A DNA stretch of 64,000 nt from Hydrolagus affinis (lineage: Eukaryota), in contig JAAILG010000631.1 in NCBI GenBank assembly GCA_012026655.1, positions 1 through 64,000 of the forward strand, in the 5' to 3' direction. Position 1 is the stretch's first letter; each line of letters starts with the position of its first letter. The position numbers and the translations under genes were made by a program. Below are positions 1-64,000 of the stretch, piece by piece. Under the pieces are notes generated by a model that saw only the letters and a list, made by a program, of their open reading frames with translations, was not told the origin of the DNA and ran no database searches.

Positions 1-212
1 CAGACAGGAAGAGAGGCAGGCAGGCAGGCAGGGAGGCAGGCAGGGAGAGAGAGAGAGAGGCAGGCAGGGAGAGAGAGAGAGAGAGAGGCAGGCAGGGAGA
101 GAGAGAGAGGCAGGCAGGGAGGCAGACTGGGTTTGGCAGAAGGCAGGCAGGCAGGGAGAGAGAGCGGCAGGGAGGGAGGCAGGCAGACTGGGTTAGGCAG
201 AAGGCAGGCAGC
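1..212. repeat. (AGGC)n/(AG)n low-complexity repeat, probably internal to the DNA transposon ending at 457
   Basis: Runs of aggc, gagaga and ggcagactggg units seen directly. Confidence 0.85.
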
Positions 213-329
213 AAGCACAGCACTGAAGTCCGCTGCTGCTGCCGCTGCCCGGTCGGCCGAGGCCGAAGCGCTATCACCCGCTCCTCCCAACCCCCCCGGA
301 CACTGACCAAACCCCGGCTGACAGCGCGC

Positions 330-457
330 CGGCCGCCACTCCTGTTTACTGTATTTCCGAGGCTCAAAATTTCTTGTACCTGCGTATAGGGCGCACCCCC
401 AACTTTCGAGATCTTCCAACGTGAAAAAAAGTGCGCCTTATACGCGGAGATATACGG
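330..457. mobile_element. Right end of a Tc1/mariner-superfamily (Tc2/Kanga-like) non-autonomous DNA transposon
   Basis: Terminus ...gtgcgccttatacgcggagatatacgg|TA, i.e. a CCGTA-type TIR followed by TA. Subterminal inverted pair gcgtatagggcgcac (382-396) / gtgcgccttatacgc (431-445), 14/15 match. Left end is outside the window. Confidence 0.6.
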
Positions 458-746
458 TAGTTTAAAGAGAATTGGGTGAGGTGTGAAATCTTATGGTTGG
501 ATTTAATTTTGCTTGCTGTCCACTTCAGTTACAGCTTCTGGCAGTGAAATTGGTAATTCACCTCATAACTGTTTGTGGAATTATAGTGATACAATGGCTG
601 CTGTGTTTGACTGCAAAACCAGTCGCTACATTTGACAGTAATTACCCATAAAAGCGCCCAATGACTTTTTGTTTCATGCTTACTTACGTTTTAATAGAGT
701 GAAAGTACCTTGTTTTATTTTACTTTACATGTTTTATTCTCCGCAG

Positions 747-881
747 GATGATGAAAGCATTCCACCTGCCTATCGGCTTACACCAGAATACAAAGAGCTG
801 CTAAGGTTAAAGAAGATGAGAAAGCATAAACTTGACCAGATGCAGGCAGAAAATGGTTTTGTGCAACATATTGGCTTTAAG
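747..881 (+). CDS. ZZZ3: ZZZ3 third-to-last coding exon ([19 protein letters not shown]...HIGFK)
   Basis: cag|GAT...AAG|gtaag, 135 bp, phase 0-0; peptide matches vertebrate ZZZ3 upstream of the ZZ finger. Confidence 0.95.
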
Positions 882-1738
882 GTAAGTTTTAAAACAAAAT
901 AATGTCGCTTACTTTGCAACACAGGTATTGGCGGTGTTCGTTAGTGGAAAACATTGGTGGATTAAAATGTTTCATTCAGTTCATAAATAACATTTAGCCA
1001 CATAAAATTTTAGCGTCAGGTGTAAAAGAATCTTGAATTTTGAAAGGCCGTTCTCCAATATTTCAACCGTTTCGCCCACAAATATACAGTCAATTTTCCT
1101 ACTTTCCTACTTTCCTTCCCCCAATCACGACCCCTTCCCCTGCTCTGGTCCCAACCTTGGGATGTTGTTGTATTCTGTGAAGCGCTTTGAGATATCGATA
1201 AGACATGGAAAGCGCTATATAAATTTAAGGATTATTATTATTATTATTGTAGCCGTCAATTTCAGCTGGTAAAACTCAGCAGGTCAGACGAGAGAGAGGA
1301 AAGTGGATTCACGTTTCAAGTAGATGGCGATTGGAAACAATATTATAAAATGTCATTACTTTTAGTGGCCATTTTAATATTTATTTGTAAATCTGCTAAT
1401 TGACAACCTATGCAAGGGAACAATCTATAATTTGTGTTTTTGCATGAGCACATGCACATGTCATATTTGTGATTGTCTTAGGGATAGATACTTGATGTGT
1501 AGTTGCATTCAGAAAATGTGCTTCCACTCCATTAAAAGGAACATTGCTATTTATAAACTTCACAAAGAAAGGTCTTTAAATATTCATTAAATACTCAGAA
1601 ATGCATTTGCAAAGCTTGCCTGTCTTATCATTCTGTCATCAGTTGAAATATAATATTTAAGGCCACATTGTTATAAATGCGATGCATCTAATTTACTATA
1701 GTAAATCCATGTTCTATGTTTCTGATTTATTCTGACAG

Positions 1739-1839
1739 TGTGACAACTGTGGAACAGATCCCATTCTTGGGGTGCGGTGGCATTGCCAGGACTGTCCGCC
1801 GGATGGTTCAGTAGATTTCTGTGACAGTTGTTCTGATTG
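1739..1839 (+). CDS. ZZZ3: ZZZ3 ZZ-type zinc finger exon ([34 protein letters not shown])
   Basis: cag|TGT...TG|gtgag, 101 bp; CxxC...CxxC...DFCxxC ZZ pattern. Confidence 0.96.
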
Positions 1840-2980
1840 GTGAGTAAACATGCTGAATAATTAGCAGATGAAACAAAATTGGCATTTTTAGCTACTAGAT
1901 ATCAACAAATGGTTTCTGTGAACCATTAGATAATGTACTTTATATTCATATTTGGTTCTGCTAATTGTATTTTAATAGAGAGTGGACTTTGAACATTATT
2001 CTTTCAGCAAACTATTTAAATGTTGTAAATTGTGAGGGTGAGGTCTTTGAATTTGTCTGCATTATTCAGTCTATTTTATGCATGTTTGCTTGCAGGCAAT
2101 AGACAAGGCTATTATTCTTAAATTTGATCAACGAACATTGTCAACCTGTATGAATGAATGAAAAATGTTCAACATGATTTTGGACAGTTTGTGAAGTAAA
2201 ATTATTAATAGCTGTTAATTCTGTATTTGCATTTTCGGATTCCTGGGGAAATATTAATGGTTGTTGCTAATTATACTGGTATATATGGTATTGAACTGTT
2301 CGGTGCAAAGTAGATTCTCTAACTTGAGCTGTAATATGTAAATTACTTAAATATTGATCTTATAAAGGTTCAGCCTTATCTGGCGATGGGTTCTGTCTTA
2401 CAGGAGCACTGGCCAGAATATGCAAAGTTTTTTTTGATTCGGGAGAGAAAAGAGCCAGGGTCCATTATTGTAACAATTGTGTCATGGACAAGTGATGCAC
2501 TGATACATTTTCATATGTTGTTTGTAGGCAAAATATTCTTAACCATTTCATCACAAAAATGGCACTACTTTAATTCTGCCTGAAACAATATCTGTCTTGT
2601 GATAGAAAGCACACTCTTATAAACTGAGAATTCTGAATCTCCCACACTTAGAAAGGGTGACAGAACTAGAAGATAACATTTGAATACCAACTGAAAATGC
2701 AAATGAGCATGTGTGATTTGCACAATTTACTTTTCAGCAAATGTGATTCAACTAATCAAAGCAATATGTACATTATTTGCTGATATGAAATATTTATTAT
2801 GCAGCAATTTCTGGTCTTTTATTGGTTTTGATCATTATTTCCCAGTAAGATCTGTATATTTAGTCTTATGTTTTATAATATTCTGAAATTCGGATTGGCA
2901 GGGTCTTAAAAGCACATTTTTCTCAAATCCTACAAGGTTACAAATTTTTCTTGTTTTGTTTTGTTCTCCTATTTCTGTAG

Positions 2981-3125
2981 CCTGTATGAAACAGAAAGTC
3001 ATAAAGGTGATCACCAGCTGGAGCCTGTCTACAGAATTGAAACATTTCTAGACAGAGACTACTGCTTGTCTCAGAGTACCGGGTACAACTATCTTGATCC
3101 TAACTACTATCCTGCAAACAGATGA
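2981..3125 (+). CDS. ZZZ3: ZZZ3 last coding exon ([27 protein letters not shown]...[11 protein letters not shown])
   Basis: tag|C CTG..., phase 2 joins the previous exon; TGA at 3123-3125; C-terminus recognisable as ZZZ3. Confidence 0.96.
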
Positions 3126-4328
3126 CAAGAGGGCACAGTTGAAAAACCAATGGTTTGAGATCCTCATTACTGCATTACATTGTTAATTCCATGCACAGAT
3201 TGGGAGGATTCTGCTATGCCGAAAACATCTGTCCACAGATGACCACTTCACTGGGATCCTCATCAGCTGTGGCTCTGTGCTGCCACAGTCTTTCGGTCAT
3301 TCAACAGCAGCTCAACATTCCTAACTTCCAGAAGGTTTTCTCAGAAACCTTCGGAGTCCTCTCAATGTGTTCCTTACCTCCTGGTGATGAACACAGAGGA
3401 TGGGAAAACAAAATGGGTGCAAACTGTAAACCTAGTTATTTAATTCCAAAGGTAAGATGGTTTCTGTGACAAGGACTGGTCTGTTATCATAATATGATGT
3501 AGATAAATGTCGGTAGACAAGTATTTATGAAACAACAAAATACATTAGATTGCTATCACGTTGTGTAGTTTCATAGTCTTTATCAGCACAAGGGCTGTCA
3601 TTTGTTGCAGGAAAAAAGACTAGGTTTTAGCCACGAAAGAATTCTACTGAATTTATTCAACTAATGGGGTCTACAGTATGTTCTGGACTTGGTTATGATC
3701 CTGTGCTAGCCTGCATAACATAATCAGCTGCTTAATCTAGCAGGCCTTTCATCTTCTATCTATTAGCCCCTCCACTGAGCAACAGAAGCACTACCTGAGG
3801 CAAAGATAAAGTTGAAAAATTGTGGCTTTGTTTCCCCAACAAGCTGATGAGTTGAAGTTTGAATACCATTCAGTTGTCAGTGAAAGTGTTTTTAGATGTA
3901 ATGTGCTATCAGATGATTATGTAATGTGTACAAAATATGGTGAAAAAGTACAGTGGTAGCAACAGTATACATCACTTTATATTGGCCCCACACTTCCTTC
4001 AGAATAAAATAGAGCCCTTTCCCCTAAAATGAGAGTTGTCTCTACAACTCATTAACAAAACCGCCTAAAGATAATCAAGTATTATAATTAATTCCCTTTT
4101 TGTAGTCTGCACAAGCTCCATTTGCTGAAAGATTGTATTTTTATTATGTATTTAAACAATTGATCAAAACTAGTCAGCAGTGAGCAAGAGTTCACTTGCG
4201 TCCTTTTATACTAGTAGTTGTTGTGCATCAATTAGAACATTTTTGTACGGTTTCAGTTTTTGGCATCATCTGTGTGTACGCAATATGTTCTTGTACAGAT
4301 CTGTACAACTGTCAGGACAACTGTGAGA

Positions 4329-4334
4329 AATAAA
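4329..4334 (+). terminator. Probable ZZZ3 polyadenylation signal (alternatives at 4003 and 4462)
   Basis: AATAAA preceded by four TGTA motifs in 4245-4310 and followed by a T/GT-rich tract. Confidence 0.5.
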
Positions 4335-5092
4335 ATCATGTGGAAATAGTCTCTTTGTATATAGTCCATCTCCAGTGTCTTAGTTCACATTCAAGAGCCA
4401 ATCAGTGACCACTGCACTACAGATTATCCTTTGCTGTATTACTAGATATTTTTGATAGAGCAATAAATTTAAAAGGAAATGTTCAGTGTTCATTTGCTGA
4501 ATAGAATGAAGTTTTTATCAATATTTTGAGATCTGTAATGTTCATTTGGTTCCACTTGGATAGAGTGAAGATCAATGTTTTCAGGGTTCAACTGAGCCCT
4601 AATTTGGCAGATTTACAAGGAACTGAAAACTATGAATGTATGCAAAATATCATTTTTAAAGAACTGGAACAGATTTTTTTAAATAACTTTATTACAATCA
4701 AGCCTGTGCAGACTTTGAACTCTTACACTTGGAGAATGATGAAGATGCTTTATTTTGACCTGGAATTTTCACACCAGCAAAGAACTTTAAAACAGTCGCA
4801 TAAAATGGTAGATTTGGATACAGCGTAATACAAGCTTAAATGTGCACCAACAGCACTTTGCAACTAATATCAACAACTACACTTTGCAACAAATATCTTT
4901 ATGGGTGAAAACAAATTCACTTTTCAAAGTGATCCATACTTATCTTTTGAACAGTAACAAAATGTGAATGACAAAATACACGTTGTTTGCTTCTTACATC
5001 TCGAACATGTTTCACTAGATTTTGAACAATGAATGCTTTACAATTAGAGTTTGATAAATTCACAGAACCAAATAACATACCTATTCACAGAA

Positions 5093-5176
5093 TTTATTTT
5101 TAAAACAATATTTTGCTACAATGGTATATGATTGATTTTAATATGATTCAAAAGCATTGAAGTATTGACATTTATT
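5093..5176 (-). terminator. Candidate AK5 polyadenylation signals (AATAAA on - at 5093-5098 and 5171-5176)
   Basis: tttatt on +; convergent with the ZZZ3 3' end; other candidates at 6303 and 7052. Confidence 0.35.
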
Positions 5177-6880
5177 GGTCAAAGTAATCCAATCAATCAT
5201 TTCTAATTTGCAAATCAGTTTTTGCAATCTTCTGTCTTCTTACTCCTCTCTGCAACAATAGTTGAATTGGAAAACATTACTTCAGTTGTGCTGCTTTTGT
5301 AATGCACTTGAATTTAAGAATAAATAAATCACATTGGTGCACTGATAACCCTTGGAATATATCGTCTCACACTGGTAAATATAAGCATTTGTTCAGTATA
5401 AAAGCAGCTGGAAATCGTGTGCCAAGAAACATTTCCTCCAAGTTTCTCCTTTTGAATCGAGAGACCTGAAGCATGTCACTCTCTTGTAAGTTTGTAAGGA
5501 TTCCAGCAACTGACCAGGTTTTCATGTTTGAGCAGACCTGTGCAGAGAATGGTATTGAAAGAGTATGGCATTCAAGACTGATGCTTTCCTCATCTAATAT
5601 CCACCCAAAGCCATTTCCCATACATCATTAGATTGCAATTAGGTGCTGAAACCCAAGTTGTTTGGACCTTCCCTTGTTATTTATAACATCCTAACTGCTG
5701 TAAAAATGTTTTTTTTTAAAAAAAGGATGTCACATCGAGTCATAGATTTTTGAAAAGTAGTCTCAGCGCTGCTCTTACGTGCGCCTGTGCAGAACTCTGC
5801 TAACAACTTTACTGTTCAGTTAGCCTTGAATGAAAATAAATCATGCCAATTGCGTTGTACGTGTGATCAAAAGCATTGGCACAGAAGCAACTCCAGTCCC
5901 ATTTGACCGTCTCATGAAACATTTTGCTTGATAAAAAAAATAAGTGAAATAGATAGTTCTGCTTTAACATAAGGAATTGATCATGCTTGTGATCCTTCAG
6001 GGTGAGTAATGCAATGGCAGGAAACAATGGAACAATACTGTATTTCATCCTAGTTTCTTTATACATTTAGAATTTCCAAGTCGCAGCCGAGCAGTTTAAA
6101 TATGCCAACTAAATTTATGTTTTATATGGGAGCATGGCATCTCCATGTACGGAGGTACGTGATGTACAGAGCAGAATGTGAGTTTGGGAATCTTTCCTTT
6201 TCGTCACTGGATTGCTAAGTGGAGGGTTGACACTTCCCATAGGGAGGAAAAAGATATGAGAATGCGCCAACTGTCGTTTCCAGTGGTGAGTTACAGAGCA
6301 TATTTATTTTTGGTGCCCTGAGAGTAACTAACTTCTCAGCTGGGGAATGGTGCACGAGAAGATGAGAGAATACAAGATGTCTTCTATCTTTCTCTCAAGT
6401 TTAATGTATTCTAATTCAAGGGCATCTTGTTCGAGATGCACAGTAATTTGATATTTTTCATAAAAACATTTCCTGTTGCTTAGCTCAAAGCTTATTCTGC
6501 AGTTGGTTTGTTTTTGGAATGAAATGACCAGGAGACCTTTGTAAATGAGTACTATTCTATATTTATCAGTCCTCCTACTTTATGAACTGTGTTCATCATT
6601 GTCTCGACTTTCTCAGACACTTGAATAAATCAAAGTATTTCTGATTGTTGTGTGCCTGTCACATTCAAAGATAGCACTTAATCCTTCCAAAATTTTAACT
6701 CAATCTATATCTATGAACAAAATTTTGTTTTAAATAACATACTGTACTTTAAAAGCTACTTACATATAAACTCAAATTGGGAAAGAAACCTGCCATACAT
6801 AATGTCTGAAATTACAATGTTCTGCAGTGTTGCAAGATTGCTTTCAATGGGTAACATTGCAACAATGGCATTCTGTGTAA

Positions 6881-7183
6881 ATAATAATCCTTGCATTTGA
6901 TATAATGCTTTTCACATCTTCTCGATGTCTCAAAGCGCTTCACAGATTATATTTATATATAAAGTGAATTGACTGTATATATGTGGGTGAAACGCGGCAA
7001 CCAATTGCACACAGCAGTGTCCCACAAACAGTAGTGGATTGCAATGACCAATTTATTTTTGAGGGATTATTATTAGGCATATGGAGTAAGGAAACTTACC
7101 CAAGGTTTCACCCTGCCTAGAATTGAACCCAGGTTTCTCGCTTGTAAGGCAAGTGTTCTAACCACTAAGCTACAGGACTCCAC
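6881..7183 (-). mobile_element. Full-length tRNA-derived SINE with L2-like tail and (ATT)n end, in the AK5 3' region
   Basis: Reverse complement reads gtggagtcctgtagcttagtggttagaacac...ggttcaattc...gtgaagcgctttgagac...tgcaaggattattat, the same family as 40061-40380. Confidence 0.9.
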
Positions 7184-7370
7184 GTCATCACTGATTGATT
7201 TACATTTAAACACAAAATATAGTGCAATCAAGTGCATACAATGCATATTCATTTTTGTGACCTAGTAACTCGGTGCAACATCTACACAAATTGTTTGGGC
7301 TTGGCTGCAACCTATGAACTTTTAAAGGCAGTTCATCCAAAAACATCCTAATTGCTGTGGTTTTGTTGCT

Positions 7371-7439
7371 TCATTGAATAGAATCAATGACCGCACAGAT
7401 CTGAAGAAAAACTGCATCAGTGGTCTCCTCTGCGTTTAT
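7371..7439 (-). CDS. AK5: AK5 last coding exon (INAEETTDAVFLQICAVIDSIQ*)
   Basis: aacag|ATA..., 69 bp including TGA; matches the AK5/AK1 C-terminal exon. Confidence 0.92.
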   Translation of the reverse strand: MNAEETTDAVFLQICAVIDSIQ

Positions 7440-7864
7440 CTGTTAAAAACAAAGAAGGAAATCTGATTTTAAGCATTCTAAAGGTATGCATACCTCTCGT
7501 AATCTCCAAAACACATGTATATTTTTCTACCTGAAGCCTCTTGGGACCACTTTCTTTCAAAAGCAGTACTGTATAGTATATGACCATTTTTGTTTCATTG
7601 TAAAGTACTGCTAATGACGCAGTGGAATCGCTATTGCACCCGTCTAGCTGACTGGCAGACAGGATAGAGGAAAGATGGATTATGGTTTTCCTACTTCAAA
7701 GCCTTATACTGTAGAATGTACAAGTATAAAGCAATGTTTACAGAGGGGATTAGATTCTAGGTGCAAATATAAATTAAACCTGCGAAATTAAATACAGAAA
7801 AATGTACTTTGTTGGCCAACCCAAAAGGTTGCCCACCACTGGTTTACACTTTGTAACTCAAAGA

Positions 7865-8130
7865 ACTTTACAAGACACAAGAAGACCACTCTTTCGAAGA
7901 ACAATCTGTTTGTTCCCCATTACCTGGCTATTCCTCGTATTCTTACAAAATATGTTTCAGATACTATTTCCCTCTTAAAAGCTATTATGGATCCTACCTC
8001 AGCCATCAGTCCCAATAAGGCAATCATTCCGCAGCTATGAACCTTTGTGTAAAACTAAATTCCTAATGTCTTCCATTTGCTTCTTTAATAACTACAGTAT
8101 TTTAAACCGTTGTCCTCTAGTCACTGATCA
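7865..8130 (-). mobile_element. Old CR1 LINE 3' fragment
   Basis: Degenerate match to the CR1 tail at 63158-63640 (cttaaaagct...aaggca...ttcc...ctttgtgtaaaa); boundaries approximate. Confidence 0.5.
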
Positions 8131-8279
8131 GTGGGGGGAAAAAATGCTCATTTTAAATAAGCAATAGCAGGTATAACATGAAATATAGATTGATTTATGC
8201 TTTCAGTTTAACAGTTCACATCTCCCCGGATTCTATTTAGATGACTCATCAGAAATTGTTGAAACAGAAGTCGTTTTAC

Positions 8280-8471
8280 CTTATTTATAAGTTTTTTTCC
8301 TTTGTAGTGTTCTATAATGGGTGCTGTAACCTTGTAGTAGGTTTCAATATGTTTCAGAATTGTTTCACCACTATCATCAACACAGCCACTTGCTTGGCTT
8401 TGTTTGAAAAGTCGTGTTTTCATTGTGTCAGCAGAACAGTTCATAAAAAGCACCAGGCTTGGCTTCGCTAC
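8280..8471 (-). CDS. AK5: AK5 exon 13, domain-2 LID region (VAKPSLVLFMNCSADTMKTRLFKQSQASGCVDD...KLINK)
   Basis: ttcag|GTA...AAG|gtaaa, 192 bp, phase 0-0. Confidence 0.93.
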
Positions 8472-9261
8472 CTGAAAGAAATGAGCAAGAAAGGTCGTTT
8501 TAATTCACGCCAGAGGGATAGATGAAATACTTGAATAAAAGCTAAAAAGAAAATATATAAACAAGTTTAATAATCAGTCAGTGTTTTCTCAGCATCAGTT
8601 CTAATAGCTGCTCCCTTGTGCAGGAAAACGGTCACAACAAATACAACTGTCTCCCAATAGCACAATTGTGATGAGTAATCAAGACAACCATGAACTAAAC
8701 AGAGCCAGATCTGGTACATCAAACTCGGTTTGCTTCACAGTTATCCAATTTAATGCATCTCCTGAGATTAATTTGTCATCCTTTGTATTAAAATTACTGA
8801 ACTAAAAAATTTATTACCAGGTAATAAAAATACCAAATTTTGTTTTAGGGTTTATAACCATATATTACACAACTTAAGTTAAACTTTTTTTGGGAGGGTG
8901 CAGACAGATTCTAGCATTTGCAATTAAAATACACATTTAAAAAAAATTGAAGCATTTAACAATATCAGTGTGTTGGCTGGTTCAGTGATAGCTCTGAGTC
9001 AAAAGATTGTAGATTCAAGCTCCACGTCGGCACTTGGAATCACGTAGTCTAAGATGACACTCCAATGCAATGCAATACAACAACAACTTTGATTTATATA
9101 GCACCCTCCATGCTGGATGGTGTCTCAGAGTGCTTAAATACAGCTTAGCAATCAACAATACAGTCGATTCACTTTACAGTATATTCTGTGAAGTGCTTTG
9201 AGACATCTAGAAAACATGAAAAGTGCTATATCATATGCAAGGATTATTATTATCTACTCAC

Positions 9262-9372
9262 TTTCTTCTCAAATTCTTCTCCTTGTGTGACGTCCCTAGG
9301 ATAGCCATCAATTAGAAACCCTTCAGTGTTTGTGGCGTTAATGGCATCTTTCAGCATCTCCAGGACGAATTC
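9262..9372 (-). CDS. AK5: AK5 exon 12 (EFVLEMLKDAINATNTEGFLIDGYPRDVTQGEEFEKK)
   Basis: aag|GAA...AAA|gtgag, 111 bp; GFLIDGYPR adenylate kinase signature. Confidence 0.94.
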
Positions 9373-9715
9373 CTTGGGGAAGTCAGAATTAAATATGTTA
9401 TTAAATGAACATTGATGTGATTGTGTGTGCTGCAACTAATCATGCATTTGTTGTGCCTATAAACCTTGGATCTGGAGTGGTAATAATATGTGCATTCGGC
9501 ATAGCCCTTGCAGTTCTTCAAGATGTCTTAAAGCGAATATACTGTAAAGGACTTGCAGGAATACAACTATCTTATAAAAAAAACATTTAAAATTTAGACT
9601 TAAATAAAGGTTGTGTTGCTACAAAATAATTTGTAAAGTCCACTTAATAAAATTGGCATGCAGTGGTATGTATCATAGTGAAGTCCTTTGATCTGGAAAG
9701 CCTAAGTTTACTTAC

Positions 9716-9879
9716 CATTGGCACCAGCTCTCTACGTTCCATGATTCTTTTGATCTGATTACTTCTTTCGGACCCTAACGTAATCTCATTTCGTAACATG
9801 TCTCCAGTGGATAGGTGGGTGAAACCATACTTTGCTGCTATCCTCTCACATTGAGTTCTTTTCCCAGAACCTGGACCTC
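9716..9879 (-). CDS. AK5: AK5 exon 11, domain-2 P-loop/NMP exon ([30 protein letters not shown]...MERRELVPM)
   Basis: aag|GA GGT CCA...ATG|gtaag, 164 bp, phase 1-0; not in the ORF track. Confidence 0.94.
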
Positions 9880-12296
9880 CTTAAACATAAAATAATTTTA
9901 AGTTGTTAACGAGGACATAGTGGTGCTTTATATTTTACTCCTGCTATTTGCAATATCTGTTGTTTGACCTCAGTACGAGGAATATTGGAAAGCTGTACTT
10001 AGATAAAAAAAATTAAATTGTTCCATATTTTTAATACCTGTATATTAATCTTCATGAGTTATGTTTCTATATAAATTGTAGAATTATTAACATAACTGCA
10101 ATAATATGTAAATGCTACAGAAGATATTTTAGCAGATCACAATTACAAAATAAATGATAAGACAAGGGAATAGCATACCTTTTTAATGTAATGAAGCCTG
10201 GATTTGAGGCTTTGTTATTGAAAAGAGTATTACAGCAGTCTTGTGTAATAATAGTTTACATATACTGAGCAAATCAAAGTTTTAAATATCTAATTTCTTA
10301 CAATTTAATTTGTTTAATCTTGCAGCACCAGTAAGGTGGTAAAGGATGGAGGGAAATTTGCAAAAGTAGCAGAATAATAAATGAATTAATTACTTGAATG
10401 ATACAGATTTATCATGATCTACAAATGAAATGTTTCAGCGAAAATCAATGTCGGATGCCAAATCAGCTCTGCTAGAACATCCATATTAAATAAATATTAA
10501 AAGCAATTGTTAAATCTCCAATAAGATTGATTTTGATAAAATGTTGCTGCTTGAATACAAATGATCTTATAAAACAGCCCAAAATTTATATTCATCTCAA
10601 AATTTAAGTGCTGCTGAGGAACGTACTGTACAAAGAAACACAGGGATGGGGTGAGTGATGGATGGTGGGAGAGAGAACAGTGATAAAAAAACAAACTAGC
10701 TCTTTCCTCCCCCACCCTTTGTGCTAAATGATAATTTTGTATCACAGCAGCTAAAATCCGGGATTCACTGCAGCACTTCTGGCAGATTTATTTTGCACAT
10801 CAGGAAACTGCGTACAAAATATTGGCTCTGAGTCTGCTACTTACCAGCAGGTCTGGTTACAATTATGCAGCAGAGATTCATTTTGAAACAGAGTACGACT
10901 TTGGAATATTCTTGTAAATAAATTAAGAAACGCCATATATCAGAATATATGGCGTTTATGGGAGCACTCTTACTGGTATGGCCTATTTTGTCTCGTCAGT
11001 TATTAGCACCTAATGAGATCTCCATTATTTGGCTGTGTCATTACCTCACAAAAGTACTGTATCTCCAAAAGAGTGAGTGGGTTCTTAAAAGTGTAGAATG
11101 GAACACTAGATTAGGATTTGTGTTTTAGAGTGTGTTGAAAGCATAGAATATCAGACAAATGTGTGCTTTTGAATTCATTTGCAGGTCGGGCCTTCAGCTG
11201 TTCGAAATCAAAGCATTAAGCTGATAGGGGATCCTGACAATTAAGTCCTAAAGTACCTATTGCTGATCCTCTAATAGTATTAATACTGTTGCATCATACT
11301 GAGAGGTCCGAACCTAATAACTTAAGATACTGTTATATATAAAAAGGATATTTACACATGTGTTCTCTATCTCTGATTGTGCTGCTCTTGATTTTGTATG
11401 TAACAAAGCTCACATTTTCTGAATCTCCCTTATTAATTGAACACGAAGCTGGCTTCCCATGTATTTGCGGTGCCAAAGATTATCTTCATTATGTAAACCC
11501 TCATTGCAACAGCTGGTGTGCCTTGCGGATAATTTACACAATATCTCCCTTTCACATCCCCAATTCCAACTGAACAAAGCGAAAATAAAATGAATGCATG
11601 TTTTTACCACCGTTTCATTTTCTAAAGCACAATGGCACCATCAGAGATCGTGACAATGGGAAACCTGTTTGCAATAATGATGCATCATAGCAATTCATAC
11701 ACAATAAACGCCATTTCTGAACTCTTATGTGTTAAGACAGACAGACAACAACAACTTGCATTTATATAGTGCCCCACACCAGGGTAGCATCCCACAGCTT
11801 CAATCTGTAGTAGCAAAAATCATCAGCAAAATGAGGAAATGTCTGCTTCTGCATAGCCATGTCATTTGAATATAATGTGTATACTGTATGTATATATGCT
11901 CATATTACAAGTTACAAGTACAGTAATATTGTTGCTCCTACAACTGCGCTTCTTGTCAAACTTGTGCTCATAGTAATGTACAGTTAAATCAACTTTGCAT
12001 GTTTTTCTTTCACCAATCAATGATTCATGATCAGAAATTCATGCCACATGCAGTGATCAATGCAGCATTTAAGAGTGCACTTCATGGCTACCTTGGATTG
12101 AAATATCAAACTGTAAATGCAACTGTGAGCTGTTTATTGAAATTTGAAAATGCAGTTTAAAAAAAGCATTGTACTGTGGTAAGATTTATGGATTTTGTCT
12201 CTTATTGGGATTACCCTTGCACACCTTTCTGTCTGTGTTCGCAAAAATCACCAGCAAAATAAGGAACCTCTCTGTTTTTGCATAGCCATCTCAGTG

Positions 12297-12346
12297 AATA
12301 TATATATAATATTATATAATATATATTATATATATATTTATATATA
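12297..12346. repeat. (AT)n-rich microsatellite
   Basis: Seen directly. Confidence 0.85.
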
Positions 12347-13012
12347 AAGCAAGACAATGGCTTTTACAGTGACTTAATTTGTGTTATTCATAAATGGGAT
12401 TATTTGCATTAATTACAGTTTAAGGTTTGTGTTATTCACTTGCTATTTACTGCTGCCATTTAGATCAATTTCGTGTGACTTTATCAACCGTGTGGCTGAG
12501 AATGTGCATACAATACAAATTTGGTTTGTTAACATCACACATTAGACCCCAATGTAGCGTTTAAAGATTCCAAGAGCATGTTTTGCTATTCTGTAATGGC
12601 CCTGCAAATGATAACTCGCACAGTTAAGAGACATACCCTTTAAAAGGTGGTATGTTACTCAAATATATTGATTATTGCTCCAGTTGTCCTTAATAATAGA
12701 GACACACTTGAATTAGAACTAAATTGTTTCAAAATACAAATGAGAACAACATCAACAAAACGAATGCAGGAGACCGGTCACTGTGTGTGTGTGCAGTAAT
12801 TTTATTCATCAAGTCTATTAACCAAATGGCTGCAGGTAGCAATTTGAATCACTAAAGCTGAAGGATGCAGTTCAGGATATAAAATGACAAAATGATGGAT
12901 CATTATTGCTTACTCCCTTCCACTAATGTTCTGTGGAGTTCATCCTGCTGTGTCACCGATACAACTTCTACTGAAGCAAAGCTCCCAACCTCATGCTTCT
13001 ATGATAATTATT

Positions 13013-13270
13013 GTGGAGTCTTGTAACTCAGTGGTTAGAGCACTTGCATTACAAGCGAGGGATCTGGGTTCAATTCCCGGCAGGGCAAAATCTTGGCCAG
13101 TTTCCTTACACCACACACCTAATAATAATCCCTCAAAAAAATAAAAAATTGGTCATTTTCAATCCATGACTGTTTGGGGGACACTGCTGTGTGCAATTGG
13201 CTGCTGCTTTTCACCCACACGAATACATAGTCAATTCACTTTCCAGTATATTCTGTGAAGCGCTTCTGGA
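13013..13270 (+). mobile_element. tRNA-SINE, tail-truncated; left arm of an inverted pair
   Basis: gtggagtcttgtaactcagtggttagagc... through gtgaagcgctt. Confidence 0.9.
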
Positions 13271-13526
13271 CATCTCAAAGCGCCTCACAGAATATACAGT
13301 ACTGGAAAATGAATTGACTGTATATTTGTGGGCAAAGCACGGCAGCCAATTGCACACAGTAGTGTATTGAGTGACCAAATTACTGTATTTTTTTTTTGCT
13401 CTTGAGGGATTAGTATCGGACTTGTGGAGTAAGGAAATTTGCCAAAGGTCCTGCCTTGGCCGGAATCAAACCCAGGTGCCTTGCTGTGAGATGAGTGCTC
13501 CAAATCACTGGGCTTACAGGATTCCA
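13271..13526 (-). mobile_element. tRNA-SINE, tail-truncated; right arm of an inverted pair
   Basis: Reverse-complement copy abutting the previous one with no spacer. Confidence 0.88.
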
Positions 13527-14363
13527 TAGGCTACAGGCTTCTGATTAAACAGGGGGACCATGTTTACACTTTGGATCATGGCATTAAAGTATATTTGTAT
13601 GTTTCAGCAACTTATTATTAATAATAATATTCCTTGAATTTGACACAGCACTTCATACCATCAACGTGCTTCAGTGTGTTTTTCTGTCAAGTGCAGGCGA
13701 ACGTGTCAGCCAATTTATGCACCTCGTGGCCTCATGGCTATGATTGAGGTAAATGACCATTTTGTTTGTCTGCCAGGAAACTGGGAAAAACTCCCTTCTC
13801 TTTCCGATTTCTGTTCATAGGACCTTCAACAGCCAACTTAACAGGCAAATTGAACCTTGATTTAAAGGAGTCCACCTGTGATCATGTTTGCCAATCAGTC
13901 CTTCTGATTTTACCTGTGTTTACCACTTTTAAAATAAGTGAGGCAATCATTTAGTTAGGGGTTTAATAGACGTTTATCTAATTATTCACTCATGATGTGA
14001 TGTAAAATACTTGGCATGTTAGCAATAAGATAAGAGACAGATGGTGTATTTGTACTGATTAAAGTCATTTCCATTGAGCATATCAACTGACTATTTGGGC
14101 ATAATCGACATGGTACCCAGATACCTGGAGCTCAAATTGTTGCTGTCAAAATCTGTGCATTATTTTCAATAGTGAGCCTTTAAAGGAAAGAAAGGAGAAG
14201 CAGTACCGGTAATCAAGTAACCCTGAACCTGCTTGGCTGTATGTTAAAGTTAGACTTTGACATTTCATGACTATCATTTCCTGTAAATTATGCATTTGAG
14301 TGTAATTTGAAATGGTGAATGGTCTGTTTGTATAAGGTTTCTTCACTATAATATGTGGCTTAC

Positions 14364-14399
14364 CAACAATGAAGATAATCTTGGCTTTCTTCACATTTC
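14364..14399 (-). CDS. AK5: AK5 exon 10, 36-bp microexon (GNVKKAKIIFIVG)
   Basis: atag|GA AAT GTG AAG...GTT G|gtaag, phase 1-1; encodes the beta1 strand before the P-loop. Confidence 0.9.
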
Positions 14400-15344
14400 C
14401 TATTTTGAAAAGAAAGAAATTTGAAAATAGTTAGGAAGTACATTACAAAAGTCTTGTACTGAATTGGTTTCATTATTTCTGCTGCTGCGGCCAGGAAAAG
14501 TGCATGAGCAGTTGTTGAAATAATAAGGAGTAATGGAGAATTTGTTAAAAGACTTCTTTCAGGTTTACAATCTTCCTGAATCTCATCTGGTTTCAATACA
14601 GTCAGGTGTACATTGAATCAGCGAGTGACCTACATTTCTGTATACATACTGGGGATCTTTCTTTGAACATTTTGTGCCACAACACAAAACTACTATCACA
14701 TATTTGGCCAGATTTTATTTCGAACGCAAATAAAATTAAGAGCAGTGTATTGATAAGAGAGATGGTATTGGAGAATCATGCTTTAGAAACATGCATTTTT
14801 GCAGCATTCTGAGTCAGGCCGCATTAGTTATTTTATGTACATATTCATGTAAATTCATAATGTATACCTATTTGGTCACAAAGTATCATGGGTTGCCATC
14901 TGCTGTGAATATTTGCCATGTTTACACCAGCATAAAGTTGTGCATTTCAAATGGTAAGATCTGCAGCAGTCCAAAGACAGAAGACATTTTACCTGAATCT
15001 ACTGTAGCATATCAAATTTCACACCATTAAGCAATTTAAGTTTTTTCTTCAATTCAAAGGGAGGATCAAAAGCTCCCTGGATGGAGGCAAAACTTGTATA
15101 CTAACCTTCTTTGTTGGTATCTTCAGACTCTGAAGACTGGTTATCCATCTGTCAGACACAAAAGGAAGAATACTAATGTGAAAGCATTTTAGTGACAATA
15201 GTGCAGATTCAATCCTGTTTGAGGAAACTATTACAGAAAGTCCAATTCTGAGCATCATGCAAGAAAAAAATCTAAGTAATTTGCAAGCTAGTTCTACTGA
15301 GTAAATATAAGAGCTGCTTGTTTAAATTCATTTCCCCTATTGTC

Positions 15345-15500
15345 TACCTTCCAAGACTGAGGTTGATAGATTTCTGTTAGGTTAATGTATCAAAGGATAT
15401 GGAGCAAAGGCAGGTTGGTATAGTTGAGTTACAGATCAGCCATTATCTAGAATGGCGGAACAGGCTCAAAGGACTTAATGGCATACACCCAATCCTGTTT
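15345..15500 (+). mobile_element. CR1 LINE 3' fragment
   Basis: ttccaagactgaggttgatagatttctg...aaaggatatgg...agatcagccat...gaatggcggaacaggctc, a typical CR1 3' UTR. Confidence 0.6.
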
Positions 15501-15684
15501 GTGAGAGAAAATTGTAATAGTGAAGTTAGGAACGAATGTGCTCACTGTTGGTTTACAAGAGATGTTTTCTTCCTTCAGAGCAAGATGCACATGGAACAAT
15601 TTAAAACACCCTTACTTATTATAATAAGCCATTTGGAGTCTCTAAACCTTTAGGAGTAGTGCTCTGAATTCCCTGTTAATAATA

Positions 15685-15910
15685 ATACAGTAATGATAAT
15701 CCTTGCATTTACTCTGGTGCCTTATTACGTCTGCGGGGTGTCTCAAAGCGTTTCACAGGATATACTGTAAAATGTAGTGACTGTGTGTTTTGTGGGCGCA
15801 ATGTGGCAGACAATTGCACCCAGCAGTGTCTCACCAACAGAATAATAATAATAAACCTTGCATTTATATAGCGCTTTTCACTTCTTATCGACGTCTCAAA
15901 GCGCTTTGAA
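15685..15910 (-). mobile_element. Two stacked SINE 3' fragments
   Basis: Two (AAT)n-ccttgcattt...tctcaaagcg units in tandem. Confidence 0.75.
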
Positions 15911-17117
15911 ACAGAAAGAAAATGCTGGTGCTGTATAAATGTGGCACTGAAACAAAAGCACAGATGTTTGGAAAAAATGTTTTATGGCCTCGCGGGCAGA
16001 GCTGTAGATCAAGAAAAAAAAAACTTATTTTGTATCCATGAGCTTGATTTTACTCCAGCTAGGCCTGGGGGTCTCCTCTGCTGAGACAATTTGGCAATCC
16101 CAAACTATTTCCTCCTAGGCATGATCCTTAATTGGCCATCCAGGTTGCATTAATTGCCTGTCGCATTCAGAGAAGGTGCAAGGTGTTGGATAATAAATAG
16201 AATGTTTTAATGTTATCTTATAGTAGATGATTAAATATATATCTTATACTAAATCTCACCTTAGAGTTCTGGTCATTGATACTGAGTATCAAAGGAGATT
16301 TTATATATATATTATATATATATATAATTTGGTTGGACAATAAATGCAGAAGTAATAGAAATGAGTAAGTATAAGCTCCATAATGTAAACTCAAGTGTCT
16401 AAAGAATTGCAAATCACCCCCATTATACTGGGACTGTCAATGCATAGGTACTACAATCAAGGGAAATTTAAAAGAAAAAAAAATCAGTCAGTTTTCATTC
16501 TAAAAGGGACATTGTTCTTTTTAAAAAAAATTAAATGCGGTACAAGTCTTTGAAAGACCCTGGAAGGTGGCTACAGAAAAGAGAAGAAAGTAGGATAATA
16601 AGAGAAGTAATTATCCACCCACACATACAAATTCTAAAACTTTTATCGTTCCACAGTAAAAGGCTGACTGGTCCAGAGTCCTGAATTGCCAATTCTTACA
16701 ATTCACTGCAGCGGTTCTCATATTTGCTAAATAACATTAAAAGATTTTTAAAAATATATACAGCATATATTAAAAAAAAAACATTATATATGTGTGTATC
16801 TACATATGTATGTGTATATTTAGTATATATTATAATATATTTAACGAAAAAAAATATCCCAAACAAAATTCACATTACAGTAATACTGAAGTTTTTTGGA
16901 AAGTAGATATTTTAGTTGATTTAGGATTGAAATTTTTCCTCTGCTGGGTCTCAGAAATGCTGGTTGTGAACAGTTGTGCAATGGGGGGCGGGGGGAGGCA
17001 AAGGCATTTGGTTTGAATTACAGAAGGTCAGCAACCTTAACAAGTAGTGTGAGGACAGGGAGCAGACAAATTCTCTTCAGATCCATTTGTGGCATTGGGA
17101 GTTTCCAGGTCACTTAC

Positions 17118-17169
17118 CGCTGCTGGAAATCAGGTTAATTAGTTCTACAATAGTCTCCGAGTGAGTGGT
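17118..17169 (-). CDS. AK5: Candidate AK5 linker exon 9 (TTHSETIVELINLISSSG), proximal acceptor
   Basis: Consensus donor GCG|gtaagt; ttcag acceptor gives 52 bp in phase 0-1, exactly what is needed between exons 8 and 10; total about 561 aa. Acceptor is weak and there is no peptide similarity to the human linker. Confidence 0.5.
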
Positions 17170-18705
17170 CTGAAGTTCATTTCATTTCCCCCTCCCACCC
17201 CCCACTCCCAGCAGATCCTGGGGGAAGGGATGAGAAAAATAACACAGTGAGAATAATGGTCCTCACTCAGTACGATGGACTGCTTTTATGTTCCAGCTTC
17301 AATAAGATTTGAAAAACTGCACTAAGTACTTAAACAAGAAGAATTCATTTGCTCCAGATACTTCTCCAGGAATATCCATCAAACAGACATCGTAAAATAC
17401 AGTAGAGAATGTTTCTGATGGGAACAGAAATCAATAATGCTCTAAAAACAGATCGAGTGTTTCTATTGTACTGTCTCTGAGCTGATGAGGTGGAAGTGTA
17501 AATTCAACTTGATTGCTGTTGCAGAAACGCATGAACACCACTCGTGTAATAAACAGTTTACATTATACTATATTAGCTCCCTTCATTGTGAGCAGAACAT
17601 CTGAAAGTACTTGACAATCTTAGCTGGGTGTAACTGAGTTAGGGGTGGGAGTCAAAGGGGATGTGGGAGGGGATAGATGACCGAAAGTGCAGTCAGGCAA
17701 GTATGTTTTGAGGTGGTACATGAATGTGGGGGCGAGTCAGTGACTTCAAAGGGGGGGTGGGGGAAAGGGGGTGGGGGTGCAGGGGCAGAATGGCTGAAAG
17801 CATTATGTAACAAGACCATAAGAGATTTGATGGATTCAACTGCCAAACTTCCCCGATTGATGACATTGATAAAATGTTCCCCTTGAACAATTATATTTTG
17901 GTTCAAATTCTGGTGAATTGGCTCTGAGCACAGTGTTGAGTGTACAGGAACAGAATAATTTCTTGAAATCAAAGGTAACAATACTCAGAACAGCTGGCTA
18001 CATTTTCCTATTGATTCAGATGTTATCATTTGAAGGATGAGTGATCTGACATGCCTGATACTGAACCAGAACAAATCAGAACAAATGTGATTTACATTTC
18101 ACGACTCAGTTGAGCATTACAGGTTACTACCTAAGCTTGTAAAACAATGAATGGGTCAAACTCTGTTTTGGACTGTATACTTTTTAAGAGGTGGTCGAAA
18201 TTAACATTTTTTTTTAATAGTCACCAATTGTATTGTCTATAGATATAATGGGACAACCTCCCAGAAATGTATTGTGCGCTATGAGCACTGTGATCGCATA
18301 GATATAATTATAATATTTCTGCTTTTCACAATCACTATACTTCTAAAGCCAGTAACACAATGCAAATGGTAAAACCTGCCCAATGAGGCTGGATCAAGTA
18401 GTGCAGTAATTCATTATCTCAGTGGAAATTTCTACCTGGTGAAAAAACGGCAGCCAAACAAAACCAACCTCAACTCATATTTTAACTTGCTACGATTTTG
18501 ATTGTGACTTTCAGTGCCCAAAAGTTAGCCATAGAAGTTTATAGTGGCGAAGAGAGAGAGTCATTCAACACATTGTGTTGGTGCTTGCTCTTTGACATTA
18601 TTGCACATCATGGTTTTCAGCCAAGCTAAATTCACTCAATACTACCAATGCCCAGCAGTCCGAGTCACTATCCTGTCACTCACATATCCTTACATTTTTC
18701 CCACA

Positions 18706-19030
18706 AATACAAAATCAATTCACTTTACAGTATATTCTTTGAAGCAATTTGGGATATCTAGAAGATGTGAAAAGTGCAATTATCAAATGCAAGGATTATT
18801 ATTATTGTAGCTGAGATGTGGGGACATATCAGCATTCGAGTGCACCACGTAAAACCCAAAAATATAATAAAATTGGGTATCGTAGACCAAAATAAGTCTT
18901 GGGCACACCGTTGATAGGTTAGTATATTGCACCTTGAGCACCAGAATGTGGGTTCTCTTCCTTCCGAAAGCACTCCGTGACGCTGTACAGTGTGAAGGCC
19001 GCAATATAAATGCAAGTTGTTGTTGTGACT
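18706..19030 (+). mobile_element. SINE 3' fragment followed by an L2-type tail ending in (TTG)n
   Basis: caattcactttacagtatatt...gcaaggattattatt, then ...tataaatgcaagttgttgttg. Confidence 0.7.
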
Positions 19031-19776
19031 GTTGCGCACACGCAGTCATTTCCCCACAATAATGGAGAGGAGACGGTGGAGACTTACGTTATTAGCCAAT
19101 GCACGCTGTGTGCAATTGACTCCTGGAGACTGATTAAATGCAGCACTGACAGAAAAATCCAAAGTGGGTACACAGAGAACAGAGAAAATAATTTGATTGT
19201 GTTCACCATATTACTTAAATCTTTGTTGGCTGGTATCTTTACTGCTTTTATTCAATCTCGTTCTAAAGAGGAGAATTTCGAAAGTGTGCGTGTATCACTG
19301 CCATTTATTGTATTCAAAGCAATTCCCTATTTCACGCTATATTAAAGAGCGGATTATCATGATCCATAGACCCCCAGCTGTGTGTCATGTAAGAGCTGAA
19401 CATATTTTCAAATCATGCTCCAGTATTAATTAAACCATTTTCACTTTCTGCTACCCTGCCAGATTTTTTTAAAATCATGTCAGCTGTTGTATTGTGGTGC
19501 AATGTGAATTAATTTAGCTTCTTTAAAGTAACACTGTGTGGCTTCTTTGTTTAGAGTCTGAGCAAAGTAAATGTTTAATGAATGGGTTTTATTAAATTAA
19601 TAGAATTTTTAATCCAGGATTAAAATAAGTGTTAAATGAATGAACAGTATGATCTAACACTAGACAAAAACAAAGGCTGCTGTCAATTTATTACATTTAC
19701 CAAGAGTCATGGAATAAAGTGGAGAAGGACTCTAACATCCCGTGAAGTTTATGCAGTAGAAATCATATTGTATTAC

Positions 19777-19853
19777 CTGATCTTCGGACTCTGACCCAAT
19801 ATCAACAGCATCTGTGGCCTCTAAAAGCAGGCTGAGGTCAAGTTCACTGGGAC
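19777..19853 (-). CDS. AK5: AK5 exon 8 (GPSELDLSLLLEATDAVDIGSESEDQ)
   Basis: ccag|GT CCC...GAT CAG|gtaat, 77 bp, phase 1-0; resembles human GSSDLDPS...GSDYEDQ. Confidence 0.9.
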
Positions 19854-20352
19854 CTGGTATGTGAGAGAAAGTAAAATGTTAGAAAATAGAAGCTTAAATG
19901 TAAACAGAGCAAAGAAAAAAAGCAGCATTCAGAAGAAAACTTTAGAAAATATAGGGTTGAAATTTGCAGTGCTCCTTGATACTCGTTTTAATGGTGCCAG
20001 GAATAGGTTAAGCAAAATTTACAAATTTGTTTCTTAATTAGACTTGTTGTAAAGTCTCCCCCATTTCCCTCTGCTTTGATCATGCGTATCCACACAGCCA
20101 ATCCTTCTGTTCAGCAGCTAGAAACCCAATGCCCAGTAAAATGACAGGAAATCGACAATATATAGGACAAATGCTGGATCTAACATAATACAAAGAGTAT
20201 AAGTATTGGTAGAGGAATTCAAAGTACAGTACATATGAGCTTAACACTAACTTTACACAACTAACAACTGGGTTGTTCAAGAAGTCCAAATGTAGAGTAT
20301 ACAAGGGGGAGAAGGGAATAGAGGAATATGGGAGAGGGGTTTGGGAGTAGAG

Positions 20353-20462
20353 TATAATAATCTTTGCATTTGAGTGTCTTATAATGTCTTTGAGACGGCT
20401 CAAAGAGCTTCACGGAATAGAATGTAAAGTGAATTGACTGTATATTTTGTGGGCGAAACACT
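20353..20462 (-). mobile_element. SINE 3' fragment
   Basis: ataataatctttgcattt...gtgaattgactgtatattttgtgggcgaaac. Confidence 0.75.
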
Positions 20463-21176
20463 GGCACAGACTATTCGGATCAAGTGGCTGTTTTGCGTGC
20501 AGTAACATTCTGTACAACACACTATTTTTAATTCCTGTATAAAAGAAATGAACTACAAAAATCAGTTCAGGCAATTTTTTTAAATTGAATTGTTTTTCAC
20601 TTTTTTTATAGTATGAGATGACATTTCTACTGATGTTGAATCATTTTGATGTGGGAAGATGTACCCTTTGAAAAGAAAGCATCATTGAATTTTTATAGCT
20701 CTGACTGAAAGCTCTACTTTCATGAAATGTTCACAGTTCCATTTCACAACTTGTCTTTTTAGAATAAAACACAAAAGAAAACTTTGTATTATACAAATCT
20801 TCTTACAATTTTTAAACAACAACAGCTTTACTTCTTGCAGTGATTTGCCATTGGATGTATAATCCTGTATTTGACAAGCTTTGTGAAGAATGTTCTGAAT
20901 CTTTAGTCAAACTGTCCCACACAATGATGTCAATCATTTCAGTAATGATTCTGAAACTCCATTGTACTTTAACCTGTCTCTTGAATGTGCTGTTTATGAA
21001 ATTGGTGATTTATGCAATGGTATACAATGTCTATGATGTTTCCATTTCTATTTCAAAGCCATGGAACAATGCAGAGTGGGACACTAATACGCTCTGAAGA
21101 TTACATGATATGAATTGTATTGTATTTCAGAACAGGATATGAAGTGGCAAAAAAAAATACAGCAGAATGTAATTAC

Positions 21177-21265
21177 CTGATCTTCAGTATCCAACCCAAT
21201 ATTGGAGTATCACTGCATAACAGCATTTGCAATCATTAAACAGGCAGGATTAGAGTCAGTGATCC
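21177..21265 (-). pseudogene. Diverged duplicate of AK5 exon 8 with an in-frame TGA (pseudo- or poison exon)
   Basis: tag|GG ATC...GCT GTT ATG CAG TGA TAC TCC AAT ATT GGG TTG GAT ACT GAA GAT CAG|gtaat; the 3' half aligns with exon 8. Confidence 0.7.
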
Positions 21266-21329
21266 CTAATGTCCTGACATTGAATGTTCTGCTCTAATAT
21301 GCCAAAGACAGAACCATTGTCCTTTGGAT

Positions 21330-21790
21330 TTTCAAATAATGGCATTTACAGCTATATAGAAATCTAATCATCCTCGTGAAGGTGGAAAAGAGAAGGTTGA
21401 GAGGAGATATGATTGCTTTTTTAAAAAACTTTCTTAAAGGGACTGGATAATGTAGAGCATGGTAAGCTGTATTATGTTGCCCAGATCGGTGAAACCAGAG
21501 GACAGCCTGCAACTGAATGGGGTAAATGCAAAACAGATTTGCGGAAACACTATTCCAGTGAGCGAGTTGTAAATATATGGAACAGGCTCCCCGGGGAGGC
21601 AGTGTAATCAGAAAGTGTTGATTCTTCCACAAGTAAATCAGTCAGATTTTTTGTTAGGAAATAATATCTTGGGATACAGTATGTAGTTTGGGACATGACA
21701 GGTGCACGCGGTAGCCAGGATGGTGGAAGGTGAACTGGTTGGACCTTGATCTACTTGCATCTAGCAATTCTTATGTTCTTGTGTTCTTAA
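21330..21790 (+). mobile_element. Degenerate CR1 LINE 3' region
   Basis: gaaaagagaaggttgagaggagatatgattg (EKRRLRGDMI motif) and a ttcttatgttcttgtgttctta tail. Confidence 0.7.
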
Positions 21791-22113
21791 GGTGTTTGGA
21801 ATTTTTTTTATATACCGGTGCTACAGGTTTTACTGTTTATGGAGATCTAAAAGCCTACTGGCAGAGGCACTTTTGATTTGCAAATGCAGTGGCAGTTACC
21901 AGGATACGTGTGAGGAACACTCCTGCCAGGCACATACCAGGCTGTAAAATAAAATTAGCATTTCATAGATGTTTTGCATGACCTCTCAGTGTTATCTTAG
22001 AGTGTTATTGACACATCCGACTTAGCGTTGTCACCAATGCTCTTGTCACAAGCATTTCCACTTACCATATTCCCGCATGAATAGAAAATATACACTCATA
22101 GCTTGTGGCTCAC

Positions 22114-22204
22114 CTGCGACTGGTTTCTTAGTGGGAAAGAGCTTGTTGTCAACAGTCACAGCGATGTCATAGAAAACCTCCTCTTCGTCCCTGTCTGCAT
22201 CAAG
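22114..22204 (-). CDS. AK5: AK5 exon 7 (LDADRDEEEVFYDIAVTVDNKLFPTKKPVA)
   Basis: ccag|CTT...GCA G|gtgag, 91 bp, phase 0-1. Confidence 0.95.
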
Positions 22205-23712
22205 CTGGGTTGAAATCAGAAAACAAATAATGTTGATAGCCATTGAGATTTGTTTAGTTGGACAGATTTTGTGTTGGTTGTATGTGATATGTAAATTTGC
22301 ATTTACAGCGAAACTAGATTGAGGTTGATAAAGATATACATGGTGTCTAGCTGATTCTTCACTGAATAACATTAAACCAAGAGTAGGAAGAGGCAACCAG
22401 CATCATTAAACTTGCACAAGGATTATACTGGAGAAAATTTCTTACACTTCGCAGTTTACCAGAGAGTTTTTTTTTACATTCATTCTGCTTTGTGTTGGTT
22501 AAGTTGTTTTGCAATACAGGAAGCTTTGAAAACAAATTACTGTGCTTTTACATGCATACTATATCAAATGCAAGGATTATTATTTTTATGTAAACTTCTG
22601 GAACTTTCAACAGAGCAGCAAATCACATTCCCAGCTGCTGCTGAATTTAGTTTCCACATGGGTCCCAGTCCAGCTTCTGTTCCCCAGAGACAACTACAAC
22701 ATTTATGTCACAGTTTCAACGAGGAGAAGCAGAGTGAAGAAAACATATTAACTTCTATATGATAGACATTTTTCTGTTTCAAGCCATTACCCTTTACAGC
22801 AACTCATGGGAGAGCTAAATGTCAGTGCATTGCTTCATCAGCTTTATATAAGTGAAGGCATGGTTATCGTGGGTTATTGGAGAAACGTTTACTTTTCTGC
22901 ATGTTAAATAAACATAGAACAGAGTTTTTCCTTTATCAAATATAAATACAAGAATTTGTTTGCCTTTCATTAGACAGGAAACATTTTTGATTAAGTTATT
23001 GAATATTTATCGATTTGGGTAGTATTGCTCCAATTTTAATGTCTGATTGCCATTGATTAACTAATTACACCTCCCAAGTGATTCAAGACCACTCTTAATT
23101 ATTTATCTTTTGGTTTTCTGTGCTTCCAACTAACGATTTATCAAATCCGAATATCCTAGTCAGCTACTACAAAATGTGCAATCTTCTGATAATCTTGTTC
23201 GGATCAGAAACATTGCCGAAAATATGTTATTGCCAATCGCTAAACATCCAGTGAAAACCAATTTTGTTCTGGATCAGGGAATGGTGTACACACCTGCAGC
23301 AATATAAATTAAATGTTGTCCAAATTGAGATCAAGAAATGCATCCAACAAGCATTATTGTCATTATTCCACACCTGATTCAACATCCTTTAACTCCCACC
23401 CAACCATGTAATACAGGTGCAATTCAATAACAAAGAATTGGAGCTGGATTGAATATCCTGTTTAGGAAAGTACTTTATAGAGGACAACCTTTGGTGAATT
23501 TGTTAGCTGTTGGTTGCAGATGCGTTCATCTTTTAATAATAGATGAGCACAGTTTTGAATTAGCTTCAATTTTTATTTTTCATTTATATATTTACAAAGA
23601 AATCCGATATGATGCTTGGTTTTGGTATGCCTTGATATTAAAAAAAACTTATTTTTGCAATAAATAATTCAACATTATATACTTGCATTTTATATTCTCT
23701 GTGAAAGCCTGA

Positions 23713-23892
23713 TAATAATCCCTCAAGAAAAAAAAGAATAATCATTTCAACCCAAGACTGTTGTGCGCAATTGGCTGCCACATTTCGCCCACAAAATATG
23801 CAGTCAATTCACTTTACAGTATATTCTGTGAAGTACTTTCAAACATCTAAAAGATATGATAAGCGCTATATCAAATGCAAGGATTATTATTA
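23713..23892 (+). mobile_element. 5'-truncated SINE
   Basis: taataatccctcaa...gcgctatatcaaatgcaaggattattatt. Confidence 0.85.
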
Positions 23893-26514
23893 GTAGTAAT
23901 ATTTCTGAATTGATTATTCTATATCTACAGAAACAGGTAATGTCATAAGAGAAAATGTTTAGTTTTACAGTTATTCTACCCCGTCTTGTGTTTATTTTTA
24001 TATTATTCCTCTCCCCTAACGTAAGTTATGTATATTGAGACACAAAATGTCTTCACATGTACTTCCCTAAGGATTTTGGATGTGCTAGCGCTCAGTTGAC
24101 TTACTGCAAAGCATGCAAAATGACTTCCTTGCCAATTTGCCTGTCTGCTGGATAGTCTGTCCAAGATTTAACGCTAACCCTCCATTATACTTGATTTTTA
24201 CTCTTATTACAATTGCAACACTGAAAATTTGGTGTAACCTGTTGTTGCAGTAACACTCAAATGTCCCGAATGAGCTGGACCCACTCAATGCAGTGGTTTC
24301 ACATTACATTTGCTTTGTGTTAACTCTTAACACAATGTTACAAAATTTATTACACATCATGACTTCTTAACATCAAAATACACATGTACACTGCATACAT
24401 ACTTGCCTACTGTCAGCAGTCTGATTCCTTTGGTTCAGACTCTGCTCCAGCAGCTGAATAGAATATTTGTGAACCAGATTATGATGGTTGCAGACAGTAA
24501 GCTATCCAGTTTACTCTGAAATGCAAGCACCAGTAGATCTGTATGTAAAATGTAACACAGCATATACACACGCAGGCCCATCATTCTGTACTGCTGTTTT
24601 ATTTACATGAGACAATTGTGTCTAATCTGACTTTCCTGCTCTTTCTCCAAACCAGTGAATAGTCTTCTTTCAGCTTTTTAATTTTCTTATCAAATTACTT
24701 ATAGACAAGTGTCTATACTTACTTATAGCACATTGTGTATTGCTTATGTTTCTCTGTCAGGTTTGGTTAAAGATGCCCTCAAACCAACTTGTTTTGGTCC
24801 TCTAAAAGATTCAGTATTCTGAATTAATCTGAGCTGGATTCATAGCATGGTTCCAGAAGTGAAGGAACATTACACTTGTTCTATTAAACCTCAGTGCATA
24901 TTTTGTGTTTGTATTTAGCAAAACGAGCGGAGGTCTATCAGTGCAGAAACTATTGATTTTATTTATTCTAAAAACATTGTACCCAAATCAAACTGAGATT
25001 ACCATGCATCCCATCTGCACATGAAAATTCCAGACTTGTTCATAGTTTAAATATTAAATTGAACAGAAGATAATTATTGCTTGGTAATCAAACTAATTTG
25101 AGGTTGCTGAAAAGACCATTTGAAAATAAATTGTGCCTTTGATTGTTGTGGGGATGTGAATGCCTTCAAATGTATGCTGCAGTATCAAACCATTTAGTCA
25201 AATAGAAAAAAGTCATCACACGGGAGTCAGAACTTTAAAGACTGTTATCCACATAGGCATTATTCAGCTTGTCAAACCACTGTATGGAAAATCTACCCAG
25301 GAGGTAAATAAACTGTTGGATTCAACCGAGAGCAGAATCCTTGGGCGTCCAATGCTGCTTGCATCAGCAAACCTGGTGAAACTCAACTATTGCAGTTGCT
25401 TTCGCTGGTGAACGATAATTGGCGAGGTGATCACCTCAAATAAAAATACCAGCAGCTAAGATCAGTATTTAAGTCAACAGTAAAGTGAGCGTGACCTAAC
25501 TCATGTAAGGAAATAGGAAGCTGGTTACCCGATAACAACAAGGTATAAAATGGAAAAGTATCACTTTGAACACAGGAAGTAAAATGAACCATTTCCGCAA
25601 GCGACTGCAGCCGACTTCAACCGGAGGTTTCAGTCATAAATTCTCTCTAATCTGTTTGATTGTTAATTTATGAAGAACGTGAAATGAATACGAACCAAAC
25701 TGCTCCGAATAAACGAAAGGAATCTCTTTGCAGAGTATGTTTCAGTTTGTGAGTAGCACCATTGCGAAATACATTGAACGGGAAAGCAAATGAAATTCCC
25801 TTCAGGGAACACAAATCAGTCTACCCTTCATGAAGCACAACAGGAGACACTTCACTGGAGCAGAACAACTGAAAACTGCAGACTAAAGCTCTGGATGTTA
25901 AGAATGCAATTTGAAATTACAAGCTTAATTGGAACATGGATATCTATAAAAAGCAAGTCATTTGGGAATGGAAAAGCAGTTAAGATGGAATAAAAAAAAC
26001 TTTTGGAATGCGAGAAGGAACTGATGCCATCTCCTGATGCCATTTATTGTATCAAGGGTATTTTTCTCCCTCAACATTGGACTTCTCTTCTTAATGCTCT
26101 TTACTCATGGAAAGCAACCCACCGTGTACATTGATATTTTATGTTGCTTTTCTCCAAGATAGCCATCGTTCAAAGCACTTCATTGTTTTGCATTTCTATT
26201 CCAGTAATTCTGAACAATAGGTTGGAGTTTAGTTAGATTAACTGTTATCTTTCAGATAAAAAGGCATCCATATATGATTCATATTATGTATTATCGTTGC
26301 AAACACAATTAGGTAAATTGGCTCTGCCTGCATAATCTTGTTTTCTTTGAGAAGGAACATGCATTTTGATGTGTATTGTCATCGCCTTCTGACCATTAAG
26401 CAAATGGAATATTTTTCCTAAATACTTACATCAGTGTAAAGAGTGCTGTATGATAAACTAATAATATTATTATAATGCATCTACAGTACTTGTTTTTTCT
26501 CATGTTTTCTGTAC

Positions 26515-26690
26515 ATAATAATATAAATAATCTGTGATTTGATGTAGCACTTTAAGTGTTTTAGACATCTCAAAGCACAATATACTGTAAAGTGAATTGA
26601 CTATTTGTGGGTGAAACACGGCAGGCAATTGCACACAGCAGGGTCCCACAAACAGTCATGGATTGAAGTGACTAATTTTTTTATTGTTTT
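26515..26690 (-). mobile_element. SINE fragment
   Basis: Reverse complement of the SINE 3' half. Confidence 0.75.
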
Positions 26691-27814
26691 TTTTCACAAG
26701 CATGAAATCTATTATCTTACTGCATTTAAGATTTCCTATCTATTTTGCAGAATTTTTTTCATTTGTATTTTCATGAAGTCTTTTTAGGCTGTTACTCATT
26801 TAATTATTCTTTTTTAATTAAAAATAACTTTTTTTTTAAAATGTTATTTCTATTTAAATATTTTCTCAGCTTTTTTGCCTTCTGAGCATCAGTTTGATTC
26901 TGACTTTAGTAAAGCAGGCAGAGAAACATTGGAACGTGAGCAAAAAGGTGAGTAGAGCACGACTGAAACCCATACCGCACATTATGAGAAAATTAAAGAG
27001 AACAAGATATGCAAATAGACACAGCAGCAGACTTGGGAACACTTCAGCAAAGATACGATAAGTTAACTATAGCAGATAATGTGGAGACAGGAAAGAAAGC
27101 TAATGAGAAGACAAATCTGGGAAATAAACAATGAGCCAGAGATATCGTTAACCATAATTTTGAAATGTGAATGCTGCTTTCAACTCATTTACTTTAGCCC
27201 GCCTGCCCTCCCTCCCTTCCTTCCTTCCTTCCTTCTAGATGGGCCTTATTGTTGATAATTCCAGTGCTCTGGAAGTACTCCAAAGCAAATTGTAATTTTC
27301 CAGAATACTGTTCCTATGCCCTATGCAGCACGCCCTTTTGCAATACTGTCATAAAGTGATATGGTGAGTAATCCAGTATAAGAAAAGAAGATTGCATAAA
27401 TGCTCTGAACATTAATAGACAGTCTATTATCATCTCCACTGTCATGTTAATGATGTTTCTCAGGGCACAGCCAATGTATACACTGGCAATAAACCAAGAA
27501 AACCTCAAACTCTAAGTTGCCATAAACCCTAGCAACTCACAGTTTGAGTTTATCTTGACCTGAATTGCACTCAACATTGAGAGGACTAATGGAAAATGTG
27601 TTTCTAATATTGGCACTGAAGTAGTTTCAAATCTGGTCCTAAATGCAGAAAATAGGATGGGAAAATGTAAATACTGTAGTGTCTTTTGACCTTCATTGAC
27701 TGGCCAATTCATATCAGTAGATAGACTTACTCTGCCAGCACTGCCAGGTTAAATCTTTCAATATTATTTTGTTTGATGGAGAAATATTTTTTGTAACTTT
27801 GTTGTTATTGATTC

Positions 27815-27990
27815 TAATAATAATGATACTTGCATTTGAAATAGCACCTCGTCAGGAAGTCATCTCAAAGCATTTCACACAATATACAGTATATTTTGTA
27901 GGCGAACACAGCAGCCAATGTGCTCAGCAATGCCCGACAAATATCCTTGAAGTGAACGGCCAATTTTATTTGGGGGGAATTTGGCCAGGG
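27815..27990 (-). mobile_element. Old SINE fragment
   Basis: taataataatgatacttgcatt...ctcaaagcatttcac...gccaatgtgctcagca. Confidence 0.65.
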
Positions 27991-28363
27991 CACCAGAGAG
28001 AAAGGTGATATCAATCTTTGCATATTGAATGACATTGTCCTGACACTGGAATGTTTGTAATAAATCACCACTAATCACTGAGGGCGGTAATATTTACAAA
28101 ACAATTTCTAAAAATGTTTGACTGAGACTCATAGCACCATATTCATTATTCCTGTAGCGGAATACTGGGTGTCACAACATCTCTGCTCTTCTGTGATCTG
28201 ACTACACATATTAGGGAATGTCTTTAACATTTACAATCAGGCTCTCGGTTTTATTTACTCCAATAAATAAGCGTTTATTCAAAGAATCCCATTACTGACT
28301 TTATGTAGTGGTCTACATATAAAAGATAAACATTTGCTGGGAAGAGTACCTATTTAATTGCTC

Positions 28364-28615
28364 TAATAATAATAATAATCCTTGCATATGATGCTGCACC
28401 TTATTGGTCTTTTAGATCCCTTAAAGTGCTTTACAGAATGTACTGTAATACACTGTGAATTAACTGTATATTTGTGGGCAAAAAGTGACAGCCAATTGTG
28501 CACAGCAGTGCCCCACAAACAGTCTTGGATTGAAATGACCAATTTATAATTTTTTTTCTTGAGGGATTATCAGGCTTGTTTTCGCCCTCGCTGGAATCAA
28601 ACCCAGGTCTCTCAA
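28364..28615 (-). mobile_element. Near full-length SINE
   Basis: (AAT)n ccttgcat...ggattgaaatgaccaattt...ggaatcaaacccagg. Confidence 0.8.
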
Positions 28616-28748
28616 GTTTCCTCTTCTCCGGGATGTGTCTTACTATCTATTAGTATAGTTTTAACCAAAGCTCTCTGCTTTACAGGTCAACTGTTCAATC
28701 ATTTGACATTTATTTGTAGTTAGTGCGCTTGCACTAACTACACCCCAC

Positions 28749-28848
28749 NNNNNNNNNNNNNNNNNNNNNNNNNNNNNNNNNNNNNNNNNNNNNNNNNNNN
28801 NNNNNNNNNNNNNNNNNNNNNNNNNNNNNNNNNNNNNNNNNNNNNNNN
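28749..28848. other. Assembly gap (100 N)
   Basis: Run of N; true size unknown. Confidence 1.
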
Positions 28849-29110
28849 CTCCGCTCCCACCCTATGGAATTCTATCCCCCAATCCCTTCGTCTTGTTTCT
28901 TCCCTTTCCTCTTTCAAGGCCGGTTTGAAGACTTTCCTCTTCGACCGTGCCTTCTGTTCCACCCCGAATTCTTCGACCTCCCCTTCGTGTTTCACCCCCG
29001 CCCAAACACTCCCCTCCCAGCTCGGGTCATACGCCCCCTGTGCAGCGCCTTGGGACGTCCTCCCGACGTGAAAGGCGCTCTATAAATGTAATTTGTTGTT
29101 GTTGTTGTTG
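28849..29110 (+). mobile_element. L2 LINE 3' end with (TTG)n tail
   Basis: ccctatggaattct...tgaagactttcctcttcgac...gcgccttgggacg...gtgaaaggcgctctataaatgtaatttgttgttgttg. Confidence 0.85.
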
Positions 29111-29604
29111 CTTATCAGTTTAATGAAGATTTCACATGTTTCAATAAATCTCACTGTTCTGCAGCACAGATGAAATGCCGACAATATGTTATTATATTTC
29201 CTCCTTATTATATTTATGATAACTCATTTTAAATGCTCAAGGGGTCTTCTATTTTTATTAAAATACTAACGATAGTCAATAGTACATTGTTCAGGTTTAA
29301 AGTTTGTTTTGTAACTCCACTTACCTGTAGAATATATACTCTCCATATTCACATTCAAAGATGTAAAGCAATAGTACTGTTTGCACTGTTTCCATTACAC
29401 TGAACAGAAATAATTATACTTTTCCATTTGCTTCAGTAATTTTCATCAGTGAAACGCCTTCTTTCTTTCCTATTGCTATTGATTAACTGACAAGCCGAGC
29501 AGTAACCATTGTGTTTGGATTGCTTCGCAGACACACAAATCTTATCCAGAGTTTTATACAGCAGCTGGTGGATCTTGCAACTGTTGTGGTGAGTGAATTT
29601 CTAA

Positions 29605-30000
29605 TCTCCACACCCCATCATACAAGTCCTCACCAGGCCTTTACTGGTACCCTATCACAGAATGGATCAACTTCAAGATCCTCACACTGGTCTACAAACC
29701 CCTTCATGCCCTGGTACCTACCGACTTCTCTGACCTACTTATTCTGTACTCCAATACTCTCCGCCACTTGGCTGGTTTCAGTGGCCGTGCTTTCAGCCAC
29801 TACACCCTGAATCTTTGGAACTCTCAGTTTCACTCCCTCCGCCTTGCCCCTCCTTTCCCATTTTTAGATAACCCCTAAAGACCTTCCTCTTCGATCATCT
29901 CTCCCAGTCTCCCCACTCGGCAACAGATCCCACTACTGTTAAATGCTCTGAAACACTACACTCCATTAAGGGTGCTCCATGAATTCAAGTTATTGTTTTT
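29605..30000 (+). mobile_element. Older L2 LINE 3' fragment
   Basis: acagaatggatcaacttcaagatcctcacactggtctacaaa (IxFKILTLVYK motif) plus a degenerate tail. Confidence 0.75.
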
Positions 30001-30468
30001 TGAAATGAGTTGATTGTTTCACAGTGAATATGCTGGGTACTTAGATATTCTGAAGGTACTGTATTTAAATAGATATAGTGATTTGGGAAAGTTAAATTGC
30101 TTGAATCCTTAGTTGCATTTATGAATTTTAATGAATTTGAATAATTAATCCATTTAGTAATTTCAAAACCTTTTGATGGGTATACTGATTAGATGTTAGC
30201 ATTCTCTAAGGTCATACAATGCATATTATATTTGCAAGGTGACATTTGATCACATTATGAAATGCAAAACAAACTATTAAATTGTTCTGTATTCAAGCAG
30301 CGCTAGTTTGGACTAATTAATTTCACTCACTTTTATCTGCATTTCATTATATATTTCAGCAAATGAGCAGCACATACCACACAATTTATTTTAAATTAAT
30401 TCACGAAACACAATGTGATAATCTTGCTCATTCATCCAAGACAAGAGCATTGGAGGGTTGGTACTCAC

Positions 30469-30660
30469 GGTAACGATCAAACTCCTCTCCTGGAAATATT
30501 TGACAAGTGGAATTGTGTTCTGCTTGAAAGTGGTCAATCGTCTCTGGGTGGCTTTGGGATTATCATCAGGCCGGCCTTGCTGCTCTGCCCGCTTTTCCAG
30601 CCGTTCTTTCAATCTGTGATTTGCACACGCTAGGAAGACCACTAAATCTGGCACGCAGAT
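30469..30660 (-). CDS. AK5: AK5 exon 6, domain-1 LID (ICVPDLVVFLACANHRLKERLEKRAEQQGRPDD...LIVT)
   Basis: tcag|ATC...ACC|gtgag, 192 bp; all LID arginines present. Confidence 0.97.
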
Positions 30661-32583
30661 CTGAGGAGAAAGAGTACAGAGACTGACTGAATCAGGATTA
30701 CGAGCCAACATAGCCCAGTATTCCATGCCTTTGGAGCAACTGATCAGCACAAATTGCTGACATTTGCAGTGCCTGAGAATAACTTTCATATTATTGCCGT
30801 TTTACTCTTGGTCAATGGTGCTCCAGAGAACAGTGAATATGACTTCCTCAGTAAATGACATCCAATGTTTTGTTTAGATCAAAGATAGAGATACGAGAAA
30901 AATATAAAATGTGTGGTCATCGACATTTTATATATCTAGGGTGCAGGAAGGTAGAAAATATCTTAAATAGATTACTAATGGACAAGAAGAGATTTGTACA
31001 ACTGTACAGAACTCACATTGTCATAATTCCACCTGCATTCAATTTAAAATAGATTTATCTTAACTCATTCCATGGAACCCAATTGCGACAATTAATTGCT
31101 GAGTTATTCCCAAATTCACACCTCAATGCTTCAAAGCATCCAAGCCTTTCAAATGATATTATCTGTTAAGCACTGGCTTCCAATCCCCCACTTGGGTGAA
31201 ATAAATTGTCATAATTTGAAATATTTCCAGCAGTGATTTAGTGGATGATTGAGATTATTGAATGAAGTTCTTAAGAGAATGTTTTTACACAGCTAATCAA
31301 GTTGATAACTTTTATTTTGTTTCATAATTTGCCTGAGAAATTTTTGTGTTTATTACTTGCAGTGTTACTAGCATAAAGTATTGATGACTGAATAATTTTA
31401 AAAATTTTAATTATACCCTCACAGATCAAAACTATATCTCTGGAAATGAATTCCACATTGGCTGCATTTCTCCATAATCTTGCATTAATGATGTGCCAGA
31501 TGCCATCAGATTTCTTCTGGGAACATTATGACATATCAAGAACATTGAGAACACTTAAACAGCTGTTTAAGATAGGCCCCAAACACAGAAGCCTCACAGA
31601 ACATTAGATTTTTAAAAAAATAATTAATAGGAAAGACCAGGGCTGACTTCAAGGTTAGGACTTAATATTCAAGTTTAGATAACATGCTTTTTCTCGCACT
31701 GTTCACAATGTGATCTAAAACTATTCTGTTTAGATTAGGCTACTGGCTTGATCCGTAGAAATAAAAAATTCACGTGACCCCCCAATAAATGCTCAGTTTC
31801 TAAATACCCATCAGAAGCAGAACCTTTGTCACCTTGCTGTACCTTTGTCACATGAACCAAAAAATCTGCTTCCCGTAATAATCAGTTGCTTACTGATAAA
31901 CTCATAATTGGTTTTATGGAAACCTTTCATTTCAGATTACAATTTCTACAAATTGCCTACAAGTGACCTCCAATATGTATCCCTCAGATTATTCAACCAT
32001 GAAAGTGCGGATAATTTTATTATACATTCAATAAATAATAAGTTTGATAACAGATAGATTGTTAACAACTCTGATGAAACATGGTAAGATCGAGTTTTAA
32101 ACCAATTTATTTTATACTTATTGTTATGTATTGAAAAAGATCACAAATGCATTAGTGAGATTTTGTAAACTTCTTCCTTATTGTAAGATAAACTTTTGGG
32201 GGGATTTGGGACTTTATTTTTATTTAACACAAGTGAGGAATTGTAAGTGAATTACAAGTGAATATGCGGTAAATTACTGATATTTTACATTGTGTTATAT
32301 GACAAGTATATAACATCATACAAAACATTTTCATGTTACTGAACTCCGAAGGCTCATCCCTCTATAGTAAACCTATAAATGAGTTTCCTTTTTGATGAAA
32401 ATGATGCCCTCAATAGTAAACTCTTTCTCATTCAGTAGTGATTGACTTGTAGCTTTTTAAAAAAAAAAATATTTTAGATTTCCAGCATTCACACATTTCA
32501 TTTCCACCAAATTTTCAGAAATATGTGGTGGACATTCAATATTGAAATAATCACATCGACTTTAAACAAAAAAGGGTCCATAC

Positions 32584-32697
32584 CTGGTCCTCAAAGGACA
32601 GCGCTTGAGCAACATCCCTTGGAAATCCATCAATGACAATACCTTGGGCATCAGGAAGCTCCATTAAACGATGCTTGATCTCAGTAATTGTTGTTTC
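32584..32697 (-). CDS. AK5: AK5 exon 5 (ETTITEIKHRLMELPDAQGIVIDGFPRDVAQALSFEDQ)
   Basis: aag|GAA...CAG|gtatg, 114 bp. Confidence 0.96.
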
Positions 32698-33398
32698 CTT
32701 CAAATGAAATGTATCTTGTGATATACATGTTGCTTTAAGTGTATATAAATTGTGTACATAAAACAATTCTTGAATTGCTACACGTAAACGTTTTCAGTTT
32801 GAATTTGGGAATGGCAAATGTTTAGCTGATGCAATATAGTTTTATACAGTTGAACAACATAGTAATATTTATCATTTCGGAGTACATTTATTGAGGTTCT
32901 GTTGATATGTAAATCTGTAAACAGATACTGTATTTGAATTCATTTCTGACACATACATAGACTAGATATTTGAATTTAGTTCTAACACACAGTTATTGCA
33001 ATAACCAAAGTTCCAGCACAATTTAGGATTCTTTTAAAGAATACTCTGTCGGAATATGTTCAAATAGTAATGCTACAGTATAAACCACAATCATTGAGAA
33101 TCCACCGAGAAAAAGAAGCAGTTTCAAAGACATTGGCAAAGCAGTGTTGAAGTGAACCCATTTTATGGAGAATGTGTTTGCAGAAGAAGCTTTTGAAAGG
33201 GGTCACTGTATGACATGTGGTTTTGTGTCCTGAGTACGCAATAGGTTTTGAAACAGAATTTATCGAGATGAAAGTTGATTGATACATGGGCTGCAGAGCT
33301 CAAGAGAAATGAACAGCTTATAAGGAGCTCAAGTCCTTAGCAAAACAATTTGCTACCATTTGCAATGTTATATTAGATTTAGTAGTAGTACTTTTTAC

Positions 33399-33571
33399 CT
33401 GTGGTGCTAATTCTCCATTGGTTATAATTTTCGCAATCAAACTCCATTTTCTGTTACTGCTTGTATTTTGGATCATTTTTCTTCTCAACAGCTCTCCAAC
33501 TGAAATGTACTCAAATCCATAACGATCAGCTATTTTTAAGCTCTGAGTGCCTTTCCCACTGCCAGGCCCAC
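33399..33571 (-). CDS. AK5: AK5 exon 4, domain-1 P-loop (GGPGSGKGTQSLKIADRYG...GELAPQ)
   Basis: ttag|GT GGG...CAG|gtaaa, 173 bp, phase 1-0. Confidence 0.97.
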
Positions 33572-34125
33572 CTAAAAGAGGAAAATAATAAGAGTGTTCC
33601 AATTATGTCTCTGCTGTATTTCAAGATTATATAATGTCAGACGAATTTTACACAGACCGTGAGTTGACAGTGTAGATAATGTTATATTTTATGGACAAAA
33701 CACATCCGTAAAAACAGTTTGTCCACATTGACAAGAGACTAAATGTCTAAAAAATATTCAAAGGCTGTGCCTAGTTGTTTCTGTACACAATGTACATAAT
33801 GGTCAACAGCAGGTCCTCCTTAGATATGACTGAACACTCAACAACAATTAAGGTAAATTACATTCTTCCCGTTGAAAAAGCTATACATGTTTGTCATATT
33901 TTAAATTCTAACTTAACTCTAAAATGTATCTGGAATTTATGAAGCATCAGATCTAAAGAAACAACAAATCATCTGATTCAGAATAACTAGTAGCTGCTGG
34001 AGAAATTAGAAATGAAATCAACATTAGAAATGAAAAGGCTGATACAATATAGAACATATTTTCAAACATTCTAAGACTTTACTGCATAAAGTAATATTGT
34101 GATGTTTGACATTGCTGAAGATTAC

Positions 34126-34293
34126 CTATTACTAATATAATCCGTGGCCGGGGTTCGTTTGGGTCGAACACTGTGTATTCCTCAAAAAGTTCAGCTGTTT
34201 CAGACAGATCTGTGTCGCTCTCAATAGAAAATTGATGAATAGGGGGCAGACGATCAAAGCGTCGGTACGGGAAATTGGGACTGTCAGGCAGAA
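34126..34293 (-). CDS. AK5: AK5 exon 3 (VLPDSPNFPYRRFDRLPPIHQFSIESDTDLSETAE...IILVI)
   Basis: gcag|TT CTG...ATA G|gtaat, 168 bp; AK5-specific peptide. Confidence 0.97.
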
Positions 34294-35082
34294 CTGCAAT
34301 CAGAAATGGCCGGGGGAAAAAAGTGTAAATAACATTCTTCTGTGCACATTTAGTAATCAAATCATTTTATGACAATTGATATCCTTCACCTTGAAGATCA
34401 AAAGAAATTCACCCAAACTGTTAAGAGTATGTCATTACATTTTCTCAAGTGGATCCTAGAAAGAGTGATATTGTTGCAATGTAGCTCTTTGGGTGTAAAT
34501 TATGTTGGATGTACAATTATTTATATATTATAGAGATAGAGATTACTATGATTATACCTACTGTGCTATAAGATCTTGTATTTAATGTTTGATGTTAGGA
34601 GTTAAACAAGAAAGCAAAGATTTCCGATGAAGAACCATTATTTATCAACTGAATTTGAGTTTCTCAGAATATTGCTCTCTGCCTTTTTGGGGATGTTGTA
34701 ATTTTGCACTGCAATTTACCTTTTAATTAAAAAAGGGTCATTTTACATAGCCGGTGAAAATACAGCACGAGTAAGAGCCAGGGATTTTTTTTTGTGAACA
34801 AGAAAAACGTGTTTATCTTTTGGTGGGTGCCATGAAGCAGGGAGAGTGTAAGTGGCCATGTGTTTTTGCTAATCGCTACAAGCAAAACATTATTCCCCTT
34901 GCTAATGAAATGACCCAGCAGTATAAATAGAATGGTCTTTACAAATTAGCTCTGTGTTTGAGCATAAACAGAGTATCTGCTTCCTCTCTTGAGGACTGCT
35001 AGGTCTCAAGTGAAATATATTTGGACAGTTCACCCACAATCTCATCATTTTCACTTAAAAAAAAATGAAAGGAACACTTTAC

Positions 35083-35269
35083 CATTTCTGATGAATGATC
35101 TCCTTCCCTGGCCACCATTCAGAGGAGGTAATGCCCTCTTTTCTTGAGCAACAAAAGTGTCCCAACGTACTCTCTCGGGCCCTCCCAACTCCTTCACCTT
35201 CTTCAGACATTTCTCTAAATACTCCAAAGGATCATCGGGTTTATAGTACATCAACCCAGTAAGCATACT
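35083..35269 (-). CDS. AK5: AK5 exon 2 (SMLTGLMYYKPDDPLEYLEKCL...RRSFIRN), part of the N-terminal dimerisation/docking-like domain
   Basis: gcag|AGT...AAT G|gtaaa, 187 bp. Confidence 0.96.
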
Positions 35270-37654
35270 CTGCAAGTTAGAATTCAGAATAAACAGCGTC
35301 AATAAATCCCATCAATAATAAATGGTGTGAAGTGACAACTTGGTTAGGTCAATGCTGACATTTTTCACTTCTCACTGCTGCTCTTTTGATGATATAAAGC
35401 TCTGCTTTAATCTTCTAATGCATGGGTCTGGGTCAATAAGTTTCACCTTGAGGCACAATCAAACGAAAGATATCACAAAGCATTTCACAGATTTAATATA
35501 AAATGTCCTACTTGTGTATTTTACAGACAGCCAAATTGTACATGGCAAAGTCACACAAGTCATGAAGTCAATAACCAACTTTATCGAGAGAATTATATTT
35601 CCATAACTTTACTCTCCTGCACATTAACTTCAACTGAAGTTATTATTGACAAAAGTCAATCTAATTATTTTCTGTACCATTGGACTGCCTAGACTTTGAA
35701 TTATCTCTTGGGGTAGGTAGTAAAATGATCAATTTGCAGGGCTAAGGCATCAATTTTGAGTAAATGTTCCATGGTGTGTTTTGACCTATTTTGTGTGCTA
35801 AGAGGCATAACTACAGAATACAGTCAGAAGCTGTAATGAGGCCACATGCCTTATGAGTTTTGATGCTTATAGATATGGTCAGCACAAGACATGGAGAAAT
35901 TTTGCTGGGGCATCAAAGAGCAAGTCATCAATTTCCTCGAGTGCAATTTAGCAAGTCTGAAATTCAATTTGCACATGAAAAGGACAGGGGTACAGAGGAA
36001 ACACTGTAAAGCTAAACAAAAAAAAAGCATTGTGACAGTGAAAGCAGCAATTAACACGGTCACCAGCCAGATTATAATTAAGATTTGCATAAGAACGCAA
36101 ATATTTTTAAAATGGGAGCAAAGCCATCAAATTCCAACAAGTCTATTCGCTTTCAGTTGAACTCATCTGCATTTTTCCTATCACAATCAATTTCTTTTCG
36201 GTCCAGAAGTACATCTTGTTGCGCATTTAATTTATTTCTACACTTCACTTTAACGACCTTTGCTGGCAATCTACTTCACCATTATCTATTATCATGTGTT
36301 GTCTGTAAAAATAATTGGACTGCATTCTCTTTTCACTTCTAAATCTCACCTGGTGTTCCCTGCGATGAATAATGTGAGTTTAAATTTCTACTCTATAAAC
36401 AATATATGCACAAAATTGTAAAATAGATATTCAACAATAACCTTGCCCTTAGGGTAAAGGTCTGTATCTGAACTTAATCAATCCCAATAGGTACAAATGT
36501 GGAATTGTTCCAGATGGACAGTTTTTGACAACTACAGATAATGAATCCATTAGTAGACTTCTCTATTTATGTCAACGTAATTTTCAATATTCGTAGTTAA
36601 CCAGATACAGGTCAGTATCTGCTCAGTACTATGTCTGCAGATGGAATAATATTGTCCAAAGTTAAAGCTCTTTTATTTACACTCAGTCACAAACATTTAT
36701 ATACTTTGTAAACCCATCCCCCACAAACTCTCCAATTCAACCACAAAATACAGTGAATTGAAAAATTGAAAAATTCTATAAAAGCAGCAGTAATATTTTA
36801 TACTAAACACTACAGAGATTCAAGTGATAATATTTTCTTTTGCAGGTCTTTTGATCTGTTTTTCTTCCATTTAATGTACAAATGCTGAATCTCATTGGAA
36901 TTGAACAAATAAAATAGTATACTGTTCCCGTCCGAACAAGATGTCCATGTGATATCTCGCCCTGGTAAATTGACGGATCCTAGAAATGATTTATGAGCAT
37001 ACACAGGTTGATGCTGGATTAAGCGTAATGGTGAAATCTGAGTGATTTTGATGACATGCTTGACCATTCTTACATGCTTTCCCTATACAGCTGCAGAATG
37101 AGTAAGATCATCAAACAAATAAACACTTGTCAGAGACCATTACTTCACCCATAAATCTTTAAATACTATACATATTTGAGATTTAAAAGCACTGGTAAAA
37201 TGCTGCCAAGATTAATAGGAATCTGCAAATAAAGATTTCAGCAAAGTAATGTAAGTGGCCATTTACACTGGCTGCTTCCCTCGCCAGCCTTTTTATCACC
37301 AGGGTCAGGATGAATTAAGAAAGGAAAATTGATTACCTCGAAAAACAATAGCCTTTGCAAAATTTGGTGATTAAAATCTCAATATGTCAAATCATTCGGA
37401 AATAAATCTTGGCTTAGTTATGGCTATTTGTCTCCACCAACATCTGCATTTTATTTGACCAATGTTAATGTGTATTTTGCACTTATATTATCCAATATAT
37501 TTTGTCAAGTGGTAATGTGAGTTTATTGTCAGCATTTCTTAAAGGCCCATCCTTTTCATTAGGTCTCCATTTTTTCATATATCACTTGCGTTTTGCGACA
37601 CTAAACTCTTGCTACAAGCTCCCCACATGAAACTATTGATTAAATAAGCCAGTG

Positions 37655-38140
37655 CCTGGAGCGACACTAAGTCATCAGAACTCAGGAAGAAACAGATTCA
37701 ATCCCTAGTCTATACTACCTTAGCTGATCTCAATAGTGAGGCAATGCGGGCACTGCAGGAGGCCTCAGAACACCTGAGCGAAGGAGAGAAAACACACCAA
37801 GTATCTGACTTTTGATAATTGATCTGTTTCACCCACCAAATTTGTTGTCAATTCACTTTACAGCATATTCTGTGACGCACTTTGACATGTCTCAATGACA
37901 TGATAAGGCACTATATCAAATGCAAGGAATATTATTAATATTAGTACAGTAGTAGTTTCTTGTTATTATTACCGTTTGATGTAAAATGCATTTTGGTGAA
38001 TGCAAAATTGGGTTTAATTGTGATGGCCCCTATGGGGACAGATTGCCTGCCCAAACTCCCTGTCTCAGCTCATACAGGAGCACATGAGAGATCAATCAGA
38101 GGTCAGAAATGATACCCCAACTAGCATCAATGTCCCCATC
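37655..38140 (+). mobile_element. Ancient SINE-like remnant (LmeSINE-like, tentative) interrupted by a younger SINE tail at about 37845-37940
   Basis: ttcaatccctagtct...ttagctgatctc...ggcctcag and ...tgtgatggcccc motifs, recalled from old gnathostome SINEs. Confidence 0.4.
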
Positions 38141-39469
38141 AGAGAACCACAAAAATATTAGTTGTGAAAATCAAACAAAAATCTTTTTACCAATGCAATG
38201 TTCATAATTCCTGGTCACATTGTCAGAAGTTCCAGGTAAACTAGGGAAAGAGTAAACTAGGGAAAGAGTCATTTCAAAGTATTTAACACTGACAGCCTCA
38301 AGTGACTAAATTCCTTTGATTCATTGCAAAATTCTTTGGTATGAATACTTCTCTTGAGAAAATCAATTCAGCTTGAATGAGGTTCAAGTAGGATTTTTTT
38401 TTTAAAAAACATTTTTTTCCTTTAAACCTAATGTATTTGTTTATGTGATGCAAAGATAATGTGAATATAAAGGCAAACCCTTCTTAAATGACAATAGGTT
38501 TGTTAAGAAAGAGAAATGACATTAGCACACCGGCTATTCTAAATTGCTGTACAGTACTTAATGGTTTGGGGATTTAAAAAACACAGCTTTGTTGTGGGAT
38601 TGGGTTGGTTAGAATTCACGGTCTTGTTGCTTAAGACATTCTGCCATATTTCTGCACATCCAAACCCTGTCTTTGTTTCCTGCCACTGTTTTTTTGTAAA
38701 AAAATGCAGGATTGTGTAAAAATGAAACTGCAAACAAACGCCCAACAATCGCCGATCTAATCAACATGGCTTTCTTTACTTGTTGGCTATTAGAGGGAAT
38801 GTTTTTTTTTTAAATTTAATTTTATTGTAAAAAAAACATACGAGAAACTCCAACCTTTGGGGGGAAAGCGTCAGAAATGAGCACAAAACAGAAATCCCAC
38901 ATAGGTCAGCAAAGAGCGATTCAGGTGAACGTTTGAGACAAATAATCCTCGTTCAGACCTGCAGCTAAAGACCCCCTGACTTGATGTTGTAACCCACCAG
39001 CAAACCAACACTGAAACCGCGTCCAGTGCGTTATACGAACCCAGAGAGATTGCACGGTGACACATTGCCCATGTAATGATCACACAAGGTGTGAAACCTC
39101 GGGAGGTTCAGTGTCAAATCCTGGAAAACGAGCCCACAAGCACGTGGCAAACAAATACATACACACATTAAATAAACAATAAAGATTTCACAGCAAAATA
39201 CAATTTGCGAGGTTCAGCAACAACTGAACCGAAAGTGGACAACGTTTCCACTGCGTTACATGTTAGACCAAGATTATTATTATTGTTAACTATGGAGTGG
39301 AGCTCTGTACACTTCTCTGGTGTGTGTGTGTGTTTTCTTCTGTCCATCGTAATTTATATTTCAGGGAGATAACAGATTTGTTCAGAAGGTAACCCGTGTT
39401 GCCGGTCTGCTCGTTCCCCTCCCTTGACCCTGTTGTCTCAGTGGACTGGCACTTGTCTGTGGAGCTTAC

Positions 39470-39529
39470 CTCAAACAGCTGGGGGATTTCTCGCCTTGAT
39501 AGATACTCCTTAGCCTCGGCTGTGTTCAT
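39470..39529 (-). CDS. AK5: AK5 first coding exon (MNTAEAKEYLSRREIPQLFE)
   Basis: gacATG...GAG|gtaag, 60 bp; matches the human AK5 N-terminus MNTNDAKEYLARREIPQLFE. Confidence 0.96.
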
Positions 39530-40060
39530 GTCTTCTGAGTGTGACAGAAGGAGTGGGTCGGGAATCAGTGTAACGGTGGTGTGAGCTAGACTACAGGCAG
39601 GCGGGGATCAGAGGGAGAACGCTCTCACATCTCACACGTGGGTATTTGAGCTAAGTGGAAACTGGATTCTGAACACCCAGCCTTTCCCTCCTCACTGATT
39701 TGCTGTATTATCAGTTTCACTCAGTGTGGTGTTTACCCACCCACTTCTGCTCAGCCCTATGACGGGAGCCTTGAGATTACAGGTGGCATTGCTGTTCCTG
39801 CAACAACCCAAGACCCGTTTGCTCACAATAGAATCATCCGATTAAACAGACCTGTGAAAGAATCTCTTATTAACTCAGGTCAAAATCAAGCAGCAGTGGA
39901 TGAAATCTAGTGGGGGGAAAGTGCTCTCCAAAGAGGTGTGGTCTGTCTCTCTCTCTCTCTCTCCCTGATCAGTCTAAACTCACTCACAGTGTAGACTTGA
40001 TAATGAGAAACCTATTGTATTTAAGGGGGGAGATCAGGGATCTTGTGCTAATTCATTCAA

Positions 40061-40380
40061 GTGAAGTCCTGTAGCTCAGTGGTTAGAGCATTCGCCTTAC
40101 AAGCGTGAGATCTGTGTTCAAATCCAGGCAGGTCAGAGCGAAACCTTGGGCGAGTTTCCTCACTCCACACACCTAATAATAATCCTTACAAAAAAAACGC
40201 ACGATAATAAAATTGATCATTTCGATCCACGACTGTTTGTGGGACACTGCTGTGAGCAATTGGCTGCTGCATTTCTCACACGAATGTACAGTCAATTAAC
40301 TTTGCAGTATATTCTGTGAAGCGCTTTGAGTCGTCTAAAAGATGTGAAAAGCGCTATATCAAATGCAAGGATTATTATTA
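40061..40380 (+). mobile_element. Full-length tRNA-derived SINE (A box TAGCTCAGTGG, B box GTTCAAATCC, L2-like tail, (ATT)n)
   Basis: Complete copy of the dominant family. Confidence 0.92.
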
Positions 40381-41477
40381 AAGTATCAGTTTCTAAAAAA
40401 AAATCTGGTAAATAAATATATATATAATATATATATGTGTTATTTTGGGTGTGTAACTATAATCCTAAAATGACTTACCAAAAACTGTCTCAAGACGACT
40501 CTTAATTGAGCTGATCTTTCAACTACTGTTATTTATAATGCCTATAAAGTGTCAGACTTCAGATCATTGGCATGACAATCCCAGTTGGTAATTTGGTTGA
40601 ATTACTGCAATGAACTGCAATGGACTGGAATTGATCCAGCAATCATCTTTTGGACTTTTTTCTGAATCTCCCTTGTTTGCTGCTCAGTCCTAGCTGTCAC
40701 AGGGATTTGGATCCAGCGCCTTCTGGAATAACACCCCACTGATCCAATGTCAAATCGAGTCTCAGCACAAAATCAGTATCATTGTTCCACCTTCTCCAAC
40801 TTTACTCCCCAATTCAGTAAAATATAATCCTTCAATATAGCATTGACATGTCAGGAGAATATTTTAAAGTGCTTCACATGATTTACTGTGCAGTGACTAA
40901 ACATACAGTCAATTCACTTTACAGTATATTCTGTGAAGTGCTACGAGACGTCGTAAAGACGTGATCATGTACTATATTAAACGCAAGGATTATTATTATT
41001 TTCCAGTAATAGAAGGGTGAGAATTTCTAACAAGTGGGGATGCCTAGCTTTGCCTCTGAGTTAAATACTCCAACATGAACCATTTTTTAAATTTTACTGT
41101 ATCTGAGAATATTAACATTAAATGCATTATACATGTTACACTTCTTAATTTTTCTCTGTTATGCATCTGTATTTCAGTCCTAGAGCCTAACATTTCTGTT
41201 CAAACATAAACGTAACCTATCAACAAAACAACAGGCAGTGCAAACCTATCCTCGAAGAGTATTTGAAGAATGTACAGGTATATGCATGTTGCGAGCGATG
41301 TGCGTTCCGAATCGCTGCCCCGTATGAAGGGACCTGTATAAATACAAGTTGTTGTTGATGTATGATCGGTAATTTGAGGCCATTTTCTAAAGAACAAATT
41401 TGCGACTGACATTTTGTCAATCTTTGTAGGTATCAGACGTGGAAAGCAAAGCAAGAATGGTGCCAAGTGTGATGTAC

Positions 41478-41603
41478 AAAACACAAAATACTGCAGATGC
41501 TGGAAATCTGACGAAGGGTCATGGACCCGAAACGTTGACTCATTTTCCTTTCTCCATAATTGCTGCCTGACCTGCTGAGTTTCCCAGCTCTCTCTGTTTT
41601 TGC
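41478..41603 (+). mobile_element. Penelope-like element terminal-repeat remnant containing a minimal hammerhead ribozyme core (41508-41536)
   Basis: aaatactgcagatgctggaaatCTGACGAaGGGTCatgGACCCGAAACGTTgac...gctgcctgacctgctgagt. Confidence 0.7.
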
Positions 41604-41991
41604 AAAGCGTAATGTGTTTGACAATCTATGTGAAAACTTGTTGATTGCGCCTCTTGGAGGACTTTGGGATGAAAAGTGTAGCCACTTGGAGCAGGAGTCA
41701 ATCTTCATCCGCCTAAAAAAAAACAGCCACTACACTATACTACACAGTGAATCCTATGAAGTACTTTGAAACATCCACCTCATGTGAAAGATGTCATACA
41801 AAACATAAGGATTATTTAATTATTAATAGTAGTGACTCCAAGTCACCTACAAAATACACAGTCAAATCACTTTAAGGTATATTTTGTGAAGCACTTTGAG
41901 ATGTCTCAAAGATGCGATAATTGATATCAAATGTAAGGATTAAAATATTATTAGTGATTCCTCCTGATAATGAGATGTTTGCCACACTAAC

Positions 41992-42304
41992 AGTCCTGTA
42001 GCTCAATGTTTAGAACACTCGCCTTACAAGTGTGAGACCTGTATTCGAATCAAGGCAGGTCAGGGCAAAATCTTGGGCAAGTTTCCCTATTCCACACGCC
42101 AAATAATAATGCCTCCCCCCAAAAATTGGTCATTTCAATCCACGACTGTTTGTGGGAGATACTGCTGTGCACAATTGGCTGCCACGTTTCACCCAAAAGT
42201 ATACAGTCAATTCACTTTACAGTATATTCTGTTAGGCGCTTTGAGGTGTCTAGACGTGAAAAGCGCTATATCAAATGAAATTATTATTATTATCATTATT
42301 ATTA
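41992..42304 (+). mobile_element. Full-length SINE, with further 3' fragments at about 40900-41000 and 41850-41955
   Basis: agtcctgtagctcaatg...gcgctatatcaaatg...(ATT)n. Confidence 0.9.
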
Positions 42305-42959
42305 TGAACACACGAGGGCTCTGTTGGTCCCAACATATGCTCTCGGTTATTAGAGCTGTGTGTTGCCTGGGCCACTTGAAGAACACGAAAAATGTTCCAA
42401 CTAACAATACATTTAAAATATTTCACTTGTAATGGTGTTGTGCCTTGTTTTTCATTCTGATACTTTAATAAACCCTCATTATTGTGAAGCTACCTAGTTG
42501 AGATTAAGTCGGGTAAGGTAGTGAGAGTGGTTTTATTGGCTATTTTGCATTATGCGCCTCTTTATAGTCTTACAACAACAACTTGTATTTATATTATTAT
42601 ACAGCGCCCTTCACGAGAGATAGTGTCCCCGAGCGCTTTTTAATTAACCGAGGGAGATTCCATGAAATATCAATAGAAACGCCTAAAAAGACCTTATGCG
42701 GCTTTATTATGCATTATTCCAAATATTGGAAAAATAACAATTTGTTGATGTTAACCCGAAAGGTCAAATCATTGATTAAAAAAGGTGCTTAGAAAAATAC
42801 TGTCACTTAATATAGACCCTGCCACCAATTACACTGTGTAGAGAAGCCCCCCCCCCCCCTTTTGGTTCAACAGCAGGTTGTGTAATTAAGCTGCAGCAAC
42901 AGTAACACAGTCAGTCAGTGGGGGCTCTGCTGGTGCCCAGTGGGGAGGGGGCGGTTGGA

Positions 42960-43035
42960 GTGAAGGCGGAACTAAAGTCCAGGGCGAGTTGGCGGACCCG
43001 GAACTTCCGGTCCCGTTGTGGGTGAAGATGGCGGC
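42960..43035 (+). promoter_or_regulatory. PIGK housekeeping-type CpG-rich promoter: palindromic ETS sites CCGGAACTTCCGG (42998-43010) and a YY1 motif AAGATGGCGGC over the ATG
   Basis: Motifs seen directly; local CpG enrichment; no TATA box. Confidence 0.7.
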
Positions 43036-43126
43036 GCCCGTGGCCCGGCTCCCTGTCTGGCAGCTGCTGCTTTTACTCGGTGTTTTCACGTTTAGAGGAA
43101 CAGCGGCAGCGACGGGGGAAGTGGAG
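43028..43126 (+). CDS. PIGK: PIGK exon 1, signal peptide (MAAPVARLPVWQLLLLLGVFTFRGTAAATGEVE)
   Basis: Strong Kozak aagATGG, hydrophobic core, GAG|gtagg, 99 bp in phase 0 with exon 2. Confidence 0.88.
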
Positions 43127-43253
43127 GTAGGGAGGGGGGGGGTCCGGCCTCCAGCCTGGTGGGGGAGAGATGGGGGATGAAGTGGTGGGTGGGGGGGAGG
43201 CATGGACGTGGGGGAGGAATGGTAGAGGGGGGAGAGTGATGGAGGAGGGTAGG

Positions 43254-43485
43254 ATAATAATAAGAATAATCCTGGCATTTGATATATTGCTTTTCGCGAC
43301 TTCTAGACGCCTCAAAGCGCTTCACACAATGAATTCACACTAAAGTGAACCGAATGTATATTTGTGGGCGAAACGCGGCAGCCGATTGTGGATTGAAATG
43401 ACCAATTTTATTAGTTATTTTCTGACTGGATTATTATTAAGCATGTGGAGTAAGGAAACTCGCCCAAGGTTTTCACCCTGCCGGG
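43254..43485 (-). mobile_element. SINE with an internal deletion
   Basis: ataataataagaataatcc...gtggagtaaggaaactcgcccaagg. Confidence 0.8.
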
Positions 43486-43914
43486 TTGGACTGTGTGGGG
43501 GGGGGGGTGGAGGGTGGTGGGGGGGTGGGGGTTTGCTTCAGCCACTGACGCATTTGGTGGAGGAGGAAACAGTTGGTTTAAGTTTCAGCTGAATTTGACA
43601 AATAATAATATCGATGATGATGATCATCCTGACACTTCTATTGCGCACCACGAAAATATGCAATCAATTCACTTTACAGTGTGTCCTGTGAAGAGGTTTG
43701 TGATGCCTCGAAGATATGAATGAGGCCATCGCATCAAATGCAAGCATTTTTATTTTACAGTAATAGTAATAATAGTGTTATTATCACCACTGTTCACAGG
43801 GTTCACTTTGAAGCGTAGTGTCTCTGCTTACCATCTAAATGTGGCAGCCGCGGAGGGTCTGGGCTTGGAATTACTCCCCTCCAACACGATAAACACAAAC
43901 CCCCTCCCCACACA

Positions 43915-44290
43915 CACAACAAAATTACATTTGCATAGCGTCTTTCACGTCAGCAGGATATCCCAAGGTGCTGGACAGTCAGTGTTTTCTTCCCGAGGTG
44001 GGGTCGGGTTTAGGGAGTGGAGGGTGGGGGGGGGGGGGGGAAGGGTGGTGACTGATGGCACGGTCGAAGTAGTGGGTCTTGAAGCAGCATTTGAAGGATG
44101 CTCATCTCCTTGAAGTGGCTGAAGGTTTGCTTTCCGATGGGGGATGTGAAGCAGGCCGGAGCCCCCTGAGTGGAGGGAACGGACAGGCTGGGAGGGCGTT
44201 AAGTGGGGCAAGGCCATGGAGAGCATTGAAGGTGAGGACCAGGACCTTGAATTGAATCCTCTGTGTGATAGGAAGCCAATGGTGTCAGGC
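43915..44290 (-). mobile_element. L2-like 3' fragment
   Basis: caacaaaattacatttgcatagcg...ccttgaattgaatcctctgtgtgataggaagccaatgg. Confidence 0.65.
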
Positions 44291-45370
44291 AAGAAAGGGG
44301 GTGATAGGTTTGTAACAGAAACAAAGTGTACACAAATAATTATATCAAACAATACAGAAATGTGTTGAATTTCCAGAGATTTATTTCATAATTTTGAGAT
44401 CTGGAGTGAATTGATTGGGCCAAATTAAGTTGAAAGAATTCTGGAGTATGGTTAGGTAACAAACTTTTTTCCTGTATATTCAGATCAATTGAACTGAAAA
44501 GTTGCACAACCCCACAAAATGCCGTACTTCATAACATGTATATAATGATGTGTTCTAATATTCCCAATTGCAGGAGACTTGAGCAATCTCCTGTAGATAT
44601 TGAGGAAACAATATGAGCCCAGCTGCCACAGTTAATGAAATTGGAAAATTGGTATGGTACAAATGAGATGAGATTCATTGGCACCCAAAGCTTAACATAC
44701 TGTAGTTTGTTTCAACCGAATTCTTCAGAAAAATCAACATTTAATCATTACTACCATTATATTCACTTCATGGCTGTTTTGGGGGTCATTGCTGTGCTAG
44801 GCTGCTGTGCTGGTCTACAAATATGTAGTCACTGCTAAAATTGTGTGAAGTACTTTGAGGCATCTCGATGATGTGATAAGGTGCTAAATAAAATGCAAGA
44901 ATTATTATTATTAAGTTGAGGTCACATTTTTGTACCTTCTGCACAAAACCTCCATTGTAAGCTTAATATAGTACTAATATATTATTAACTTGTTTACAAA
45001 CAAGAAACACAAAAACTAAAATGTGGATTGTGTTTTGATGCTGGAATACTCTAAGCACATGGATCTATACTCCAGCCTGCAACATTCTCTCTAACATTTA
45101 CTAATTTCAGAATGCCCCCTCCCACCCCTCCACTTCGGTTGAATGTGACATTAATTGAAAAATGGCTAGATCTCATACAATTTAGAATTGCAATTTTAAA
45201 AGTAAAATTATTTTTTGTTGGTTTCAGAACAAAAATGGCCAACAAAAGACTTCATGATTTCAGATCAAATAGAGGAAACAAAAATGTGCAATATATTCCT
45301 TATAAGGCTCTTTTTAAAATTTGTCTTCTGAATATTTTGATTTTCTTTTTTTTCTTTTTTATTCATACAG

Positions 45371-45424
45371 GCTCAAGCAAAGCAATTTTTCAGAAATGGC
45401 CATACAAATAATTGGGCCATACTG
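45371..45424 (+). CDS. PIGK: PIGK exon 2 (AQAKQFFRNGHTNNWAIL)
   Basis: acag|GCT...CTG|gtgag, 54 bp; HTNNWA is the GPI8/legumain-family motif. Confidence 0.96.
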
Positions 45425-46240
45425 GTGAGTTAATCAAATCACTGGAAAAATGTGTGATTATAGCGGAACTCTCTGTCTTATATTGATATTTATCACGTAA
45501 CCTAATTTCTCCTGGCGCATCTATTTGTATAAATGTTTGCTGAATTATGTAAGAAGGAGACCTACATCAGTTAGTTGGGGAATTGATGTCTCATACCAAC
45601 CAATAAAGTGACAAATGGGGGTATGAAGCCTGTTGTGTCTGTTAGCGAACCAGGTGCTGCCTGAAGAATGGGGTCAGGCTACTGTTGAGGGAATACCTCA
45701 TCGTAATTCTTTAAACATTTTAAGATTCGCAGTGACATTTGGGCCAGATTAACATTGCTCTGCCTTTCATTATTTTTTTCATGAACTTATTGTGATAAAA
45801 CAAATAGGATAAAGAATAGAGGTCTTTTAATCTGTATTCCAATATGTTTAAGGGCCTCATTGGCAGCCTGTTTGAGTCTCTTGCACTTTTGTTCTTTGTT
45901 AATCCTCCATTTGTGGCTGGCTTTCAAGACTGGAGTCCTTCATTTTAATTTTCTCTCCTTTGTTGCAGCATCTGTAGTTCACTATTTCTTAATTCCAGAG
46001 TGTCTATAAGATAGTCTAAGTATATCGATCAAAATAACTTCTTTCATGAAGTCTTTTGTAGGTAATAACAACAAATTGGAGTTCAACAACACATATTGAT
46101 TGTTGTGGGTGCACTTGCTTCAGCACGTAAGCTGATTCGTGAGGATAATATACAAATTATTTTCCTATTAAAATAAGTAACCTTACATGTGAACCACTAC
46201 CTGTGACCTCCTCTTAATTGCTCTGCTCTCCTGTTACAAG

Positions 46241-46332
46241 GTGTGCACATCTCGATTCTGGTTCAACTATCGCCATGTGGCCAATACATTATCAATTTAT
46301 AGAAGTGTCAAAAGACTAGGAATCCCAGACAG
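46241..46332 (+). CDS. PIGK: PIGK exon 3 ([31 protein letters not shown])
   Basis: aag|GTG...AG|gtaag, 92 bp. Confidence 0.97.
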
Positions 46333-47214
46333 GTAAGAAAAACAAATATTTGTTGCAGTGGCTGTATTGTTCCTTTTCTGTATCATTTCATAAAGAAAAC
46401 ACTGAAAATGTGCTGTTTAATTATACAAAGAAAACCTCATGTTACACTCTGGAGCCTTGAAATTATTTTGTTTTATTAAGAGTAGCAGCTTTAAAGTTTT
46501 TTACGTTATGCGTTTCCACTTCTTCGAGGAACAATCCTCTTTGCTCGGGTTCTGACTTTTTGTTTTGCCTGCCTCAATTCAACCGCTTCTTCTGACACTA
46601 ATTTCAGAGTTATTGAACGCAAGTTTTAAATGGGTAAGCATAGTACTCTGAACTCTAAAGCATAAGGCAAGATGTTATCTTTGCTATGTTAAGCTGTTTT
46701 CCGAACCAATTTTGTTTTCAGGTAGCTCTTACTTTCACAAGACAAAAGGAGGTGATAATTTTAGAACGGTGTCAATTTCATTTCAAGTTCGACCATGTGT
46801 TTGAAAGAGTGCTTAAGAGCTTTAGCGGATTACACAGGCATGTAATTGTCCTGTGCTCCGCTCCGCTGGATGCACTGAGATATAGCCCATAGCAGGAACT
46901 TCTGGTGTTTCATAGAAACTGTTATCATCATTGAATTCAGTACATGAATGTTAAAATCTAGTTCACGGTATTTGTTGATTGCAAAAAGCAATCAACAAGA
47001 TGAATGCGTTCCTGCAGTTTATCACAAGCGATCCTGGAATGTAAAAGCAAGAGGGTACTATAGCAGTTGCACAGAGCAGGATTTTCCAATGTGTTAGCTG
47101 CAAGGCAGACATTGGTAAATTGGGGTTACAAATGTGGCAAAATTGTACTTTTTGATTTGTAAATGAGTAACAGTGGGCATGTGATCTCTGTCCAGAAGGT
47201 AAACGTCTGATCTT

Positions 47215-47355
47215 GTTGCGGCGTTTAAGATAATGAAGGGAATTGACAATTGCGATAGAGAAAGACTCTTCCCTCTGGTGGAAAGATCAAAATAAGAGGA
47301 GGCAGCTTCAAGCGAGAGGCTGAAGAATATCCTACTCCTGTTCCTATGTTCCTGA
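47215..47355 (+). mobile_element. CR1 fragment
   Basis: gcgtttaagataatgaaggga...gatagagaaagactcttccctctggtgg...cctactcctgttcctatgttcct. Confidence 0.6.
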
Positions 47356-47495
47356 GAACGTTTACCTTTCAGAGCCTTGGGACGTCCTGTATATGTCACT
47401 ATATGAATTGCCAAGTGTGAAAATAACAGTAAAAATCCTTTAGGTCTGATTTTCCGTAAAGCTAAAGTTGATGCTGTTGACCTATTTAATTTTAG

Positions 47496-47631
47496 CCACA
47501 TTGTGTTGATGCTAGCAGATGACATGGCATGTAACCCTCGAAACCCCAAACCTGCCACTGTATTCAGCCACAAAAACATGGAGCTGAATGTGTATGGAGA
47601 TGATGTCGAGGTAGACTTCCGAGGCTACGAG
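47496..47631 (+). CDS. PIGK: PIGK exon 4 ([23 protein letters not shown]...VDFRGYE)
   Basis: ttag|C CAC...GAG|gtatg, 136 bp; includes the Cys that bonds to PIGT (ACNPRN). Confidence 0.97.
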
Positions 47632-47752
47632 GTATGAAGTTATTCTTCATGGAGATGTTGGTTTAAAGTGGAAAGGACTTTAGCTTTTATAATTCAAACA
47701 AAAAACATGACATCAAACCTCTTCTAATCTTTGTAAAAATTGTTTGCATCAG

Positions 47753-47864
47753 GTTACGGTTGAGAATTTTTTGCGCGTGTTAACAGGACGACTTCCTCCC
47801 AGCACTCCTCGATCCAAACGTCTTCTTTCAGATGACAGAAGTAATATCCTTATTTATATGACCG
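47753..47864 (+). CDS. PIGK: PIGK exon 5 (VTVENFLRVLTGRLPPSTPRSKRLLSDDRSNILIYMT)
   Basis: cag|GTT...ACC G|gtatg, 112 bp. Confidence 0.97.
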
Positions 47865-48155
47865 GTATGTACATGGAATTTCAACCACTTTCGATCAGAT
47901 ATATTTTCTTCGTCTTCCGTCAAATTATACATCATTATAGTGAGAGGTGGCGATGCTAAGGAATGATGCATTTTCTTATCTTCACACAAGGAGATATCGT
48001 GTGCTGAGTATTCTATAATTATGGACAGCATGGCTCTTGTGCAGTGTAAACTTTATTTGGGAATTCTGACTTTTTGAAGGACTGCAGGATACCTGCAGAG
48101 AGACAATAACAGACAGTTGTAAAACCTAATCTGTGATTTTTTTTTTACAATCCAG

Positions 48156-48252
48156 GTCACGGTGGGAATGGTTTCCTAAAATTCCAGGATTCTGAAGAAA
48201 TTACGAACGTTGAACTTGGGGATGCATTCGAGCAGATGTGGCAAAAGAGAAG
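48156..48252 (+). CDS. PIGK: PIGK exon 6, catalytic His (GHGGNGFLKFQDSEEITNVELGDAFEQMWQKR)
   Basis: ccag|GT CAC...AG|gtgaa, 97 bp. Confidence 0.97.
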
Positions 48253-48316
48253 GTGAAGTGAAGACCGATAGTGTTAGATAAATACAGAATTATTAAATTG
48301 GCTGTGTTTTAGTTTG

Positions 48317-49450
48317 AACAACAACAGCTTCAATTTATATAGCGCCCTCCACGCCAGACGGCGTCTCAGAGCGCTTCACAATAGCGGATCCTGGGACTGA
48401 GCCAGGGGCAGGGGTAGAAAGGTGACCAAAGGCGCAGTCGAAGAGAAAGGTCTTTAGCTGTGACCTGAAACTGGGAAGAGAGGGGGCGAGGCGAAGGGAG
48501 TGAGGAAGGGAGTTCCAGAGCCTCAGGGCGTAGTGGCTGAAGGCACGGCCGCTGAGGGTGGACCGGAGAGTTCGGGGGACATGGAGGAGGCCAGACCCAG
48601 AGGAGCGAAGGCAGCGGGTGCTGGATTGGGGAGAAAGGAGATCAGAGAGTTAGGGGGTTGCAGAGGAGTGGAGGGACTTGAAAACAAGGGTGAGGATCTT
48701 GAAGTCGATCCTCTCAGGGACAGGGAGCCAGTGAAGTCTGTCAAGGACTGGGGTAATGGGAGAGCGAAGCTTGGTGCGGGTGAGTATGCGGGTGGCTGAG
48801 TTTTGAATTAGCTGGATTTTGTGGATTGTGGTAGCGGAGAGACCGACGAGGAGGGCGTTGCAGTAGTCCAGCCGAGAGATGACAAAGGCATGAACCAAGG
48901 TCTCAGTGGCTTTTGGGGTGAGATGTTGCCAGAGATGGGCGATCCGTTGGAGGTGGTAGAAGGCGATGCTGGTGAGGGACAGGATGTGGGGGAGGAAAGA
49001 CAGTTGGGGGTCGAACCTGACGTCTAGGTTGTGCACAGGTTCGGAGAGTTTTAGGGGCGGGCCGGGAAGGTGGAGGAGGTGAGAGCCATGCGAATGGAGA
49101 CGTTGACGAGAACCAAAGAGTATGGCCTCCATCTTGTCAACATTCAGCTGCAAGAAATTTACGCTCATCCAGCTCCTGATGTCTGACAGGTAGGATGGCA
49201 GAACATCAGGGGACTGGGGGTTGCAAAGTGAAGTGGAGAAATAGAGTTGGGTGTCATCACGTACATGTGGAAGTGTGCCCCATGTCTGTGGATGACATCC
49301 CCAAGAGGGAGCATATAGATGAGGAAGAGGAGGGGGCCAAGGATGGATCCCTGGGGTACCCCACAGGGAACTGGGTAAGAGCGGGAGGAAAAGCTGTTTG
49401 TGGAGATGTACTGCTGGCGGTTTGTGAGATAGGGCTCGAACAGGGCTAGG
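48317..49450 (-). mobile_element. 5'-truncated L2 LINE with frameshifted reverse transcriptase remnant and (TTG)n tail
   Basis: ORFs 49165-49491 (GVPQGSILGPLLFLIYMLPLG) and 48650-49168 (LVHAFVISRLDYCNALL...LHWLPV..RIDFKI); tail at 48317-48380. Confidence 0.93.
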
Positions 49451-49827
49451 CTTGACTGAACAGATGCTAGGGTAATTTGCACCAAATCCAACAGTTTTTC
49501 ATTAAAAACAGTGCTGCAAGTCTACAAAATTCCATAGATTTTCTGTGCAACCACAGCAATTAGCAGCTGCGAGTCTCAACTCTCATTGGCTATGTTTTCT
49601 GTGATGTATTTTTTGGTCGTATTAAAATGCAGTATTATTAGCCCTTTCACATTTAAGTATGTTAGTATTAAAAATGTCATTGCGTGTAAATGTGATCATC
49701 ATATCACATTTTAAATGTGTTAAAGAATTATTGCAAGTTGTCACTTAACATAGACTAAACAATGACAATCTAGGGCAATGTTGCTTGTTCAAACTTGCAG
49801 AATCTGTCAGAAGCCATTTTTAAGAAA

Positions 49828-49876
49828 AGTGGTTTTAAGACAAGACCAGCTTATCTGGTCTTGCCTTAAAACCACT
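49828..49876. repeat. Inverted repeat, 22-bp arms (21/22), 5-nt loop
   Basis: agtggttttaagacaagaccag-cttat-ctggtcttgccttaaaaccact. Confidence 0.9.
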
Positions 49877-51149
49877 CTTTCAAAGATATGAACTTCCAGC
49901 TTCTAAATTATATTTCTGGATGTGGTGGGCATGGATGCTTGAATCCCTTGAGCAGTTCGGAGTCATTTTGCAGCACATGGCAGCACAACAACAAATTACA
50001 TTTGTATAACGCCTGTCACGTCAGGAGGATTTCCCAAGGCTCTGGCTATGCCATGATCCCTGCGGTTGCTGCATATCCTATTTTGTATTGGAATGACTGA
50101 ATAGAATCCAGCATCTTTTAACTGGTTAACATTTGTATTCTGTAAGTGTCCACTGTGCTCAGGAGCCAGCTTCACTTTTGCTGACTGAAAACGCACGGTG
50201 GTCGGATTTCTTGTCATTCCTTTAACTATTCCTGTAATACTGCCAAATGCTCACAACAATGGCACATTTCCCAACTACAGCGGGCAAGTGGCTGCTTGAG
50301 TAGTCAAATGATATTCAGAATTGGCAGCCTTCCATTGAAGTAACAGGGCGCAGCAGGCTGCAAGTGGAAGCTTAATAAAGTATAAACTACCTCAAAGTAC
50401 TCCCCTCCCCCTCCGCCCAATGAAATTTATGAGCTGCAACTGCCTTCACAGTTGTACAAAAAGAAGCTGTGCTAATTCTATAGTGGGAACCGCGTTATAA
50501 AGCAGGGGTTGAATGCATAAATTCCCAAACTATAGCGAGGTGCGATCGCAGCCTTTCATTGTATGTGCGTGCAGCTCGCTGGCTCACTCTGTGCACTCCA
50601 TTGACCTTTCGCGTCATCAGATCACTGGTTGCTGTGCGCAAGCAAAGCAGAAGTGATGACGGCGGTGACTTTATGACTAGCAATTCATTTTTCCCTTGAC
50701 TCCTGAAAACATTAGATTGCTGGTTTTATAATTTGTAACATTATGACCTTGTATGTGACCCCTTTTCTAACTTTTGAATCCTTTTGTGGCAACCGTTGAA
50801 GATAGTGGAGACTTTAGTATTTGGGTGCTGGAAATGTGAATTAACCACTGTAGGTTAATTGGGCATTTCGGAACCAATAATTTAACTGTGATTTTGACGC
50901 AAACCAAAGAAGTCACATGAGGAAGTAGAGTTTACCACTGACACAAATGCAAGCTGTTATTTTTAGAATAAAAGATGGCAATGTTCTGACGATAGAGAGG
51001 TACATGGTTTGAGATAATTGGATTGAAAACAGGAATGTTGTAAATCCACAGCAGGCAAAATTAGCATCTGAAAGACAATGAAAATTTGGTTACGTTGCAA
51101 GCATGACACAGCATGAGGCAAAAGGACACGAGGAAAGTTTATTAATCTG

Positions 51150-51215
51150 CCCAGGTAGCAAGCGCATATGGGACAAATTGGGTTGATCCATGCCCATATG
51201 GGCTTGCTACCTGGG
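51150..51215. mobile_element. 66-bp MITE-like element: 23-bp TIRs (22/23) starting CCCAG, flanked by TG on both sides
   Basis: tg|cccaggtagcaagcgcatatggg-20 nt-cccatatgggcttgctacctggg|tg. Confidence 0.65.
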
Positions 51216-51875
51216 TGATATCTAGAATTACCTTTGTCGAATTAAATAAATTGAAATGTGAAAATAAAAGATAAACAATTGATTAGGTGTACACTGCAAA
51301 ACAATTATGCAAATTAAGTATTCATCAATTATTCCCAATCTTATCTGTGTACAGACCATCTTTCTTGAATAAGTTCCTTTCATGTGATATAAGTCCTCCA
51401 TTGTCTAATCATTTTCAACATATGCCGTTTATTGAAATCAATTGATTACTTCTCATTCTTTGTATCCAAACAAGTATTATCAGATTTACATCTTTCACTG
51501 TATTGATCTTGAACTGTATTCTGTGTGTGATGGGAAGCCAGGGGAGTTGGACGAGGATTGGGTGACAGGCCACACAACCCGGTGCAGGAAAAGATATGGG
51601 CTGCATAGATCTGGATGATCTGCAGCCTAGGGAGGGAAGAGTTAGGGCCGACAATGAGGGAGTTTGCCTAATCAAGCCTGTAAGATAGAATATGTACTGG
51701 AAACAATGTATTCTTGATTGGATTTTATTTTAGTAGATTTACATCACTGCATTGTTATAAAGTTATGGATTCTTTCTTTGCTGTTTGGCCTGAAAGGAAT
51801 GGGAAAACTAAAGTAAGCTATATTATATAAAGCAGTCGACATGCAGGAAGAGTAATAAATCTGTTTTTTTCCCAG

Positions 51876-51993
51876 GTACCACGAATTGCTTTTTATCATC
51901 GATACCTGTCAGGGTGCATCCATGTATGAAAAATTTTATTCTCCTAATGTTATGGCTCTGGCTAGCAGCCAAATTGGGGAGGACTCCCTTTCA
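51876..51993 (+). CDS. PIGK: PIGK exon 7, catalytic Cys (YHELLFIIDTCQGASMYEKFYSPNVMALASSQIGEDSLS)
   Basis: ccag|G TAC...TCA|gtaag, 118 bp. Confidence 0.97.
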
Positions 51994-52308
51994 GTAAGTC
52001 TGGATCTTTATTGATTGTACATATTACAGTGCGACAGAATCCACCTGTCTGCCCACAATTAACAAAAGCAAATTAAAGTTAAGTGAACAGTTAAAAGTGT
52101 CAATCTAAATAGAAGACACCAACAAACTATGGTGCAGAGACTTTCTCCATAGGATTGTAATGGTGTTACATTGTATTCAGTTGAAAAAATGAGGATATTC
52201 TTGTTCAGTGAAGGATGATGCACTTTAATAATTTAAATGCACTTTTTAATGAAATGATCTGATTTAGCTTTATCAACCTTTTAACATTTGATCCTTCATT
52301 TTCATCAG

Positions 52309-52419
52309 CACCAACCAGATCTTGCCATTGGGGTTCATCTGATGGACAGATATACTTATTATCTTCTTAAATTTTTAGAGGATATTCATCCAGCCAGCCA
52401 GAACAACATGGACGACTTG
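52309..52419 (+). CDS. PIGK: PIGK exon 8 (HQPDLAIGVHLMDRYTYYLLKFLEDIHPASQNNMDDL)
   Basis: tcag|CAC...TTG|gtgag, 111 bp. Confidence 0.96.
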
Positions 52420-52980
52420 GTGAGTAACATTTCATTTTGGAGCATTATTAATTCAGTGCATATAAGTCTATAATAATGATGAGTTGTTGAAAGACCCTCC
52501 TAACACAATTGATTAGGTAAAAGGCAATTGTAAATTTAGGTCTACAGATAGTTCTAATTGGTAAAACATTTCTAAATGAAAAGAGATGGTCATAATTTTA
52601 ATTGCTTTAAATTAAAAAAGGAATCTGAAAGCAGTTTGAATTTAGAGGCTTTGAAATTTTCTTTTCAGTTAAAGGTGGCTGGCTGTGAACCTGCCCTTTT
52701 GCGGCTTTGTTAGGTTTGATATTTTACTGAAGCTGGTAGATGAAAGCAGTGCTTTGAAAGCAGACTTTAGAGAATGTCTCACACTGTACTTAAAAAAAAA
52801 CTAAATTATGCATAACTAACCTGCTTATTACAAAAATTATTTGGATTCTAAAAGTGTAATCTTTATATAATGTTTAGAATTTTGACCATTTTATACACAA
52901 AAGTACACACATATTTGTCTTGTGAGCTTTTGACATCTTGATCTTCTTCCCGATTTATAATTCGCACTTTTTTTTTCCAG

Positions 52981-53153
52981 TTCAAAGTCTGTCCTAGAAG
53001 CTTGTGTGTTTCTACCCCTGGACATCGGACTGATTTGTTTCAGAGAGATTCTTGGCGTGTTCTCATCACAGATTTCTTTGGCAGCGTACGGAAAGTGGAA
53101 ATAACTACTGATATCATAAAATTAATCCCTAATGACACCATAACTGAATTGAG
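52981..53153 (+). CDS. PIGK: PIGK exon 9 (FKVCPRSLCVSTPGHRTDLFQRD...LITDFFGSVRKVEIT...)
   Basis: ccag|TTC...AG|gtaag, 173 bp, phase 0-2. Confidence 0.96.
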
Positions 53154-56100
53154 GTAAGCAAGAATAGGTAAGGGCTTAGGTGTGACACTTTGACACAGGG
53201 ATTGGAATGCTGCACACCTGAGGCATTGAATCAAACACGATCTTTGAGTAAAAACACAGGCAATAAATTAATAGAATATAGAATTGTATCATACCATTAA
53301 ATTGTGTTCCGAGGAAGAGCCTTTAAGGGGAAAAATGGAGGTGGAAAATAAACTCCTCTGAAGGCGTTTGTGTCAATGGCAAAGGCATGACCATGCAACA
53401 TGTTAGAATAGTTCACAGTTACCTCACACAGACAATTATCGAATTAAGATTTCACCACAAATATCAGATAAGGTCAAATTTTTAAAACCAGATTGCAGTT
53501 GTACAGTATGTTTTGTCATTTTGACATCTCTTCTGGTCATAGTGGTTAGTCATAAAAAGTACTATGCTTCAGGAATAGGTGGGATCTTTGAATAATTCTT
53601 GGTCCATAAGATCTGAATTGCTTTCTCTTTTGTGGGTTTTGCAAGCAGTGCTGTGTGCCTGACCAGTTGTGTGAGGCAACTGAACTGTACCTTAGCACAA
53701 GTCAGCACTTAGAGTGTAAGATGAAACGACTGAATTGAGAGCAATGGGTAGGCGGATCATTAACGCAGGCATGACGTGTTTTTTGAAGCGGCTGCTTTTT
53801 ATTTTGACTGCTTGCTATGATGTTCACAACTGTGCTCACCTGATGGTGTCACCTTAGATCAGAATCCACTGGACCAGCTAAAGCGCCAGGAGAGGCAGCA
53901 CAGAGGCAGCAGAGAGACCCGGGGGAAAAAAGTAACCGTTTCACGACTGGAATTAGTTTAAATGTTATTCAATTTGTTAGTTTATTTTTTAAAACCTGCG
54001 TTGCGCTTCTTTTGGTTTCAACTACAGAACATCATTTCAGTAGTCAGTTAAGGAATTTGTTACATGGTGCTCCCCGAAACCACTTTGTATGCACTAGAAT
54101 TTAAATATGATTTTTTTCTACTAAATTGTTACTCAGCAAGCAAGAAACAAGTAAATAATAAACAATAAATAAATAAGCAACCAAGCAAGCAATCAAATAT
54201 GGTGAGAAATATGTCAAATTACTGGGACAAAGTGAAATTGGAAATATTACCTGAATTTCTATACTATAATCGTATTAAATGTTTGCCTTCCTGAATAATT
54301 TCAATATAATTTCCCCACAAACCATTGTCTTGCAAGTCATTACATTGCACAGTCACTACACTTTACAGTATATCCTGCGAAATGCATTTAGACATCCTCG
54401 CAATGTGAAAAGCGAGGAACCAAATGTAAAGGTTATTATTATTAATATTTACTAAACACTGCTATGCTTACAGCTATAGTGCAGTAGGTGGCAGTCATGC
54501 TCTTTCACCATTTGTGTTTCTAAGTTACTAGAGATTGTTTTTGCAGTTAAAAAAATAAATAACACCCCCTGGTTTTTGAACTGTGAAAATGCCAACTTCA
54601 GAGATCAGTGATAATGCCTTGAATTTTATGGTTCCCTAAGAGGATCCCTAAATAACAACAACTTGGATTTATGTAGCGCCCTTCACTTGGTAGTGTCCTG
54701 GAGTGCTTAATTTAAAAAAAATTGAAGAGGTGAATTTCAGCCGTTGTAATCAAGACAGCTGACTGAGTCTCGGGAGTCACATTTCCCGTCGTGCTGAAAT
54801 AAGGTAGTTCGATAGAAGGGACTTTTAAAATTCATTTTAAATTGTTTTTGTGTGCTTCTGCCACATAAGTTCCCTGGTGTATTCACACAATGTGAAGCCC
54901 AGCAACAAAGCAGTGTCAGATGATCTTTTAAGTGGTGATTCATCCAGCTGGACTGAACGATGCTGGTGTTGGAGGTGCACCCATGCATGCAAACATACAC
55001 GTCAGCAGATCTTGGTTGTGTATCAAACAGTAGTTCCAGCCTGTTAGCTCGGCTTGGCCTTACAGCATTGCGGCATTTGGAGTTTACCCTAATTTGTTTG
55101 CTGCTTTCGAGTACGGACAGAAAATAAATTAGTGGATTCTGTCGTATATAAATTTAATTTACAGAAATGAACTGGAGAATCACATTGAATTTAATCGTTG
55201 AATCAGAACATTTTATACACCTCTCGAATGTAAATGGAGAAATATTCTTTGGGTCATTTGCAAGGGTTTATCTTCTGCTTTAATTATTGGTCTTTCCAAG
55301 ACAAATTGTAGCTGTGTGCTATGCAAATGTAATTTTGTTGTTGATGAACACGAGTCTATCACTCGGCGGGCTGTTACCTTTCCTAATATTAAAGCCGACT
55401 CAATGCCATAAATTAAAGGATCACTATTGTTATTAGGAGTCTTTGCCAAACAATGAAATAATCATGCAGCGATTGTCAGAAAGCATCTTTTCATTAAAAA
55501 AAATTTACTTTTTGTGGGGGACAAAAATGACACATGGATATTCAACCATTCTAATTCTCTGGAGACGGGAAATGTTTTTAAACTTTTATTCCATTTCATT
55601 CTACAATATTATGTTGTCAATGGCACTTTCTATACAGTTTCTATAATTGAACATATATAGTATAAATAAAATAGGGTTGAAGTTCTGGCAGGTAGACACA
55701 CGTTGAAAAAGTTAATACCGGTTTTTATTCCCCAATTTAGTTGTGTTGAGAGATGCCCTAGAAACAGTGCCTGAGATAACGTATAATTATAATAATCTTC
55801 GATTTTTTATATCTTCGTTGAGATGTCTCAAAGTGTTTCACTGGATATACTTTAAAGTGAATTGACTATGTTTTGTGGGCAAAATAAATAATGGTCTAAT
55901 TATATGGTCTGCGATAGGTATTTTTTTTACATTAGAATCCTTTAAAAACATGTATGTTCTTTGTCTATCTTTAAAGATTAAAAAGAGAAGGGAGTTTCCA
56001 CCAGTATCCTGGTGGAAGTCGGTCATTCTCTTAATGACTATTTGAGTGACTGCTATATATAAATTATCATGTTTATCTATCTAATACAGTCCACTTTTCA

Positions 56101-57933
56101 GTAAATCTTATGAACAGCTTTGAGACATCCTCCTAATGTCAATGTTGCTTTCCCAACCGTAAGGATTATTATTAGGTTGCTTTGAGTTTCCAGTCAGGAA
56201 AGTGATACAGCAGATGTTTACTGTCATTTCTCTTTGGTTCTTTGTGTAATTTGGTCTGCCCCTGTGATTCCAGGAACAGTATTATGTTTTGCTGCCTCAG
56301 TTAAAGGATAACCTAAAGTCTTCAATTATATCCTTGCTCCAAATAAGTCCCCAATCAACAATTGCAGCTAATGATCTTCTCACATACCCACAGTAGAAAA
56401 AACACACAAAATACTTCAAGAACCTTGCACGAAAAATATTAAAATGAAGAGTAGATAGGTCTCTATAGAATTTGTATGGGCTTTATATTGGCAAGGATGC
56501 CTAATAAATATTTGTGCTGTTAGATATCATGACAAAGAACCTTATAAAGGAATACACTACATTTGGGAGAAGTATGTTTCTAGTTACTCTAGCAAATTGA
56601 TGCCAATGCTTATTGAAGGTGCAGTTAATAACTGCAGTAGTTAAAAGCGCGACAACAAGCCAGCACACTGAATAATTATGAATAATGCTGATTTAGGTTT
56701 TTGTGAAGCTATGTGAAATGATAATGAATGTTCTGCAAGAGGAATGATTCAATTATCCACGATGACCAGCCATCAGACATCTACTTAAAAAAAACCTCAG
56801 TTGGTTGAATTAAATGATAACATTTACGTGTTACGTGCCAGGAATGACCAAATTACCTCGGCCTTTTTTTTAAAATAAAACAAATCAAAATTGAGGTAAT
56901 GTAAATATAGCGACTTCAGAAGAGCACTGAAGAGGATTGATCATCTTATACCACAATTTGCACATAAATTAGTTCAGGGTCAGTGACATTCGTGGAAAAA
57001 CTCATTTTTAACTGTCGATATGGGCATGCAGCGTTATTTGCTTGCTTTATTTGTGGGATAGTAGAATGATTAAATCAAATATCAGATCAACAGCTTTTCC
57101 TACAGCTCTTCCATAGCTCTTTTTATCTTTGCCTTTCAGAGAATGTTGCGCATTGCTGCTCTAAATGGAAATATAAACCTGGATTAAAGTATTTCTTTTT
57201 TTGCAGAGATTATTGTAAATAATCAGTCCATTTGCACTATGTAGTTCCTTTTCTGCATTCTGCAATCAGCATATTGTTTCTAATTTTTTTTGAAAGGGGG
57301 ATAAAGTGAAACATACTGTACACCTTTTGGGGCAATTTTTTTTCATAGACTTCCCCTTTTTCCCTTCTCTCCCTCTCATCTTATTTCTCTATTTGCATGA
57401 TATGGCAGACAGACTGCTTCTTCAAGGCTTTTGTTGATGATTTGGCCGCAAAGAGTTATTGCATGACTAGCGATGATGCGGAAAATTGTGAATGGTGCAT
57501 CACCCCATGTTTATTTCCAAAACAACAATTTATTTTGTAAGAAATAGCAGCACGATTTGATCTAAAATAATGGGAAGTGGTTGTGATATTTAACTGACTA
57601 CAAGAGAGGAGTTTAAACTGTGATAATTTATAAAGATGTAAAGGCTGTCTTGGTACGTATTAATATTACAAAGCAGTATTCATCTTTACAGAAGGAGGCC
57701 ATTTGGCCCATTGTGCCGGGGTAGGCTAACAACTAGTTTTCCTTGAATTCATCTGGATTGATTATCCAATGCAGCTTTTTAATGTATTGCATATTGATTT
57801 TCAAATAATTTAATGATAAATAATAATTTGAAATGCATTGGTTGCATGTATAATATTAAATCATAGTTTTTTTTATGTGGATTTGATTGTTGCAGCTGTG
57901 TTATTACTAAATGGTATAATATTTTGTTTTCAG

Positions 57934-58009
57934 TTTAGAGCCAGAACATCTGTCAACTGAAAAATTAAAATATGATGATCAGCTTTCTGTGCCTCAGATA
58001 ATTCATCAG
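57934..58009 (+). CDS. PIGK: PIGK exon 10 (SLEPEHLSTEKLKYDDQLSVPQIIHQ)
   Basis: ttcag|T TTA...CAG|gtaag, 76 bp, phase 2-0; resembles human LKYAEQLPVAQIIHQ. Confidence 0.92.
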
Positions 58010-61000
58010 GTAAGATTAAAACCCTTTTCACATATATACTATATATATATATGAGCTGTATTTAGCTATAGTATTTGAATTATAATATTAGTCCAGCTTT
58101 TGTCTGTCAATTCAAAGCTATTTATAAACAAAACATCCTCTCCAATATATTGTATGCATATCATTCTAGGAAGCTTGTAAGTTTATAATGGATTAAAATT
58201 TATATATTGATGCATGATATTTTTCACATTGCTTCTTAGTTGTGTATAGCTTTTAATCATCGCATTAAACATGTAAATCTGTTGTTAAAATGCAATCCCA
58301 TGAAACCTGTTACTTCTGTTCTGCATAAATACTCCCAGATGCACACAGTTCTAATTGAATAAAAACTCTCGAATATTCATCCATCCTTGTTGCTCAAACC
58401 TGGTCTACTTTTCACAGACAACATTCCTTGCCTCCCCTGCTCCAACAGCACATAAAGCATTTTGCCCAAGGAGACAATTGCACCCATTCCTTTATCTACC
58501 CATACAATTCCCTAACAAATATTTATCAGATTAATTTTGAAGGAGTGTAAAGAAAGCAGCTGGAATTAATTTATATAACTTCTGAATTAGATTTCGTACC
58601 TTTAGCTTACTCGTTGCAATTAGATTTGTTTTGTATCAGAGTAAAATGCCAGTACTTCACCTACAAACACTGAGTTTGGTACATCTTTCCCTCAGGACAG
58701 CCTACTTGACATTAAGACCAAAGGTCATTCTACTCAGACTCACTCAGATGACACCTTTCTGTTTTGTAGTACGTTTTAAAAAATGTTAAAAAAAAATCAC
58801 GGGCATCATTTATTGTCATGGATATATACTATGTACATATTTTTAATATTTTTATGTACATTTTGAGCTCAAGAAGAAGTATTAGTACCATTGAGAGCCT
58901 CCTACTGCATTATTATAGATGTTTCAATTCCCTGCAGTAGCTCTCAGTATGGCCTTGCTAGGTAAGATTGCCAATTATTATTGAATTATAGGCTGTATTC
59001 TGTGGACTCATGCCCACTAGGAGCTTAATGAAGAATGTTCAAACTCAGTTCGCCTTGGATCATTATAGCTGTCAGAGAGGGACTTTCATAACATGAGTTG
59101 GGTCTGGTTATAAATCTGAATTTGAGATTTTAAAAGAATGGTTCTTTTCTCTTTTCCCCCCATATTATTTTGCAAACAAATTCTCGAAAAACAATGTTCT
59201 GTTCATCCAATTGCTAATGGCTAGGTTTATACAAGTTAAAAACTGTAGAGCTATGCCTGAGGTTTGTAGAGGTTCTCGGGGTTGTGCTATAATTGAGAGG
59301 TAATCTGAAGGGGGAAGTCTTTTGCTTTAGCATTACCTTGTTATGTAATTAGGTATTATTCTGAAACATTCCCTTTGGACGAGTTTAATTTGAAACTGGA
59401 AACCTTTCTAGGTAAATACTGACTTATGTGGAAATTAGTTGTGGAGCAACAGTAGAACTTATCCCATTAATTATCATGTTTCAGACAGATGGGAAAAATA
59501 TATTTCTCTTTGTATTACTTACATTTCCAGTGTGTTCAAGTTCAGAATTTCTTCATGAATATAGTACTAGATTCCCGCCCTACCTCAACCCCTCCCCCCC
59601 CCCCCACTCTCCAAAAGAAATGCATTTTGAAGATATTTTTCCCCCCCTAGTGATTATCTTTTTGAAGTTAACCAGCCAAAGTGGGAGATCTGTGGCGATC
59701 AGAATACGTAGAACCACATGTATTTTGACCGTTTGTTAATCTATGTCTTTTGAGTGCAGTAGCCACAGCAGAATAGCTCCAGGTGGAATGGTGCTCTCCT
59801 TTCTCAGCCCGATGATTGGCATTTATGCCAATATTTCAGAAAAAATATATATATATGAAGAAAGTATGTAGATTTTGCTGTCACATTTACACTAAATGCT
59901 ACTCTGTGTAGAAAATGAGATAAGCCTTTATGTTTTCACTAAAAAAAATTGACTCGAGGGGTGTTCGGGCTTTGATTGACAGCCTCACCTTAGGGAAAAT
60001 CATTGATGTGCCCAGTAAATGGAAGATTGAAAATCAGAAATGTCTTGCATGACAGAGACCCACCGAGAGGTTCCTGGAGCTTTAGATGACCTAACAGGCT
60101 GCAAAAGCACGTACTTAAAATTCACTCTTCATAGCTGGGTCTTCCGATTAAATAAAATGAACAGCGCGACAGGCAAGTTGTCAATATATTTTCATAAGCA
60201 AGACTGAACATAGTAATAAGTTTGCTAGCCTTATGAAATAGTGGTCTGATTGTGGCATTGTAACTGCAGTACAGCTCTGTTGAATGTAGAATTGGAACTG
60301 GTATAAAATGTGTATGAGGGCTGGCCAGTGTCTGTGGGAGGGGGGAAGCAGATTGATACCGTAGATTAGCATACTCTCGTTTAAGCTTTAGAACCTCTCA
60401 TTTGAACGTGGCTCAGAATAATGGATGAAAATCTTCTAGCTGCTTCCTATATACCATGTGAAATTAGTTTGGGGAGTCTCAACAGAACTGTAAGGAGGTG
60501 CAGTCTGAAACCACAAAGCTGCCTAAAAATTGCCAGTTTTCACTCAGGGAATCCTCAAGGATTGGTGAAATAATGAGAAGGATACCATTTATGAAACATT
60601 AAGGCATATTATTGAGCAGAATGTTTTCATTTAATTCCTACATAAATAGGAAAAAAAATTATTCAGATCTTTAGTCACGATCAGAAATATGCTGGAACTG
60701 TATTGATCCTCTTTGACTTTTGTACTTGACTAAAGAAACCTTTCTTGGAAAATGCTTTGCCTTTTGTTGTGCTGGGTCCAAGAATTCCAAGAATTTCACC
60801 TATTTGCCCCCACTCATCCAAACGAAGTCACATACGTACAGATCACTAATCCTGTGGTTGAAATTTGAGAAAAAACAGTTAACATTTTGGATTCAATTCG
60901 AAAAGATCCAGGGAATCTGTACTATCCACGTACAGCAACTTCTTACAGATATATATTTTGAAAATTAATGCGCAGCCAGACCTGCAATGTGACCTGCGTA

Positions 61001-62282
61001 TTAGGATAGCTTTGGTTTGTGTTCAAAATAGACTTACCTAAATCATGTATTTGCTGTATAGCTATTGCTACGCCCACATTTGTCATTCCCCATGATTCAT
61101 TACATCCCTAGTGCAAGTGGAAAGCATAGTATTTTCTGATTATGGAAATGCTATACAGCTCAATTGCTGGACAAATTGTTCCTTAGAACTCTACCATTGT
61201 ATGCTGTACTATTCATCTGTTACTTTTTACTTGGGGCACAGATTCGTAATGTATTAATTGCAATGTTATCACCTAGATTTAATTAACCTGCCTGATTTGA
61301 TGCAGTTGAACATCTTTTTTCATTAAACAAAGGACAATGCAGAGCAATAATTCACCGCGTAGCTAATTACTTAGTTGTGGCATTGCACACAGTTATTGTT
61401 GGCTGTTCAGGAACAGATGATATTGCAAGTTTGAAGGGGTCAGATTTTACCAGTGTAACTGGAAACATGATTGATGTTAGGTTTGTACATTTAAAATGAA
61501 TTCATAATGATAGACAGAAGGTGTAGTAGACTTAAATTATTGTAAAGTTCTTCAATAAACTAACACCAAATGAAAGGAAAATGAATTGTAGCTCCTGAAG
61601 AAATTGTGGAAATCACAATTTAACAATCAATACGAGTTTATATTTTATTACATTGTAAATCCATTAAAATTTGAGTGATAATACATTCAGATTAACAATA
61701 ACAACTTGCATTTATATAACGCCCTTCATGCGTTCTGGAGCACTTCAGATTAAAAGCTTCTGTTGATGAAAAATAACTGTATTCCGTGGTTTACAACAGC
61801 AACTTGTTTATACAGTGGTGTAGTCTCGGGTGGGGTATTATTTGTTTGATGGACTACTTTGAAAACTTTTGAGCTGAAAGCTAACATCACATAACTACAC
61901 GTTCACCTCTGACAAGGCGCTCTTCTTCAGAAACCAAATGGCCATTGAATGAACAAAGAGCAGAAAAGTTGACCTAAGAATAAAACTTGCCTCACTCTCT
62001 CCTACATAAAATACACTGACTTAAACCATGTGTTCCACTGACATGTTTAACTGTGCTTCTAGCTTTCACGCTACATTACAGACAACATGGTTCAGCTGCA
62101 CCACTTCATAGTTCTAGCCCACACTTACAGAATTAATGTCCACAATGCATCAAGCTACAGAGTCTGCCCAAACACCCTAACATCATCAGTATAACAACAC
62201 TCACTTTGCTGATTTATTTTTGAATGCAATGAGTCATGTTGCAATGCTATTGCCTCACAAGCTTTAATAGAAATTTATTATT

Positions 62283-62425
62283 CAGAGACGCTGTCTTTCA
62301 GATGAGACATTAAACATCATTCCACATCTGCCAGTTCAGGTGGATGTTAAAAATCTCCCATAGTGCTTTTTGAAAAGATTAGGGAGTTTCTTTCTTCCAG
62401 TGTCCTGACCGACAATCCCCCAAAT
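62283..62425 (+). mobile_element. Deu-domain SINE remnant (SacSINE1/AmnSINE1-like); a related head fragment lies at about 8970-9070
   Basis: gctgtctttcagatgagacattaaac...caggtggatgttaaaaatctcccatagtgc...gggagtt...gtgtcctg, recalled from the Deu core. Confidence 0.65.
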
Positions 62426-63157
62426 AAAATCTCCCTCATTTGCGTGTGCACACACACACAGACACACACACACACCCATGAACCCCCATACATCCACCCA
62501 CACACCACACATGTAAGAATCTCGTCATTAAATTTTGTCTGCACACCAGGCAACATACCATCCTTTCCTGAGGTAATAATCCCTCCAAAACAATAAATGT
62601 AAGAATGAATTTCAACACAGATTTTTTTTAACTCAGCAAAGTACTGAATGTGGTATTGACCTGTAACTCTGCCCTTTTCAGAGAATATAATTACATTTTT
62701 CTAGTGATGTTTTTTAAACATTTGTAATTTTCTACTGTGTTGTATCTTGGTGATATTGGGAAATGCCACCATCATTCCAGATTCAGCTGATACTTGCATA
62801 TATTTTATTACTAAGAACAGTAAATTCATGTTAAAGAATCCAACTTTCCTTCAGCATGGTAAATATTCAATATTGACTATGGAACGATGCCTTTAGAGAA
62901 ATATATTTATAATCTGAAAGGGTGGAAAAATAATAATGTTTGAGAACGATTTTGGCTATTGAATATAATTGCATTCCTTGTCACCTTAATGTTGAGTTAT
63001 TTTGTTCATTTTGGAGTCTATTCTGTCCCTTTGGTGCCTTGATATCAAGAATAATTTCTATCATACTGGTGAAACATCGAAAATGTAACTTTTGTGCCTA
63101 TATGATGCCATTCATTATTGTATAATAGTTCAACATATCAATGTAATTATGGTCGTA

Positions 63158-63642
63158 CATAGAATCATAGAATTTTATGGCACAAAAGGAGGTCATTCAG
63201 CCCATCTAGTCTGTGCTGGCTCTTTGAAAAGAGCAATTCAATCCCACTGCCTCACTCTCTCCCCATAATCTAACAGACTTGTTCTCCCTAAATAAAGATC
63301 TAATTCTCTTTTAAAAGCTGTTATCGAATTGGCCTCCATCACCTTTTCAGGCAATGCATTCCAGATTCGAACAACTCGCTGAGTGAAAAAATTTCTCCTC
63401 AGCTCTCCTCTGCTTTGTTTTGAAACTATTTTAAATCTGTGACCACAATGGAAACAGTTTTTCCTTATTCACCCTGTCGAATCCCCTTATGATTTTATAA
63501 ACCTCTATTAGGTGTCCTCTCAAGCTTCTCTGTTCCAAAGAGAATAAACCAAGCCTATCTAGCCTTTCCCCATAACTGAAGTCCCTCAATCCTGGTACCA
63601 TTCTAGTAAACCTTCTTTGCACCCTTTCCAATGCCGTAACAT
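63158..63642 (-). mobile_element. CR1 LINE 3' end (continues after the nested SINE, 63983-64000)
   Basis: ORF 63431-63700 LERVQRRFTRMVPGL...LGLFSLEQRSLRGHLIEVYKII; (catagaat)2 tail. Confidence 0.92.
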
Positions 63643-63643
63643 T

Positions 63644-63982
63644 GTGGAGCTCCTGTGGCTCAGTGGTTAGAGCACTTGTCTTGCAAGCTGGGGAGACCAA
63701 GCTGGGGAGACCTGTGTTCGAATCCAGGCAGGTCAGGGCGAAACCTTGGGCAAATTTCCTTACTCCACACGCCTAATAATAATCCCTCCAAAAAAATCAC
63801 AATAATAAAATTGGTCATTTCAATCCACGACTGTTTGTGGGACACTGTGCGCAGTTGGCTGCCATGATTCACCCACAAATATATACAGTCAATTCACTTT
63901 ACAGTATATTCTGTGAAGCGCTTTGGGACATTGATAAAATGTGGAAAGTGCTATATCAAATGCAAGGATTATTATTATTATT
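63644..63982 (+). mobile_element. Full-length SINE nested in the CR1
   Basis: gtggagctcctgtggctcagtgg...gcaaggattattattattatt; CR1 sequence resumes with atcctttctatagtgtgg. Confidence 0.92.
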
Positions 63983-64000
63983 ATCCTTTCTATAGTGTGG

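Follow-up and report, generated by a model that had tools for sequence, protein, structure and literature searches.

A probably inactive second kinase domain in chimaera adenylate kinase 5, one case of an apparently recurrent decay among jawed vertebrates

The minus strand of the stretch analysed here (64,000 nucleotides of contig JAAILG010000631.1 from the chimaera Hydrolagus affinis, hereafter the window) carries a gene for adenylate kinase 5 (AK5), whose product contains two kinase domains in tandem. The locus raises the question of what has become of the second of these domains: it has lost arginines and glycines that are kept in the related kinase AK1, and it has done so within a chimaera AK5 gene that is otherwise ordinary and intact. 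A sequence-only reading of the window had proposed a lineage-specific pseudokinase domain, retained in the role of scaffold or nucleotide sensor or else evolving under relaxed selection.

The exons were mapped by tblastn with AK5 of Callorhinchus milii, after which their boundaries were fixed. The resulting model consists of 14 exons running from 39529 to 7371 and encodes 558 amino acids followed by a single terminal stop (Table 1). AG/GT flanks are present at 13 of 13 introns and the joined frame is open, which bears out the earlier description of five open domain 2 exons with canonical splice sites.

Table 1. Exons of the AK5 gene in the window, with the parts of the protein they encode and the codons discussed in the text
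Feature	Position	Strand	Content
AK5 exon 1	39470..39529	-	start codon; N-terminal docking/dimerisation region; tblastn against C. milii AK5, 20/20 identical
AK5 exon 2	35083..35269	-	placed by mapping with C. milii AK5 and splice sites
AK5 exon 3	34126..34293	-	linker and start of domain 1
AK5 exon 4	33399..33571	-	domain 1 P-loop GKGT and NMP-binding region
AK5 exon 5	32584..32697	-	domain 1 GFPR motif
AK5 exon 6	30469..30660	-	domain 1 LID; arginines all intact, CGG/CGA codons
AK5 exon 7	22114..22204	-	end of domain 1
AK5 exon 8	19777..19853	-	inter-domain linker
AK5 exon 9	15106..15148	-	inter-domain linker
AK5 exon 10	14364..14399	-	domain 2 first strand
AK5 exon 11	9716..9879	-	domain 2 P-loop; G22R (AGA, 9859-9857); G64R (AGA, 9733-9731); K21, T39, R44 kept
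AK5 exon 12	9262..9372	-	domain 2 GYPR motif; R97, Q101 kept
AK5 exon 13	8280..8471	-	domain 2 LID; R132Q (CAA, 8402-8400); R138C (TGT, 8384-8382); R149H (CAT, 8351-8349); R128, D140, D141 kept
AK5 exon 14	7371..7439	-	end of domain 2 and stop codon

The nearest protein found is C. milii AK5 (XP_007885453.2), which is 99% identical to the window product in domain 1 and 89% identical in domain 2; the two differ by 30 substitutions, 20 of them in domain 2, and by a one-residue indel. Its record is annotated plainly as adenylate kinase 5. The C. milii orthologue contains two tandem ADK stretches (PF00406), and both domains map onto the window. When exon 13 was searched among longer proteins, two C. 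milii AK5 models at 89% were the only matches, of 4 candidates. In a domain tree the window's domain 1 falls inside a 21-row AK5 clade (support 100/95), apart from the domain 1 clade of the AK1/AK5-like genes. AK5 domain 2 rows form no single supported clade, so that orthology rests on domain 1, on exon count and on linkage to PIGK. Exons of PIGK lie head-to-head upstream of AK5; one on the plus strand, near 47750, gave matches to GPI-anchor transamidase (E 3e-19) and to Peptidase_C13. PIGK is presumably the head-to-head neighbour of human AK5 as well. The exon count is also shared, human AK5 being given 14 exons in PMC11626602.

At the N-terminus of C. milii AK5 three helices are predicted between residues 3 and 47, with a pLDDT of about 60–70. 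AK5 is listed among R1D2 proteins in PMC8339350; on C. milii AK5 no Pfam match to this N-terminal docking/dimerisation domain appeared in a listing of 25 families out of 26. A search of the animal's own genome, in which the best candidates from a fragmented assembly of 245,464 contigs were scored, returned the AK5 gene described here, an AK1 paralogue and, at a greater distance, a single AK-like exon. Redundancy through a second AK5 copy was rejected, with no other AK5 among these best candidates.

Residue numbers follow AK1 and were fixed by alignment to AK1 chains in the PDB. Domain 2 of the window carries five substitutions: G22R in the P-loop, G64R in the NMP region, and R132Q, R138C and R149H in the LID. 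The codons, read directly, agree with the motif changes noted earlier (an arginine in the P-loop, another in the NMP motif, and Q, C and H in the LID, including LKHI); the P-loop change is real, but its codon had been placed at 9858-9860, one base away from its position in Table 1. Domain 1 of the window is intact at all five sites, with the motifs GKGT, RLEKR, GRPDD and QRRL. The claim that domain 1 keeps every equivalent residue stands for these named sites but not for position 39, which is neither T nor S in 138 of 138 domain 1 sequences; it is V in all sequences printed, and this is a trait of the family. Retained in the window's domain 2 are K21, T23, T39, R44, D93, G94, R97, Q101, R128, D140 and D141. 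These include the lysine of a P-loop GxxGxGK and the AMP-site residues T39, R44, R97 and Q101, and the LID contains no indel.

The likely cost of these changes can be gauged from homologues. By alignment offset, R150 and R161 of the Aquifex adenylate kinase correspond to AK1 R138 and R149, and Aquifex R124 we take to be the counterpart of AK1 R132. The Aquifex substitutions R124K, R150K and R161K are each estimated to slow phosphoryl transfer more than 1000-fold (PMC11835391 Table 2). Two of the sites are also known from human AK1 deficiency, for which G64R and R138H are listed as alleles (PMC9066714 Table 3; PMC8317388 Table 1). Having lost three arginines of the LID together with two conserved glycines, domain 2 is likely to be catalytically dead or nearly so, and at the least would be expected to be catalytically inefficient.

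How widely such changes occur was assessed by scoring the window sequence together with 121 AK5 orthologues and 16 paralogues, all of them named, drawn from 120 matches listed of 264 and 120 of 686; unnamed matches, isoforms that duplicated another entry, invertebrate sequences and a single partial model were dropped. The 122 AK5 sequences come from 2 holocephalans, 9 elasmobranchs, 3 non-teleost ray-finned fishes, 67 teleosts, 5 amphibians, 18 sauropsids and 18 mammals; they are not independent of one another, and include no birds, coelacanth, lungfish AK5 or cyclostomes. Scored without alignment, the LID motif is intact in AK5 domain 1 in 122/122 sequences, in domain 2 of the paralogue in 16/16, and in AK5 domain 2 in just two of 122 (Amia and Marmota). 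All seven phosphate-handling residues are likewise kept in every AK5 domain 1 (122/122) and in six of the 122 domains 2. On average domain 2 has lost 4.2 of these residues in elasmobranchs, 3.0 in chimaeras, 2.9 in sauropsids, 2.0 in amphibians, 1.8 in teleosts and 1.1 in mammals, residue calls being unreliable in the indel-rich LIDs of teleosts and turtles. The three LID arginines are all gone in 12/122 sequences, namely both chimaeras, seven of nine elasmobranchs, two sea turtles and the alligator. G22R recurs in domain 2 of a sawshark, and G64R is confined to the chimaeras within the 122-sequence set.

The domain 2 losses claimed for the window are confirmed, and a probable pseudo-kinase domain in an intact gene remains the apt description; on this comparison their restriction to one lineage is not upheld. 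Lineage-specific loss was rejected as a general explanation: C. milii has the same changes, and comparable or heavier losses are found in elasmobranchs, teleosts, amphibians, sauropsids and many mammals. The chimaera domain appears to be one case of an erosion of AK5 domain 2 seen in every jawed-vertebrate group sampled, and the chimaera domain, which keeps its AMP-site residues, R128 and both aspartates and has no indel in its LID, is less eroded than that of sharks. Some species keep the full set and different clades have lost different residues, which suggests that decay has been recurrent and not a single event. Replacements vary by lineage, G22 giving way to R, E, D, A, S or T and R97 to W, Q, C, L or K, and the length of the domain 2 LID varies from -8 to +9 among AK5 sequences. 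Among invertebrate multi-domain relatives the LID motif is intact in 24 of 28 domains, which is consistent with an ancestrally active domain 2.

A further point of reference is the long AK1/AK5-like paralogue (a short AK1 in mammals), a two-domain protein about 55–58% identical to the window's domain 2. Its own domain 2 keeps all 16 scored sites in 16/16 sequences. The AK1 paralogue of the H. affinis genome retains G22, G64, R132, R138 and R149, with CGC, CGT and CGC as the codons of the three arginines. C, H, Q or W account for 22 of the 40 clade-by-site replacement states at five domain 2 arginines. The earlier proposal of CpG-type transitions at the LID arginines gains support from these CG codons and replacement states, and CpG decay is a plausible route of arginine loss in AK5 domain 2.

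The two domains also differ in pace. Across eight roughly matched taxa tree length is 0.52 for AK5 domain 1 and 3.39 for domain 2 (about 6.5 times as long), against 0.91 and 0.89 for the paralogue. Between the window and C. milii, 1/186 positions differ in domain 1 and 20/185 in domain 2 (Fisher p = 6e-6). Domain 2 is constrained nonetheless, its P-loop lysine K21 being kept in 122/122 AK5 sequences. Sites conserved in at least 90% of sequences number 35/188 in AK5 domain 2, 134/188 in AK5 domain 1 and 126/188 in domain 2 of the paralogue, and those of AK5 domain 2 cluster in the P-loop and core. The 20 changes between window and C. milii are more conservative than under neutral simulation (p = 0.022). 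An AlphaFold2 model of C. milii AK5 predicts a complete kinase fold for domain 2, with block pLDDT of 74–93 and one LID block at 56; it matches porcine AK1 at a TM of 0.94 as a single domain, the whole-chain pTM of 0.41 giving no confidence in the arrangement of the domains. Relaxed selection, one of the options raised earlier, accords with these results if it is taken as applying to catalysis while the fold is retained. A fold of the family kept under purifying selection is suggested by this prediction together with modest statistics.

The reading that best accommodates these results, and that we hold to be probable, is that domain 2 of chimaera AK5 is dead or nearly so, as one case in which AK5 domain 2, after duplication, has decayed recurrently to a pseudo-kinase domain that still folds. 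The AK1/AK5-like gene and AK5 are two-domain paralogues which, in all sequences examined, have kept complementary catalytic residues, those of domain 1 in AK5 and those of domain 2 in the paralogue. After the duplication the AK1 copy may have taken over catalysis of the domain 2 type, AK5 retaining domain 1, and selection on phosphoryl transfer in AK5 domain 2 would thereby have been relaxed. The CpG-containing arginine codons of AK5 domain 2 could then have decayed independently across lineages. The GGPxxGK loop and the fold as a whole would still be under purifying selection, so that domain 2 likely persists as a folded module, possibly binding phosphate or ATP, tethered to an active domain 1. 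Without R132, R138 and R149 the LID would be expected to fail in positioning the phosphates and stabilising the transition state, and G64R would disturb the AMP pocket.

A pseudo-kinase domain of this kind could also have been shaped by selection. Domain 2 would then be under active maintenance as a sensor of nucleotides or a regulator, acting on domain 1 or on partner proteins, and its loss of catalysis would have been selected and not merely tolerated; this is a possibility to which we give a minor share of the probability. The pattern of conservation is what such a role might leave: a second P-loop is present in 122 of 122 AK5 sequences, GGPxxGK, Q24, R128, Q101 and A175-E176 are at least 90% conserved despite the loss of catalytic arginines, and a few positions (V115, C120, S121 and C187) are conserved and specific to AK5 domain 2. 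A sensor role is compatible with conservation of the P-loop. The heterogeneous replacements at G22 and R97, the variable LID length and the species with a full set look more like drift, however, and between the two chimaeras domain 2 has changed at about the same pace as the linker (5/56 positions differing).

It is rather improbable that domain 2 is still a kinase, genuinely active at a low level or altered in its specificity, with Arg22 and Arg64 perhaps compensating for the lost LID arginines. Here the points that count against a dead domain 2 in the preferred reading have their place. Two arginines have been gained near the lost sites. T39, R44, R97, Q101, R128, D140 and D141 are kept, and the AMP site is largely intact. 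K21 and both aspartates are kept in chimaeras alongside R44, R97 and R128. A 2009 study by Solaroli reportedly, to judge by its title, bears on an active human AK5 domain 2. In a review, human domain 2, which lacks R138, is still described as active (PMC10056885), and pseudoenzymes can carry migrated catalytic residues (PMC10211241). The chimaera domain differs from the human one in lacking R132, R149, G22 and G64 besides R138. Against residual activity stand the joint loss of three arginines, any one of which accounts for more than 1000-fold in a homologue, and the presence of a known AK1-deficiency allele; acidic residues at position 22 in other lineages argue against a selected cation there.

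A non-functional tail, skipped or unfolded and decaying neutrally, would be in keeping with the fast evolution of domain 2 and with thin RNA support (about 27% of a single run from a related organism yielded three reads lying on exon 13, with no listed difference), but this is very unlikely given the intact frames and splice sites, the conservative changes, the predicted kinase fold, and the exon differences from related organisms, five of the seven listed being synonymous and two non-synonymous (p about 0.007, a hint only, as the list is incomplete and transition bias is ignored). Errors of assembly or sequencing, for which the fragmentation of the assembly might speak, have a negligible probability and were excluded, since C. 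milii AK5 carries all five domain 2 substitutions of the window and contigs of two other organisms spanning exon 13, one of the two places where a check of the reads had been proposed, list no difference at codons 132, 138 and 149 and one synonymous difference in the exon. In one of the exon 13 RNA reads the match breaks off five bases beyond the end of the exon, as if spliced to exon 14, a weak observation from a single read.

If domain 2 has decayed recurrently into a folded pseudo-kinase domain, the description of AK5 as an enzyme with two active domains probably fails across vertebrates. Reviews describe AK5 as having two complete and active kinase domains, and two catalytic or functional domains are named in PMC11626602 and PMC5432167. 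The present comparison suggests that the conserved enzyme is domain 1 and that domain 2 is a dispensable catalyst, which bears on the interpretation of AK5 variants, constructs and animal models. AK5 may offer a graded natural series from enzyme to pseudoenzyme, with the LID intact in bowfin and marmot, one residue lost in apes and at least three in chimaeras, sharks, sea turtles and the alligator; chimaera AK5 would be one data point in this series and not an exceptional one. More speculatively, and with no great expectation that it will prove correct, most jawed-vertebrate AK5 could be a single-site kinase joined to a pseudo-adenylate kinase domain that binds ATP by way of its conserved P-loop and signals energy charge to domain 1 or to partners, a product of reciprocal specialisation of domains with AK1, in which human domain 2 would represent a weakened, intermediate stage.

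Pairs of an active and a degenerate copy of one fold within a single chain are known from the D1–D2 domains of receptor PTPs, the JH1–JH2 domains of JAK kinases and the N- and C-halves of hexokinase I, where regulation is an established role and the inactive state varies little. Chimaera AK5 resembles these pairs in joining an active to a degenerate domain of the same fold, and differs from them in that decay is uneven across lineages and the role of the pseudo-domain is putative. The pairing of enzyme and pseudoenzyme in tandem is a known kind of arrangement, and a vertebrate-wide, recurrent decay of AK5 domain 2 was not found described among the literature matches listed. The full-text matches listed, a coverage largely outside subscription journals, included no study of a degenerating AK5 domain 2 or of a partitioning of domains between AK5 and AK1, and one text file from each of the ohnologue supplements of PMC4504502 and PMC13450315 contains no AK5/AK1 row (larger tables may exist elsewhere).

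Human AK5 (AK5p1, AK5p2) shares with the chimaera protein its 14 exons, two ADK domains and the same fold. The sequence-only reading had held that human domain 2 lacks only the R138 equivalent, and among the motif segments printed human AK5 indeed deviates from the AK1 set at R138 alone, where it has P. The structure of human domain 2 (2BWJ) is the sole AK5 entry found among solved structures. Its chain has M at position 132, where other human AK5 records have R.

AK1-annotated isoforms of 530-590 aa occur in frogs, a lizard and a turtle (P0053, P0068 and P0078, among others), and these have the full two-domain, AK5-like layout. Short AK1 is therefore the counterpart of the second kinase domain in the AK5 paralogue. 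In the first kinase domain of this AK1/AK5-like paralogue, R97K (AK1 numbering) is found in all four chondrichthyan proteins (P0096, P0100, P0110 and P0118), and the lungfish protein has G22D; these two changes hint that the paralogue's domain 1 has been weakened reciprocally.

The structure of human AK5 domain 2 (PDB 2BWJ; P0232) has Met at the position of the LID arginine R132, in contrast to the Arg of other human records, and we take this to be probably an engineered change. Within the Hydrolagus affinis genome, a third AK1-like exon, L003, has an altered P-loop ending, with Asp-Ser following the lysine; it is possibly another degenerate adenylate-kinase domain.

Features of the window and the L003 exon
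Feature	Location	Strand	Remark
PIGK (GPI-anchor transamidase) exons	window 43000-48000	+	head-to-head with AK5
ZZZ3-like reading frame	window 642-902	+	translation resembles ZZZ3
L003, third AK1-like exon	G000:C127062:508-669	minus	
Retroelement reverse-transcriptase remnant	window about 48650-49520		
Repeat fragments, very high-copy	window 9150-9255, 11745, 12990-13300		AK5 introns
N gap, 100 bases	window 28749-28848		AK5 intron 6

One PIGK exon of the window matches PDB 7w72_K (E 3e-19). A Pfam search of the ZZZ3-like frame returned no match; its translation resembles ZZZ3, and a ZZZ3 identity would make it the tail-to-tail neighbour of AK5. The N gap touches no exon, and one of the very high-copy repeat fragments stops directly at the donor flank of exon 12.
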